Positions 1 through 64,000 of a DNA stretch of 64,000 nucleotides are shown piece after piece. The stretch's first letter is position 1; each line of letters starts with the position of its first letter. The DNA is from Rhodosorus marinus CCMP1338 (Eukaryota; Plantae; Rhodophyta): the NCBI GenBank assembly GCA_029953675.1, contig JAMWBK010000002.1, forward strand, positions 1,364,001-1,428,000. Direction: 5' to 3'. The notes beneath the pieces are model-generated. The model searched no databases. It was not told the DNA's origin and saw only the letters and a program-made list of their open reading frames with translations. Both the position numbers and the translations under genes were made by a program.

Positions 1-94
1 GTCACGTCTGTGAGAAGGTCATTCTTGTTTTATTGAAGAAGCTCGGCTGTGGCTTATTCCTTGCTCCTTTTTTTTCTTCGCTGTTTCGTAACAG

Positions 95-2245
95 CTGTTT
101 GAAAATAGCAAGGACAATTTTGACGAGGACTTTGACGAGATAGGAGAGCTTGGAAAAGGCGCTTTTGGAGTATGTATTCTGTGCAAGGACAGACAAACTC
201 AGCAGACCTATGCTGTGAAAAAGGTTCTCAAAGGTACGTCAAGCACTGGATAAGCTGTACATGTCCACAGACCACAACCAATTGAAATCCTTGAGTGAAT
301 CCGCAGGGAGGCTGATTTCGGACTCTATGCGACTCGTCGTCATTACCGAAGTGAAAATCCAGAGTCACCTGAAAGGTCATAAGAACATTGTTCAGATTCT
401 TGATACTTACGAAGACGGTGAATATGTATATATTGTGCAAGAGTTGTGTGAAGGAGGGGATCTGTTTGATCACTTGATTGCTAAAGGTAGAAGCTGCCAC
501 ATTTTGTCAGTTTCCTTCTTCAAGCCGTCGAAGGGCTAGTTTCGCGGAGCGTCAAAACTAACTTGTCATTACGAAAAACAATGCTCAGGTCGTTACTCAG
601 AGAGGGACTCGGCAGATTTGTGTAGAGCGATGCTTATGGCTGTTGAGCACTGCCATAAGAGTGGTGTGTCAGGCGCAGTATCAAGTGGTTGCTTCGGGGA
701 GCAACGTGTTCTCTAACTTGCCAAACGTACTTTGTGTCTTTTTTGTTATAGGTGTGATGCACAGGGACTTGAAACCGGATAACTTTCTGTTTAGCTTTGA
801 AGAACCAAATTCGAAGGATGCGTTATTAAAAACTGCCGATTTTGGACTGTCGTGTTTCCACACACCCGGTACACGGGAGAGTCAACCATGTGGCACCCCC
901 ACGTACATAGCGCCTGAAGTGATCCGCAAGGACTACGATGAGAAAGCGGACATATGGTCCGTAGGTGAGCTTTTTGAGACTTATCTCTCCCTGGATGCAT
1001 GATGTGATTGTTTACTCACGAGACAACAATTTGCTGCGCAATAGGAGTCATCTTGTACATAATGCTAAGTGGAAAAATGCCCTTCTATGGACGAACCGAC
1101 ACGGACTGCCTCCGATCCACTCTCCGCGGTCGATACTCGTTCCAGCATCGGAACTGGCAAACAGTTTCTGATGAAGCGAAAGAGATCGTGGACGCTATGC
1201 TGAGGTACAACCCCAGTGATCGACCTTCAGCCACGGAACTGTTAGGTACGCTGGTTGTTCATACGCAAGCAGTGCTTGTTTTTCGCGCACCTATCTTTGT
1301 TCCGTGGTTGGCTCACCAGAACTTAAACCTCTTTCCGATTAGAATACTCCTGGATCCGTGGAAATGCTTCTACGAAGCCTTTGGTTCAGTCCGTTATAGA
1401 TAACATGAAGCAGTTTTCAAACATGAACAAATTGAAAAAGCGTGCGATGCAGATCATGGCTGAGAGCACGAAACTGCCCAACCTACATGAGGTGAAGAAG
1501 GTTCGTTTCAGCTGTAACAGACCGCCTGGGTTTTAGTCAAGCCGTGTGTATTCCTCTAAACGCGAAGCGCCGCTTCATATCTCAGGCTTTTCGGGAGATG
1601 GACAGGGATGGAAGTGGGACAATCACGGTGGACGAAATGAGAGATGCATTGGAAGCGGTAAACAAGAACTTCTCAGAAGAATACTTTGAGAAACTCTGGG
1701 ATACTTACGATGTCGATGGTACGTAGACAGTGACGGCCTCTTCTTACGTATAGATATAGCTACCTGGGTAAGTTCGCTTTGTGAAGATTCCAATGTTTCC
1801 ACACTCATCGTATTGGAACTACTTAATCACAGGTGATGGCGTAATCGATTACACAGAGTTCCTCACCGCCACTTCGCAGCTGAACAAGCTTTTGACCGCG
1901 GAGAACATGGAGAAAGCGTTCAAGGAGATCGATAAGGATGGTAGCGGAACGATCACTGTTAGTGAGGTGAGAAACATGCTCGAGATCCAATACATAATTT
2001 TGACCCCGCAAATAGAAGTCTCTTATCAGAAGCTGGTACTCTTCGGGACCCCTTAGATTAAGGAAGCGCTCAAGAACTTTAACTGCGACAACCAAATGTT
2101 TGAGCAAATCATGGCAGAAGCCGATAAGAACAAGGACGGCGTAATCGATTATGATGAGTTTGAGGAAATGATGCAAAAGCGTGAAGACCTCCACGTGGCT
2201 GCAGATGAGCTAAAGGGATTACTAAATATTTCAGACCTTGAGTAA
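95..2245 (+). CDS. Calcium-dependent protein kinase (CDPK/CPK), multi-exon; 5' end lies upstream of the window
   Basis: Spliced exons give GKGAFG (95-233), YAVKK, IVQELCEGGDLFD, HRDLKPDNFL, DFGLS, CGTPTYIAPE and DIWSVG. These are followed by the junction MKQFSNMNKLKKRAMQIMAE and four EF-hand loops (DRDGSGTITVDE, DVDGDGVIDYTE, DKDGSGTITVSE, DKNKDGVIDYDE). Stop TAA at 2243-2245. Confidence 0.93.
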
Positions 2246-2612
2246 AATCAGTGCCGCTGCGTGCGGAAAGCGCAGCTTGAGAGATGCTCTGAAGACCGGT
2301 ATTAGTGCCGTCAAAGTTGCTCTAGAATAGGAATCAAAAATTGACCCGCCCTTCCAACGCGCAACGCTACCGACGAGTTCAAAACAAACCTCACGGAAAA
2401 TGAGATTGATAGCTTTATCTTTCAAGTACTCGGGACCTTTCCGACATCAACCTTATGTTAGTGAAGGGACGACTCATCTGAGTTCCCTTTGTACAAGCTC
2501 TTTGCAAACTGTTAATCATCGATTGCAGCAAGCACCCATCCGGCGCTCGATTAGAGTCCGCTTTTGATTATAAATCCAACTCTCCACAATCGACAGAGAT
2601 AATCCATACAAG

Positions 2613-5600
2613 TTACCACGAACAACGACGTTTTAAGGTCGTGTAAAGAAGCTGCTCCGTATTCCATCCCGCGTTCTTAGCTGCATCCAAAAAGGGCCTA
2701 ATTTCCTGGTCAGCTTTTCCTTTTGCTTCGGAGATGGTTTCAAAAGTTACACCTTTTTCTTGTCTCAGGTAGCCAAGGGTGAGCATCGATCGCAGTATGT
2801 CCCTGCTCCTTGCGTCCTCGTGTATCACAATTTTGCATTGCTACAACGACAGCAGAACCGAATTTTAGAGGACCTGGCAACGGCTTCAATGGATTGCCCT
2901 TGGTGCATTTGCTAACCTTTCCCGGGCAGGGTTTACCCTTCTTCGACTTGCAGCCGATTAGGAACTTTTCCTTCCTGAAGATTTCCATATATCGTCTCCA
3001 CTCGTCTTTGGTGGTTACAATCTCTAGCAAGCCTGTGAAGGTCACCCCGTCTTCCCCGATAAGAGGCCGAAGCATAATACGCTCTCGTCGGCTGATGGTG
3101 TGCGGTGTGGGCATGGTCCCCTTGCTGGTATACTCATCGACAATCAGCCCCGTGCGTTGAGGGTTCAGATTCCGGAAAACAACCTAACGTATGGTGATTG
3201 AGTCACAGGCGGTTAGGACTACGCCCCCCAAAATGCTACGTCTCGTCAATTTGAAGGACAAGTGTACCACTCGCAACTCCTGGTGTATTGCAGCGATGTC
3301 CAAAAGCGAAAGGAGCGTGAAAGCGGTGACAATGCTTCTCATCTTAGTCCCGATTACCTTGCTCAGGCTAATACCGAGGCCCATCCCAATCAGTTCAGCA
3401 ATTACGATCTGCGCCTCCCCTTTCGCGGTAATATCTCCAATATTATCTCGTTTCCTTCCAAAACTCCTGTTCCACAGCATGGCAGTATCAGATATACAAA
3501 ACCCTCCTCTCGTCAGCAAGAAGCGTCAAGCACAGTGAGGTAAAAACCAAGAAAAAAAACGGCAACCAGGCCAAAGCCGGAATCCGCGCGCTACCGCTTG
3601 CCAGAGCAGCTGGTTCGACCTTAACAAAGTGTGCTATGGATCAAGGACCTGCCAAAAAAGCTGTTTTCGTTGCCTTACCGATACATCGCATTCCTGGTTG
3701 CAGTTGCTGTTAGCCATGAGACTTGTTTGAACGTAATGGCCATGGTCGCGAAGAAAAGGAAGCTGCTGGGGAATACTTGAGTGAGAATCTCCATCGCATT
3801 TCCCAAACTGTAGACCAAGGCTGAGTTAAATCTCCACCGCTTTGGATCAACGTCAAAATCCTTTCCCTTTGTGCCCGCCCATAGCATCTTCCCCACTCGC
3901 CCGAACCCATTCTTCAACACCCACGCAATTGCCGCAGCCTGACAGAAACAGACGGTGAGGAACCTTTCTAGCTACTGATGTACATAGCTTGCTTCAAGGG
4001 GTGTGCGGGCAGGGGCTTACCTGATTGTTTGCACCAGACTTCAATCCGAGGGCAAGGATTAAAGATTGCGTGCCAAGAACATTCACTGTCGCGGAGATGA
4101 TGCGCTGCACGAAGCGGATTGCCGTGAAGTGGTAGTAGTCGGGAGATACATCATCGGGAAGGAACAAGCGCCTGAGCTGTTCGTACTTGTGTTTAAGCCA
4201 TTGTGCAAGCTCCTCCTGTCAAGGCGTGTCCATCGAAGTGTGCGTTTGTCAGTACAATGCACTGGGAGAAGAGTTGGGCGCACTTGCATCGCACCTCCGG
4301 CGAATTCGTGCTAGTCAAGAAAAGTTGACCTGAATCCTCATCCCACGCTAAGGACCTTCTCTTGGATCCGTTGAGGTCATATGCGGCAACAGTTGCAAGG
4401 CCAACGCTCGCCAAGAACGGGGATGGAACAGCGCCTATTCTCGTTGACGATACACGGTTTTTGGAGAACCGGCTACTTGATGCTTTGGAGACTCTACTGT
4501 TTCTCATTTCCCACCGCAACCTTCGCGTTGACAGGCACCCGACACGCAGCTCTCGTTTAAACAATGCGGCTACCTAGAAACGTTAAAAAGAATGACGTGT
4601 TTAACGGCCACGGTCATTGCCTCCAGAAGCTATGATGTAGTCCATACCCCGAGCTCTCCTTGGGCTATCGCTGCGTGCTCATAGGGTGTACTAGCAGAAA
4701 GAAGAATTTTCTTCAAGCGAAGCAGGCTTTTTCGTTCACAGAGGCTTCCGCGGTAAGTTGGTTGCTGGGCAGAGAGCGAACAGCGCGCCATCTCCGGAGG
4801 AGGGGGCGGCAACCTTTTCGGTGAATCTGCCGACGGCAAAGTTGCCGGCATTGGGGGAAGGCGAACCTCCCTGCATCCTGCAAGACCAAGAACAGAGGAT
4901 GAGTACCCCGCGTTTGAGAAACAGGGACAATCGTTCAATGGGAACGAGTAACACTTGCGAACGCGCCGGCGGTAGTCGACAAACATATTGTTCACTTACC
5001 AGTGTTGAGGTGAAGTTTTTCGTTGTTAGAGTGTTGGTTCATCAAAATCGTTACACTTGGCAATAACATCGCGTATTGGCGGAGAACTAAGCCAGGGCTG
5101 CTGGAAATGCCTATCCACAAATTGGATCCTCTGGCCCTAAGGGCATCCCTCAGATATGTTGCACAAGAAAGGGCGCCCAGAAAATCGCGATCCGCGGCAT
5201 CGAGGACACAAATCGGAATACAGTGCTTGTAATTCTAATTCAAGGTTCAAGGTTCCAGATTCGTAAGCTTCCTTAAACTTGGTCAAAAAGGGCCGAATCT
5301 GCCCCGCTCACCGTGCTAGCACTGAAAGCCGGATTATCATGCAGCCTCAAGTCGCCAATTCTTAAATAAACAATACAAGCATCCGCGGATCGGCGACTAC
5401 TGCTTCTTCCATCAACATTTGGTAGCTTTTGACGCTGCCATTCCCTGCTGGGCTCCGTTAGGATCCGATTTCTAGGTCTACGAGGCAGGTGCGATTGGAA
5501 AAGGCTCGAGCGATTTCGATTCCGTCCCGAATCAAATTGTGCGCAGACGCCGCTCGCCCCACTTCCATAGATCGGAGCTGGTGGGGCGAAAGCAAAGTCA

Positions 5601-5623
5601 TGAGTACTTGAGCAGGAAGGCAT
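2613..5623 (-). CDS. Fusion protein: transit-peptide-like N-terminus + truncated DNA photolyase/cryptochrome domain + RUS/DUF647 domain; 9 exons, about 734 aa
   Basis: Exons 5623-5312, 5234-5000, 4877-4648, 4573-4295, 4215-4021, 3938-3679, 3466-3268, 3183-2917 and 2840-2613 join in one open frame across GT-AG introns. Photolyase-like motifs: IVYLRIGDLRLHDNPAF, CIPICVLD, LRARGSNL, CERKSLLRL, LRVGCLSTRRL. RUS motifs: LFLPDDVSPDYYHF, AWVLKNGFGRVGKMLWA, FDVDPKRWRF, TRNAMYRSF, NIGDITAKGEAQ, NLNPQRTGLIV. Confidence 0.85.
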
Positions 5624-7977
5624 TTAGATGCTCTCCGCCAAACAACCCGTCGGTTGAGAGCTCCTGAAGACCTTGGAAGCCAAGCACAACCGACGAAGAG
5701 AACCACAAGAAGAAAAATTTCAATACATACCCCAACGCTCTCTTCGGTGGATAGCGAATCCTTCAAAGAACAATGGGTCCCGATCTCAATTCACAAGAAC
5801 AATTGCATTCCCATCTGGACCGATTCCAGACTACCAATACATATATATACACAATATATATATAACACTGACGACCCATTGCATCGAAAACACCGTTCCC
5901 CTACCTGTCTCAAACCAGACCGCACTCCGACCACAGAAACATTATCAAACGTAGCAAAACATCACGAGAGCATCGACCATATCCTCCAGTCCGAGACCAA
6001 CTAGTCCAAAAGAAAAAAAAAAAGGCACACAACCCAAACCCGGCTCACCAAACCAGAAACCAACAACCACTCAACCAAAACAACCTATCAACGAACAGAA
6101 CCCCCCCAAACCCTAGAAAATCAGGCTTCACGATCTCCCACAAAACCAAAACCATAAATCAACGATGTGCTTATCTCAAGTTCTACCATAGCCAACTTCG
6201 TCCCGTCGCTCTCTCGAAAGCTTATCCCTTTCCTCCCCTTCCACTCCCTTATTCAACGTGGACGACAACACACCTTTAAGAGGCCAAAAATCCCACTGCT
6301 AATCGGCGTTCCAACAGATCGTCACTACCAAAAAAAAGTTCAAGCAAAACATGGCAAACTGCCTTCCTTCTCCATGACCACAACCGATCGAAACTGCTCA
6401 AAAAACCCAACAACTCTCCTTCAGCGGCCCACCCGTACCTTTTACTAAAACAGAAGCTCTCTACAAAGTATCTAGGCTTATACGAAACGAACAGGCCGCT
6501 AAAATTAAACCTCAAAATGTTTTTTGTATCGTTAGTATTTTCTGGTTTACAGTGTGTAGCTGTATAAGTCCCTGATTCGAGTCATCCATATATCAATCAA
6601 TTAGTGTATCTGATATTTATTGAAATATCGTAATATGATGTTAAATGACTGAATTATGGTATGACACTTTGTTGGGCCTGGCGAGAGCGCGTTGAAACAT
6701 TGTTGTAGAATCGAGCGATGGTGCTTTTCTACTATTTTAGAGCAATAGGTTTCTTAATTTTGGATGATTTTGTTAGATATGGATCATTTGTAGTTTAAGA
6801 AACTTTTCAGCTTCTTTTTAAGCCGCCAAAAATACAGATTTAGGGTTTGGGGGGGGACGACATCTTAAGGCCGAAATGGTTTGTCGTCTTTCGAGTACCC
6901 CCCTGCCATCTCACTTGCACCGTTAGCAATCTAGAGTTCGAGTAAGAAAAAATGTAGAATGAAAATAATTGTTCGAGAATCGGAACCCCTGTATTTTGCT
7001 CGGTGGTCGTATTAGTCAATTGCTGCGTCCGAAAATTGAGTTTGTTCAATTGTATATTCACACGTGTCCTAAGCGAAACTCTGATGATATTAGGTTTACA
7101 TAGAAAGTCCTTCTCTCCGCTCAGCCTTAATAACTTCATTTTTGGTGTGTCACGCGTACCAATTCCTGGGAACAGATTGTGAAGGAAAGGCGTGGTTGAT
7201 CACTGTATTGGCCCGAATGTCGCGTTCGAGTACTCTCTCTTCCCGTTTCCAGTGTGGCTGGATATACGAGTCGGAATCTGAGGAACATAAATAACAAAAC
7301 GCCAAGCATGGCCGTAGACATCGCTTATCTGCTCTCCGTCAACGAAGTTTCATTCACTACAATACTCAGAACGTGCATTCATCACTGTCCTCTGCTCCCG
7401 GCCCAGCGTATCGCTTCCAACTCCCAACCCCCCCAATCTCCCCAAACGACGTCTTCTAATTTTTCGTATATACATTAATAAATTAATGTATAAATAAGAT
7501 TTCTCCCTTTTTCCTTTGAATTCATATATTCAAAAGTAATGAGGAAAAACTAGGCATTTGTGACGATTCTAAAAGTAGACCAACATCGTGCTTAAAAATG
7601 GCTCCTAATGGCACGCTGTGGAAACTGAACCTTTTTTTGTGATAGAAGTTTTCTTCCTGAAGAAGGTCGGGTTTGGTTGGGGGCTGTGCGTTTCCCATTG
7701 AAACGCCTTTTTTAGCGAAGAGAGGTGGGGGGGTAAGCGGGGGGGGGGGGCGGGAGGGGGAAGCAGGAGGACGAGGAATTGCTGGAAGCGACGATTAAGA
7801 GAGGTTGTTTTCGGTTTACGCTTGGGAATATTTTTCTGGGCTGGGGTTTGTGAGGACTGGATTGAGTAGCGGGTGTGCGTTTGATCAATCTTGGTAGATC
7901 GTCGGGAAGGGGGTGAGACGTGCGGTAGATGAGGGTGGATGTGGAGACTTGTTCTTCTCGATTGATGAAGTGTTACG

Positions 7978-9433
7978 ATGTCAATCGAGGAGTTGGACAA
8001 ATGGATTGAACAACTGAAGAGGTGTGAGTATTTGACTGAGGCTGAGGTTAAGGTCTTATGTAACCGTGCACGAGAAATTCTTGTGGAAGAATCCAATATA
8101 CAAAAGATTGAGGCTCCAGTTACAGTACGTGCCGCATAAATCTGTCTGAACTTGTTTCTCGGATAACCTTGAAATACTGAGCGGGCTGGTTCCCTCACGA
8201 TCGAGCCTTAAAAAACCATGTTGAATTCTCAGCGGCGTGAACTGTTTTCCTTTGTTCGTTTAGATTGCTGGAGATATTCACGGACAGTTTTATGATTTAC
8301 TGGAGCTATTGAAAGTTGGTGGGCCGCCACCAGAAACCAGATACTTGTTTATGGGGGACTTTGTTGATCGAGGCTTTTATTCGGTGGAAACGTTTCTGCT
8401 GTTGCTTGCAATGAAGGTTTGACTATCTTTGCCTATCTTTCTTCGCTGAAGCTGATTCCCGTGGTTCACTTCGCTTCGTACTTATGCGTTCCTTCTGTCT
8501 ATTCATCCCGTCGTTGCAGGTACGATGGCCAGACCAAGTGACGCTCATTCGCGGAAATCATGAAAGCAGGCAGATCACTCAGGTCTACGGCTTCTACGAT
8601 GAGTGCGTGCGCAAGTACGGAACTGTGAACGTTTGGCGGTAAGTTGATCAGTGGTAAAACCGCTTTTCCGCGGCTCACTCTCACAGCGTCTTGCGGCCAC
8701 GAGTCCTTGTCGACAACGGATGACTTCCTTTTGGGAGGATGGCAACGAAGACTCTACCCTCTCTCACTAATGTTAATCTTACTTTTTCTGAATACGCGAA
8801 CACAGATATTGCACGGAAGTGTTTGACTACCTGAGCCTGGGAGCGCTGATCAATGGGAAGGTTTTCTGCGTACACGGAGGTCTCTCCCCAAGCATCAACA
8901 CTCTGGATGAGATTAGAGCCATTGATAGAAAGCAAGAGGTACCGCATGATGGTGCAATGTGCGACCTCATGTGGTCAGACCCTGAGGAGGTCGATGGTTG
9001 GGCTTGGAGTCCAAGAGGAGCCGTAAGTTGCAGCGTTGTCCAATCCTGAAGAGCAAACTTTGGTTGAGTGTATCAATCTAGTTTGTGATGAAGCCTCGCG
9101 AGTTCCGTTCTGATCATTCGTCGTTGCTGCTGCGGTTCTCATTATCAGGGTTATCTATTTGGGGAGGAAATTGTGAAACGTTTCAATCACGCGAATGGTC
9201 TTGAGCTAATCGCTCGTGCCCATCAACTGGTCATGGAAGGCTACAAGCTCATGTTCCATGATTCTCTCGTCACAGTATGGTCTGCACCAAACTACTGCTA
9301 CAGATGTGGCAATGTGGCAGCAGTGCTAGGGCTTGATGCGAATTTGCAAAAAAAGTTCACGGTTTTCAACGCGGCACCTCAGGATGGACGGAATGTTCCT
9401 TCCAAACGGCTGGCTCCAGAATACTTCCTCTAA
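7978..9433 (+). CDS. PPP4C: Serine/threonine protein phosphatase 4 catalytic subunit (PPP family), multi-exon
   Basis: ATG 7978 [28 protein letters not shown]...EESNIQ, followed by [55 protein letters not shown] and C-terminal APEYFL. The N- and C-termini fit PP4 better than PP2A. Confidence 0.92.
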
Positions 9434-10078
9434 TACCAACTTCCCTGTTAACTAAGAAATGTAAGCAAGAATAACGTAACCCGCTAGGGGCGACAACCTA
9501 CGGAAATACTCAACAACGTGGTCTAAGATATTCTCATATCCGGTTCTGCCTGGAGAGTCGTTGCGGACTGTGTATAAGAGTTGGATGCGATGAGTATTGT
9601 AAACCTATATGTGTGAAGACAGGATGTCATCCCTTGAAATTCCAGGGTGTTGCAAGTCATCGCGACTCATTCCAAATTTGCCACCCACGAGATGCAAACA
9701 GAATGAATAGGCTTACCGCCAAACAACCTCCACCCAAGTAAACGCATGTCTCGGTCCTGGAACCAAACTTCATTCAAGGTGTCTTAAAGCCTAGATCAGT
9801 CAATCACAAACAAGCCGCCGGATCTAGAAATTCACACTCTAAACGGCTTCTGTCTGTTTAACATCCTCGTGGACAGCTGGTCAGGCTTTGATTGCCCGTC
9901 TTTGCTAATCAAACACACTTGCCGAAGCCCTCCGATATCAGCCGGTTCAAAGCCATGATGCTCTCCTCGGTGAAGAGGATGGGCATATTAGCACTTTGAT
10001 CTTCGTGGATTGCTCGGATGGTGGAGTGAGCAGATCGTAGAAGGTGGATTCATTGGAGTGATCATAGTAGAGATAAAG

Positions 10079-10702
10079 ATGGGTAAGGAGACGCCATTGC
10101 CTCGTAAATGGGGCTTGAACTATCTTGACGAAGGTAGCACGGTAAGAAGTGGATTGGAAGGGAAGAAGAAAGAACTTGTTAAAGAGTTCTATAATCCGCC
10201 GGGTTGGAAGGATGAGAAGGAGCTGGACTCCTTGGTGAAGAAACTTCCAACGGAGGCTGCCCTCGAAAAAGGTAGTCAGCCCGCAAAGCTGTCCAAGGAA
10301 AAGGATCTTGAACGTCTTCGGGAGCTACAGAAGAACGTTTGGGTGGTAGCCTTCAGCCCGGGAAAAAATGTTCTGCTTACCGGTTTTATGCTCTTCGTTG
10401 CGGCTAGAGGCACGAACGTGTTTACGATCATGACAGTGATATCGATGCTCTTCATGCAGCTGAATGCAATTTCAAATATTAACAAAACTTTCTCGGCATC
10501 CCTCAGCGCTGATCCGAGACTGAACGACATTGCCGCTGCGCCCAAGCTCGTTTACGTCCTTCTTTGTTCCGTAGGACTCAGCATCGCTCTGTACAAAGGG
10601 TACGTTTTGGGGCTGCTTCCTCTGACTGAGTCAGATTGGCGTGGTTTGGTCAAGATCAGAACGCAGAACGAGAAGATCGGAGCCGCTTTTCGGATGAGTT
10701 AG
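10079..10702 (+). CDS. EMC4: ER membrane protein complex subunit 4 (DUF1077), single exon
   Basis: ATG 10079. Motif AFSPGKNVLLTGFMLFVAARGTNVFTIMTV plus C-terminal KLVYVL...GLLPLTESDW, matching the EMC4 pattern as I recall it. Confidence 0.82.
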   Translation: MGKETPLPRKWGLNYLDEGSTVRSGLEGKKKELVKEFYNPPGWKDEKELDSLVKKLPTEAALEKGSQPAKLSKEKDLERLRELQKNVWVVAFSPGKNVLLTGFMLFVAARGTNVFTIMTVISMLFMQLNAISNINKTFSASLSADPRLNDIAAAPKLVYVLLCSVGLSIALYKGYVLGLLPLTESDWRGLVKIRTQNEKIGAAFRMS

Positions 10703-11217
10703 GCGAAGTGTGTGGTTACGCGAAGACCGAGATGATCTTTCTTGATATTTTGTACTTGAGGCTATCTCAATAGAGAATCAGCGCATTCAGGCTCGGCTCC
10801 TGCAAAAAAGTGTTCCCAAAATTACAGGCCAGAGTCTCAGCTGGCACCCCGCGCCCGTATACGATCAGAAAATGCTTTGTTGGCAAAAATGCCGTTGTGT
10901 AGTTTGGATTCCACGCATTTGTGTAAACTACGGCGCACAAGGAATGTGCGCCCTTCACTGAAACAATTGCTTCATTGTCAAGCTGATCCTGCCCTGTGCA
11001 GTCTATCTTAAGTTGGTGCGTTCATGAACACTATGCCACCAATCAATGGGTGAAAAGTGAATAGTGAAACAGACGGTACTTTGTCCCAGCACACAGGCAA
11101 TGTCTGGAAACAGGAGCAACAATCCACTTCATTGCCAGTAGTGCCCAAGTAAATATGTTCTTACATGTAGTATATGCCTCCTAGCTAGCTACAGCGGTTT
11201 TCCCGGAGTAGAACGGC

Positions 11218-11376
11218 TCAGCCGTGCAGTGCCTGCAGATAATCCATCGGGGCCACAACCTCTCTTTCCAGACCACGAAAGTCTACGTCCGCTCTTGCCT
11301 GACATGGAGCAACATCATCTCCAATCAAGCTTTTGATCAGCACGGCAATACAAAAACAAAGAGCGGCAAACTCCAT
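11218..11376 (-). CDS. Candidate small secreted peptide (52 aa), below the ORF-track cutoff
   Basis: ATG 11376 to TGA 11218: MEFAALCFCIAVLIKSLIGDDVAPCQARADVDFRGLEREVVAPMDYLQALHG. Has a hydrophobic N-terminus. An intron-like GTAAGA...TTTCCAG (11164-11104) lies just downstream on the same strand. Confidence 0.25.
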   Translation of the reverse strand: MEFAALCFCIAVLIKSLIGDDVAPCQARADVDFRGLEREVVAPMDYLQALHG

Positions 11377-12335
11377 ATTTATCTAGGGCCAAAGGCAGAA
11401 GTCTTCAGATGCGGTCCGAGTTGACAACATGTCAACTGACCATGTCTAAGGACTGAAAGCGGGTTGTCGATGAGCCCTGACGTTCAATCCCACCTAAAGG
11501 TGCACGAATCCAATAGTAGCAATTACAAAAAAATAGTTGAGAGTTCCGCACCAAATCCCGGCTCAGTTTGGAACAATCAACATACGCACATTATCAATCA
11601 ATATATAAAATGATTGATATCAGTCCATTCCGTTGACCATAGATTCTGTCAGACTTTATCGGTAGATACAGTTTTTCATCGTTATTATATACGTTGTAGT
11701 GATCATTATCTTCATATATTCAAGATTTATGAAGCCAAAAAATTCGATCATACAGTTTTTCTAGTCTCAAACCTCATCTTAATCTGCAATTCAATGAAAA
11801 ATTATTGTGTATTCAAAATTGTTATAAGATTCAATAAAAAGGTAACTGGTGTGGAAGTGTGGAAACTGTGGAAATGGACCAGGGGTAGAGTAGAACTACT
11901 GCGGACAAACCAAATTGACTTTGCTTTATTATAAATTGTAATGCGCCGTAGGACACAGAGACTATCTAGGGGGTGAGATTTCCTATTGAATGTTTCATTG
12001 GGTATTTGGAGTTTTTTGATAGGGTCGAGTAAGAATGGTCAGTTCTGTCGGAGCTCTCGTTGGCCTGTGAAAATGATATGGTTTTGTCGGTATTTGTTGG
12101 AATGAGCTCACATGGTGTTTTTTGAGGTGGAAAATGATGTATCTCTCCTGAACATGTTTTAGCGGCAGTGCGTCCGGAAAACCAGTTAGGGAATGGGGGG
12201 AGGGGGAGATTGGTGTGAGATGAGACTGGGGGAGGGGCAGAAAGACTGGGTAGGAGGAAAAGTTTTGGAATTTTTTTGGCGATAGTTTTGTTTTGGTTTT
12301 AGTTTGCGAAGGCTTTGTTTTGTTGACAAGAGATA

Positions 12336-14065
12336 ATGGATCCGATTAAGTATCGTCCACGCGATACGTTCGACACGCAGAGCTTCACGAACAATGCGGG
12401 TCAGCCGGTTTTCAACAACACGAACTCTATGTCGGTGGGGAAACGGGGCCCGCTTCTGCTTGAGGATTATCATTTGTTGGAGAAGCTTGCGAATTTTGAC
12501 AGGGAGAGGATCCCTGAACGTGTTGTACATGCCCGAGGAGCGACTGCAAAGGGCTTCTTTGAAGTTACACATGACATCAGTCATTTGACATGTGCGGACG
12601 TGTTCAATGACGTTGGCAAGAAGACGCCAGTTGCTATGCGCTTTTCCACAGTCGTTCACAGCAGGCATTCTCCTGAGACTCTGCGTGACCCTCGGGGTTT
12701 TGCTGTTAAGTTCTACACGAGGGAGGGTAACTGGGATCTTGTAGGGAACAATTTCCCAGTGTTCTTCATCCGGGATGGAATTAAATTCCCAGACATGGTC
12801 CACTCATTCAAGCCAAACCCAAGAACTGAGAACCAGGTAGGTTCCTCAACACAAACTACTCTTTGAGATGCATGGACGGAGTGGACTTTACTGATAACGG
12901 GTGGAATTTAAACATGTTCTATAGGAATGGTGGCGAGTCTGGGATTTCTTCTCTCACCACCCGGAATCCTGTCACATGTTCACTTTCCTACTGGACGATA
13001 TGGGCATTCCAAAGGATTACCGTCACATGATTGGATCTGGTGTCCATACTTTCCGCTTAATCAACGGGCAAGGGAAGGATCACTATGTGAAATTCCACTG
13101 GAAACCTACTTGTGGGGAAGAAAACCTTCTCGATGAGGAGGCGGAGATCGTCGGGGGCAAGGACTTCAGCCACGCAACGCATGACCTCATCAACTCCATT
13201 GATGCTGGAATGTTCCCGGAGTGGAAGCTTTTCATCCAGGTGAGCGACGAACGAACACAGTTTCTGCCTGGCAAGGGGAATTTTCAGCTTTGGAAAGTTT
13301 ACTGAGCCTCTGGAACAATTGTAACATATCAGGTTATGGATCCCATTACTCAAGACGACTATGAGTTTGATCCATTGGACGTAACGAAGATTTGGCCGGA
13401 AGATAGATTCCCTCTGATGCCAGTGGGCCGTATGGTACTCAACAGGAACGTGGACAACCAATTCCTTGAGAATGAGCAGATAGCATTCTCGCCGGCTCTC
13501 GTCGTGCCTGGAATCTACTACTCCGAGGACAAGCTCCTGCAAACTCGTATCTTCTCTTACACGGACACACAAAGGTACAGGCTTGGTGGGAACTATTTGA
13601 TGCTCCCAATCAACGCCCCGAAGAACGCCCATCACAACAACCACTATGATGGAGCGCTTAACTTCATGCACCGTGAGGAAGAAATCAACTACTTCCCATC
13701 CCGCTTGAATAAGGTAGGAACCCGCCGGCTAAAAGTCTTGCTTTTCACCTGTACGTGGAATCTGGACTGAATATCTATTTCCTTAGGTTGTGGAAGCACC
13801 GGAATACCCACTCCCTCAGGCGAACGTCGGCGGACCCCGCGCCAAGGCTACTATTGAAAAGGAAAACAACTTCCAACAAGCGGGAGAACGGTTCCGCTCA
13901 TTCGATCCAGAGCGGAAGGAGCGGTTCATCACAAGGGTTTCTGACGCTCTGAACGCACCGAGAGTTTCACCGGAAGCGAAGAGCATTTGGCTCGGCTACT
14001 GGAGCGAGTGCGATATTGAGCTTGGCCGTAGACTGGCTAGTACCGTCAAGATCAACAAAATGTAA
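12336..14065 (+). CDS. CAT: Heme catalase, plant-type, multi-exon
   Basis: MDPIKYRP N-terminus, [16 protein letters not shown] (distal His), [37 protein letters not shown] (proximal Tyr). Stop at 14065. Confidence 0.96.
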
Positions 14066-15070
14066 ATTCTCTGGTCAGATTCTCTTGTTCTCTATTTCCC
14101 CTCTCGTTTCACGGTGATATGATTACACTCGCTACCAGGTAGGTTCAAGTAAGCCTTCCCTATTTGCCACTAGTCAACGGTCCACCAGGCAAGGACCGGC
14201 ATTCCAATCCTATGAGTCAGCATCCATTGAAGTGCTTCGTCTCGTCTGGTAAAGGAGTGCTGCTTTGAACTCACTGCTGAGCCTTCACCATCAAGCATCG
14301 CGGTATCCCCACACATGTATTCTGGTCGGTGCCGTTCCGAAGCATTTAGAGTCCAGGGAGGAACACCACATGAAGGAAGGGCAACACCCCTGTCAGACCG
14401 ATTCTTGTAACAGGAATCAAGTCCCAACCTCTCTCGTTCACGTGCCATTTACAAGCAGTTCGTGAGTGTCTGGGTTTGCACAAACCTCTACCCCATACTA
14501 CCTTGTCGGAAAGGGGAAGAAACATAGCGAAGGGCACTACACCCCCGAAAAGGAGCTAAAGTCCACGGTCTAAACCCTATGAACACAAGCGGACGCCCGT
14601 TGACTCTACCGTCACATCGGTTTTGGCAACATAAGAGTAGACATAGATGTATCTACACCCCGGTTCGATGGCCTACCCGGAGATACCAGATATTCTAGAG
14701 ACTCCGTGTATAGCTAGGTGACAAGGATCGAAGAGTCCCTCATTATTCTCCGTTCAAGTTCCCAGGTATCCATTTCGTCATCACTCTACGTCCTTCAGAC
14801 TATTATCCCTTCCCAGTGGATGCTTCTGGTAGCCTTCACACGCAACTTTCACGAAGATTTCTGACGAGAAAGAAAAGGGGCAGGTATCTGCCCTGGTTTC
14901 GAGAGGGAGAGAGGACTATTCTTCTGGTTTTCGGTCGGTGTCACGCTTGGTGGGTTTCCACAAAGGCTCGCTGATTCCGTATGATGAGCGAGCTGCGTGG
15001 CCGTGTATGATAAAACTTGCCTTCAGCTCCAATGTGTTGATAGAAGAGACTGGTGTTTTTTGAAGGGGGT

Positions 15071-17645
15071 ATGGCTGGGGGGAGCGAGAAAGAGGACCGT
15101 TCGTCAGCAGAAATGGCTGGCCCTCCTCCTACAATAAACTTTACCACAGGAAACCCGCAAGGAAACCTTGTTCGGGGAAAACTACAATTGTCCAGCGGAC
15201 TGCGAAGAGCTCTTCGACTAGCAATCCTGAAAGTGCCGACGTATATGACGGCAGCGGTGAGTCAATTCCCGTGCGCTGACGAATCAAGAAGAATATGAAC
15301 TGAAGAGCTCATATCTGGTGTTGCTCCTTGCCGTCCCAGGACCTGTGCCATTTTCTCGCTTTGTATGAGTCAAAAATTCGATGCTTGTGGCTTCTGAGGG
15401 ACGTCGAAGAACGGAACAGCTATGACGTACTACTTAGGTAACTAAATTTCTTCCTTTGCCCAACCAGCTGGTCACCCGTTGGTCACCCGTTGTCGACACA
15501 TGGTAGTTCAATGCTTACGCTTGAACAAGCTTTCACCGATGCCACGAATGAGCATCCTTCGTCCAGTCGCTCTAGAGTACGTTCGGGTTTGTTTTTTTCT
15601 TACCTTGAAATCTCCTTATTCCTACTACTCTTGTTCTTGCGGAAAAGCTTTAACGATGAGACCAGTCTGACCGAGTTCGCCGCCGAATTTGATGGAAAAG
15701 TCTTTAGCACTCTGGGCCCTGACCGCTGTCGTCTGTTCGCTGCGACTTCTGTGACGGTCGAGGGGGATAATAGTGAGCCCAAGTGAGCAATTCAAAATTT
15801 CCATCTATTGAGAAGATATGGTGGAATCAGTTTGAACTGACCCGAGTCCAAATATCCCAAACTCTTCAGAGACTCCTCCTCCCAGGATTCGGAAAAATGC
15901 CCTATTTGCCTTGACGTACTGGAAACCGGAGGGGTGACCTGCAACTTCACTGCGTCGCTCTTTGACAACTCAAATACATCAACGAGCAATGGAGAGGATG
16001 GACTTTGCAACAAAGACTCAGACTCTGCGACAGGTGAAATGCGGTCGCTTATTGTTACTCTATGCGGACACAGCATGCACATCCATTGCCTCGCCCAGTG
16101 GGGGGACAATTCGTGCCCTGTCTGTAGATTTGGATTGGTAATCGGCAGTGGATTCTTCCATGGCATGGCTCGTTTGATTTTCGCATGTTATCTGATTTTT
16201 CTACGTACTTTCGGTCAGGAACCTTCTCCGGAGTCGAATACATGTCAGGAATGCGAAGTCAGCGAGTCACTATGGATGTGTTTGATTTGCGGACATGTTG
16301 GCTGTGGAAGGCGAGTCCAGCAACATGCGTTGCTCCATTTCAAGAGAACATCTCATACGTTTTCGGTTGTAAGCACCGCAATGCAGCAACTCCATTGCAA
16401 TTTACCGGTTGATGACTTGGATTATTGAAAGCAATGAGTTTCTGTTTATTTGTACAGGAGATTGAAAGCGGAAAGGTCTGGGACTATGTCGGTGACAACT
16501 TCGTGCACCGGTAGGCTTTAGGAACCGTATTATATTCTATCGTCTTTTGGCTACAGCAGTCCTCTCCTAAGCTGTCGATTTTTTCGTTTCCCGACCAGAT
16601 TGATTGCCAGCAGCTCTGAGGACAAGATTGTGGAAGTTTCTCGCAATGTTTCAACAAGCAGCGTCAACTCCCAAGCTGTAGCCGAGGTTAGACCTGGCTT
16701 CACTGCTGTTGAAAGTTTGAATGAGTCCACTGAGGTGTTCGGACTCTCTCATTTGTTGTCAGGTTCACACAGCGCATCAATCCTTGGTGGAGTCAGTAGT
16801 GGATTCCTACAATCGGCAGGTTACGGAGGAGTTGGATCGACAACGGCTTCATTATGAGAAACAGATAAAGGAGATGGATCGCGATAGGTAAGAAGTCCGT
16901 ACATATCAACTGCTTTTGATGAGTCCTGCACGGAGATCGCATGGGGTTGAAAGATTATTGTTGTGGACTTCAAGTCCTGACCCGTGGATGACAGAGCGCG
17001 ATCCTAGGACTTGCTCTGAGTTAGCGATCAACGCAAGTCTTTGCTGAAAGGAGCCCACATTGGACCACTTCGACTAACAGGGAGCGACGAGTAGGGAAGC
17101 TGAAGGAAGACTTGAAAAACGAAACCGCACTGAATAGAAAAGCCCGCGAGTTGAATTCGACGTCGACGAAAACCGTGGAGAAGCTTCGTATATCCTGTGC
17201 AGAGGTGGAAGCGCGCTTAAAGGAGCTGAGAAAACGTAGTACCGCGTACAAGCGGCTGCAAAACAAGGTAGAACAGGGTAACGTATGCTGCGGTTCTACA
17301 AGATTTGATCTCGCCTCCGCGCTCAAAACAGCAAGCGCTGACGCTCCACTATCTCTTCCGGATCAATTCTGATTACAGTATCACAGGAGGACACAACTGA
17401 AAGAGCTCGAGGAGAAGATATCTACGTATGACTCCGAAGCGATATTGCTGAAGGAGCAAATTAGGGACATATCATTGCACCTGAACACTCTCGATACGCT
17501 CGTGGCTTCAGCAGCAGATGGTGACTCCGCCGATGAGCCTTCATCGGGACCTTCTCAAATGGACAAGATTAAGAGCGAAATTGCTGGAGCAGCCGTTGTT
17601 GGGATTGCACCAGCAACCCGAAAAAATCTTAGAAATAAGCGGTGA
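15071..17645 (+). CDS. BRAP2/ETP1-like RING finger + ZnF-UBP E3 ligase with C-terminal coiled coil, multi-exon
   Basis: FTTGNP..VRGKL N-terminus; RING CPICLD...CGHSMHIHCLAQWGDNSCPVCR; ZnF-UBP CQECEVSESLWMCLICGHVGCGR..QHALLHF; VWDYVGDNFVHRL; coiled-coil exons to stop 17645. Confidence 0.88.
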
Positions 17646-18000
17646 AAGACTCAGGGTGCAGAAGAGCAGGGGATGTGCGAAGCTAGTGCATTGGTCAATC
17701 GGCCGTTCGGAACAAGCAATGGTTGGCAGCTGCTAGCTTCTCGGCAATGCGGATCAAAATGAATCATCAAAAATCGTACTTTTGGAAGCTGATTTCTGCC
17801 AGGATACTGCAAAGAGTGATACATTTACGAGACAACTATATTTCTATTGAAGCACTGCAGATCAGACTTTGGGGGCAATCCCCAATGTTTAACATCAGCA
17901 GAAGCATTGAAGAATTCGAATATCTCTGCTGTGTGGAGATTCTTGCAGCTCGAGTCTGGTCTCTGCAAATTCGAGAATTGTCGCAGTGTTGTGGTCGAAC

Positions 18001-18366
18001 CTGCGGGTTGTGTTCAACGCTCGTCTCAACCGTGCCGGACTTTAAGCGACTCAAGTCAGCGTCTGACTGGGGAAAAGCCCTGTGGAAGTTTTTGTTGGGG
18101 ACGGGAGGTTGGCGAAGGCTTGACGAAAAAGAAAGTTTCTTCCTCCTTCACATGAGGTCAGCAAAAAGCAACCAGCAGTGGGCCGCGGGTTGCGTTCAAC
18201 GCTCAGCGCAATCCTGACGAACTTTAGGCGACTTGGGTCAGGCTCTGACTTCAGGGATAGCGCTGTGGACGTTTTTGTAAGAGACGTGAGGTTGTCGAAG
18301 GTTTGACAAAAAAAGAGGTCTCTTCCTCCTTCACATGAAGTTAACAAAAAAAAGAGCGACAGGGGG
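18001..18366. repeat. Degenerate two-copy tandem repeat, period about 182 nt; possibly a Ty1/Copia RT relic
   Basis: gcgggttg(t/c)gttcaacgctc at 18003 and 18185; cttcctccttcacatga in both copies. Conceptual translations ...DWGKALWKFLLGTGGWRRLDEKESFFLLH and RTLGDLGQA faintly resemble Copia RT (inference). Confidence 0.7.
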
Positions 18367-18577
18367 CTGGCAGGGAAAAAGATTCTTGAGGCAGTTTACA
18401 TAAGTTCCCAGTCAGTTTCGGGCAGCTACATCAGCGCAACACATAAGTCGTCGCTTTCTGACTCTCAGAGGGGCATAGACGTTCCTGAGCAGTTCTATCA
18501 AAGGGATCGGCTCTGAAACATTCTGAAACAAACTGGGGGAGTTCAAAATCGGTTTCTTTCTGTTCGTGAGGCGTTGC

Positions 18578-19354
18578 TCACTCCTCCGCACGCTTCTGCA
18601 GGTCTCCGATCACCTTAGTGAACTGAGCCTTTATCCTCTCCGGAGCGAGCGATACCTGGGACTTAAAGTTCTGCGCCGCCTCCGTAGTAGCGCGTTGGGC
18701 TCTCCCCAGCATACTCACAATCGATCTCGCCATTTCTTCGTCAAAATAAAGATAGACTGCAAACGCGATGAGGGCCAACATCAGAACCACAATTACACCA
18801 ATCTGAACATATCTCAGCCTCAGCTCTTTGTTCTCGATTTTCTCCACGTTTTCAGGGGCAGGTATGGTCTCATGTACCGGTTTGCTTGCAGTATTCATCA
18901 CCTTCTGAGCCCGCTTGCTCTCCATTGAGGAACCGCCCTCCAGTTCCCTTTGGGCAAACTCCAACCGCACCGCTTCCTCCACTAGGTCCTTTTTGATCGT
19001 CCTCGGATCACACTGGCTGCCTTCTGCCTCAAGGTACTTGATGAGATCAGGCTTGATCATCTTGTTGAACTTGTTCCGCAAGCCACGTAGCAGGTCCTCC
19101 TCAGGGAGAGAGGAAGAAATTGTCGCCAAATCGTGTTTTATCCGCTGTTGCTGCTGAGTGCGTGGTCGCGCTCGTTGCTGCTGCGCGGTAAGTTGCGCCT
19201 GATACTGCGTCGCTGCGAACACAAAGTCAGCCTTTAGCGGACGTGGCTTACCCTCACCACTCTTGACACTTCCCAGCGGCACGTTGTTGTCCATGAGATA
19301 TTGCTTGACCTCAACTAAGGTTAGCTTATCGAATTGAACTATTGTAGTCGTCAT
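18578..19354 (-). CDS. Protein with two HeH/LEM- or SAP-like helical motifs and one transmembrane helix (258 aa; a further 3' exon is possible)
   Basis: Continuous ORF from ATG 19354. Motifs LTLVEVKQYLMDNNVPL...LKADFV and KMIKPDLIKYLEAEG...IKKDLVEEA; TM segment YVQIGVIVVLMLALIAFAVYLYF. A possible GTGAGC donor overlaps the stop. Confidence 0.7.
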   Translation of the reverse strand: MTTTIVQFDKLTLVEVKQYLMDNNVPLGSVKSGEGKPRPLKADFVFAATQYQAQLTAQQQRARPRTQQQQRIKHDLATISSSLPEEDLLRGLRNKFNKMIKPDLIKYLEAEGSQCDPRTIKKDLVEEAVRLEFAQRELEGGSSMESKRAQKVMNTASKPVHETIPAPENVEKIENKELRLRYVQIGVIVVLMLALIAFAVYLYFDEEMARSIVSMLGRAQRATTEAAQNFKSQVSLAPERIKAQFTKVIGDLQKRAEE

Positions 19355-20841
19355 GATTACGATTCACTCCTTTGGTCGTTCAGGAACCAGACGGAGTCTG
19401 CGATAGTCTTGCACCAAATCTTCCTCGCCCTTCCTCTTCTATAACTCTTTCCCGATATCCGTTCTTCCACAGTCTCACATGCACCCTAGCCAGTCCTAAA
19501 TCTCCTGGTTTTGTCCTCCGCGGGTCGGTCCGGTTGACCCTGTCACCAACACTGGCAATGCTCTTCAGCTTCCGTCAGCGGGGTGGTGACTTTGTCTGAC
19601 TCATCAGGGTTATCCACACAGTCCCTGGACAATGATTGTGAGCTTCGTACTATGCTACAGGATACTAAATAAAATAAATTTCATCCAACCGCGGACTAGC
19701 TTTGATCGCACGTATCCAGACCTTGGAACTAGCGGAAAAGAGGGAATGCTCCTTACGCCGTGCTTAACCGAACACAAAAACGGGGAAAAAATAACGGAAA
19801 CTATCCAGAGAATTGGGAATTACGTGGGTGTATTAGTTTTGACAGTGCCTGCCGCCCTTTGTAACTAGAAGAACGGCAATTTGGATGACAGAGTGGGTCT
19901 CACTCGGCTTGGTTTGACGACCAAAACGTATTGCCATTCCCTGAAACGGAGTTGACCGTTTCAAATATATTATTATTTTGTGTTATCTTTGGTTGATTTT
20001 TTGAATATCGCATTTTGTAACGGCGATGTGGTTGGTCGAGTGCACACAAGGTTCTGGTAGGCAACCAAAGCCGGGAGGGAGGGAAAGCGGGGTGGGGGGG
20101 GGACGGTTTGTCGAGTTTCTGGTATGAGCGTCCATCAGATCCTGGGTCCATGGTATTAGATTCCGAGTGCACAGTTTATTCTTCAAAAAAATTGCTTTCG
20201 CCGTAAATATAGGCTCCGCTCCTTTGGGGCTTTGTTTTTTCGGCTCGAGGGGAGAACGAAAACTGATCCGTATCGGAAAGAATGATGACGTCTGGGTCTA
20301 CTAGTCCTGTCGGCGGTAAGCTCTGATTGCCAAACGTTGGAAAGCGGCTGGTCTTCTACTGATGTCTTTGTGACCGTTGTATATGATGTCACAGAAGATG
20401 GCAATAGGGTACCAGCTGCACGAACGGTCTCTACCTTATGTCTCGAGTTTTGATGCCCAAAGAGACACCGCCCCTTTCACTCTCTAGATGAATCCCACTC
20501 AGCTAATACATCATTAGGCACCTTGGTGACATGTACTGGTCTCGCCAGCAATCCAGTTCAGCAAGTCCACACTTTCTGTCTACCATGGCACAAGGAACAG
20601 ATCCATTTATTCTCCGCTATCATGTTCTGTGCCTAGCACAGACCCTATTCCATATCCTCGTGAAAGTCTTCGAGGCACGCACTGCACTTTCCAGGGACGC
20701 CCAAAGTCTGAGGGCAGGATGAAGCTCTTCGAAAGCTCCTGCTTACGAGTGATCTCTTACAATGAAGACGCTTCCTGAACAGTTTCTGTCTAGTTAGTCT
20801 GGGGTTACGTTTGCTCTGCGTTGCCTTCTGGCCAAGCTTGA

Positions 20842-21950
20842 ATGGCAGTGGATGGGCTCTTTGAGAGTGTGAGTGAGAGAGGCTCAAGGCAACGGGACCA
20901 TTGGCGCGGTCTATGTAGGTCGTGATGGGGACACCTAAAGACGCCGTGGATTCTTTTATCATCTGCTCGTCTGCTTGTCCAAATGTTTCTGTGTTCGAAG
21001 CGATTGCATGGACAGTTGCCTTGGCATTGGGGTTCGTTCTCGTTCTGTATCTTCCGTGGTGCAGAGGAGATCGGGACAGGCGCGACGTCATTTTATCGAG
21101 GATAGCAACAACGGGACTATTGGCTTGTGTCTCGGTCGTAGGTTTGTCGTTCAGAGTCGGGTGGCGTTGCGCTGCATGTACGAACGGATTCGGAGATCTA
21201 GCGTATGGCGTAAGAGGCGTGCTGTTCTCTTCTCTCCTAACCGCAAGCGCCTACCTCGGTGACCTTTCCATCATTGTCGTGGATAAAGTACCTGTCTTTG
21301 TAGGCGAACCCTCTTAAGTTGGCCAAGGTGGGAACACAGATGCTGAAACCATGCACGCATTATTTGCCAAAAAATAGCAGGAAAGGCTCGAGCCAGATCG
21401 ATATATAAGAATCCGAAACTACGTCGCTGGACCGATGCTGGAAGAGATAGTTTTTCGCGGGGTCTGCTGCACAATATGCATGTGTGCATTCCCAGAATCA
21501 AATCTGAACGTCTACACTACACCTGCAATTCTATTCTCTATCTCACACGCTCATCATGCCATTCGGCTTGCACGGACTACCAGCTACGCACCAAGTTATA
21601 TAATCGCGACGACCCTGGCACAGGTGCTGTATACTGCCATCTTCGGGCTATACGCGGGGATCATCTTTCTCAAACTAGGTGGAATCTTATCAGCGATTAC
21701 CGTACATGTCATATGCAACTTCATGTCCCTACCGGACGTCGAAGGTAAGCCACCCACATTCCGCCTCGTCTTCCCAAAACCCTTAAGAGTCATTTCAGAT
21801 ACTGACCCAAGCTACTCGCCAACCCCCCGACGGCAAACGCGGTAAAAAAAAAAAGGCATCTTACATCACTCCCACCGCATTCCTCTTTTTCTATTATTTC
21901 TAACTGGGATGGGTGTTTTCGCGGTTGCAGTTATATTTCTGCTGATTTAA
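20842..21950 (+). CDS. RCE1: CAAX prenyl protease 2 (RCE1/Abi family), multi-exon; start (20842 or 20925) and C-terminus uncertain
   Basis: FVLVLYL...RDRRDVILSR, RNYVAGPMLEEIVFRG (EExxxR), FSISHAHH, YTAIFGLYA, HVICNFMSLP. A final TM-like segment ending at TAA 21950 needs one extra A in the A11 run at 21844-21854. Confidence 0.85.
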
Positions 21951-23114
21951 TCCAATCATAGACTATCCCGCCATCTTTATCAAAATTACTCCTTATTTAT
22001 TGGCTGAATGATATTAGAATTATGGATGAAATTATCAACCTTATAGTTGTTGTGGCGAATTAAGTTCGCGCACTGAAAGTTAGAGTATTCTTTAGCTTAA
22101 TGGATGACAGGTTAGAGGATGAATGCTTGAATTTATTTAAGGTTTTCATAGGTTCGGAAAGCTAGGGCTCCTAATGCTAAGGTGTCACATAAGCACTACG
22201 AGGTGGTTCGGGGAGGGAGGTGGTCAGAGTGTTGAGGCCCGGTGAAGGAAGTACTTTTTCTTCTTCTGTGTTCGGATTGAACGTTTTGGTCCTTCTAGCG
22301 CTTATCTATGTTTTGATCCTGTTCTGGAGGAGGATGAGGCAGGTTTTCGAGGTGTGTGTGTGTATATGTGTGTGTGTATCGTGTGTGTGGGTATGAGGGA
22401 ATAATTTGAGGGGCTGTGTTTTTTTGAGAGGTAACTTTTCTTTGGTTGACTGGAAGTGGAAAGGGTTTGCGTTGCTCTTTTTGGTGGATAGAACTGCTCT
22501 CTCTGAAGGTTGGTTTTTGCTGGAGAGTTTTTGCCTCGTCCACGTCCTGTCGTGACGTCCATTTGGAAGGGATGAGCTCTCAACCGAAGAAGAGGCAGAG
22601 GTTGGCGGGGAGGTGATTTTTGTTTTAATGCAGACGTGGCGTTTTCTGGTTTTTTGTAAAATAGCTAGTTAAAATGTGTAATTTTTTAATTCTTCTCCCG
22701 GTCAGTTCCGCGGAGTCCCTTAAGATCGACAACTTCTTCAAACCTGTTGGAAGCAATGCTTCAGTGAAAGCACAGCACTCACCGATTAAGAGCGACGACT
22801 CAAAGTCGGGTCAGCAGGGTATGTCGAACTGGAAAACCTGAAAATTCGAAAGCCTATGTTCATGTTTTAGTGTTGACTGAGCAGCTTAGAGGAAACACGA
22901 GGAGCTAGTTGGCCCAAGTTTTCGAGCAAGCAGTCTTAAGCAGTCCAATAGTCAGAGCTCCTCACGTGAGGAATAATATCGCCTATGATCCAAAGTGGTT
23001 CTTTTGCTGAGCATCCCGTTTGGCTTTTCCAATTGTTTCATAGGACTGGTACCTCAGGAGAAATCAGAGCGTGAGTTAGGAGCGGACCGTGAGTTCAATG
23101 CTGACCGCAAGGAG

Positions 23115-25786
23115 ATGGAAAGCAAACAGAGTCGCGTGCGGGCAATTGCGAGAGAATCGAATGTTTTGGTGGCGAAGCGAAAACCTGTGGAACACGTTCT
23201 CAGAGCGGGAGAAAGGTGCAGCGACGCTTCTGGGATAGAACCTGAAAACCTGAGCGAAAATCAGGACCTCTCGATCAGTGGAATCGATGACCCTCCCACG
23301 ACAGAGGATGACATGGACGTTGATGTGGACGCGGAGCTTGAAGCGAGCCTGATTGACCAGAACTTAGATAGGTTTGGTCGTGCTGTATGTGCTTAGATTC
23401 TGCGTAATTCTTCCAGCCACGTATGTACAAGCTATTCGGCCAGACTGACAAACTGCTTTGACTTGCGTAGTCCAGAAACGATCCCAAACAACCGAGGAGA
23501 AGCGTGCGGCTTCAAGCAGTTGAGCAGCAACAGTTTGAGGAATCGCTAGACACGGCGATTTTGGCGCCACTGCTGAGCAGCGCAACAGCAAAGAAGAATT
23601 CAAAGCTTTCAATAGCTGACGTTGTGAGAAAACGCAACATGCAGAACCGGCTTCTGATGGACATTCAGAGTATGAAGCAACGTTCGCTTGAGCTCTCCCA
23701 AGACAGCGTACCAGGTAGTCTCTGGCGCAAGATCTCTGAAAAAGATTGGTCGTCAATCACCTGGCCTTGCCGGTGTCATCATCCTGATGCCCATGCGCGG
23801 ACACTAATGCTAATTTGCGGTTCGTCTATGTACATTTCAGAGTCGGATGAGACGGTAGTGGACGATGATGAAATGAAGGAAGTCATCGAAAAGTCTGAGA
23901 TGCTTCTGCGAAAAGCTTCCGATGACATTGAAGGTCAAGAGGAGGGCATGATGTTTTTTTCTGGACACCAGACGTCCGTACCGATAGACTTGGTAGTACG
24001 AGAGTTTCTCGATGAGGCGGAGAGTTCCGTACATCCAGTAAGCGAAGAGATGCTAAGGAATTCGATATGATATGGACGGAGAAACATCAGATTGTACGCG
24101 TTCGGGGGTCTGAACTTTGCTATGTCATTTTCTCAGGCTGTGATGCATCTGCGAGCAATCTTGAAACACCCAGCGGTTGAAGCAACATACGAGGCTAGGG
24201 GCTGGTTACCTACTCCGAAGTTTCTCTTGCTCCTCTGTCAGAGCACACGTTGTCCAGCTTCTGTAGCAAGATTCCTGTTCCATCTTTGTGCATATGGGGA
24301 CGGTTCAGCGAGCATGGGTGCACCAGTTAGAGCGTATCGATGTTTGCAGGTGTTAATCGCAGGTAAGCAAGATAAGGAGCACCGAGCCGCTTCTATTACC
24401 CCCACCTGCTTCTGCTTCGTCGAGAACTTAAACAAGACCCTGAACCAAATCTCAGGTGGAGAAGTGAATGATTCAATACCCTCCTCAGTGGACAATGCCC
24501 CTGGTGACTTCTCTGATCTGCAAGACCCCCTCTGCGAACAATTCCTGTCTACTGAGTTGTTGCTGAAGGTGTTTGAGAACAACGGAGCTTTGCTTGATGG
24601 TTGTATGGAAAAGTCTCTCTCCCGAGCGCATGAGGTGAACTGGAATGGAAATCTCGGAGTATCATGTTACGCAGCCCTTCGTGCGGAACAGTCGCCTCGT
24701 TCATTGTTTGTCCTAACGTCCTTTGTCTGTTGTGACGTTTGCCGGCTCCAAAGGGACTGAATTATGGGGACCCCGATCACGACTTGAGCTACAACCTCGC
24801 TCTAGTTTTCCAAATTTTCCACCAAAGTTGCCGGAAGCACTTGCTCTTACCTTCAACTGACTCATTGGAGGCAAACTACGCGGATGTTCATGCTTTGGTG
24901 GTGCTCTGTGTAAAAGCGCTAGCCTGCCCTGTTGGTCAGAAGCTATTGGGCTGTCTACCGAGCCTTGTCGTGCGGGAACTGCTTGAATGCTTCCCCGAAC
25001 CGGTTTGGGAGCAACACTGCCGTTCGTTGGCTGGTAGATTGGCGGGTATGTCATGTGAACAAGAGATGCTATTTTCTGCTCATGGTCAACCGTTAGATAG
25101 TCCATCGACTGGACGTGTCTTGAAATGTCCGTTCGGACTTGGTGGAGAAGGGTCTAACTCTAGAGATATTTCCGATTCCTTTTTCATTGCAGTTATCACC
25201 ACCATTCGGGACCAACAGGGAGAGATAGTGTCTGCATTGTTCGCTACACACTCTAAGCGGCTGGAGGAGCTCAGGACGATTATCAGCCTGGTGTATCTGC
25301 GCATGTGGATAAATGGCCCCGCAAACCTCCCCGTGCCTGCAACAGACACATCCCCGTTGCCGTCTGGTCCGCGTGCAATTTTGGAGGAAATGCTTGATCA
25401 CGTGCGTAGTGTATTCCCTTAAACATTGCACGAGCTTCGTGTGGCTCACGGTCTAGCGAGACGGTCTAGTCGAATTGAGCGTTGAGCCGGTTTTTGGACT
25501 GACAGCATCTCGGTTTTGGTATCACCAGGTCAAAGGCATTCAAAAACTACCGGAGGACACCAACTTGAGGTGGATTTCATCCGTCCTGTTTTTCGCGAAG
25601 CTTTGCAGAGTGGAGCACGTCTCTATGGACTTGTATCCACTACTGGTTCGAAGCATGCAGGACCTCAAGTCGTCTCTGTCAAAGTTTGCGGATACGGATG
25701 CATATCAGGTACTTTCCACTATAGCAGCGGCAATAGCTTGGAAACAGCAGCTTAACAACAGATGCGTTGTTCTCATCGTTCCATAG
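23115..25786 (+). CDS. Large multi-exon protein, putative SLF2/FAM178/Nse6-like SMC5/6 cofactor
   Basis: Chain of + strand ORFs (22995, 23504, 24092, 24739, 25475) separated by intron-sized gaps. It has an acidic disordered N-terminus, a coiled coil, then helical segments CPASVARFLFHLC, RELLECFPEPVWEQHCRSL and AIAWKQQL, which recall my memory of the SLF2 C-terminal domain. The gene itself is well supported; the family is an inference. Confidence 0.45.
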
Positions 25787-27524
25787 GCACGAATTCGTAT
25801 CACAACGCTTCTAGCGGTACTTGACATTCTGACGATCAACGAGAACACGTACTCTTCCGGGAAACAGGTGTCCATCATTGATGCCTTTGCGAGAAATAAT
25901 TGAGTTCGGTCAAAGCATTTAACTAATTCGAGGCTTGTACAGCAGCAACTAAATTTATATCTTTCGGCAGTTGAATTCTGCAGAGCTCCATAGACAGTTT
26001 TTACCTTGGCTCATACCGACCCTCTTCCGACAATTTCTGCTGGACAGCCGACAGCGCCGAACACCTTGGACCAAGATCTAAGATATCCAGAACACAAAAT
26101 GTACCCATCCCGTCAGCGTATTAGAGTGCTAGCCTACTGCGAAAAGGTCCTTAAGAGCGGCGAGATACTTCCGCGTTTGATCAAAGAAGTAGGACGCAGC
26201 TCCGGGTCGTGGTTGGGCTTGGCAACTTGTCAGGATCGTACCAGCGCACGCACCCACATCCAGGGACAAAACTCTGAGCCCATGAAACGATTTCAATACC
26301 AAAACGTTGGGTCGATTTCACCATATACCCAAATTTGGAAAGGCCTGGTGCAAAGATCGCGATGGAAATCCATCTCCCTCGCGTATCGATAGAATCTGAT
26401 CGCCACCCTCTCGCGAAAAAAACATTGGTGCCAAACTTGGTCGAGATCCATTTGACACAACACATTTCCTAAACAGTACAATTATTTGTTTCGCCAATAG
26501 AACATGAATGCATTAAAATAAAACGTAGATCAGTCAAAATATCTCTTTTAACCAATGAAAATCTTATACCACCGTATCGGTCTAAATTATTTCAAATTCA
26601 TATATAAATATCCCAATTTTTCTATGTCTGTAAAGGAGTAAAATCTACTTCTATATGATATCAATGTATATGAACTTTGGTAATTAATTAGACGATATGG
26701 AAACCTGTGAATGACAATGATAAATAAACATGATTTTCCTTTTGGCGGCTTAACGAGTGGTTTAAAGTTTTGTAAAAATGGGATAAGGCGGAACCCGATA
26801 CCATCCGAGCTTTCAGATTCGCATTTTCGGCTCGAGAAGTTGGAAGATGAAGATAGTTTGCAATGGAGTTCTTTTCTCTCTGATTGAAGCCGAGGTCAAG
26901 CTGTACTAGAAGCCCTATTTGAGAGTTTAGTGATGGGTTGCATGTAGTAGACTTTCAAATTTCTCAGCAAGAGCTTTCTATTGTCTGCTCCAACATCTCC
27001 GCTCGGGTTTTTTCTTCGTTCTAGATCGATGAAAAACGAAAAACCGAGAGTTTGGCATTGGCATTTCTGATACTCAACTTGAGAGCGCTTCTGTTCAGAG
27101 CTTTTCGAACGAGTGGGTAACAAGAAAGGCAGTCCGAGACCACGCGTCGACCAAGCTGCACTCCTCAGCGACGGGTTTCGGCTAGACTCTCTTTGTGTGG
27201 TTGGTAATGGTCTTTCGTCAAAATGAAAGACATTTAAAGTCCAAACTTGTATTCCTCTAAAGGAAGCTTCACGGGGTATAAGAACTTTGTTAACGTCAAA
27301 GCCACTTCAGCTCTACTTCAAGACTTAAAGGCCAAGAACGACGGTTTCCGGGCCCAGCCGATGAATTCCCCCGAGATGGAGGTAAAAATTATTAATTGCC
27401 TCACATTTGGCTTTTGCGGGAGGCGGACGCGAGCGAGGGATGAGGTAACTCGTTGTCTTTCACCATTGAGTTGAATTCTAGAGAGTGCATGTTGTTTTCT
27501 TTGGTAGGTCTCTGAGAGGAGGGT

Positions 27525-28921
27525 ATGGCTGAAGTACCCAGTCAAAACTTTGGAGCTTTAAGAGAAATGGAGAACCGGAAAGAAACTGTTGTTGAAAGGA
27601 TTAAGCTTTTCAGCGGTGAATTGGCCAAGGAGAGTAATAGGAGGCTGGAAGCCCGTAAAGGTATATCCGTTTTCTAAACCTCTTGAAACTTCTTTTCAAT
27701 ACTTCTTACCTCAGCTTGCTTTTGCTTTTCGGATGTGTTTCTTTAGAGGATGTCGTCGTGCCAAAAGGTGACGCTGAAATTTTGGAATCGCAAGAAACTA
27801 TAAGAGAGGGGGCTGTGAGGTATGGGGAGGGATTAAAAATCGTTGCTGAGGGACACTCGAACGTTGAGCAAGAAGTTCCGGAATTTGATGATGTGAAAGC
27901 GAGACTCGATAGCGACTCCTTGCGACGTGAAAGCGACAATCCTACGGAGAAGATTCCCATTATAGCCAGGCCCAACGGCGTCCAAGAGTCCACAAAGTTT
28001 TTCGAAGGAGCTCTCAATGAGGACGAGCAAGTTCCCGCTTCTGTCCACATCGAAGATGAGAATACACTGGAGAACGCGAGTCTAGACTCCGCTGAGAATC
28101 AAGAAGACAACTCCAAGGATACCGAGCCCGTCGAGGAGGATGAGCAGCACGAGGAAAAGACCCGGGAACCTGAACTCATTGCGGAAAAAACTGAAGTCGC
28201 CAGTGGCATCGAAGATGAGGATGAGGTTGAAGAAGATGAGGCTGAAGAGGTTGAGGATGAAGAGTATGAGGCCGCAGAGGTTGAGGATGAAGAGTATGAG
28301 ACTGAAGACGTTGAGGATGAAGACGTTGAGGATGAAGAGGTTGAGGATGAAGAGGTTGAGGATGAAGAAGATAAAGCCGAAGAAATCCACGAGATCGAAG
28401 AGCAAGAGCGTGCAGAGTTAGCCGAAACCAAAGAAGTTAATTCTGCACATGTGACTGAGGACACAGATCTTGATGTTACTGACAACAAAGAAAACCAGCC
28501 GGTGCAGCCGAAGAAAAAGAAAAGAGTTGTGCCTGAGCCAGTCCCCAGGGAGTTGTTCGTAGAGGAGGTAAGCTTGGAAGGCGATCGTCCGCTTGCTCAA
28601 TCCTGCTATGCAAGCACGTCAATCTTACATTCTCCCTTCGTTCTTTTTCTCTCGCAATGGAAGGACGGGCGAGTTGGCTTTAAATGGCGACATGGTGCTA
28701 GAACCCAGGTTGAACTGATCGCTTCATTCTCAGGCTGGGAGCGGAGCTTCAAAATGGAGAGACATGGAAGCAATTGGTACATCAGACTCGAGCTAGAGCC
28801 CGGGAAATACCAATACAAGTATCTTGTTGACGGAGAGTGGATGTACGATATTACGGAACCGAATGGCGACGATGGGGACGGAAACTTCAACAACTTCATC
28901 ATTGTGAAACCCCGAAAATAA
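27525..28921 (+). CDS. Acidic low-complexity protein with C-terminal CBM48 (AMPK-beta-type glycogen/starch-binding) domain
   Basis: ATG 27525 exon spliced (27661-27747) into the long ORF. C-terminus VGFKWRHGARTQVELIASFSGWE...LEPGKYQYKYLVDGEWMYD...GNFNNFI. Additional upstream exons are possible. Confidence 0.82.
28247..28369 (+). repeat. Coding minisatellite of 30-nt and 15-nt units (EVEDEEYEAA / xVEDE)
   Basis: Repeated gttgaggatgaaga core, seen six times in the acidic region. Confidence 0.9.
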
Positions 28922-29338
28922 GTTTGATCGGCGCGCTCGCAGTCTCGACGGATTTCCAGCCGGACAAAGAGGCCAAGGCGTTCTCACAACCGTCATCTAG
29001 ATCGAACGATGAGCTGTGCAAAATTGATCTGCTTAGGATTTTGTATTCTCCAATGTAAAGTACGAGCACAAAGCACGTTTTAGACATGTCCGCGAAAACC
29101 CGAGCATGTGTTGCCTAGTTTTCCGATCAGATGCTTCGAGCTCCGCGACCGGGTGTAGGCAGCGAATAAAGAAAGGCGCTTGGATGAGAAAACGGCCACA
29201 AAACCTTCATGCCTTCTAGGTACTGTCGCGCACAACTTCTGAAGCTTTGTGTTGTCAATTTGGTCATTGCCATCCTCATTAAAGATCGAGATCGGTTCCA
29301 CATACATCTTTGAGAGCCTGCTAGGTTTTTCTGAGTAT

Positions 29339-30522
29339 CTAACAAATCTTACGAGAATTGAGCCTCTCAATGGCGCGGATGAGGGATTGCGTTCCTAGAC
29401 GTCCATCCCCGCATGCAAGTAGCGAAAGATACAACTGGTGGGCGAGGCCTAGTCCAGGAAGTCCAAGCTTCAGACGCTGAGCTTCTTGTACGGCAATACC
29501 GAGATCTTTCACAAAATGTTCCTAAAGCGCAGATGGATCCATGGCAGAAAAAAACCTTTGCTTGAGTTTGTTGATGGATGAATACGACAAGGGCGTATCT
29601 GAAAAAAAAAAAACTTACAACGTAAAAGCCGGGGTTAAGGTCTCCTTTGATGATCCGAGGACCCAATGCAGTGAGAGAAAAGCTTGCTGCTGCACCCTTT
29701 GATATTGCTTGCAAGTAGTTCTCAAGGTCAAGCCCTGCGGCGTGGGCATACATGAGTCCTTCGCACATACCGATCATGTTTGAGCATATGGTAACCTGGT
29801 TCCCAGCTTTGGTGTGTTGTCCACATCCCGCAGGTCCCATATGAGCAATAGTGCCCGAGAACGTCTCCAGGATCGGCTTGACGCGCTCGAGAACATCCTC
29901 TTCTCCACCGACAAAGACTGAAAGGGTGCCGTTCCTCGCTCCAACGTCACCACCGCTGACTGGGGCGTCCAGTGCAAACTTTCCAGCGGATTTCGCTGCT
30001 TCTGATATTTCTAATGCAAGAGATGGCTCGGAAGTAGTCATATCTACTATGATCCCACCTTTGGGGAGGCCTGTGAGTACGCCTACCTAGAGCGCTGAGA
30101 GCAGAGTCAGGAATCCGATGACGTTTTGGTGGAGGAAGACTAACAAGGTCTTGCCTTTTTCAGAGTGAAGTATCACATCCCGAACGTCACTTGGAAACCC
30201 GACCATAGTAAAGACCACGTCGCTGTTCTCAGCGACCGCCCTGGGAGAATCCATCTGCTTCGCGCCCAGTTCGAGCAGCGGCTGCAACTTACTGCTAGTT
30301 CTATTGTATGCAGAAAAGTCTGTGAATCCTTTGGTTAAGCAGTGCCTAGCCATGCTGACACCTGGACATAGAGCCAAGTCAAAGGAAAAACGAAAGTTCG
30401 GAGAGCAGCGCTCGTCTCAGTGATAAAATAGTCCTATGGGGAAAACAATTCGGCGATGTCGAAAGGCAGCCTTTCGTACCCATCACTCCAGTTCCAATCC
30501 ATCCAATTCTGAGCGACGCCAT
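29339..30522 (-). CDS. NAD(P)-dependent beta-hydroxyacid dehydrogenase (3-hydroxyisobutyrate/tartronate semialdehyde reductase-like), multi-exon
   Basis: ATG 30522 MASLRIGWIGTGVMG; YNRT; DVVFTMVGFPSDV; LDAPVSGGDVGA; GPAGCGQHTKAGNQ; GTQSLIRAIERL then stop at 29339. Confidence 0.88.
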
Positions 30523-31259
30523 TGCTACCGATCAACATATATGACCAACAAGATTATTGGCAGTCAACACACATTCCAAACAGTGCCAAGCCAGAAAACT
30601 AAAAGCTCACTGTCCCCCAACCAAAGCTACCTTTTCATCGCAGGTCCGCCGATTCATCAATGGCTTCCACACATCTACCGATAAAATAGTTTTATTATAC
30701 ATACAGCAACGGGGAAAATAAAACATATATTAGTAATAATTTAAAATAAACTTAAATAATATTTTGGTATTTAGTAATTATTCGATTCAAACTAATAACT
30801 ACTGTACTACCTGATAAATAATGTATATTCTAATATTAATTAGACGGTATGTCTTTGTTTTTTTGTCTATGTTGTGTCGTCTGGGCGATGTGCCCGGGGT
30901 CTAGGATCTCGGCGTCGTTGATATGCAACTGTTTCGTTCTGAGATGAAGACACTATGCTCTCTATGTATTGAAAGACCTCTACTAGCTAGAGCGGTCAGA
31001 GAAGGAGCAGATTATGTGGAAAGCAAAGAGGAGTTTGCTCTGTTGGATTTGGACTAGATATATATGCAAAGCGGTTGACCGACGGCTCCGGACATCGATG
31101 AGTGTTGTAAAAGCAAACCAAAACAAAAAAAAAAGCCAAGAAAATGTCGAGCTCTAAGGACTATTACCAGCACATGACTACCTCACACCGTTTCGAAAGG
31201 TCGGATTTCGCACAGTAAACATCCCTAAGGAATCAATAGCCGCAGCACTCTACTTCTAC

Positions 31260-31500
31260 AGTCTTCAACCTCTGCATGTCATTTAGATATGTTCAACGAT
31301 TTCATGCTAAAATTATCATCGATAAAACAGTATCCAATGAATCCATTTCATTGGTATAAAAAAGTTCATCAGAGATATTAATTGGATATTTAACCCCACC
31401 TTCATCCAATTATATTACCCCCAAAAATCGTATTATGGGACAGTCAATACCTTTGTTTTTATTTCAAAACTTAGGTTTTAGTGTTTTTTTTGGGACAAAA
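31260..31500. promoter_or_regulatory. AT-rich promoter valley with clustered CCAAT/ATTGG boxes between divergent HIBADH-like and argC genes
   Basis: tatccaatga 31331, cattggta 31349, attggata 31381 and catccaatt 31403, within an AT-rich stretch. Confidence 0.5.
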
Positions 31501-32042
31501 GAAGGGTTTGGTGATTCATCCATCAAAGCCGGTTGACGGATAACTCAGGCGGTGGACGGATAACCCGAGCTTAGATGGAAGTGAAAGTGGAGAGGCGAAT
31601 GGGATCTCATTGATCACCTCGGTATAAAGGCTTGAGATATGTTTTCTGGTTAGGGTGGAGGGGGGGAGGGGCGGGGGGTTGTGTGGGTGGAGTGGAAGTA
31701 TAATTTGAGAGAATGGAAAGGAAGGTTTTAGGGAGCAGACTTTGACATTTTTGTTGTGTGGATGTCCTTTTTTTGAGACGTTTTTTTCTGGTGAGGTTTT
31801 TGGGAGGTGGGGAGGTTCTGGATGCTGCTGGGCTGGGGTGTTGGGGATAGGAGGGTTGAAGAGGATAAAGGGGGGAGGAAATTTGGAGAGCAACGCTTTT
31901 CTTGCGCGGCTCTCATTGTTCACTGGTGTAGGTAGAAGTAGTTTTTGCTGGTGAAGCGTGGTTGGGAGGTTGCAATAGGGTGTAGGGGGAATAACTGTAG
32001 GAAGACACTTGGGGATCCATTTTTGTTTGTGGGAGGGGAAGA

Positions 32043-33480
32043 ATGGATAGGAGCGCTGGATTCGTTTCGGTGGGGGTTGGATATGAGGTTCGAGGTGGTC
32101 GAGCGCGGTGTGTGAGGAAGGCGGTTGAGACCATTGATGTCGCGATTCTGGGCGCGAGTGGGTATACTGGGGCTGAGCTTTTGAGGATGCTTGCTGTACA
32201 TCCGAAAGCGAAGGTGAGTTTTTGGGATTCTTCCGTTTTTTGGGGCTTGCTGGTGGCAGGAACGGATTGTAGTAAGGCGTTTTGTTGACAGTACTTTTAT
32301 TTTCTTGTTGTGTGAATCGTTTTGATCTGAATGATTAGATTGCAGCGATGACCGCTGACCGATCTGCAGGAAAACCGATTGGAGAGGTGTTCCCTCAGTA
32401 CGGATTTGGCAGTCAGTTCGCTCAATCGCTTCCAGATCTTGTAAAAGTTGCGGAAGTCGAGGATTGGTCCAAATACGATTTAATCTTTTGCTGTCTCCCC
32501 CATGCCACAACTCAAGAAATAATTTCAGGGATTCCGCTCGAGACGACCAAGGTTGTCGATCTCAGTGCAGATTTCCGGTTGAGTAACATTGACACGTACA
32601 CAGCCTGGTATGGAGAGCACAAAGCACCATACCTTCAGAAAGAAGCAGTCTATGGACTCGTCGAGCACAAGAGAGATGAGGTAGGGTTGATTGATCCTAC
32701 AACTCGGTAAGTAGGTGGCTCTTTTTCCAACTTTTGAAATCTTAATCAACCCTGCCTCAATCTAGGTCCGAGATGCTAGATTGGTTGCAAATCCAGGGTG
32801 CTACCCAACAGCGGCCCAGCTTGCTCTAATTCCACTTCTCAAGAACAAGTCCATTTCTTCTACCGATATCATAATCGACGCGAAGAGCGGGGCTACTGGA
32901 GCGGGAAGGAGTGCAAAAGTTGGAACCCTTTTCTGTGAAGTAAGCGATGGAATGCACGCGTACGGAATTGCTCAGCATCGTCATGCCCCGGAGATCGAAC
33001 AGGGCTTGTCCGAAGTCACAGGAGAAGACGTTCTGGTGAACTTTACCCCTCATCTAATTCCAATGAACAGGGGGATCCTCGAAACGATTTTCGTGAAGAC
33101 CTCTGAATCGCCAGGGGCTCTTCGACAGCAGCTCATTGAGGTATGTCAAGATCTCCTCCCATTGCGTATCTCAGGTTTCTCGTTCGTCATGGTTGGGAGA
33201 CGTCTGAAAATTGAATACCCGCCTTCAAACACAGGCGTACGAGGATGAGCCGTTCGTTCATGTTCTCCCGGAAGGTGTTTCCCCGCACACAAGACACGTT
33301 CGTGGCTCCAACCATTGTGTCATGAACGTATTCCCGGATCGACTACCAGGGCGCGCTATAATTGTGTCAGTCATTGACAACGTCGTGAAGGGAGCATCAG
33401 GTCAAGCAATCCAAAATATGAACGTCATGATGGGTTTCGATGAAACAATGGGACTAGAAGGTCAGCCCTTCTTCCCTTAA
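32043..33480 (+). CDS. argC: N-acetyl-gamma-glutamyl-phosphate reductase with plastid transit-like extension, multi-exon
   Basis: [44 protein letters not shown] (catalytic Cys), [47 protein letters not shown]. Confidence 0.95.
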
Positions 33481-33916
33481 AGACTGCAGGTTGCTACAAA
33501 GTACGAGACGACGAAGTGAGTTCAGGCAAAGAGAAGAGAACGATGAAGACCCCGAGAAAAAGCGAAAACCTGGCTGGAACGCAGAATTAAATTGATTTGA
33601 GAGAGTACATGAGGTGATGTAAACTGTGCTGAGTCCATTGCTGGGAAGATGTGGGAAATGCGCAGATTGCTCTATATACGTAGCAAGGCTGGTTCAGAGC
33701 ACTTGCGGACAGAAAGGCACAGAGGAAATCCCTAGAGAACTTGAGTGAGAAACAAAAAAGCGGTCTGGTAGTGGGGATTCTTTATCTTCAAACGACTATC
33801 CTGCTGCCAACGATCAGACACCTCTTGCGCAACGGAACCAAAAGCGCCTCGCTCAGTAGATGATTGACTACAGACCAATTCTCCGTGCTCGGGAACAACT
33901 CGCGTCCGACTACTTG

Positions 33917-35013
33917 TCACTGTTTTGTTCTGAGGGCCTCGATGACCGCCGATAGATCCTCTCTAGAAAATCCTTGTGATCTTGCCGAGATGAACAGCTG
34001 ATTTGCAGCCGATGCGACGGGCATTTGCACTTCCGCCTGATCTGCTAGCGAGCATGCAAATCGCATATCCTTTTGCGCATGCTCGAGCGGAAAATGAGGT
34101 GCGTAATTTCTCTTATCGGTGAGCATATTTCCTCCCTTCATCTTAAACAACGGGTTCGCCATGGCTCCCAAGTCCAAAACATCCAGGAGAGTCTGACCAT
34201 CAAGGTCCGTCGCCTCAGCGAGTGCAATCCCCTCCGACAAAGCGGCCATCATGGATCCCATTATCATATTCACAACCAATTTCATTCGTGTACCACTTCC
34301 GCAGGGTCCGAGGAAGAACGATTTCTTTCCCATCAATGATAATTCATTCTCAATCTGAAAGCACGAATGAAGATTAGGTTGATGAGAAATCCTCTCCTTC
34401 GGGACAAACAAAAAGGCCATCCAAAGCAGATCAGGAGGGAAGGCCTAGTGCACTGGGGATCCTCACAATATCAAATGTACTCTTATCTCCGCCGCAGAGG
34501 AAGATCAGGTTTCCCGTTTCTGCTGGTACCTTCGATCCGGATACTGGAGCCTCCAAGAACAATCCCCCTCGCTCCGCAACAGCATCTGCGCTAGCTTGCG
34601 AGGCCTCCTGCGTTAGAGTTGAGCAGTCCACTATTCGCTTTCCCTTGGATACCCCTTCCAGAGCGGATTTATCTCCGCTTCCAAAGTAAATAGCCTCCAC
34701 AGCTTGCGGTGTTGAAAGCATGGAAAACGTAATATCACATCGCTCGATAACTTCCTTCGGTGATTCAACAACCTGAACAAGAAGGAGCAAGAGAAACAAG
34801 GGAAAAACCCTCAGTTTCCGCCCTTAAGCTCCTCAACTGATACAAGTGATTCCTCACCGTCACTTTCCCAGGATTCTTATCAGCAAGGTCCGCACTCTTC
34901 TCTGTAGATCTATTCCAAACCACCAACTCTCCTCCTCCATTAATCAAATTTTGCGCCATCGGATATCCCATGATGCCCAATCCAATGAATCCCATCGGTC
35001 CAGTCGCCGCCAT
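33917..35013 (-). CDS. GLYR: Glyoxylate/succinic semialdehyde reductase (GLYR), multi-exon
   Basis: GFIGLGIMGYPMAQNL, VWNRS, CDITFSMLSTP, FLEAPVSGSKVPAETG, MKLVVNMIMGSMM, NPLFKMKG, FPLEHAQKDMR. Confidence 0.9.
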
Positions 35014-38000
35014 CCTGACAACCGTCCTATGACCTGAAACACTTCTCCTTCCCTTACCGAACAGACCTCTTCCTGTCCAATCAATCGAAAAACATTAACG
35101 GGAAAGCTTATCAATAATAACAATACTAATCAATAAAAATATGCTGAACAAAACCAAAGTTTTCAAAGGATCTATATGCATTCAGTCCTCCTTGTCCCCT
35201 CTTTCCCATCCCCACACAAATCCCAAACCGATCCTAAGCCATATGTAAATAGCAGCGTCCTCTAGGCGCTTTTAAAGAGCCATGCAATGCAGAAGAAGAG
35301 CTTGAGGACGACCCCCATTGTATTGAACTTGTAGCGGCTTCTCGTAAGATTGAATTATAGAAGCAGTTAAGGAGCAAATCCATCCGCTAGCGATAGGACA
35401 GAGAGAGAGAGAGACATGACCTCTTAACTGTTCTCCCATAAGTACTTGGTACTGTTTGGCAGCTCCGGATGCGGTTGTTAAGGATGATCAAGTAGGAAAG
35501 TAGCAGATTCAGCGGTGTTTCTGGTTTGTAGTCTTTATAACGCGGAAAGTCGGTCCGTTGCGTCTCATGACGTATTTGGTTGGCTTATGTCCAAAGGCGT
35601 GAGAAGAACCGGACGAATAGTTTTCAGCCGGTGTGATGGCAAAACACGGTGATCCTCTCTGTACGGTCCTAATAGGGTTGTCAACGTCATCTCGGACGGA
35701 ACTTGGTCTTCCACAAGAGTTCCAGCTGGGATCGGAAAAGAGAATGCTGCAAAATACAATTTGTCCGATGCGGGTAGAAGGCTCAAGTTTGCGTTAGCTT
35801 ACCAAGATTCGTTGAGAAGATGAACGCCATTGCTGTCCAAAAGAAGACGCTTCGAACCTTGTAAACCCTTTTTTTGCGTCGGTTGAAAGGGCTGCTTTTG
35901 CTCTTCTTGTTTGTTTCTTGGCCTTCGCCGGAACGTCTTCCTCACGCCGATGACTTGCAGAGTTGCTGTCTCTGACTAAACGATGATAATGACGTTACGA
36001 TCGTACACGTCAACCGACGTACTTGTCGCCCCGCGCTTAGCTCCAATTGTCAAGAAAGGATAATTTTTATCTCAGGTAAAATCACCCTTTGTCTAGAGAT
36101 GGCTCATCCCCCTTTTCCTCAGCTACCACTACGCCATGCTGAGACTTGCGGAATCATAACCCAAGTAGCCTCGGGAACATGATTATTACTAGAAAACTAA
36201 GCTGTGACAGCTTGTCCACAACCTAGTTTTAAACTATCAGAATTCATTTTTAAACGCTTCAGATCCGGAAATGGGGTGTTGTTTTTGACAAGCGCCAACC
36301 TCTCGCTCTGAAAAGATTCTTCTCTCTTCAGTAGGATACGGAGACCAACGTAACCGTTACCTCTACTGGACAGCTGCCTACTGCAGCGCAACACGGGTTT
36401 TAGGGCTATCTACCTAAGACCACGAACACCTCACACTCACGGGCTCTATGGACCTTTTGCTATATCGCATCTTTAGGGGGAGCGGAGAGTTAATGATGTC
36501 GATGTGCATGGCTTGGGAGCCATACACTTGTAAGATACGTATGTTTTCTTTTTTTTTCAACCTTGCCAGCAGCCTTGCAAGAGGAGAAGAGACTAGGATG
36601 AGAAGCCTTTGAGCTTGGGAGGCGTCCTGCAACATGAGATGTTGCTGTGAAGTTGGGATAGTAGATCACTGAGTCCGGAGGTTTGCTCTCCTAACGTGTT
36701 TCCCAACAGGATCCGATTTCAGCCAGAATTTGAGTATGGCCTCATGCTCGCCATAATACGGCAGAATTCATTATCCAGCAAATGCTTTTTTCTTCAATCC
36801 AAAACACGGTTTCTTGTGGTTTCCGTAATCAAAACCTCGTTCAAAAAGTAGATGAAATTGCTGATGTCTGCCTCTCCCGTTACTATTCTTGAAAATCTCA
36901 AGGTTCGTTTTGTCTAGACTTGACGAAAACCGTATTCTCGCAAATTTATGGATTTGCACGTTCTGGAATAATTGCAGGCATACTGGAACATACAAAAGTC
37001 CCATCCGCACACGCGACTAAACGTTCGCTTGATTGGCACCTATCTAGTCCTCCCTAAAGTCGGGTTGAAATCCTGTTGAATCTACTGTGCCAACCGTCAA
37101 CCCCTTTGGAAAGCGCGCTGGAGGGTTGAGCGATAATACATATCTGTCTCCCCCGCCCTGTCGAGCGCGAACTCTATGCACTTTGGAGAGTCTACCTCTC
37201 CACCGCTACTGCTCGGATGAAGGAGGCAGCGATTGAGATTCGCTTGCACGGGTGGCTACTTGCGGGACACGCGTTCCAGCTATGACTCCGTTTTCGTGTA
37301 TAAACCCTTTCCAACCACCAGCAGGGAGAACACCCCCAATGCACTTGGCTCTCGCGTGTGTTCGATGCTTGGCTTGCAAACAAGGAATTCATACCAGAAA
37401 CTGGCCCCCGATCTGGCGGTCTTGCGGTCTTGGCGTAAGGCCAAAAAAATCAACTATTCAAAAAAGCCCTCGCCCTTGATCCCAATGTGATCCTCCACTG
37501 GATTATCGGAACCCATTAGTTGTTGTTCGACCTTTCGTTTGCAATCAAGCAAGAAACCAACAAACCATACCCCAGAGTTCTTCATCTGCGTCAGTTGATC
37601 GGCCAAAGTTTGTCGAGAATCTATCCAGAAACAAGCCCGTCACCATTCTCCCCGGCACACGAGGGGGTATTTCCATCATGAGAGGCAACACCCCGTATTT
37701 CCATTATTGCTATCCAAGCATCCTGTTTGAGATCGTCCGGATAACAACTCTGTCTACCATTAAAAAAAAAGGAGTCCGTTCAGTCTATAGTCTGCAAACT
37801 TGAAGTACCATCCCCCCCAAAGCCATTTGTTTCGCAGAATCCACCAACAAACGACACGAACGCACATCTGAAAAAAATCTCTCGAAAAACCCTCCCCCCC
37901 CCCCTTCCCGCGGCCACCCCTTTGCCAGTTTCAATTCGGAACCAGACCCTTTAAAAAATTTAAACGAATACAGTCCGCGCTCAGAACACAACAAATTTTA

Positions 38001-39176
38001 GTTCATTCATTCATCTCATTCAGACGACCCCCCTTTCTAGTGTTCAACGATTTCATTGGCACGATACCGATCATTGCAGCGGCCAGAAACGCTTGATAGC
38101 AATGATAAAATATCCTCCCCAACTGACAAGAGCCACAGCCTCCATCGCATTTTACGCATCTTGATTGGATAAAAAGAGATTCTTTTAGACACCTGGTGTT
38201 ATTTTGATTGGCGCATGAGGGGAAACGCGGGACCTTCCGCCGTACAATTTCTCCTCAAGCAAATACATCGGTCTATTGAATAAAAGATTTTTGAAGCACA
38301 GGAAAATCTCCATTCATCCACCACCCTTGATCCCCTGTATTTCATCTTTTTCAAAGTTCAAAGATGTTCCAGCCTCTACGACACCTATTTTCCTCACTTT
38401 CTGAACATCTAATATATATAGGGGCTGGATAGAGTATTACAAATAGTACCTCAGAATCAAATCAAGTTCTTGTTTACCCTTGGCGAATTGAGGGCTACAT
38501 CTGAAGGGGTAAAAATCCAAATCGCCGCCGTACGGGTATGATGAAACTCGATAAAGAAACATCGTTTAATTTAGACCGATTCTCCCTGTCAACGGTAAAA
38601 TATTATAAGGGTAGGCGACTTATTTTGGAACAGACGTGATCCAGTTGACCCTTCCTATTTCTTCTATATTCATTATCACTTTTGTAATAAAACAAATATA
38701 TTTTACTATTCTGAGAGAGAGGAGGGCCACTGGGAGCTCGTTCATACTTTATTCTTCTATTTTCCTACTAAGCAAGTTGGGAATATTTATTATTTTTTCG
38801 TTTGCTTTTTTTCTTCGGTTTTGGACCACTCTGCTTTGCTTTTTTTTTGGTTAAAGAATTCGATGCCTTTTTTTTTAATCAAAGTCCGTTTTAGGCACCA
38901 TGATGAATTAAGTTCTTTTTATTTAATTTTTTGCGATGTCTGAAACGTTGTTGTTGTTTTTTTTCCCCCTTTGACCGGAGGGACTGCGGCAAAAAGGGCG
39001 GAATGGAGAGGTTTGGATTGTGGATTTCTTGGAGAAGGGTTGTGGGAAGAGAATGGTGTTTGGGTCTTTTAAGGTGGGTGAACTGGCTGGAGGAGGGAGG
39101 GTAAGAGGGTGGTGGCAAAGGAATTGGATGAGTTAATTAATTTGTTATATGTTTCTGTGGTGTATTAGGCGCTGAG

Positions 39177-39671
39177 ATGGTCAGTGGAGAGATGAGTCGA
39201 GTGGGTGAGTTAGAGGCCGGTGGTGGAGGTGGTGATGGAGTTGGAGCTGGTGTGGAGGAGTTGGTCGAGGCTAACAGGCAGCTGAAGGCGGAACTGGATG
39301 AAGCCATAATGGAGGCAACCAAGTTGAAGGATCAGCTGAAAGTTGTTGAAGCAGGATCGAAGAATGGAGTAGCGAATGGGAAGAACGCAGCGAAGGCACA
39401 AAGCCGGTACTGGACCAGAGATGAGCACGAGCGTTTTCTTTCGGCAGTGGAGCTGTATGGGTCGAGAGATGTAAGATCCATTGCTGACTACGTAGGAACG
39501 AGAAATCCGACCCAAGTTCGGACTCACGCCCAGAAGTACTTCATGAAAGTTGCGAAGGCGGACTCAGGTGCTAGGAAGGACTCCAAGAAAGGGATGACCA
39601 AGAGTGCGAGCGGGATCGAACTTCTTCTATCAGTTGCTAGTAACCATAGCTCTATTGCGCCGCGGTGCTGA
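39177..39671 (+). CDS. Single-repeat MYB (SHAQKYF/THAQKYF class) transcription factor with N-terminal coiled coil
   Basis: SRYWTRDEHERFLSAVELYGSRDVRSIADYVGTRNPTQVRTHAQKYF, preceded by heptad-like ELVEANRQLKAELDEAIMEATKLKDQL. Confidence 0.9.
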   Translation: MVSGEMSRVGELEAGGGGGDGVGAGVEELVEANRQLKAELDEAIMEATKLKDQLKVVEAGSKNGVANGKNAAKAQSRYWTRDEHERFLSAVELYGSRDVRSIADYVGTRNPTQVRTHAQKYFMKVAKADSGARKDSKKGMTKSASGIELLLSVASNHSSIAPRC

Positions 39672-40690
39672 GCTATCGCGTGCGCAGTGAAATGCTCGCA
39701 AGGTACTGCAAGCGTATTTTTGAGCCTTGGGAAAAAGGCTATGAGGCATGATCTGAGTTTATACCCGCATTCTTCTTCAGTTGATATTTTCTTTCGCGTG
39801 TACAATTGTCACATCGGCGATAGAAGCATGCTTTTGGGTTCTCGTTTTCATGCATTAGACCGTAATAGTTCATGCATATGTTATGCGATATATATTCCCC
39901 TCCGAGGCTGTTTGGTGGTAAAGAATTTGCTTGGTTACGCTTGTGGAACGTGCCATGAACAGTAGCAGGGGGCGAAAACTCTTTGCGACTTTTACTTTTC
40001 CTGGGGCCCAGCAACGGCTTTTTGATCGAGCTGAACCCCTCGCAGCATGTGCCCATCGACCAATCCTTCCCCAGGCACTCGTGTTCTGCACCCCTTGCTT
40101 TTGATCGTGGGCTTTAGTACTAAACTATTCGAAACGGCGAACGCAGGCCGAGTGACAAAATATTGGTCGTGTGGAGCTAGACAACCGTGCCTGCAAACAA
40201 GGAACGTTCCATTGCTCGCCAAAGATCATAACTGAGGAGAAGCTGACTGTTCATTCCTTTGCCCTTCGGGAAACCATCAAGGAAGGCAAACCTTTAAAGA
40301 AAAACAACAACGTGATCACCTCCTCCACTTCAATCGAAAGGTACCTCCTCAAACCCTGAAAAGTCAAAGGGGCTCAAGAAGAGTCCTAAATTGTGCTACT
40401 GACCATACCTCGGGGGAATCGATCTCTCGCTCTCTAGGTCACTTCAATCTCGCAGAGCATATCTTTACATCACTTTAGTACTCATATCTCACCCGGGCTG
40501 AGGCTTTGGAAGCGCATGGTCGACAGCATCGTTTCCTTTTATCCTTGCGATCTGCAAGCGCTCCAATGCAAGCTCAATTTCGAACAATATAGTAAAATTT
40601 TGCCTACTAGATGAGTCCGGTTAGGAGGGAGGAAGATGGAGATGGATACTTCTTGTTGAGATCTTGTGCTTGGATCAGGGCTGCGGCGGT

Positions 40691-40800
40691 TCCGATCCTC
40701 ACTACTGAACTCTTCAACAGATCTAATAACACGAATTAGTGTATGATCCTTGCTTGGAGATAATAGGTGATCTTCCCACTCTTGGGTGGTCTGTTTTCAA
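40691..40800 (-). repeat. Degenerate copy of a DHX16 exon/intron junction (donor locus 47336-47456), same orientation
   Basis: Shared blocks on the + strand: tccgatc(c/t)tcactactgaactcttcaaca, aggtgatcttcccactcttg and tctgttttcaa. Confidence 0.85.
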
Positions 40801-40978
40801 TTGTCTTACAGTCTGTGCCTAGAGATCTTGCCTGATCGCCTTCGGCGGTGACTCCAATCGTTAGGAATTTGATGAGAGAGATTGAGGGAAGGTGTGGATG
40901 GATCGGGTTTGAGGAGGAGTTAGGGCTTGTGTTTGCTGATTTGCTGGATGTGAATTTTGTGGAGAGCAAAAGGCAAGC

Positions 40979-42147
40979 ATGGCGTTTGTAGGATCGTCGT
41001 GTTTAGTGAGGAGGAATGACTTTTGGGTTGAAGGGCGGTGGTCGATGTGTTCGGTCTGGTTGGACGAGGCGAGACGTGCGTGTAAGGATGGGTGGGGGTG
41101 TTGGAGATGTCTTGGACATCATAGGAAACACGCCGCTTTTGGAGTTGGATGAGATTATTACGGGTTCGGAGTGTAAGGCGAGGATCTACGGCGAGGATGG
41201 AGTCGATGGAGCTGTGTTCATCTGTGAAGGATCGAATTGGTAAGAGTAGGATCGTGGAGTGTGAAAAAGCGGGAGAAATCTCACCCGGTGTGACCACTCT
41301 GGTTGAACCGACGAGTGGAAATACTGGAATTGCCCTGGCCTTCGTGGCAGCGGAAAAGGGGTGTGACCTCATTCTGACGATGCCCGAGTCCATGTCCATC
41401 GAACGTCGAATGGTGCTCCTTGGTTTGGAGCAAAGGTTGTACTGACTCCAGCTGCAAAGGGAATGAAAGGGGCACTGAGGAAGGCGGACGAGATTTGCAA
41501 GTCTACCAAAAACTCGTTCATGCTTCAGCAGTTTGCCAATCCAAACAACCCCAATGTACATTTCGAAACCACAGGCCCAGAAATTGCGAATTCTGTAAAA
41601 TGCGATGTGTTCGTATCCGGCGTTGGAACTGGTGGCACATTCACTGGAGCTGGAAGATACCTCAAGTCCGTCAATCCCGACGTACGAATTGTCGGAGTTG
41701 AACCAAAAGAAAGCCCAGTTCTCACTGGAGGAAAGCCAGGGCCACACAAGATTCAGGGTATTGGTGCTGGCTTTGTGCCGCCAATCCTTGACACTACAAT
41801 CTATGATGAAGTGATACAAACGTGATCACGTACGACCAGTGTGGCTGTCCTCGTCTAGTCCCTTTCGCTCTAAACTCCATGCCCTTCATTTGCAGAACCA
41901 GGTGTCTTCCGAATACGCGATCAAGACGGCCCACAAACTGTCCGAAGAATTAGGCATCTTCTGTGGCATTTCTTCGGGAGCCGCTGTGCACGCAGCGATT
42001 CAGGTAGGAAGCAGAGACCAAAACGCGGGGAAGCACATAGTCGCAATCATTCCAAGCTTCGGCGAGCGATATCTAAGTTCACCCCTCTTCGAGAAGCAAA
42101 GAAATCTAGCCTATGACATGAAAGCCGTTGAGCTAGGAGACAGCTAA
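40979..42147 (+). pseudogene. Cysteine synthase (O-acetylserine thiol-lyase), plastid-type, with three apparent frameshifts in its 5' 450 nt (pseudogene or consensus error)
   Basis: MAFVG transit start; IIGNTPL; SSVKDRIG (PLP Lys); [12 protein letters not shown]; [10 protein letters not shown]; QQFANPNNP; GVGTGGT; [12 protein letters not shown]; GISSGAA; PSFGERYLS. Frame breaks at about 41015 (+1), 41196 (+1) and 41423 (-1). Confidence 0.8.
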
Positions 42148-42277
42148 GGCCAAGAACCTAATTTGAGAACTACAAAATCGCCGACTTTTGGGACGTACCA
42201 CCCCCCTCCCACTCCCGCCTCAAGAGGACCTCATCCAACATAAGCAACAATTGAACTTCTTCTGATGACTTTCACGC

Positions 42278-42530
42278 GCTCAGAAACCAGGACGTCCTCG
42301 TTCCCCCAAGCCTGTGCTCAACCTTGCCCGTCAACCAGTCAAGACTACAAAAGCTTCTCGTGTCCTTGGACAACTAGCAGCGACCCGTCGCCTACTAATA
42401 TTGTCCCATCATGTTCTAGTGCCGCTGACCATGAGGAGCTCAGAAACCGAGAGGTCCTCGTTCTCCCAAACCTGTGTCCGAGCTTGATGACCAAACCCAT
42501 AAAGCCGGACGCATTGGAGCTTCCCGTGTC
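42278..42530. repeat. Degenerate two-copy direct repeat, period about 160 nt
   Basis: gctcagaaacc...gtcctcgtt...cc.aa.cctgtg at 42278 and 42438; gcttc.cgtgtcct in both copies. Confidence 0.75.
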
Positions 42531-43232
42531 CTGTCGCAATCCATTGACGACTCCCAGAACTTCCCAGGTAACTGAGTACCTAAGTCTAATGCCTTTGGTT
42601 CCTCGATGGAAGCTCTGACAATATTGTCCAGAGCCGATTGAACGAAAGACGCTAAGGCTTGGCCAGAAGCGGAAAGGTACCTGCACGAAGTCCTTCCTCC
42701 TAGGCCGGATGGTGAGACTTGTATGTAACTCATTGGCGCGGGCAGTGCGACCATCGGCAATGGGTACAGTCTAAGACCGAAAAATGTCTTGACCGGGAGA
42801 GGAGAGCAAGATTCTCATAAACCTGGCTCGGAAGGAGACGCGTCGTTTGATGTGGATATCCCAGGCATATAAAAAAATTTAGGGTCTCCTTCCACACTCT
42901 GCCTGGCAAAGCTACCAAGCTGTCAAGTCAGTACTTCCACCTAAACACATGAATCAACGGCATCAGCACAAGGATTCAAATCTGCAGTCAGGCAGCGGAC
43001 TGCAAGTAGGACTATTGTACCATGAAGACGAATTCGATTTGACTTAGCAGGCTAACTCTAGCTAGAGCCTGCTCCACCTAGAGTTGCTCTTTGTCCCGAT
43101 CGGCGTATATATCGTAATCTACCCGGGACCATGTTCTATACTATTCTGCACCACCTGTCGCTGGCGTCGGGAGGAAGGCGGATGTTGCAACGGGATGAGC
43201 TAGAAGAAAATGATATATTTATAGATATAGAG

Positions 43233-43766
43233 ATGACGTTTGTACTTAATATTCATGGCTTTGGAAATGGCTCTGGTTTGCATAGGAAATGCTGTGCTCG
43301 TCCGCCGAGTCTGGTAATGACCTTGACGAGCAAGGAGCGCGCAGAACTGAGATCGATCGCTGGGAGGAAGGAAATGGTTAAAGAGCTTATTACAATGTTT
43401 ATTAATGAAGATGGCCCTCCTGAGGACTTTTCAATGCGACTTGACAAGGAGCTTGCATCTCATGAGATTGTCAAGGTACAATGTTTCGAACTGGAACAAT
43501 GAAACGTATAATGCTTGGAGGGAACTGAAATACATCGTATTTGAACTGCTTCTCATCCTTCACTATCGTCATCAAATCAGCTGAAAATGAAAGTTAAGAA
43601 GAAGAAAGAGGCGAAGACAATAGCCGAGGTGCTTGTAGGTGGAGTTAACGCGGAGATCGTCCAGGTGACCGGCCACACTGTCGTCGTTTATAGAGAGAGG
43701 AAGAACAGTCCCGGAATAGTCCTGAAATGTCGCACACCTGACCCCGAATCTAACGCATCTAACTAA
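43233..43766 (+). CDS. CRM/YhbY-domain RNA-binding protein with transit-peptide-like N-terminus, 2 exons
   Basis: LTSKERAELRSIA...LDKELASHEIVK | LKMK...AEIVQVTGHTVVVYR is the YhbY/CRS1 signature. The intron starts at gtacaa (about 43476) and ends at atcag (43580). Confidence 0.85.
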
Positions 43767-44242
43767 ATAGGAGATTAACGCCCTCAACTTGACGAGCTTT
43801 TCGAATATGATCTAGTACAAGGCAGCTATCGCGTAGGTTTTCAAGATAGTATGACCATGGATGCTAGTGTAGTCAACAGTAACCATCATGAGAGCTGTCC
43901 ACCAGTTCACCAGTCTACCTGCGAAGCCGTCGGCCATGTGAAGATCGCGGAAGAATCGATCATCGAGGACATGATGCAAACGGTTTTCGCCCCAAACGGG
44001 GACTTGTATCGCTCCAACTTGTCTGAGCTGAACACTATGCCCACACCGTGTGCCTATCGTCACTCTCGGTACCACAGATACTGTGAAAGCCTTCAATCCC
44101 CGAAGAACTCCTTCGGCGTTGAGTCTGTTCTACATCCTTCGCGAGAGGCACTCTCGAATGAACATTTCTTCTGCCTTTTATACTTTGGATACGTCCACAA
44201 AATGCTTTATGTACAAAACCCATGGGCACAGAAATATAAGCC

Positions 44243-48751
<4,509 letters not shown>

Positions 48752-49901
48752 CTTCTACTTACTCCTCTTTCCACGATCTTGCCTTCTCAATTCCTCAAAC
48801 ACCCATCCCTGTCAATACCGCACTGACAAACCAAAAATTCTTAATCATTCCAGATTACCTCTGCAAGCTTACCACTCCACCATAAACCCAGGAACGAAGT
48901 TTATGCAGAGTCCTAACCCTTCCATCCTCGTTCCAGAAGAAAACCAAACGAAGGATTAACCAACGAGCCAAGAAGCGCGTCACTGTGCTCTTCGATCTTA
49001 ATTTACGACAAGAAATCTCGAGTTCTGAAACCTAACCCATCCATGCTCGTCGAGGAGAAGACTTCTTGCTTCCAATCTCCTTATAGCTCCTCGAGCATGA
49101 CACACCTAGCCGACTCTAGATGAAGCTCTTCAATCTATCTCGAATCATGTTGGACGGTAATGACTTCGGCAGTGGAAGGAAAAGACCAGGTAGCCGTATG
49201 TCCGGTGTATAGATAGTATATTGTAGACTCGAAGTGGAATCATTGAGGACCTGGCAAAAAGGTTGCCATGTAATGGAAGGAATAGATTACTTACGCCCAA
49301 GTTTTGGGCGTAAGCGCGGGACGGGGAAACAGTAGAAGAAGGCAACGAAGTTTGGAGAAATACAACAGAGGTCAAGTAGTTTTTCTAACAAATCGCGAGG
49401 AATCTCAAGAGATCTAAGACGGAGCGAAAACCATCCAAGCTTGACGTGGTATTTAACCTGTGACATTGTCCAAGGATACGATTCCAAGATCGCTGGCGAT
49501 GCCATGGGCTGAAACCAACCTTGACTACCGCATGTTACGCAAGATCTGACGCCTCTTACAACTTATAAGGAGAGTATTGCAAGTCCGCCTGAGTGAGGTT
49601 ACTGTGGACAGAGACCAGATAACCATCCGCCGGGATTAAGGAAAGGATTTAAATACCATTAGCAGTACCAAGCGGCGCAACCGTTAATGAAGAGCAACCG
49701 CAATTTGAGTCCCTCCAAAACTTAGCTTCATTTGTGCCCCACCGCAAGAACAATAATGACCATCGTAAACGAGTTCGTTAAAAAAAACAAATCTTTATTA
49801 TTAGATTTAATGACTAACAGACTGGACTTTACTAGCAACAGACTAGCATTCGAGACTTCTGGTAAGGCACAGTGATAACAACTACATGATAGTGAGCGAT
49901 C

Positions 49902-51872
49902 TTAGTCGATCCCATTGTCCACAGAGAACTGAGTGGGCGTCAGACCAGAGCAGACGATACCGGAGAAGTCTGCCGTGGAGGATCCGACCTCGCTGATGAT
50001 GAACATCTGGTTTCCGGGGCAGTAGTTCACAACCTGGGGCTGATCTATCTTCTGGGGGGAGTAGGCAGAGTAAGCGAAGATTCCAGCAGCGATGAATCCA
50101 GTGAAGATCAGAGTGAATACCCAGCCTGCGAAGATTGCAATGAACTGCCTCCAGTTGACTGTGTTACCCTTCAGTTCTACCACTCCGACACCCACAGTCG
50201 CTCCTACCTGGCAATGGGTAGTTGATACGGGAAGTCCAAGCTGAGATGCAATAAGCACGGTGATCGAAGCACCCAACTCAATGCAAGTTCCACGGGACGG
50301 TGTGAGTTTGGTGAGCTTCGTTCCGATGGCGACAATGATTCTGTAACCCCAAGTCGCAAGTCCAACAACAATGCCTGCTCCTCCCATTACAAGAATCCAA
50401 ATCGGTACAGGCTGCTTCGAGCTCGAATAAGACGCGACAGAGCCCGGGGAACAGGCGGAATAGCACTGAGCAGAGACATCATTTCCGTCACTGTCCTCAA
50501 CAGTACCGCTGATAGGTCCGATGGAGCCAGATGGGACAGCGTCCTTGTAGCCGAAGAACGGGTCGTCCGCGCACAAGTAGTAGGTAAACTCCTGCTGTTC
50601 AGAAGTCGCACCCGAGCCGGAGAAGTCCAAGTTGCTACAGACGGCCTTATCCGAGTTCGGTACGGTCATGATACCCTTGTTAATGTACAGAGAGTAGATT
50701 GATGCGAACGGCCCAACGGAGTTGGCGACGTCGTTGGCTCCGTGGGAGAACGCATCGAAGGCAGCCGTAAAAACCTGAACCCACGTGAAAAGCTGCTCCG
50801 TCTTCGGGTCGAATTTCTCAGAGTTGTCATGCATCGCCAACACCTCGTCCGAAAGCTCCTCCGACACCTCAACGTGAACTCCCACCTTCTTCAACGCGCT
50901 GCTCACCTTCTTCTGCTCCTTCTTGGGGTTCTTCAACTTCTCCAAGTAGTCCGCCTCCCACTTGTTGAGCATCCTGCGGAGGAGAGGATTGATGATGAAC
51001 CACGTGAAGATCGCAACACCAGCTCCAGCTCCAAAGGAAATACCACAGACCGCTCCGACGCTAAGGCTGTCCTCGACATCGAACCTAGCGGCACCCTTAT
51101 ACAGGATGAAGAAGATCACAATCACCACCGCGAATCCGTAAAGGAAGGGGGTGAAAATGAAACCGTTACGGACTGAGTTCCTCCTCCTCAGCACGGCGTG
51201 CCTCACTATCAGGAACAGAATGACCGCGAAGATTCCGGACAGAATGGGTGAAATGAACCACGACACGATGACTCCAACGACTCCCGCCAATTTATCAATT
51301 CCTTCCCCATCGGAGATCCACACGACGGCACCTCCACCTCCGTATGTGAGCCCGACACCGATCAGCGATCCAATGATAGAGTGAGTGGTAGACACCGGCA
51401 GACCAAAAGCAGTGGCGACGAAGAGCCAGGTTGAAGAGGCGACCAGAGATGCAAGGAATCCGGTCATGAGTACCTCAGGTCCATTGAGCGCTCCTCCTTT
51501 GTTAGGATCGAAAAGGTCCTGATCGATGATCTTCTTTCTTACGGTGTCCGTCACTTGCTTTCCAAGCAGCACAGCTCCAGCGAACTCCATAACACCACCA
51601 ATGATGCAAGCCCACAGCAGGTTAATCGACCCAGCACCGACCGAGGTGGCGAAGGCGTTCGCTACGTCATTGGCTCCGATACCCCAGGCCATGAAGAAAC
51701 AAACCAGACCACCGACGATAACGAGCCACAGGTACTTATCAGTAGACGGGATCATAAGCGCAGACTCAGTAAGCGAGAAAACAGAGTCGAATGTAGGGAA
51801 GGATGCCACGGTCGGCCAGTCGATGGCCCCGGGATCCGACGTCACAAACGTATCCAGTCCTGTTCCTGACAT
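49902..51872 (-). CDS. PiT/PHO4-family (Na+ or H+)/phosphate symporter, intronless
   Basis: ATG 51872. Two signature repeats: GANDVANAFATSVG...GLPVSTTHS and HGANDVANSVGP...GLPVSTTHCQVG. Multiple TM helices and strong C/G third-position bias. Confidence 0.95.
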   Translation of the reverse strand: MSGTGLDTFVTSDPGAIDWPTVASFPTFDSVFSLTESALMIPSTDKYLWLVIVGGLVCFFMAWGIGANDVANAFATSVGAGSINLLWACIIGGVMEFAGAVLLGKQVTDTVRKKIIDQDLFDPNKGGALNGPEVLMTGFLASLVASSTWLFVATAFGLPVSTTHSIIGSLIGVGLTYGGGGAVVWISDGEGIDKLAGVVGVIVSWFISPILSGIFAVILFLIVRHAVLRRRNSVRNGFIFTPFLYGFAVVIVIFFILYKGAARFDVEDSLSVGAVCGISFGAGAGVAIFTWFIINPLLRRMLNKWEADYLEKLKNPKKEQKKVSSALKKVGVHVEVSEELSDEVLAMHDNSEKFDPKTEQLFTWVQVFTAAFDAFSHGANDVANSVGPFASIYSLYINKGIMTVPNSDKAVCSNLDFSGSGATSEQQEFTYYLCADDPFFGYKDAVPSGSIGPISGTVEDSDGNDVSAQCYSACSPGSVASYSSSKQPVPIWILVMGGAGIVVGLATWGYRIIVAIGTKLTKLTPSRGTCIELGASITVLIASQLGLPVSTTHCQVGATVGVGVVELKGNTVNWRQFIAIFAGWVFTLIFTGFIAAGIFAYSAYSPQKIDQPQVVNYCPGNQMFIISEVGSSTADFSGIVCSGLTPTQFSVDNGID

Positions 51873-53874
51873 GTTGAGTAACCAGTCCAACAAGAGTACA
51901 ATCCTTACTGCTCTACCCAAACCACTGCTTCCGAGAAGTGCGGAGTTCAATTGTTTCCTCTCCGAAGTATGTATAGCCTTCGACCTGATGCTCCTAAAAG
52001 CTGTGCTTCTCCTATACAAATTTCTCCAAACCCAATCCTCGGGGGCAACTGAAAACCATCCTATAATAATTCAAATTTCAATGAAACGACCAGCTGTATA
52101 ACTTTAACCTGCGAAATTCCTACTCTTCTCGATGTGCCTTTCCTGGATCTTCTTCCCGTAAAATGTACATGCAGCTTTTTGTATCAATCAAATTTCTGCG
52201 AACGCGTTCACTCCCCATGATCACGATCCGAAACCATGCCAGAAACAATCAAAAAATTCCCGTTCCTCATATTTCTCAAAGGGGGTGGTTCTATAGAAAG
52301 CACCTCCCAATCGAGTAGCTGAACACAACAAAACATTGTAAAAAGGCATAACAAATTGAATCCAGCCTCGACCAGTCCATTGCTAAACCTCCCCCCCCTC
52401 CTATATTGATCCACGGCCGAACAAAAATTTAGTACTAAGTTTATTAAATAATTGAAAGGGTATCGGAAGAGGTGTAAACATGTCATGTAAAAAACGAGAA
52501 AGGGAGGAGTACGAAAAAAAATTTCACGAAAACTATATGGCTACACATTAGTTCTACCGGTAAAAGCGAATAATTCCAGGCAACTTTACCCACCGATTCG
52601 CGAGACATTAAATTTCGAAATGTGGCGTTTTCGGGTTTTTTGAACACTTGGTGATTCTCCTGTTAACCCACCAATTAATCCGTCGAACAAGACACCGCAG
52701 GCCATGGGGGTTGTTTCAATCAAAATTTCGGTGTCCACTACTTTACTCTGCTGCTGTTTCACTGTAAAGTGGTTCTCCACTTTACAGAAAACAGCTTGTT
52801 CTCACTACAAAAAACGGGGATTCGGTATTATTCCTACTGAAAAAAGTGAGACTACTAAATGTACCGGGAGGCCCCGCAGCTTCAATTCTGGTTGTTATTA
52901 CCATGGCATCGTATAAGCTTGTATTATTGGTGACTCGATGTTACCAGTTTAATTCTCATTGGTCTAATCTGCAATTTTTATTGTTCAATATTATTTAATC
53001 GATCCATATTTCTTGTTCAATTTTGCAGATTGTTATCTACCGATTGCAGGCAACTCGATTCCTATTTATCCGGATCCGATTCATGAAAAATAGAAGAGTT
53101 TTAATAGGGAATCTTTTGCGTGGATTCCCCTCAAAGTTTTTCTCCTTTTTTTGTCATTTTTGTTGTTAAGGAATACATGCAACGATTGAATTGTAGTCGT
53201 ATATAGTTTTTCGTAGAAAAACATAGGAGATTCCTCCTTTATCTCCGTCTAGAAATATGGTTTTCCAGCGCCTTGGTTCAATTGCCTGAAGATGACAACA
53301 CCGGAAAGGCGGGTATCGGGGAAAGGATTCGGAAGTAGACAAAGTGTGGGGCCGGTTTTGAAAGAAATGCTTGCTCGAAGAGCCAACCTTAGGAAGGCTC
53401 CGGACAATTGTTAGGCTTTCGTCCTGGCAAGGGCTCGAGGGTAGGGAGAGAATAACCCCCCAAACCCCAACCCCCCCCCTGCCCCTTTAGGCTTTTGGTT
53501 TTGCTGGGGGGCGCATAAGATGTCTCATCACCCGCCGAAGAATCGATGGAATCGATTGGCCGACGGTTTGACGGAATCCGGTAGCATCATCTTTTAGTTC
53601 GACTGAATCGCGGAACCCACTCAAACGGATTCGATAGTGAGGATCAATTTCAACTCTTTCGTGCTTACACGTAAGCTCATTCCAGTCCACTTGCAGCACC
53701 GCGTTCCTGATCTCTGAATGAACGATGCATCTCTATTGTCCGCATTCAGTGAAATGAACGGGGTTGGCGGCGGCTTTTTAATAGTCCGTGCTTCCCGCAA
53801 GAAAGATACACCATCGGTAGCTGCCACCTTGGTGGCGATGGGTTTGTGCAGAACTTGATCGTACAACGCTGGCG

Positions 53875-54082
53875 ACCAGTGAGCGTCGAGTCGCACATCA
53901 GAATGGAGAATCGTGCCGGAAACGCCCCCCATGCGATGATCCGTAGGATACTAGACTGACGACCCTTTCACTACCCATCATTACAGTGATCGCCAAGTAT
54001 ACATTAAACGGTACCAGTGAGCGTCGAGTCCCACATCAGAATCGAGAATCGCGCTGGAAACGCCCGTAGGATGATCCGATAC
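53875..54082. repeat. Direct repeat of about 70 nt, period 138 nt
   Basis: accagtgagcgtcgagtc(g/c)cacatcagaat(g/c)gagaatcg(t/c)gc(c/t)ggaaacgccc at 53875 and 54013. Confidence 0.9.
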
Positions 54083-55159
54083 CCCCCGGGTTCCTAGCGT
54101 ATCCACCCACACGTCACCCCGTCAACCCCCCCCTACCAACGCACTACCCACCCTTTTCACGAAGCCAAAGTTGGGAAACACCTATGCAGCAGAATAACGG
54201 CACTTTACAGTTGCAGGGAGTTAGTTGAAATTCCGAGAATCTTGCAAAAATTGACGCTTGCAGGACCCGGAAAGAACACGTTTAGCCGTGAGGCAGTAGC
54301 CTAGTAGTTACAGGATTCTGCCGAGAGTCAAACGGTAGTTCGGATCAAGGCCTTAGTTTCCTGTTTCTAGCGAACTAGTGAAGCTCACTAGAAACCTTGA
54401 AAATCGTTCGGAGATGGGGCGCGGGAGCAGCACCGATAACGGGTAAGTAATCCGATACAATTGCGGAAGATGAAGCCCGTTTAGTTTTAAAATTTGATAT
54501 TTCCGCCATTGCCCCGCCCCCCCATGTCCCCCGGGGAGATGTGCTATCGAGAACGGGATCCCAGAACCCCGAGCTAGGCCAACATACGCTGGACTGGAAT
54601 TTGCTTCGCTTTCATCGAAAAATGACAACTTGCTCGCATCGAATGACATGCTGCCCTTCCCATATACATATATAGTGACGACACCAGAAAGCTACGAAGC
54701 TGATCCCACCCGGAGTAAGATATGAAGACCACCTCGTGGCCCTAGTGGCTTAACCCCAGCTTTATTCTCGACAGGTGTGCGTAAAGCACTCAGGTAGATA
54801 AAAAAGGGTCATTTCGCACGGATCACAATGAGACATCGCTATGCCAACTACGTGGACTTCCATATAACATAACTCTTACAGAAGGGCTACTGCCCGTGCG
54901 AACCAAAATCTACTCCATGTGCCCAAGAGCTGTCCAACAAGAATCTGATCCCTTCGTCCCCGCGAATCACTAATTAAATGGAAAACCTACCAAACACCCA
55001 AAAGTGCGGCTACATAAACCTGCAGACCACGTCGCTTTGGCAGTTTACAGGAGAATAGTCTAGGGTAGATACAATTCCCTCCGATACGTTTCGGCAATCA
55101 TTGACTCTGGGGAATATTCCTGAACACGATTCTGCTTCAATACTGTCAGAATTTTACTG

Positions 55160-55560
55160 GTTTACAGTAGGATTATGCCAAGTGGGTCGGGTTTTTCGCA
55201 GCTTACGACCCAGAAGTGGTTGAACCCACGAAAACAGCGGGGTTTAGAGGGATTTACAGCGAAAACCCGACCCACTTGGTATAACCCTGTTTACAGGAAA
55301 GTCTTGTTAACCTGCGAAGAGTAGCGACGAAATTCGTCACAAGTTGAAGGTTCGTGGGCGAAAGGGGGAGAGGTTCGCTGTTTACGACCAAAAGTGGTTA
55401 AACCCGCGAAACAGTGGGGTTTAGAGGGGTTTACAGCGAAAAATCCGACCCCTTGGTACAATCCTATTAACAGGAAAGTCAGTGTTGACCACCTGAGAAC
55501 ACTACGGACGAAATTCGTCATAGGTTGACCGAGCGAAAGGGGGGGAGAGGATTTTGCTCA
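55160..55560. repeat. Two tandem degenerate units of about 179 nt plus an inverted partial copy forming a hairpin with arms of about 26 bp
   Basis: Units begin ttacgacc at 55203 and 55382. The inverted arm ttatgccaagtgggtcgggtttttcgc (55173-55199) pairs with gcgaaaacccgacccacttggtataa (55259-55284). Each unit contains the near-palindrome gacgaaattcgtc. Confidence 0.88.
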
Positions 55561-56734
55561 AGGCGATTCCGTTGTTCAGAAAATAATGTAAAATATCAGT
55601 AGACTCATCCAAAAATGTGCATTCTGCTGTAATAAACATCCCATCCGTCTAAGGGCCTGTTCACATTTTCCTAAGAAGGAGAAAAAGTAATAAGTGCGAA
55701 CCATTTCTTAACAAGAAAAGAACTCAGATGACAACCACCGTTCACACCCCCCCCTCGGTTCGATGAGAACATCGCCCCGCCTCCTCCGCTCCCCTCTCAC
55801 AACCATCTACGCGTCTTCGCCACATTGATATGTGCAAAAATGTACAGAGGAAGCAAGCCTCAGCAGCAACAACCACTGGCAAAACAAGAAACAATATATT
55901 CCACCAAAAACAGACATGAATAAAGAGTATTAGACCAATAAATCCTCGTATCGCAGCGAGAAAAAATATAAAACTTTCTACTTTCATCGTCAACCTAAGA
56001 TTGTTTCAAATATTTTCGCTGCCAATTTCCATTTACAGGAGAAAACGGCCGCGATAGAGGTGAAAAATACTATTCTTTCAAAGTCGAGAATATTTTCCAC
56101 CCCTAAGCAAGAAGAATAGGGCTCACCCGGAGGGGAAAATTGGGGGTTAAATATTTCATAAAGATGAATGTTGGTCACTTTCAAACCAAATCCCCCAAAA
56201 CTTGGTGTTCTTGTCTACCCCCTTTCGATGGCATCAATACCGAAAAGTGCGGAGGCAGTAAGAAGCTTGTGGTAATGTAATTGGATAAAAAATATTGTTT
56301 TCTAGAAGTAATTTTCAGTTATTCGGAATTATGCGATGATAATCTGATGCGCAACCTGCCTCTTCGGTCGTATTAAATTTTTGTTATTCGATCACATTCG
56401 GTTGAAGGTAGCAATCCTGAACCTGTAAGAACATTCATCGATTATTCTCGGGCGAAGAATGAATATGCGGAGCGGTGTGAGAACTTCACGATTTAGGAGA
56501 TTATGCTCCCACAAGTATGTGGTCGATTCATGATTTCTGGTGCCGATAGTCATTGTGGGCTCAGAATCGATGGACTTGAGCTCTATGCGGGAATGACGGA
56601 AAAGGGTTAATAAACGGGAGCGAAACGGAGGCAGAGCTGCTGGATCGTTTACAGACGGTTGGCAGAGGTGACAGAGCAGAGGAAGCGGAAGTTGAAACTC
56701 TATACGTCCACGAGAAAGCTTTCTGCTTTGAAAA

Positions 56735-57100
56735 ATGGGTTTGGCACAGTCGACTAACGCGAAGGGGCAGGAGAGGAGTCTTATGGCGAAGATTTTGGAC
56801 CCGGCGGCGGTACTACTAGACGCGGACGTCCTGGAGCCTCTATGCGTGACGGGTATTGATGAAGAGTCTGATAATAGTGAGCTCGTGTTGACCGCATCAA
56901 AGGAGGAGATGGAAGAGTGTTACTCGTCTACCATCGACGCGTATGGGTCGGCGAGTGTGGGAGCTTCCCGTGAACTGTCTAAAGAGCTTGTTAATAAGCT
57001 GAAGCTCGACCTGACGGCAGCCCTGGATCCCTCGTCGGACAGCGGCAGTAGTGCGGGCTCACCCGGCTTCGCTTACGCGGGGAAGCCATCCCCAGTATGA
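56735..57100 (+). CDS. Hypothetical acidic protein (121 aa) with N-myristoylation-like MGxxxS start
   Basis: ATG-started single-exon ORF MGLAQSTNAK..., with natural amino-acid composition. It follows an AT valley and G-rich leader like other + genes here. Confidence 0.55.
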   Translation: MGLAQSTNAKGQERSLMAKILDPAAVLLDADVLEPLCVTGIDEESDNSELVLTASKEEMEECYSSTIDAYGSASVGASRELSKELVNKLKLDLTAALDPSSDSGSSAGSPGFAYAGKPSPV

Positions 57101-58049
57101 TCGTTTTGCAAGAGACGTTCACTGAGAACCTATTGCTAACCTTAGACACTAATATTAAATAAGTAAATTTCAAAGCCTAGATGATCGTTTCCTAGTACGT
57201 CCTTGGGCATTTCGCAATTCACTCACTACTCTTCAGAGAGAACCGCCAACGCACAATCGTTGTCCACATCCAGGTCCATCTCTGCTATGTGAGGATTTGG
57301 ACCAGTTTACGCGCCCTACTTCCAGTGCAGCAGCTTTCGTTTGCTAGACATCATAAACCCTACCTACAAGCAATTGAGCAAAAAAATACCCACCGTAAAT
57401 CCGCCCTCCCAGGAATTTATTCTGCTGGTCAATAGTAAAAATCAATATGCACTTGCAATTACACTACATGGTCCCGAAGTCAGTCTGCTACATGGCTGAC
57501 CGACCCTATCCTCAATCGCTCTATACCAAATAAAGCCTCTCAGAGAAGAGAAAAGCGGACTTCTGGCAAATCGAACGGAATGCGGCTATTTTCATTGAAT
57601 CAAATCTACTCCAAATCAAGAATATTTGTGTTTTTAGTAGTTGGAACCTTTCCTCTGCACATGTTTTGCTCCCACGCTTGGAATCCTACAAAATTATTTG
57701 AATTTTATGTTGAACAGTGCCAATAAATTGTCCGGAAATAGACCCTCAGAGAGGGCGTGGAATCTTCTCGCGTTTCACATGGGAGAATAATTAGAAATTA
57801 AGAATCGAAACCGAAATGAAATAGTACGATTCAAGGCTGAATAGATAGAATTCCTAGCATGCTCTCCTCGCTAGGGCTTGAGGCCAAGACCCGCCTAGGC
57901 AAGTCGGCTGAGATCGTGTCACCAGTGTAACAACTTCGTCAAAGCTCACTCCCTCTCTAAGAAATTCCATCGCTAGTGAAGCGTCCTCTGGGTGTTGACC
58001 TTGATTGAGGAAATTCTCCAGATTACCTTTGGCTCGATCCATCTTCTAT

Positions 58050-59180
58050 TTCAACTTACCGTGCGGGCAAACCGCACACCTCGCTTCGGCTTCGTGCACC
58101 ATTTCGTAAGTATTTCTTCCACGCCCAGACGTCCCTAACCAGTTTTAAGCCGTTAGCTGGGTATCTACATTTTGAGCGTTCCATTTTTTCATAGACCTCC
58201 GAAGAGCTTTCTACTCATCCGTCCAAATCATGTTGATTTCCTATTGCGAAACACAAGCAGATCTGGGTATAACTTTCGCACGTAGCGGAAGGGCTTTTGA
58301 TAGCGAGCAACTGATCTTACCATGGCCTCCATTGTTTCATCACTGTCCTCTTCTGTACCCAAACTGGTGTAAAAAGGGCATGGTCATGAAGGCTGGACCG
58401 CCACGACTGCACTTGAGGAAGTAACATCGCCCCTGAAGGAAGCTGTGGCAATCCACCCTCATAATGCCTCTCGAGCAAACTTAGACTTGGGCTTGCAAGT
58501 GATCTCCTGTGCAAAGGCTCAATTGAGGGGATGATGTTCTGCTAAGTAGTTCACTGATCTCAAGGGCCCCCTCAATACATGTGCCTGAGTCTTGGAAACT
58601 AGAATGCACAAGCTTGAGATCAGCTCTCATACATGTGAAGTTGTCAAATGAACTATGAGATTACTGAGAACTGTCAGTGTTTTCCCTGGACGCGTGATGA
58701 TAGAACGTTAATCGCTAATCTTTTGATACGCTAGTTAGTAATCTGTAAACACAACGATCCGTACTAAGCCAACCTGAGAATATTTTACGAGCAAAAAATA
58801 ATATGTAAAAAATATTTAGACTTGCAGTACCGACCACATTTCGTAGGGTAGATTTGGCCGGGGGTTTCCAGTTGCGAATCACCCCCACCTTCCCAGGATC
58901 GGGCCGCCGTTTGCCATTCTCAATAGTTTGTCCCAAGTAATGAACTCGGGCTACCTTACAGTACGCAGTTCCGAAGGCAACACGTGCCACTCATATGCAC
59001 GGGACGGCGGGATGAACGTGCCTGACTCTCTACGTCTTCCTCAACGACGAAGTCGTCATCTGCATCGACGATATTCTGACGTATCCACGCGACTCGGTGG
59101 ACCATCAACGCCATCTTCGCGAAGTGCTTCAGATACTCGAAGACAATGCGCTCATTGTGAACGAGATTCGAGAAAATTGG
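58050..59180. mobile_element. Decayed Ty3/Gypsy LTR-retrotransposon pol fragments in two orientations
   Basis: + strand about 59030-59175: FLNDEVVICIDDILTY...HQRHLREVLQILEDNAL (RT palm, YxDD degenerate). - strand from about 58960: VHYLGQTIENGKRRPDPGKVGVIRNWKPP (RT thumb), then SLSLLERHY and VQSWRSSLHDH (RNase H-like). No intact LTRs seen. Confidence 0.8.
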
Positions 59181-59289
59181 CTGATTTCATATTGTATGGT
59201 ATATTCCATCAGAACGATTATGATGAAGCAAATAGAGTTCGATAAGCATGAAGGCGGATCATTCGATTGAAGATAGGACTGGCAGCACA

Positions 59290-60342
59290 ATGGATGCGTT
59301 TGTTTGCGGTTTGGGAAAGAACGTTCATGCTCGTCGGATTGCTCTCGCAATGAACAGCGCGTCGAAGGGGATAAAACTGGCACTGATTGATATAAGCGGA
59401 ACCCTGCACGTGGGTTCACAGGCGATTCAGGGTGGACCTCCGGCATTGAAGAAATTGCGAGAAGCTGGAGTCACTGTGAAGTTTGTGACGAACACTTCAA
59501 AGGAGAGCTCGACGGATCTTCATTCTCAGCTCACGGGACTTGGTTACGATGTTGCGAGGGAAGATATACATAGCTCACTCGGAGCAGCGAGTCTTCTCGT
59601 GCGGAAGATGGACTTGCACCCGCTCTTGCTCTTATCGGAAAGTGCTAGAATGGACTTCGAAAAGGATTACGACTATTCCTGCGCTGATTCAGTTGTTGTT
59701 GGACTTGGACCTGAGAGGCTTACCTACGAATGGCTGAACAGAGCGTTCAGAATCTTGGACAAGGGTGGGCAGTTGATTGCAGCACACGATGGCCGTTACT
59801 TCAAGCAGGAGGATGGGCTTTCTCTTGGACCTGGTGCATTTGTCCATGGTTTGGAGTACTGCACAGGGAAGAAGGTAAGCTATGCTTTGGAAACGAGTGA
59901 TTCTGTCTGTACGAGCGGGGTTAAAGCCTTGTCAGATCCTGGTGCTTCCGCACCATCAAAAGATGAATTTTTTATTGGCGCGGAAGCACCTTTGACGAGA
60001 CTCTTTCCTATTGTCCTACCCGCGAGGTATTCAGTACTTCTCTTAACTCGCTTTTGACTTGCTCTGGATAACAAACTCAAGGCTCTCGTGGTTGGGAAAC
60101 CTTCGAGGGAGTTCTTTCTCACCGCTTTTAGCTCGGATCTGGCTGTAGCGGATGAAGTTGTCATGATTGGGGACGACGCGACATCTGATTGTTCCGGTGC
60201 CCTGAATGCGGGCATCGGCAATGCAGTACTCGTTCAGACAGGGAAGTATCGTTCTGGAGACGAAGAAAAGGCGAAGCCTCCCCCAACGGCGACTGTTCCC
60301 GACTTTGCCGCGGCTGTAGAGTGGATTATCAATAATTCATGA
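59290..60342 (+). CDS. HAD-superfamily IIA hydrolase HDHD2/LHPP-like, 2 exons, with short N-terminal extension
   Basis: LIDISGTLH (motif I), KFVTNTSKES, DSVVVGLGP, RYFKQEDGLSLGPGAFV, VGKPSREFF, MIGDDATSDCSGA, LVQTGKYR. Confidence 0.9.
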
Positions 60343-60679
60343 GGGTGGACGCTTTCCATCATATTCATGCACAGTTCCGAAACGTTGATTGCCGATTTTG
60401 GACCAGACGTGAAGGATCCTCCAGAGCTCCGTTGCTATTCATCCGCATCCGAGATGAGTCTGCGCCTACTCGAGCCCGTTGGCGAATATCAAGGATAGCT
60501 AGCCACTGCTCAGTGGAACATGCTTTCAATATCAGCTATTGACTTACATACAGCTTTCCGGGTTCATCAAAGCAGTTCGCCCCGGACGCCATGGCTCCGA
60601 ACTGGATAACCCTACCTCTATCTCCCGCGGAATGATTAAACCATTCGTTCGTCATTCGTATCTCCCGCGTAGGAGTCGT

Positions 60680-60910
60680 CCTATTTTATATCCAATCATA
60701 TCGCTTAGCATTCTAGAAGAAGTTACTAACCCTCTTAATTGGATAATAAGTTATACTTTGATCCCTCTACTATAAGCCAATCATAGAATCTATACTCTCC
60801 TATACTCCAATCCATAGGAATTCTAATCCCCCTGACGATATTGAAATGCAAGCACAAAATTTTAGACAAAATATCTACCCCTATGAAAGAGTTTATATAT
60901 GGCAAATAAG
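60680..60910. promoter_or_regulatory. AT-rich valley with clustered CCAAT/ATTGG boxes upstream of WRAP73
   Basis: tatccaatca 60689, aattggataa 60737, gccaatca about 60776 and tccaatcc about 60806. Confidence 0.5.
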
Positions 60911-61295
60911 TTTTTCTATATGATAAAATGTCCAAGGCAGGGGGTAAGGTATTTGCATGCGAGCAGCCATCCAACCGGTTGACCTATGAACACAGGGGGT
61001 TATGCCGAATGAGGGAAATATAGTCCATTTTTCTTTGGATTTTTATTTGCACCACGTGGATGTAACGGATAAATTGCTTATCAGCTGAGACGGGGGTTTG
61101 GTATATAGGGGCTGGTGCGGATCCTAACCGTTGAGACAGGAGTGAACGCGGTGCAGAGTTCAGATGACGATGGAGTGATAGTGGATGATGAGGAGCGGCA
61201 TTGCGTTCTTCGGCATGAGTGGAGCAGAGGTTGATGTATGTGTAGGAGGAGAGTGATTTTTCAGAGCACAGCTATTGATAGTGGTTCCAATTGCC

Positions 61296-62708
61296 ATGGA
61301 GTTTTCAGATACAATTGACTCGACGTGCCAGGCGAAGATGTCCTGGAACGGAGAGCTCGTGGCGGGAATGGAGGGGCAGCTTCTTGTCATTAGGAATACT
61401 CAGACTGCTGAGGATGTTCAGGTACGCTTGGGTTTCCATGATGGGGGGCGCTGGGTTCACGCGCTCCTCGTTCATTTCTTTTCACACTCACCGGGTGAAA
61501 GAGACCTGTATCGTCGAGAGCCTAATAAAACTCTTTTCTTACAGGCGTTTCAAATAGACTCTCCTGTTAGAGAGCTGAAGTGGTCCCCTGACAGTGAGTT
61601 GGTGATGTGCATAAACGTGAAATCGATGACGATTGACGTGAGATCCGTATGTGATCCAGAGTGGAAATGTACAATAACTGAAGGATACAATCATATTTGC
61701 GATGCAGTGTGGGGACCAGATTCGAGATGTATAGTTTCAATAGCCAAAGCAGATCTTCGGGCGACGGTTTGGTCTCTGGTGTCCGTGGACGCCCTGTGCG
61801 ACATCCCGGGTCCAAGACATGGAGCGAAGGGGATAAATTTCCGATCGGACGGCTCGTATGCTGCAGTTGCATCGAGGAAAAGTGGGCGAGATCTCGTCAC
61901 TATATACGACACAGTTTCGTGGAGGGAAACGGCTTCTTTTGACCCCTTGACGAAAGATCTTGCCGGATTGAGCTGGAGCCCTGATGGACATTGCCTCGCC
62001 GTGTGGGACTCCAGAATGGAATATTTTTTGGGTTTGTTTACGGCGAACGGAATCCTGTTGAACAGATATACTGCCTATCGAAATGCTTTGGGAGTCGTTG
62101 CTGTGGAGTGGTCTGCGCTGGGGGAAATGATTGCTGTCGCAAGTTGTGATGGCTACGTACGGATTCTGGCAACAGCCACATGGAGAGTTTTATGCGAGTT
62201 TGAGCACACTGATAAGGTGGTCAACACTGTCACATTCAAGGAGAGCTTTATACATGTTGATGAAGGAGACCCGAGAATTGGCTACAATGCTTCGGACGGG
62301 GAGAATGTCATTACACTGAGGGACGAACAGCAAAAACAGACTTCCTCTTTTACGCGGGACTTTGCCAAGCTGGAGTGGAACTCGAAAGGAACCTATATAG
62401 CGTGTGTCGATTCCGCCTATCCAAACGTTGTTCAGATCTGGGATATCCGTGGAAGACAGCAGGCTGCGGTTATCGTTCAGCGCAGCCCTGTTACCGACTT
62501 GAAGTGGGATATTTCTAGCGACAGACTCGGACTCTGCACCGCGAACTCCTACCTCTATTCCTGGAGACCGGAGGGTTCGTCGTGTATCTCCTTGCCACTT
62601 GACGGGTTTTCTTGTCGTCTTCTAGACTTTTCTTGGAACGGAGATTGTATCATGCTGCAAGATCGCGATACATACACCCTGGGATACGATGTATCCGCCA
62701 GCGGATGA
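61296..62708 (+). CDS. WRAP73: WD40 protein WRAP73/WDR8
   Basis: MEFSD start; LVIRN; LKWSPDSELV; DPEWKCTITEG; WGPDSR; LRATVWSL; WSPDGHCLAVWD; IAVASCDGYVRIL; VQIWD; LYSWRPEG. An in-frame 123-nt intron sits at 61422-61544. Confidence 0.88.
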   Translation: MEFSDTIDSTCQAKMSWNGELVAGMEGQLLVIRNTQTAEDVQVRLGFHDGGRWVHALLVHFFSHSPGERDLYRREPNKTLFLQAFQIDSPVRELKWSPDSELVMCINVKSMTIDVRSVCDPEWKCTITEGYNHICDAVWGPDSRCIVSIAKADLRATVWSLVSVDALCDIPGPRHGAKGINFRSDGSYAAVASRKSGRDLVTIYDTVSWRETASFDPLTKDLAGLSWSPDGHCLAVWDSRMEYFLGLFTANGILLNRYTAYRNALGVVAVEWSALGEMIAVASCDGYVRILATATWRVLCEFEHTDKVVNTVTFKESFIHVDEGDPRIGYNASDGENVITLRDEQQKQTSSFTRDFAKLEWNSKGTYIACVDSAYPNVVQIWDIRGRQQAAVIVQRSPVTDLKWDISSDRLGLCTANSYLYSWRPEGSSCISLPLDGFSCRLLDFSWNGDCIMLQDRDTYTLGYDVSASG

Positions 62709-64000
62709 AGACCCTAGGCCTGTATGTCACACCAACTTTGAGAAAAACCGAAACTAGATAAAACTTTTCAGTTTGAAAATAGATTTGGGGTCGAGCTATG
62801 TATAAATCTACCTCGTTCCCCTTCAACTGTGAAGCTCGAACAGTGCCTGATCCAACGACGGGACCAGCACCAACATTGCGCTCGACTCGCATCGGCAATA
62901 CTATGTTGCCAAAATCAACAACCAAATCCACCATGAAATACCCAATTCATTTATAATAAAGTTTATAAACATCTTCGCCCAAATTTCAAGCTATACATAG
63001 ATTTGAATACCTACAATTGAATAAAAATGGACTCTATTCAAATAAAATTTCACAAAACCTATTAATGATTCACATTAATTGGAAAATAGTAGTAAATTTA
63101 CAGAAACAAGCCTAAGCGGATCCGTAGGCGTTCAGAAGCAAACACCAACTGCTAGTTACGCACCAGCTTTCGAGCGGGCTGACAGTCTCTAAGCAGAGCG
63201 AGGACTACCCATGGGGAGCCGGACGATGGAGCGATGTGCATGTTACATACCTCTGCATTCTGCAGGTATTCGATCCCGCTGATTTGAGCACGCGTAGTGC
63301 CGAGCCGGCTACGAATAGAAGGATGAAGACTTGTGGATACTCGTGCGGCAGAGCGTGTCCTGAAACCTCCATCATCATAACATACAAGAAAAGCTGTTAA
63401 TGAGTCGGGAGGGGGAAGTTTCTGGAGACCACCGTCCCCATCAGCTTTGCCCCTTCCCAGACTATGTGAATCTCATCAAAAAAACATCCACCGCTGCTTT
63501 GTTCGGTTTTCAATGTTGAATATTTCCTTGTCGCGGATTATGAAGCCATCGAGTCGGTATTGCCAACTCGATGGCTTCATAATCGATAGTCGTGGAACAA
63601 ACGGTTTCCTTTTTGTAAATAAAAATTCAGTGTTTCGACTGTGTTAGATGAGGCGACAAAAAAAAATATCAAAACACTGCGATCGATGATTTCATATCTG
63701 GGGTCGGTTCATGGAGCACTCTAGAGTAGCCCGGAATGGATATCAGTTGTTTTAAATATAAAACGCCCAGAAACGTATCAAAAGGAAAATCTCCCCCCCC
63801 CCCTTCTTTTGCGAGAAACACCTTACACAGCATTTCTTGCAACCGTGGATAAGAGCTTTTCTTGTGGATTGTTTATGTACGCAGGGACTATCAAAGTCAG
63901 CCATTCAATCCTTTCACATATATATAGACTGAAATATCGATTGAACTAGCCTTTAAATCTTTTTCATAACCCGTACGATAGAATGCCACGAAGGCAGCAT

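What the first reader, a model, noticed from the sequence alone, without database searches (positions are those of the whole stretch)
2613..5623. Single spliced gene fusing a photolyase/cryptochrome-like domain to a RUS (DUF647) UV-B/vitamin-B6 domain
The ORF track shows only fragments. Eight GT-AG introns (77, 122, 74, 79, 82, 212, 84, 76 nt) join them in one frame of about 734 aa. The two linking introns (4647-4574 and 4294-4216, the latter with a TACTGAC branch site) have normal size and phase, and no stop separates the domains. Established: photolyase/cryptochrome proteins bind light-harvesting chromophores, and plant RUS proteins are standalone and genetically tied to UV-B sensitivity and pyridoxal-phosphate homeostasis. 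Inference: a plastid-targeted (Ser/Arg-rich N-terminus) protein that couples a chromophore-binding module directly to a RUS effector, i.e. a candidate light/UV-responsive vitamin-B6 protection system. I do not know of a characterised protein with this architecture, but I could not search databases.
Basis: partly seen in the sequence, partly recalled or inferred. Interest (0 to 1): 0.85.

Follow-up and report, generated by a model that had tools for sequence, protein, structure and literature searches.

The report
Red-algal RUS protein with photolyase remnant
This is a real, expressed Rhodosorus marinus gene, with counterparts in all red-algal classes sampled, that joins the front half of a photolyase (without its flavin-binding half) to a RUS membrane protein, giving an uncharacterised lead on how RUS proteins work but probably not a light sensor.

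Summary
The eight GT-AG introns give a 734-aa protein identical to NCBI KAJ8907618.1 (Rhodosorus marinus NDN08_007728). It is gapless against a transcriptome-derived R. marinus protein across all eight junctions. Orthologues in Gracilariopsis and Galdieria are single uninterrupted ORFs, so the fusion is not a gene-model artefact.

The N-terminal half is homologous to photolyase/cryptochrome proteins (family profile against PDB E=1e-12; Foldseek hits only this family, TM 0.60-0.68). It stops just after the 'FGxxS' helix, so the FAD-binding helical domain is missing. The residues that hold the 8-HDF antenna in the closest solved structure are not conserved.

The C-terminal half is a standard RUS protein (PF04884, 1.6e-58, plus PF24160). 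The fusion occurs in every red-algal class sampled, including Cyanidiales. It is absent from the closest non-red orthologues examined (named examples: a chromerid, brown algae, diatoms).

The N-module is under purifying but relaxed selection (dN/dS 0.26, against 0.03 for RUS). The most likely reading is a plastid membrane RUS half-transporter-like protein with a non-photochemical, fold-retaining accessory module. The light-sensor idea is not supported. I found no paper describing this architecture.

The parts
2613..5623 (-). Whole CDS of R. marinus NDN08_007728: 9 exons, 8 GT-AG introns, 734 aa plus stop
   Evidence: model. (exact match to KAJ8907618.1). (gapless match to the transcript-derived protein across all junctions).
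5390..5623 (-). Presequence, aa 1-78: low-acidic, Ser/Arg-rich, with an N-terminal Phe motif (FAFAPPAP). Probable plastid transit peptide.
   Evidence: 30 of 42 orthologues with complete N-termini have Phe within the first 15 residues, mostly as A-F-V/L, and all have presequences of 37-142 aa. AF2 pLDDT is below 50 for residues 1-59 and 67-78. Targeting itself is an inference from what is known of red-lineage transit peptides.
4415..5386 (-). Truncated photolyase/cryptochrome (CPF) module, aa 80-312. It comprises the Rossmann-like alpha/beta domain (PF00875 hit aa 85-171, window 5371-5034), the Pro-rich interdomain linker, the 'GE..A...L' helix and the 'ELRVGCLS' helix. The span includes introns 1-3.
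   Evidence: Pfam. (profile against PDB, CraCRY E=1e-12, profile 4-205 aligned to chain 6-265). (AF2 pLDDT 87.9; Foldseek TM 0.60-0.68, CPF hits only). (family HMM, E=5e-58).
4574..4647 (-). Intron 3 (74 nt), inside the CPF module.
   Evidence: The junction reads ...AQGELG|VAALFK... in the transcript protein. It is spliced in all four MMETSP isoforms.
4216..4294 (-). Intron 4 (79 nt), between the conserved pre-RUS segment and the RUS domain. CTGAC lies 37 nt from the acceptor.
   Evidence: The junction reads ...TNSPE|EELAQW... in the transcript protein.
4183..4438 (-). Conserved segment outside PF04884, aa 305-363: a hydrophobic stretch, the AAYDLNGSKRRSLAWDE beta-hairpin and an amphipathic helix. 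The span includes intron 4.
   Evidence: The equivalent segment has dN/dS 0.014 in a Gracilariopsis pair.
3121..4182 (-). RUS / UVB_sens_prot domain (PF04884), aa 364-591. Six long helices. The span includes introns 5-7.
   Evidence: 1.6e-58. (helices 377-407, 414-444, 449-472, 474-504, 512-542, 546-572). (K+R count 17 on the N/C-terminal side against 2 on the other side).
2616..3120 (-). RUS C-terminal alpha/beta domain, aa 592-734 (PF24160 hit aa 663-725). The span includes intron 8.
   Evidence: 21.2 bits; cutoff 20.7. (pLDDT 74-90 for most of 620-720). dN/dS is 0.030 in the Gracilariopsis pair.

Best explanation
The locus is one expressed nuclear gene of Rhodosorus marinus. Its product has four parts: (i) a presequence of about 78 aa that looks like a red-lineage plastid transit peptide; (ii) a module of about 230 aa derived from a photolyase/cryptochrome; (iii) the six-helix RUS/DUF647 membrane domain; and (iv) the RUS C-terminal domain. 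The photolyase-derived module keeps the alpha/beta domain, the interdomain linker and the first helices of the helical domain. It has lost the whole FAD-binding and catalytic part. Shown: the gene structure, the transcript, homology of both halves, loss of the FAD domain, presence in every red-algal class sampled, and purifying but relaxed selection on the N-module. Inferred: the protein sits in a plastid membrane, as plant RUS1 does, and pairs with a second RUS domain as a half-transporter-like unit linked to vitamin-B6 homeostasis. The N-module and the C-terminal domain lie on the same, positive-inside (probably stromal) face. The N-module most likely works without photochemistry, as a folded accessory domain for protein docking, dimer organisation or binding of an unidentified small ligand. 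It is unlikely to be a photolyase, a cryptochrome or an antenna-chromophore sensor.
For: Gene and transcript. The model is an exact match to KAJ8907618.1. It is gapless against the MMETSP transcript protein across all eight junctions. Three further MMETSP isoforms (425, 504 and 515 aa) all carry the N-module plus the start of RUS and differ only by retention or alternative splicing of introns 5 and 6. A 57%-identical relative sits on a 2766-nt mRNA-like contig with one ORF. The Gracilariopsis chorda and Galdieria partita orthologues are single uninterrupted ORFs in genomic DNA.

CPF homology. All 22 N-modules hit PF00875 (best 6e-11) and none hits an FAD-binding model. The family profile against PDB gives 1e-12 to CraCRY, ending at the LSPYLKFGCLS motif. 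The AF2 model has pLDDT 87.9 and pTM 0.82. Every listed Foldseek match is a CPF protein, with TMq 0.60-0.68 but TMt about 0.32, meaning only the first part of the target is covered.

No cofactor signature. CraCRY R55 aligns mostly to Leu. K258 aligns to a variable position. D40 and Y56 are variable. The antenna loop is deleted in 20 of 22 sequences (contact residues taken from PMC6125616).

Selection. dN/dS is 0.26 for the N-module, 0.031 for the RUS TM domain and 0.030 for the C-terminal domain. Of the 44 differences between the two R. marinus sequences, 39 lie in aa 1-338.

Distribution. The N-module HMM hits only red-algal RUS proteins, including Cyanidiales, Porphyridium, Rhodosorus, probable Bangiales and Florideophyceae. 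It gives no significant hit in any non-red orthologue (64 of the 67 sequences without a significant hit; two of the other three are short fragments scoring like red-algal RUS, and P0205 is full length with only a weak hit).

RUS half. PF04884 scores 198.7 bits. There are six helices with a 17 to 2 K+R asymmetry. Published background: PF04884 is placed in the MFS clan and RUS1/RUS2 dimerise (bioRxiv 10.1101/2024.04.13.589297). OsRUS1 localises to the chloroplast membrane (PMC5059228).
Against: Nothing here measures localisation, topology, dimerisation, ligand binding or any light response. The alpha/beta domain could hold a chromophore or nucleotide in a non-canonical way that sequence comparison cannot see. 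I checked only the 8-HDF site of one reference structure, and alignment around beta4/alpha4 is unreliable. The hydrophobic stretch at aa 305-327 could be a seventh membrane pass in Rhodosorus, which would put the N-module on the opposite face. AF2 is poor there (pLDDT below 50). The inter-domain arrangement is not trustworthy (pTM 0.37). The transporter role of RUS itself is a published hypothesis, not an established fact. The dN/dS figures come from a single species pair.
Confidence: 0.6

Rival explanations
1. The N-module still binds a light-harvesting chromophore of antenna type (MTHF, 8-HDF, FMN or FAD) and passes a light or UV signal directly to the RUS domain, making a light-gated vitamin-B6 protection system.
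For: The alpha/beta domain is the part of photolyases that houses antenna chromophores, and it is predicted to fold with high confidence. The module has been kept in every red-algal class sampled and is under purifying selection. RUS mutants in plants are UV-B hypersensitive and are rescued by vitamin B6.
Against: There is no FAD-binding domain. The 8-HDF contact residues and the antenna loop are not conserved. The canonical MTHF site of class I and DASH enzymes uses the missing helical domain (established knowledge). The invariant residues (R93, D96, N97, L132, P206, P209, E230, L237, G271) are generic CPF fold residues, not pocket residues. Selection is relaxed relative to RUS. An antenna without an acceptor flavin has no known signalling photochemistry.
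Confidence: 0.12
2. The N-module is an evolutionary relic. A photolyase gene became fused and decapitated, and what remains serves only as a spacer or import-competent filler with no function of its own.
For: It evolves much faster than the RUS half: 11.5% against 1.3% amino-acid divergence between the two R. marinus sequences, and dN/dS 0.26 against 0.03. Identity among red algae is only 18-31%. Cofactor residues are lost. The closest non-red orthologues lack the module.
Against: dN/dS of 0.26 is well below 1, whereas the neighbouring presequence is about 1.2. Length, secondary structure and fold-defining residues are retained from Cyanidiales to Florideophyceae. AF2 predicts a compact domain at pLDDT about 90 from a shallow alignment. 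No sampled full-length red-algal orthologue has lost it.
Confidence: 0.15
3. Gene-model artefact. Two adjacent genes, a photolyase-like pseudogene and a standalone RUS gene, have been wrongly joined.
For: The ORF track shows only fragments. The single-sequence PF00875 score is borderline.
Against: A transcript-derived 734-aa protein spans both halves, and all isoforms carry both. Intron-less orthologues encode both halves in one ORF. An mRNA-like contig of a relative has a single ORF.
Confidence: 0.01

Closest known systems
Plant ROOT UV-B SENSITIVE proteins (Arabidopsis RUS1/RUS2, rice OsRUS1; Pfam PF04884 UVB_sens_prot/DUF647 plus PF24160)
   Same: Strong PF04884 match and a C-terminal PF24160 match. 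Six-helix membrane domain. Plastid-type presequence. NCBI names the red-algal orthologues 'RUS1' or 'RUS2, chloroplastic'.
   Different: It carries a CPF-derived module of about 230 aa in front of the RUS domain. According to the Pfam summary quoted in the preprint read, described RUS proteins usually have PF04884 as their only domain. I did not determine which Arabidopsis paralogue is orthologous. No function has been tested in any red alga.
PPL/PHR2 subfamily of the cryptochrome/photolyase family (Arabidopsis At2g47590 = GERALT)
   Same: It is a plastid-lineage CPF protein with a truncated FAD-binding domain. [quoted passage not shown] Short CPFs of this kind are among the best non-fused matches of the N-module profile.
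   Different: The red-algal module is cut even shorter, ending about 20-40 aa after the FGxxS helix. It has none of the PPL motif cores ppl1-3 (0 of 27). It is fused to a membrane protein. A specific relationship could not be shown: phmmer top-10 lists are 69% truncated CPFs against a 63% base rate; NJ distances are saturated with no bootstrap support; hhalign scores are similar for all CPF groups.
CPF alpha/beta domain fused to an alpha/beta-hydrolase (Riccia fluitans KAL2609295.1). From memory, this is the same type as Arabidopsis At4g25290.
   Same: It is another Archaeplastida protein that keeps the photolyase N-domain without the FAD domain and fuses it to an unrelated module. One member (P0112) grouped with the red-algal modules in the NJ tree.
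   Different: The partner domain is a hydrolase, not RUS. The grouping has no bootstrap support. At4g25290 is uncharacterised. I did not verify the equivalence with At4g25290 by sequence.
Chlamydomonas animal-like cryptochrome CraCRY / (6-4) photolyases (PDB 5zm0, 6fn0-6fn3)
   Same: Best solved-structure match by sequence profile (E=1e-12) and by fold (TMq 0.60-0.65, prob 1.00). The motifs WxR.G.LRL.DN, GGE..A...L and L.FG.LS are shared.
   Different: CraCRY has the full FAD-binding domain, a Trp/Tyr electron-transfer chain, an 8-HDF pocket and DNA-repair activity (PMC6125616). The red-algal module has none of these sequence features.

Membership tests
RUS / DUF647 (PF04884) | UVB_sens_prot domain above the Pfam gathering score | tested here: met
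   198.7 bits against a cutoff of 28.3; aa 364-591; profile positions 9-240 of 241.
RUS / DUF647 (PF04884) | RUS C-terminal domain (PF24160) | tested here: met
   21.2 bits against a cutoff of 20.7, which is marginal for this sequence. The match is stronger in some orthologues, for example 38.2 bits in Galdieria partita.
RUS / DUF647 (PF04884) | Polytopic membrane domain: six helices, half-MFS-like | tested here: inconclusive
   AF2 gives six long helices between aa 377 and 572, but pLDDT there is only about 45-75. Hydropathy clearly supports only some of them. The K+R count of 17 to 2 is consistent with an even-numbered topology.
RUS / DUF647 (PF04884) | Plastid membrane localisation and pairing with a second RUS protein | not testable with these tools
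   Only a presequence resembling a red-lineage transit peptide could be shown. Localisation and dimerisation are known for plant RUS proteins.
RUS / DUF647 (PF04884) | Role in UV-B sensitivity and vitamin-B6 homeostasis | not testable with these tools
   This is a genetic phenotype described in Arabidopsis only.
Cryptochrome/photolyase family (CPF) | N-terminal alpha/beta (Rossmann-like) photolyase domain, PF00875 | tested here: met
   The single sequence is borderline: 25.1 bits for the full protein, 26.6 for aa 1-306 and 27.2 for the isolated module, against a cutoff of 26.6. All 22 family members hit PF00875, best 6.1e-11. Family profile against PDB gives 1e-12. Foldseek gives prob 1.00 and TMq up to 0.68.
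Cryptochrome/photolyase family (CPF) | FAD-binding helical domain with the FAD pocket and Trp electron-transfer chain | tested here: not met
   No FAD-binding Pfam model is hit by any of the 22 members at E up to 1. Alignment to CraCRY ends at chain residue 265 of about 500. Foldseek covers only about a third of each target (TMt about 0.32). The RUS-specific sequence begins about 50 aa after the FGxxS helix.
Cryptochrome/photolyase family (CPF) | Antenna-chromophore pocket (8-HDF type, as in CraCRY) | tested here: not met
   R55 aligns to Leu in 12 of 22 sequences. K258 aligns to a variable position (Arg in 7 of 22). D40 and Y56 are variable. The F43/Y49 antenna loop is absent in 20 of 22. Positions after beta4 are variable or gapped. 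MTHF-type sites were not tested; they depend on the missing domain.
Cryptochrome/photolyase family (CPF) | Light-driven DNA repair or photoreceptor activity | not testable with these tools
Activity is unlikely given the missing FAD domain.
PPL/PHR2 subfamily | Truncated FAD-binding domain | tested here: met
   The domain is truncated, and more severely than in PPL. The family alignment ends about 40 aa after the FGxxS helix, whereas PPL-like proteins have tails of 30-95 aa.
PPL/PHR2 subfamily | [quoted passage not shown] 2022, PMC9498864) | tested here: not met
   None of 27 fused proteins has any of the three motif cores. Among motif-selected PPL-like proteins the counts are 15, 8 and 13 of 19.
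PPL/PHR2 subfamily | Phylogenetic placement inside the PPL / CRY-DASH clade | tested here: inconclusive
   Distances are saturated at about 2 substitutions per site. No bootstrap support was obtained in 60 replicates. hhalign scores are similar for all CPF groups, 165-226.

The most novel reading that the evidence does not exclude
The pan-rhodophyte fusion is a 'Rosetta stone'. FAD-domain-less photolyase modules (red-algal RUS N-module, PPL/PHR2/GERALT, the hydrolase-fused type) would be physical partners or regulators of RUS membrane proteins in plastids of all Archaeplastida. They would sense a flavin-, folate-, nucleotide- or B6-type ligand, or light through a non-canonical cofactor. This would explain at the molecular level why loss of RUS makes plants UV-B hypersensitive and why loss of GERALT blocks chloroplast biogenesis.
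Probability: 0.1. Interest if true: 0.8.

Novelty: new variant of a known kind. Interest (0 to 1): 0.45.

Why it matters
RUS/DUF647 proteins occur widely across eukaryotes, and in plants several of them are needed for normal development. They still have no established molecular function. The current ideas are a half-MFS vitamin-B6 transporter or a regulator of PLP enzymes. An ancient, lineage-wide fusion to a second domain is one of the few sequence-level clues available. It says the RUS core works next to a folded photolyase-derived module on the same membrane face. It also adds a third family (after PPL/PHR2 and the hydrolase-fused type) to the little-studied set of plastid-lineage proteins that kept the photolyase front half and discarded the flavin half. 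This suggests the fragment has a function independent of FAD. Surveys of the cryptochrome/photolyase family that I could read do not list these proteins, and I found no paper containing both 'DUF647' and 'photolyase'. The practical value is a set of cheap experiments: cofactor analysis of the module, deletion in a transformable red alga, and interaction tests between plant RUS and truncated photolyase-like proteins. It is not evidence for a new photoreceptor.

Tried and rejected
1. Two-gene or artefact model: rejected on transcript and intron-less orthologue evidence.

2. DNA for the MMETSP transcript protein P0001, wanted for a within-species dN/dS: not on record. I used a Gracilariopsis pair instead.

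3. Placing the N-module within the CPF family:
- phmmer top-10 lists showed no enrichment beyond the base rate.
- An NJ tree recovered all 27 fused modules on one side of a split together with P0112, but distances are saturated.
- Bootstrap gave no support: 0 of 60 replicates recovered the fused clade.
- hhalign against four CPF groups gave similar scores.
The origin remains unresolved.

4. PPL/PHR2 membership by published motifs: not met.

5. Seeing plant RUS proteins, to decide which Arabidopsis paralogue is orthologous: both homologue searches were filled by red-algal and red-plastid-lineage sequences, so orthology was not assigned.

6. Full-length AF2 model: the inter-domain geometry is unusable (pTM 0.37) and the RUS helices have low confidence. 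Foldseek with the full model returned only CPF hits.

7. Literature: no paper holds both 'DUF647' and 'photolyase'. The four papers with 'root UV-B sensitive' plus 'photolyase' appear from their titles and abstracts to be Arabidopsis UV-B studies unrelated to a fusion. The supplements of the Deppisch 2022 CPF survey contain no RUS-named entries.

8. My first align_proteins call used a wrong one-base reference and is meaningless.
Full report
**Observation**

Reading the minus strand of window 2300-6000 and testing the stated intron lengths recovers exactly one consistent set of eight GT-AG introns: 5311-5235, 4999-4878, 4647-4574, 4294-4216, 4020-3939, 3678-3467, 3267-3184 and 2916-2841. Joining the nine exons from ATG 5623 to the stop at 2613 gives a 2205-nt frame of 734 aa. 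The CTGAC branch-like site in the 79-nt intron is present 37 nt from the acceptor.

The product is identical to NCBI KAJ8907618.1, hypothetical protein NDN08_007728 of Rhodosorus marinus, on a 3.48-Mb contig.

An independent transcriptome-derived R. marinus protein (MMETSP; UniRef A0A7S2ZP82; 734 aa) aligns without a gap at 94.0% identity and reads the same residues across all eight junctions.

**One gene or two**

Three further MMETSP isoforms fall in the same 90% cluster (425, 504 and 515 aa).
- The 425-aa form ends in read-through of intron 5 (…NNQVSPC…).
- The 504-aa form stops at the first codon of intron 6.
- The 515-aa form reads into alternative sequence at the same junction.

All of them contain the complete N-terminal half and the beginning of the RUS domain, so introns 1-4, including both 'linking' introns, are spliced in every isoform. 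No transcript with a separate RUS start was seen.

A 57%-identical relative lies on a 2766-nt mRNA-like contig with one ORF. The Gracilariopsis chorda orthologue (748 aa) lies within a single uninterrupted ORF in genomic DNA. The Galdieria partita orthologue (853 aa; PF00875+PF04884+PF24160) is called as a single-exon gene. The fusion is real.

**C-terminal half**

PF04884 (UVB_sens_prot/DUF647) matches aa 364-591 at 1.6e-58, and PF24160 (RUS C-terminal domain) matches marginally. AF2 predicts six long helices between aa 377 and 572, followed by an alpha/beta domain. Lys+Arg counts in the flanks and loops are 17 on the side of the N- and C-termini against 2 on the other side. By the positive-inside rule this puts both extramembrane domains on the same face.

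The segment just before PF04884 (hydrophobic stretch plus the AAYD(V/L)NG…W(D)E hairpin) is not covered by Pfam. It is nevertheless the most constrained part of the protein.

Published background read here:
- PF04884 is placed in the MFS clan as a half-transporter-like domain.
- Arabidopsis RUS1 and RUS2 interact through it.
- rus phenotypes are partly rescued by vitamin B6 (bioRxiv 10.1101/2024.04.13.589297).
- OsRUS1 goes to the chloroplast membrane (PMC5059228).

**N-terminal half**

For the single sequence, PF00875 is borderline: 25.1, 26.6 or 27.2 bits depending on the fragment scanned, against a cutoff of 26.6. The best phmmer hit in the PDB is weak (E=0.045).

An alignment of 22 red-algal N-modules (A2) settles the question:
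- All 22 hit PF00875, best 6.1e-11.
- The profile hits cryptochromes and photolyases in the PDB at up to 1e-12. The alignment to CraCRY runs from chain residue 6 to 265. That covers the alpha/beta domain, the linker, the GGE..A…L helix and the LSPYLKFGCLS motif, which reads RELRVGCLS in this protein.
- AF2 on the module alone gives pLDDT 87.9 and pTM 0.82.
- Every listed Foldseek match in the PDB is a CPF protein. TM is 0.60-0.68 normalised to the query but about 0.32 normalised to the target, so only the first part of a photolyase is present (the same picture with the full model).
- No member hits any FAD-binding Pfam model.

The module is therefore a photolyase cut shortly after the first helices of the helical domain. 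The FAD pocket, the Trp chain and the substrate site do not exist in it.

**Antenna site**

I took the 8-HDF contacts of CraCRY from PMC6125616 and read the matching columns of A2.
- R55 corresponds mostly to Leu.
- K258 corresponds to a variable position.
- D40 and Y56 are variable.
- The antenna loop carrying F43 and Y49 is deleted in 20 of 22 sequences.
- The positions after beta4, where the ribityl-binding acidic residues sit, are variable or gapped.

The invariant residues of the family are R93, D96, L132, P206, P209, E230, L237 and G271; N97 is nearly invariant. These are the generic fold-signature residues of all CPF proteins. The fold is conserved but no known cofactor site is. This test covers one reference pocket only, and the alignment near beta4/alpha4 is unreliable.

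**Selection**

Between the two R. marinus sequences, 39 of the 44 substitutions lie in aa 1-338. For G. chorda against a close relative assembled from SRR24820228 (87% identity, both intron-less), Nei-Gojobori dN/dS values are:

| Region | dN/dS |
|---|---|
| Presequence | 1.19 |
| CPF-like module | 0.26 |
| Pre-RUS segment | 0.014 |
| RUS membrane domain | 0.031 |
| C-terminal domain | 0.030 |

The module is under purifying selection but about eight times more relaxed than the RUS core. This is one species pair.

**Distribution**

A profile search of 1.84 billion representative proteins with A2 gave 2785 hits at E up to 0.001. Among the best 150, the only ones that also carry a RUS domain are red-algal.

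A profile search with the RUS half returned 361 proteins. A local search with the A2 HMM found the N-module in the full-length red-algal proteins of the top-scoring group:
- Gracilariopsis, Chondrus, Agarophyton, Gracilaria, Eucheuma, Porphyridium and Rhodosorus;
- GC-rich sequences that are probably from Bangiales;
- more weakly, Cyanidiales (1.4e-10 for the unnamed cyanidialean-like P0202; 1.9e-5 for Cyanidiococcus; Galdieria 1.3e-21).

It was absent from all of the closest non-red orthologues (Vitrella, Ectocarpus, Phaeothamnion, diatoms, Rhizochromulina, Triparma). Of the 67 sequences without a significant hit, 64 are non-red orthologues, two (P0188, P0197) are short fragments that score like red-algal RUS, and one (P0205) is a full-length cyanidialean-like protein with only a weak hit (E=0.11). 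P0207, a cyanidialean-like sequence with a truncated N-terminus, gave no hit at all.

The fusion is thus found throughout, and so far only in, Rhodophyta. Green-lineage and glaucophyte RUS proteins were not reached by my searches, so their status rests on the statement in the literature that PF04884 usually stands alone.

**Origin of the module**

The best non-fused matches are enriched in short CPF proteins that end 30-95 aa after the FGxxS helix. Some of these carry the published PPL/PHR2 motifs. Others are complete genes of about 340 aa with red-type presequences. CPF-N plus alpha/beta-hydrolase fusions also appear (Riccia fluitans).

PPL/PHR2 proteins are known for a truncated FAD domain. 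The Arabidopsis member GERALT is stromal and needed for chloroplast biogenesis (bioRxiv 10.1101/2024.08.16.608208; PMC9498864).

A specific relationship could not be shown:
- phmmer top-10 lists match the base rate.
- NJ distances are saturated and bootstrap support is nil.
- hhalign scores are similar for all groups.
- None of 27 fused proteins has a PPL motif core.

**Targeting**

The first 78 residues are low in acidic residues and rich in Ser and Arg. AF2 gives pLDDT below 50 for residues 1-59 and 67-78, which suggests disorder. They contain F10/F12 in 'FAFAPPAP'. Thirty of 42 orthologues with complete N-termini have a Phe within the first 15 residues, typically as A-F-V/L. This matches what is known of red-lineage and glaucophyte transit peptides. 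That last point comes from my own knowledge and was not tested here.

**Interpretation**

Shown:
- one expressed gene;
- CPF homology of the N-half and loss of its FAD domain;
- a canonical RUS C-half;
- presence in every red-algal class sampled;
- relaxed purifying selection on the N-module.

Inferred:
- plastid membrane location;
- pairing as a half-transporter-like unit;
- both soluble domains on the stromal face;
- a non-photochemical accessory role for the N-module (docking, dimer organisation or binding of an unidentified ligand).

A pure relic is disfavoured by dN/dS of 0.26, by retention of the fold residues, and by retention of the module across all red-algal classes sampled.

**Novelty**

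The protein is in public databases, where automatic annotation detects both domains. I found no paper that describes or discusses the architecture. It is best filed as a new, lineage-wide variant of the RUS family and as a third kind of FAD-domain-less photolyase derivative in the plastid lineage. Interest is moderate. It is a useful lead for the unknown mechanism of RUS and of truncated photolyase-like proteins, not a new photoreceptor.

Noticed in passing
window 1781-2245 (+): Two ORF fragments with clear EF-hand matches (PF00036, 1.7e-11 and 1.3e-9). They look like the 3' exons of a calmodulin- or CDPK-like gene that converges on the 3' end of the RUS gene, with about 370 nt between the two stops.
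   Followed up: partly
window 4020-3939 and 3678-3467 (introns 5 and 6): The MMETSP transcriptome of R. marinus holds intron-retention or alternative-splice isoforms of this gene (425, 504 and 515 aa). They would encode the photolyase-like module plus one to four RUS helices. They are probably unspliced or NMD-type RNAs, but a soluble N-module product is conceivable.
   Followed up: partly
window 4438-4183 (aa 305-363): The segment between the photolyase-like module and PF04884 (hydrophobic stretch, AAYDLNGSKRRSLAWDE hairpin, amphipathic helix) is covered by no Pfam model. It is the most constrained part of the protein (dN/dS 0.014 in a Gracilariopsis pair). Whether the hydrophobic stretch crosses the membrane is unresolved.
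   Followed up: partly
related proteins P0039, P0057, P0086, P0092, P0112, P0129, P0164, P0169: A family fuses the photolyase alpha/beta domain, without the FAD domain, to an alpha/beta-hydrolase. P0039 is from the liverwort Riccia fluitans. P0057 has a red-type 'MPAF' presequence. From memory this is the Arabidopsis At4g25290 type, which is uncharacterised.
   Followed up: partly
related proteins P0028 (Closterium sp. NIES-68), P0042, P0053, P0055, P0071: Proteins of 700-860 aa carry a PPL/PHR2-type truncated photolyase at the C-terminus behind an N-terminal region of 350-490 aa. In several of them that region contains a P-loop-like motif (GPAGAGKS). Pfam gives no domain for the N-terminal part of P0028.
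   Followed up: no
L005/L006 1001-2020 and L007 1001-2071: Stand-alone truncated photolyase-like genes of about 340-356 aa are complete single-exon genes. In two different assemblies each lies next to a Not3 (CCR4-NOT) gene, which suggests conserved synteny in an unidentified, probably red-algal, lineage.
   Followed up: no
related protein P0211 (Vitrella brassicaformis, aa 1-230): The chromerid orthologue of this RUS protein lacks the photolyase-like module. It has a different N-terminal extension of about 230 aa with no Pfam match. Brown-algal orthologues owe their extra length to low-complexity inserts in the C-terminal half.
   Followed up: no
L001 3001-3255 against L004 501-755 (presequence of the Gracilariopsis orthologues): The presequence evolves neutrally or faster (dN/dS about 1.2) while the rest of the gene is constrained. 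This is typical of transit peptides, but it could also mean the annotated start codon lies too far upstream in these species.
   Followed up: no
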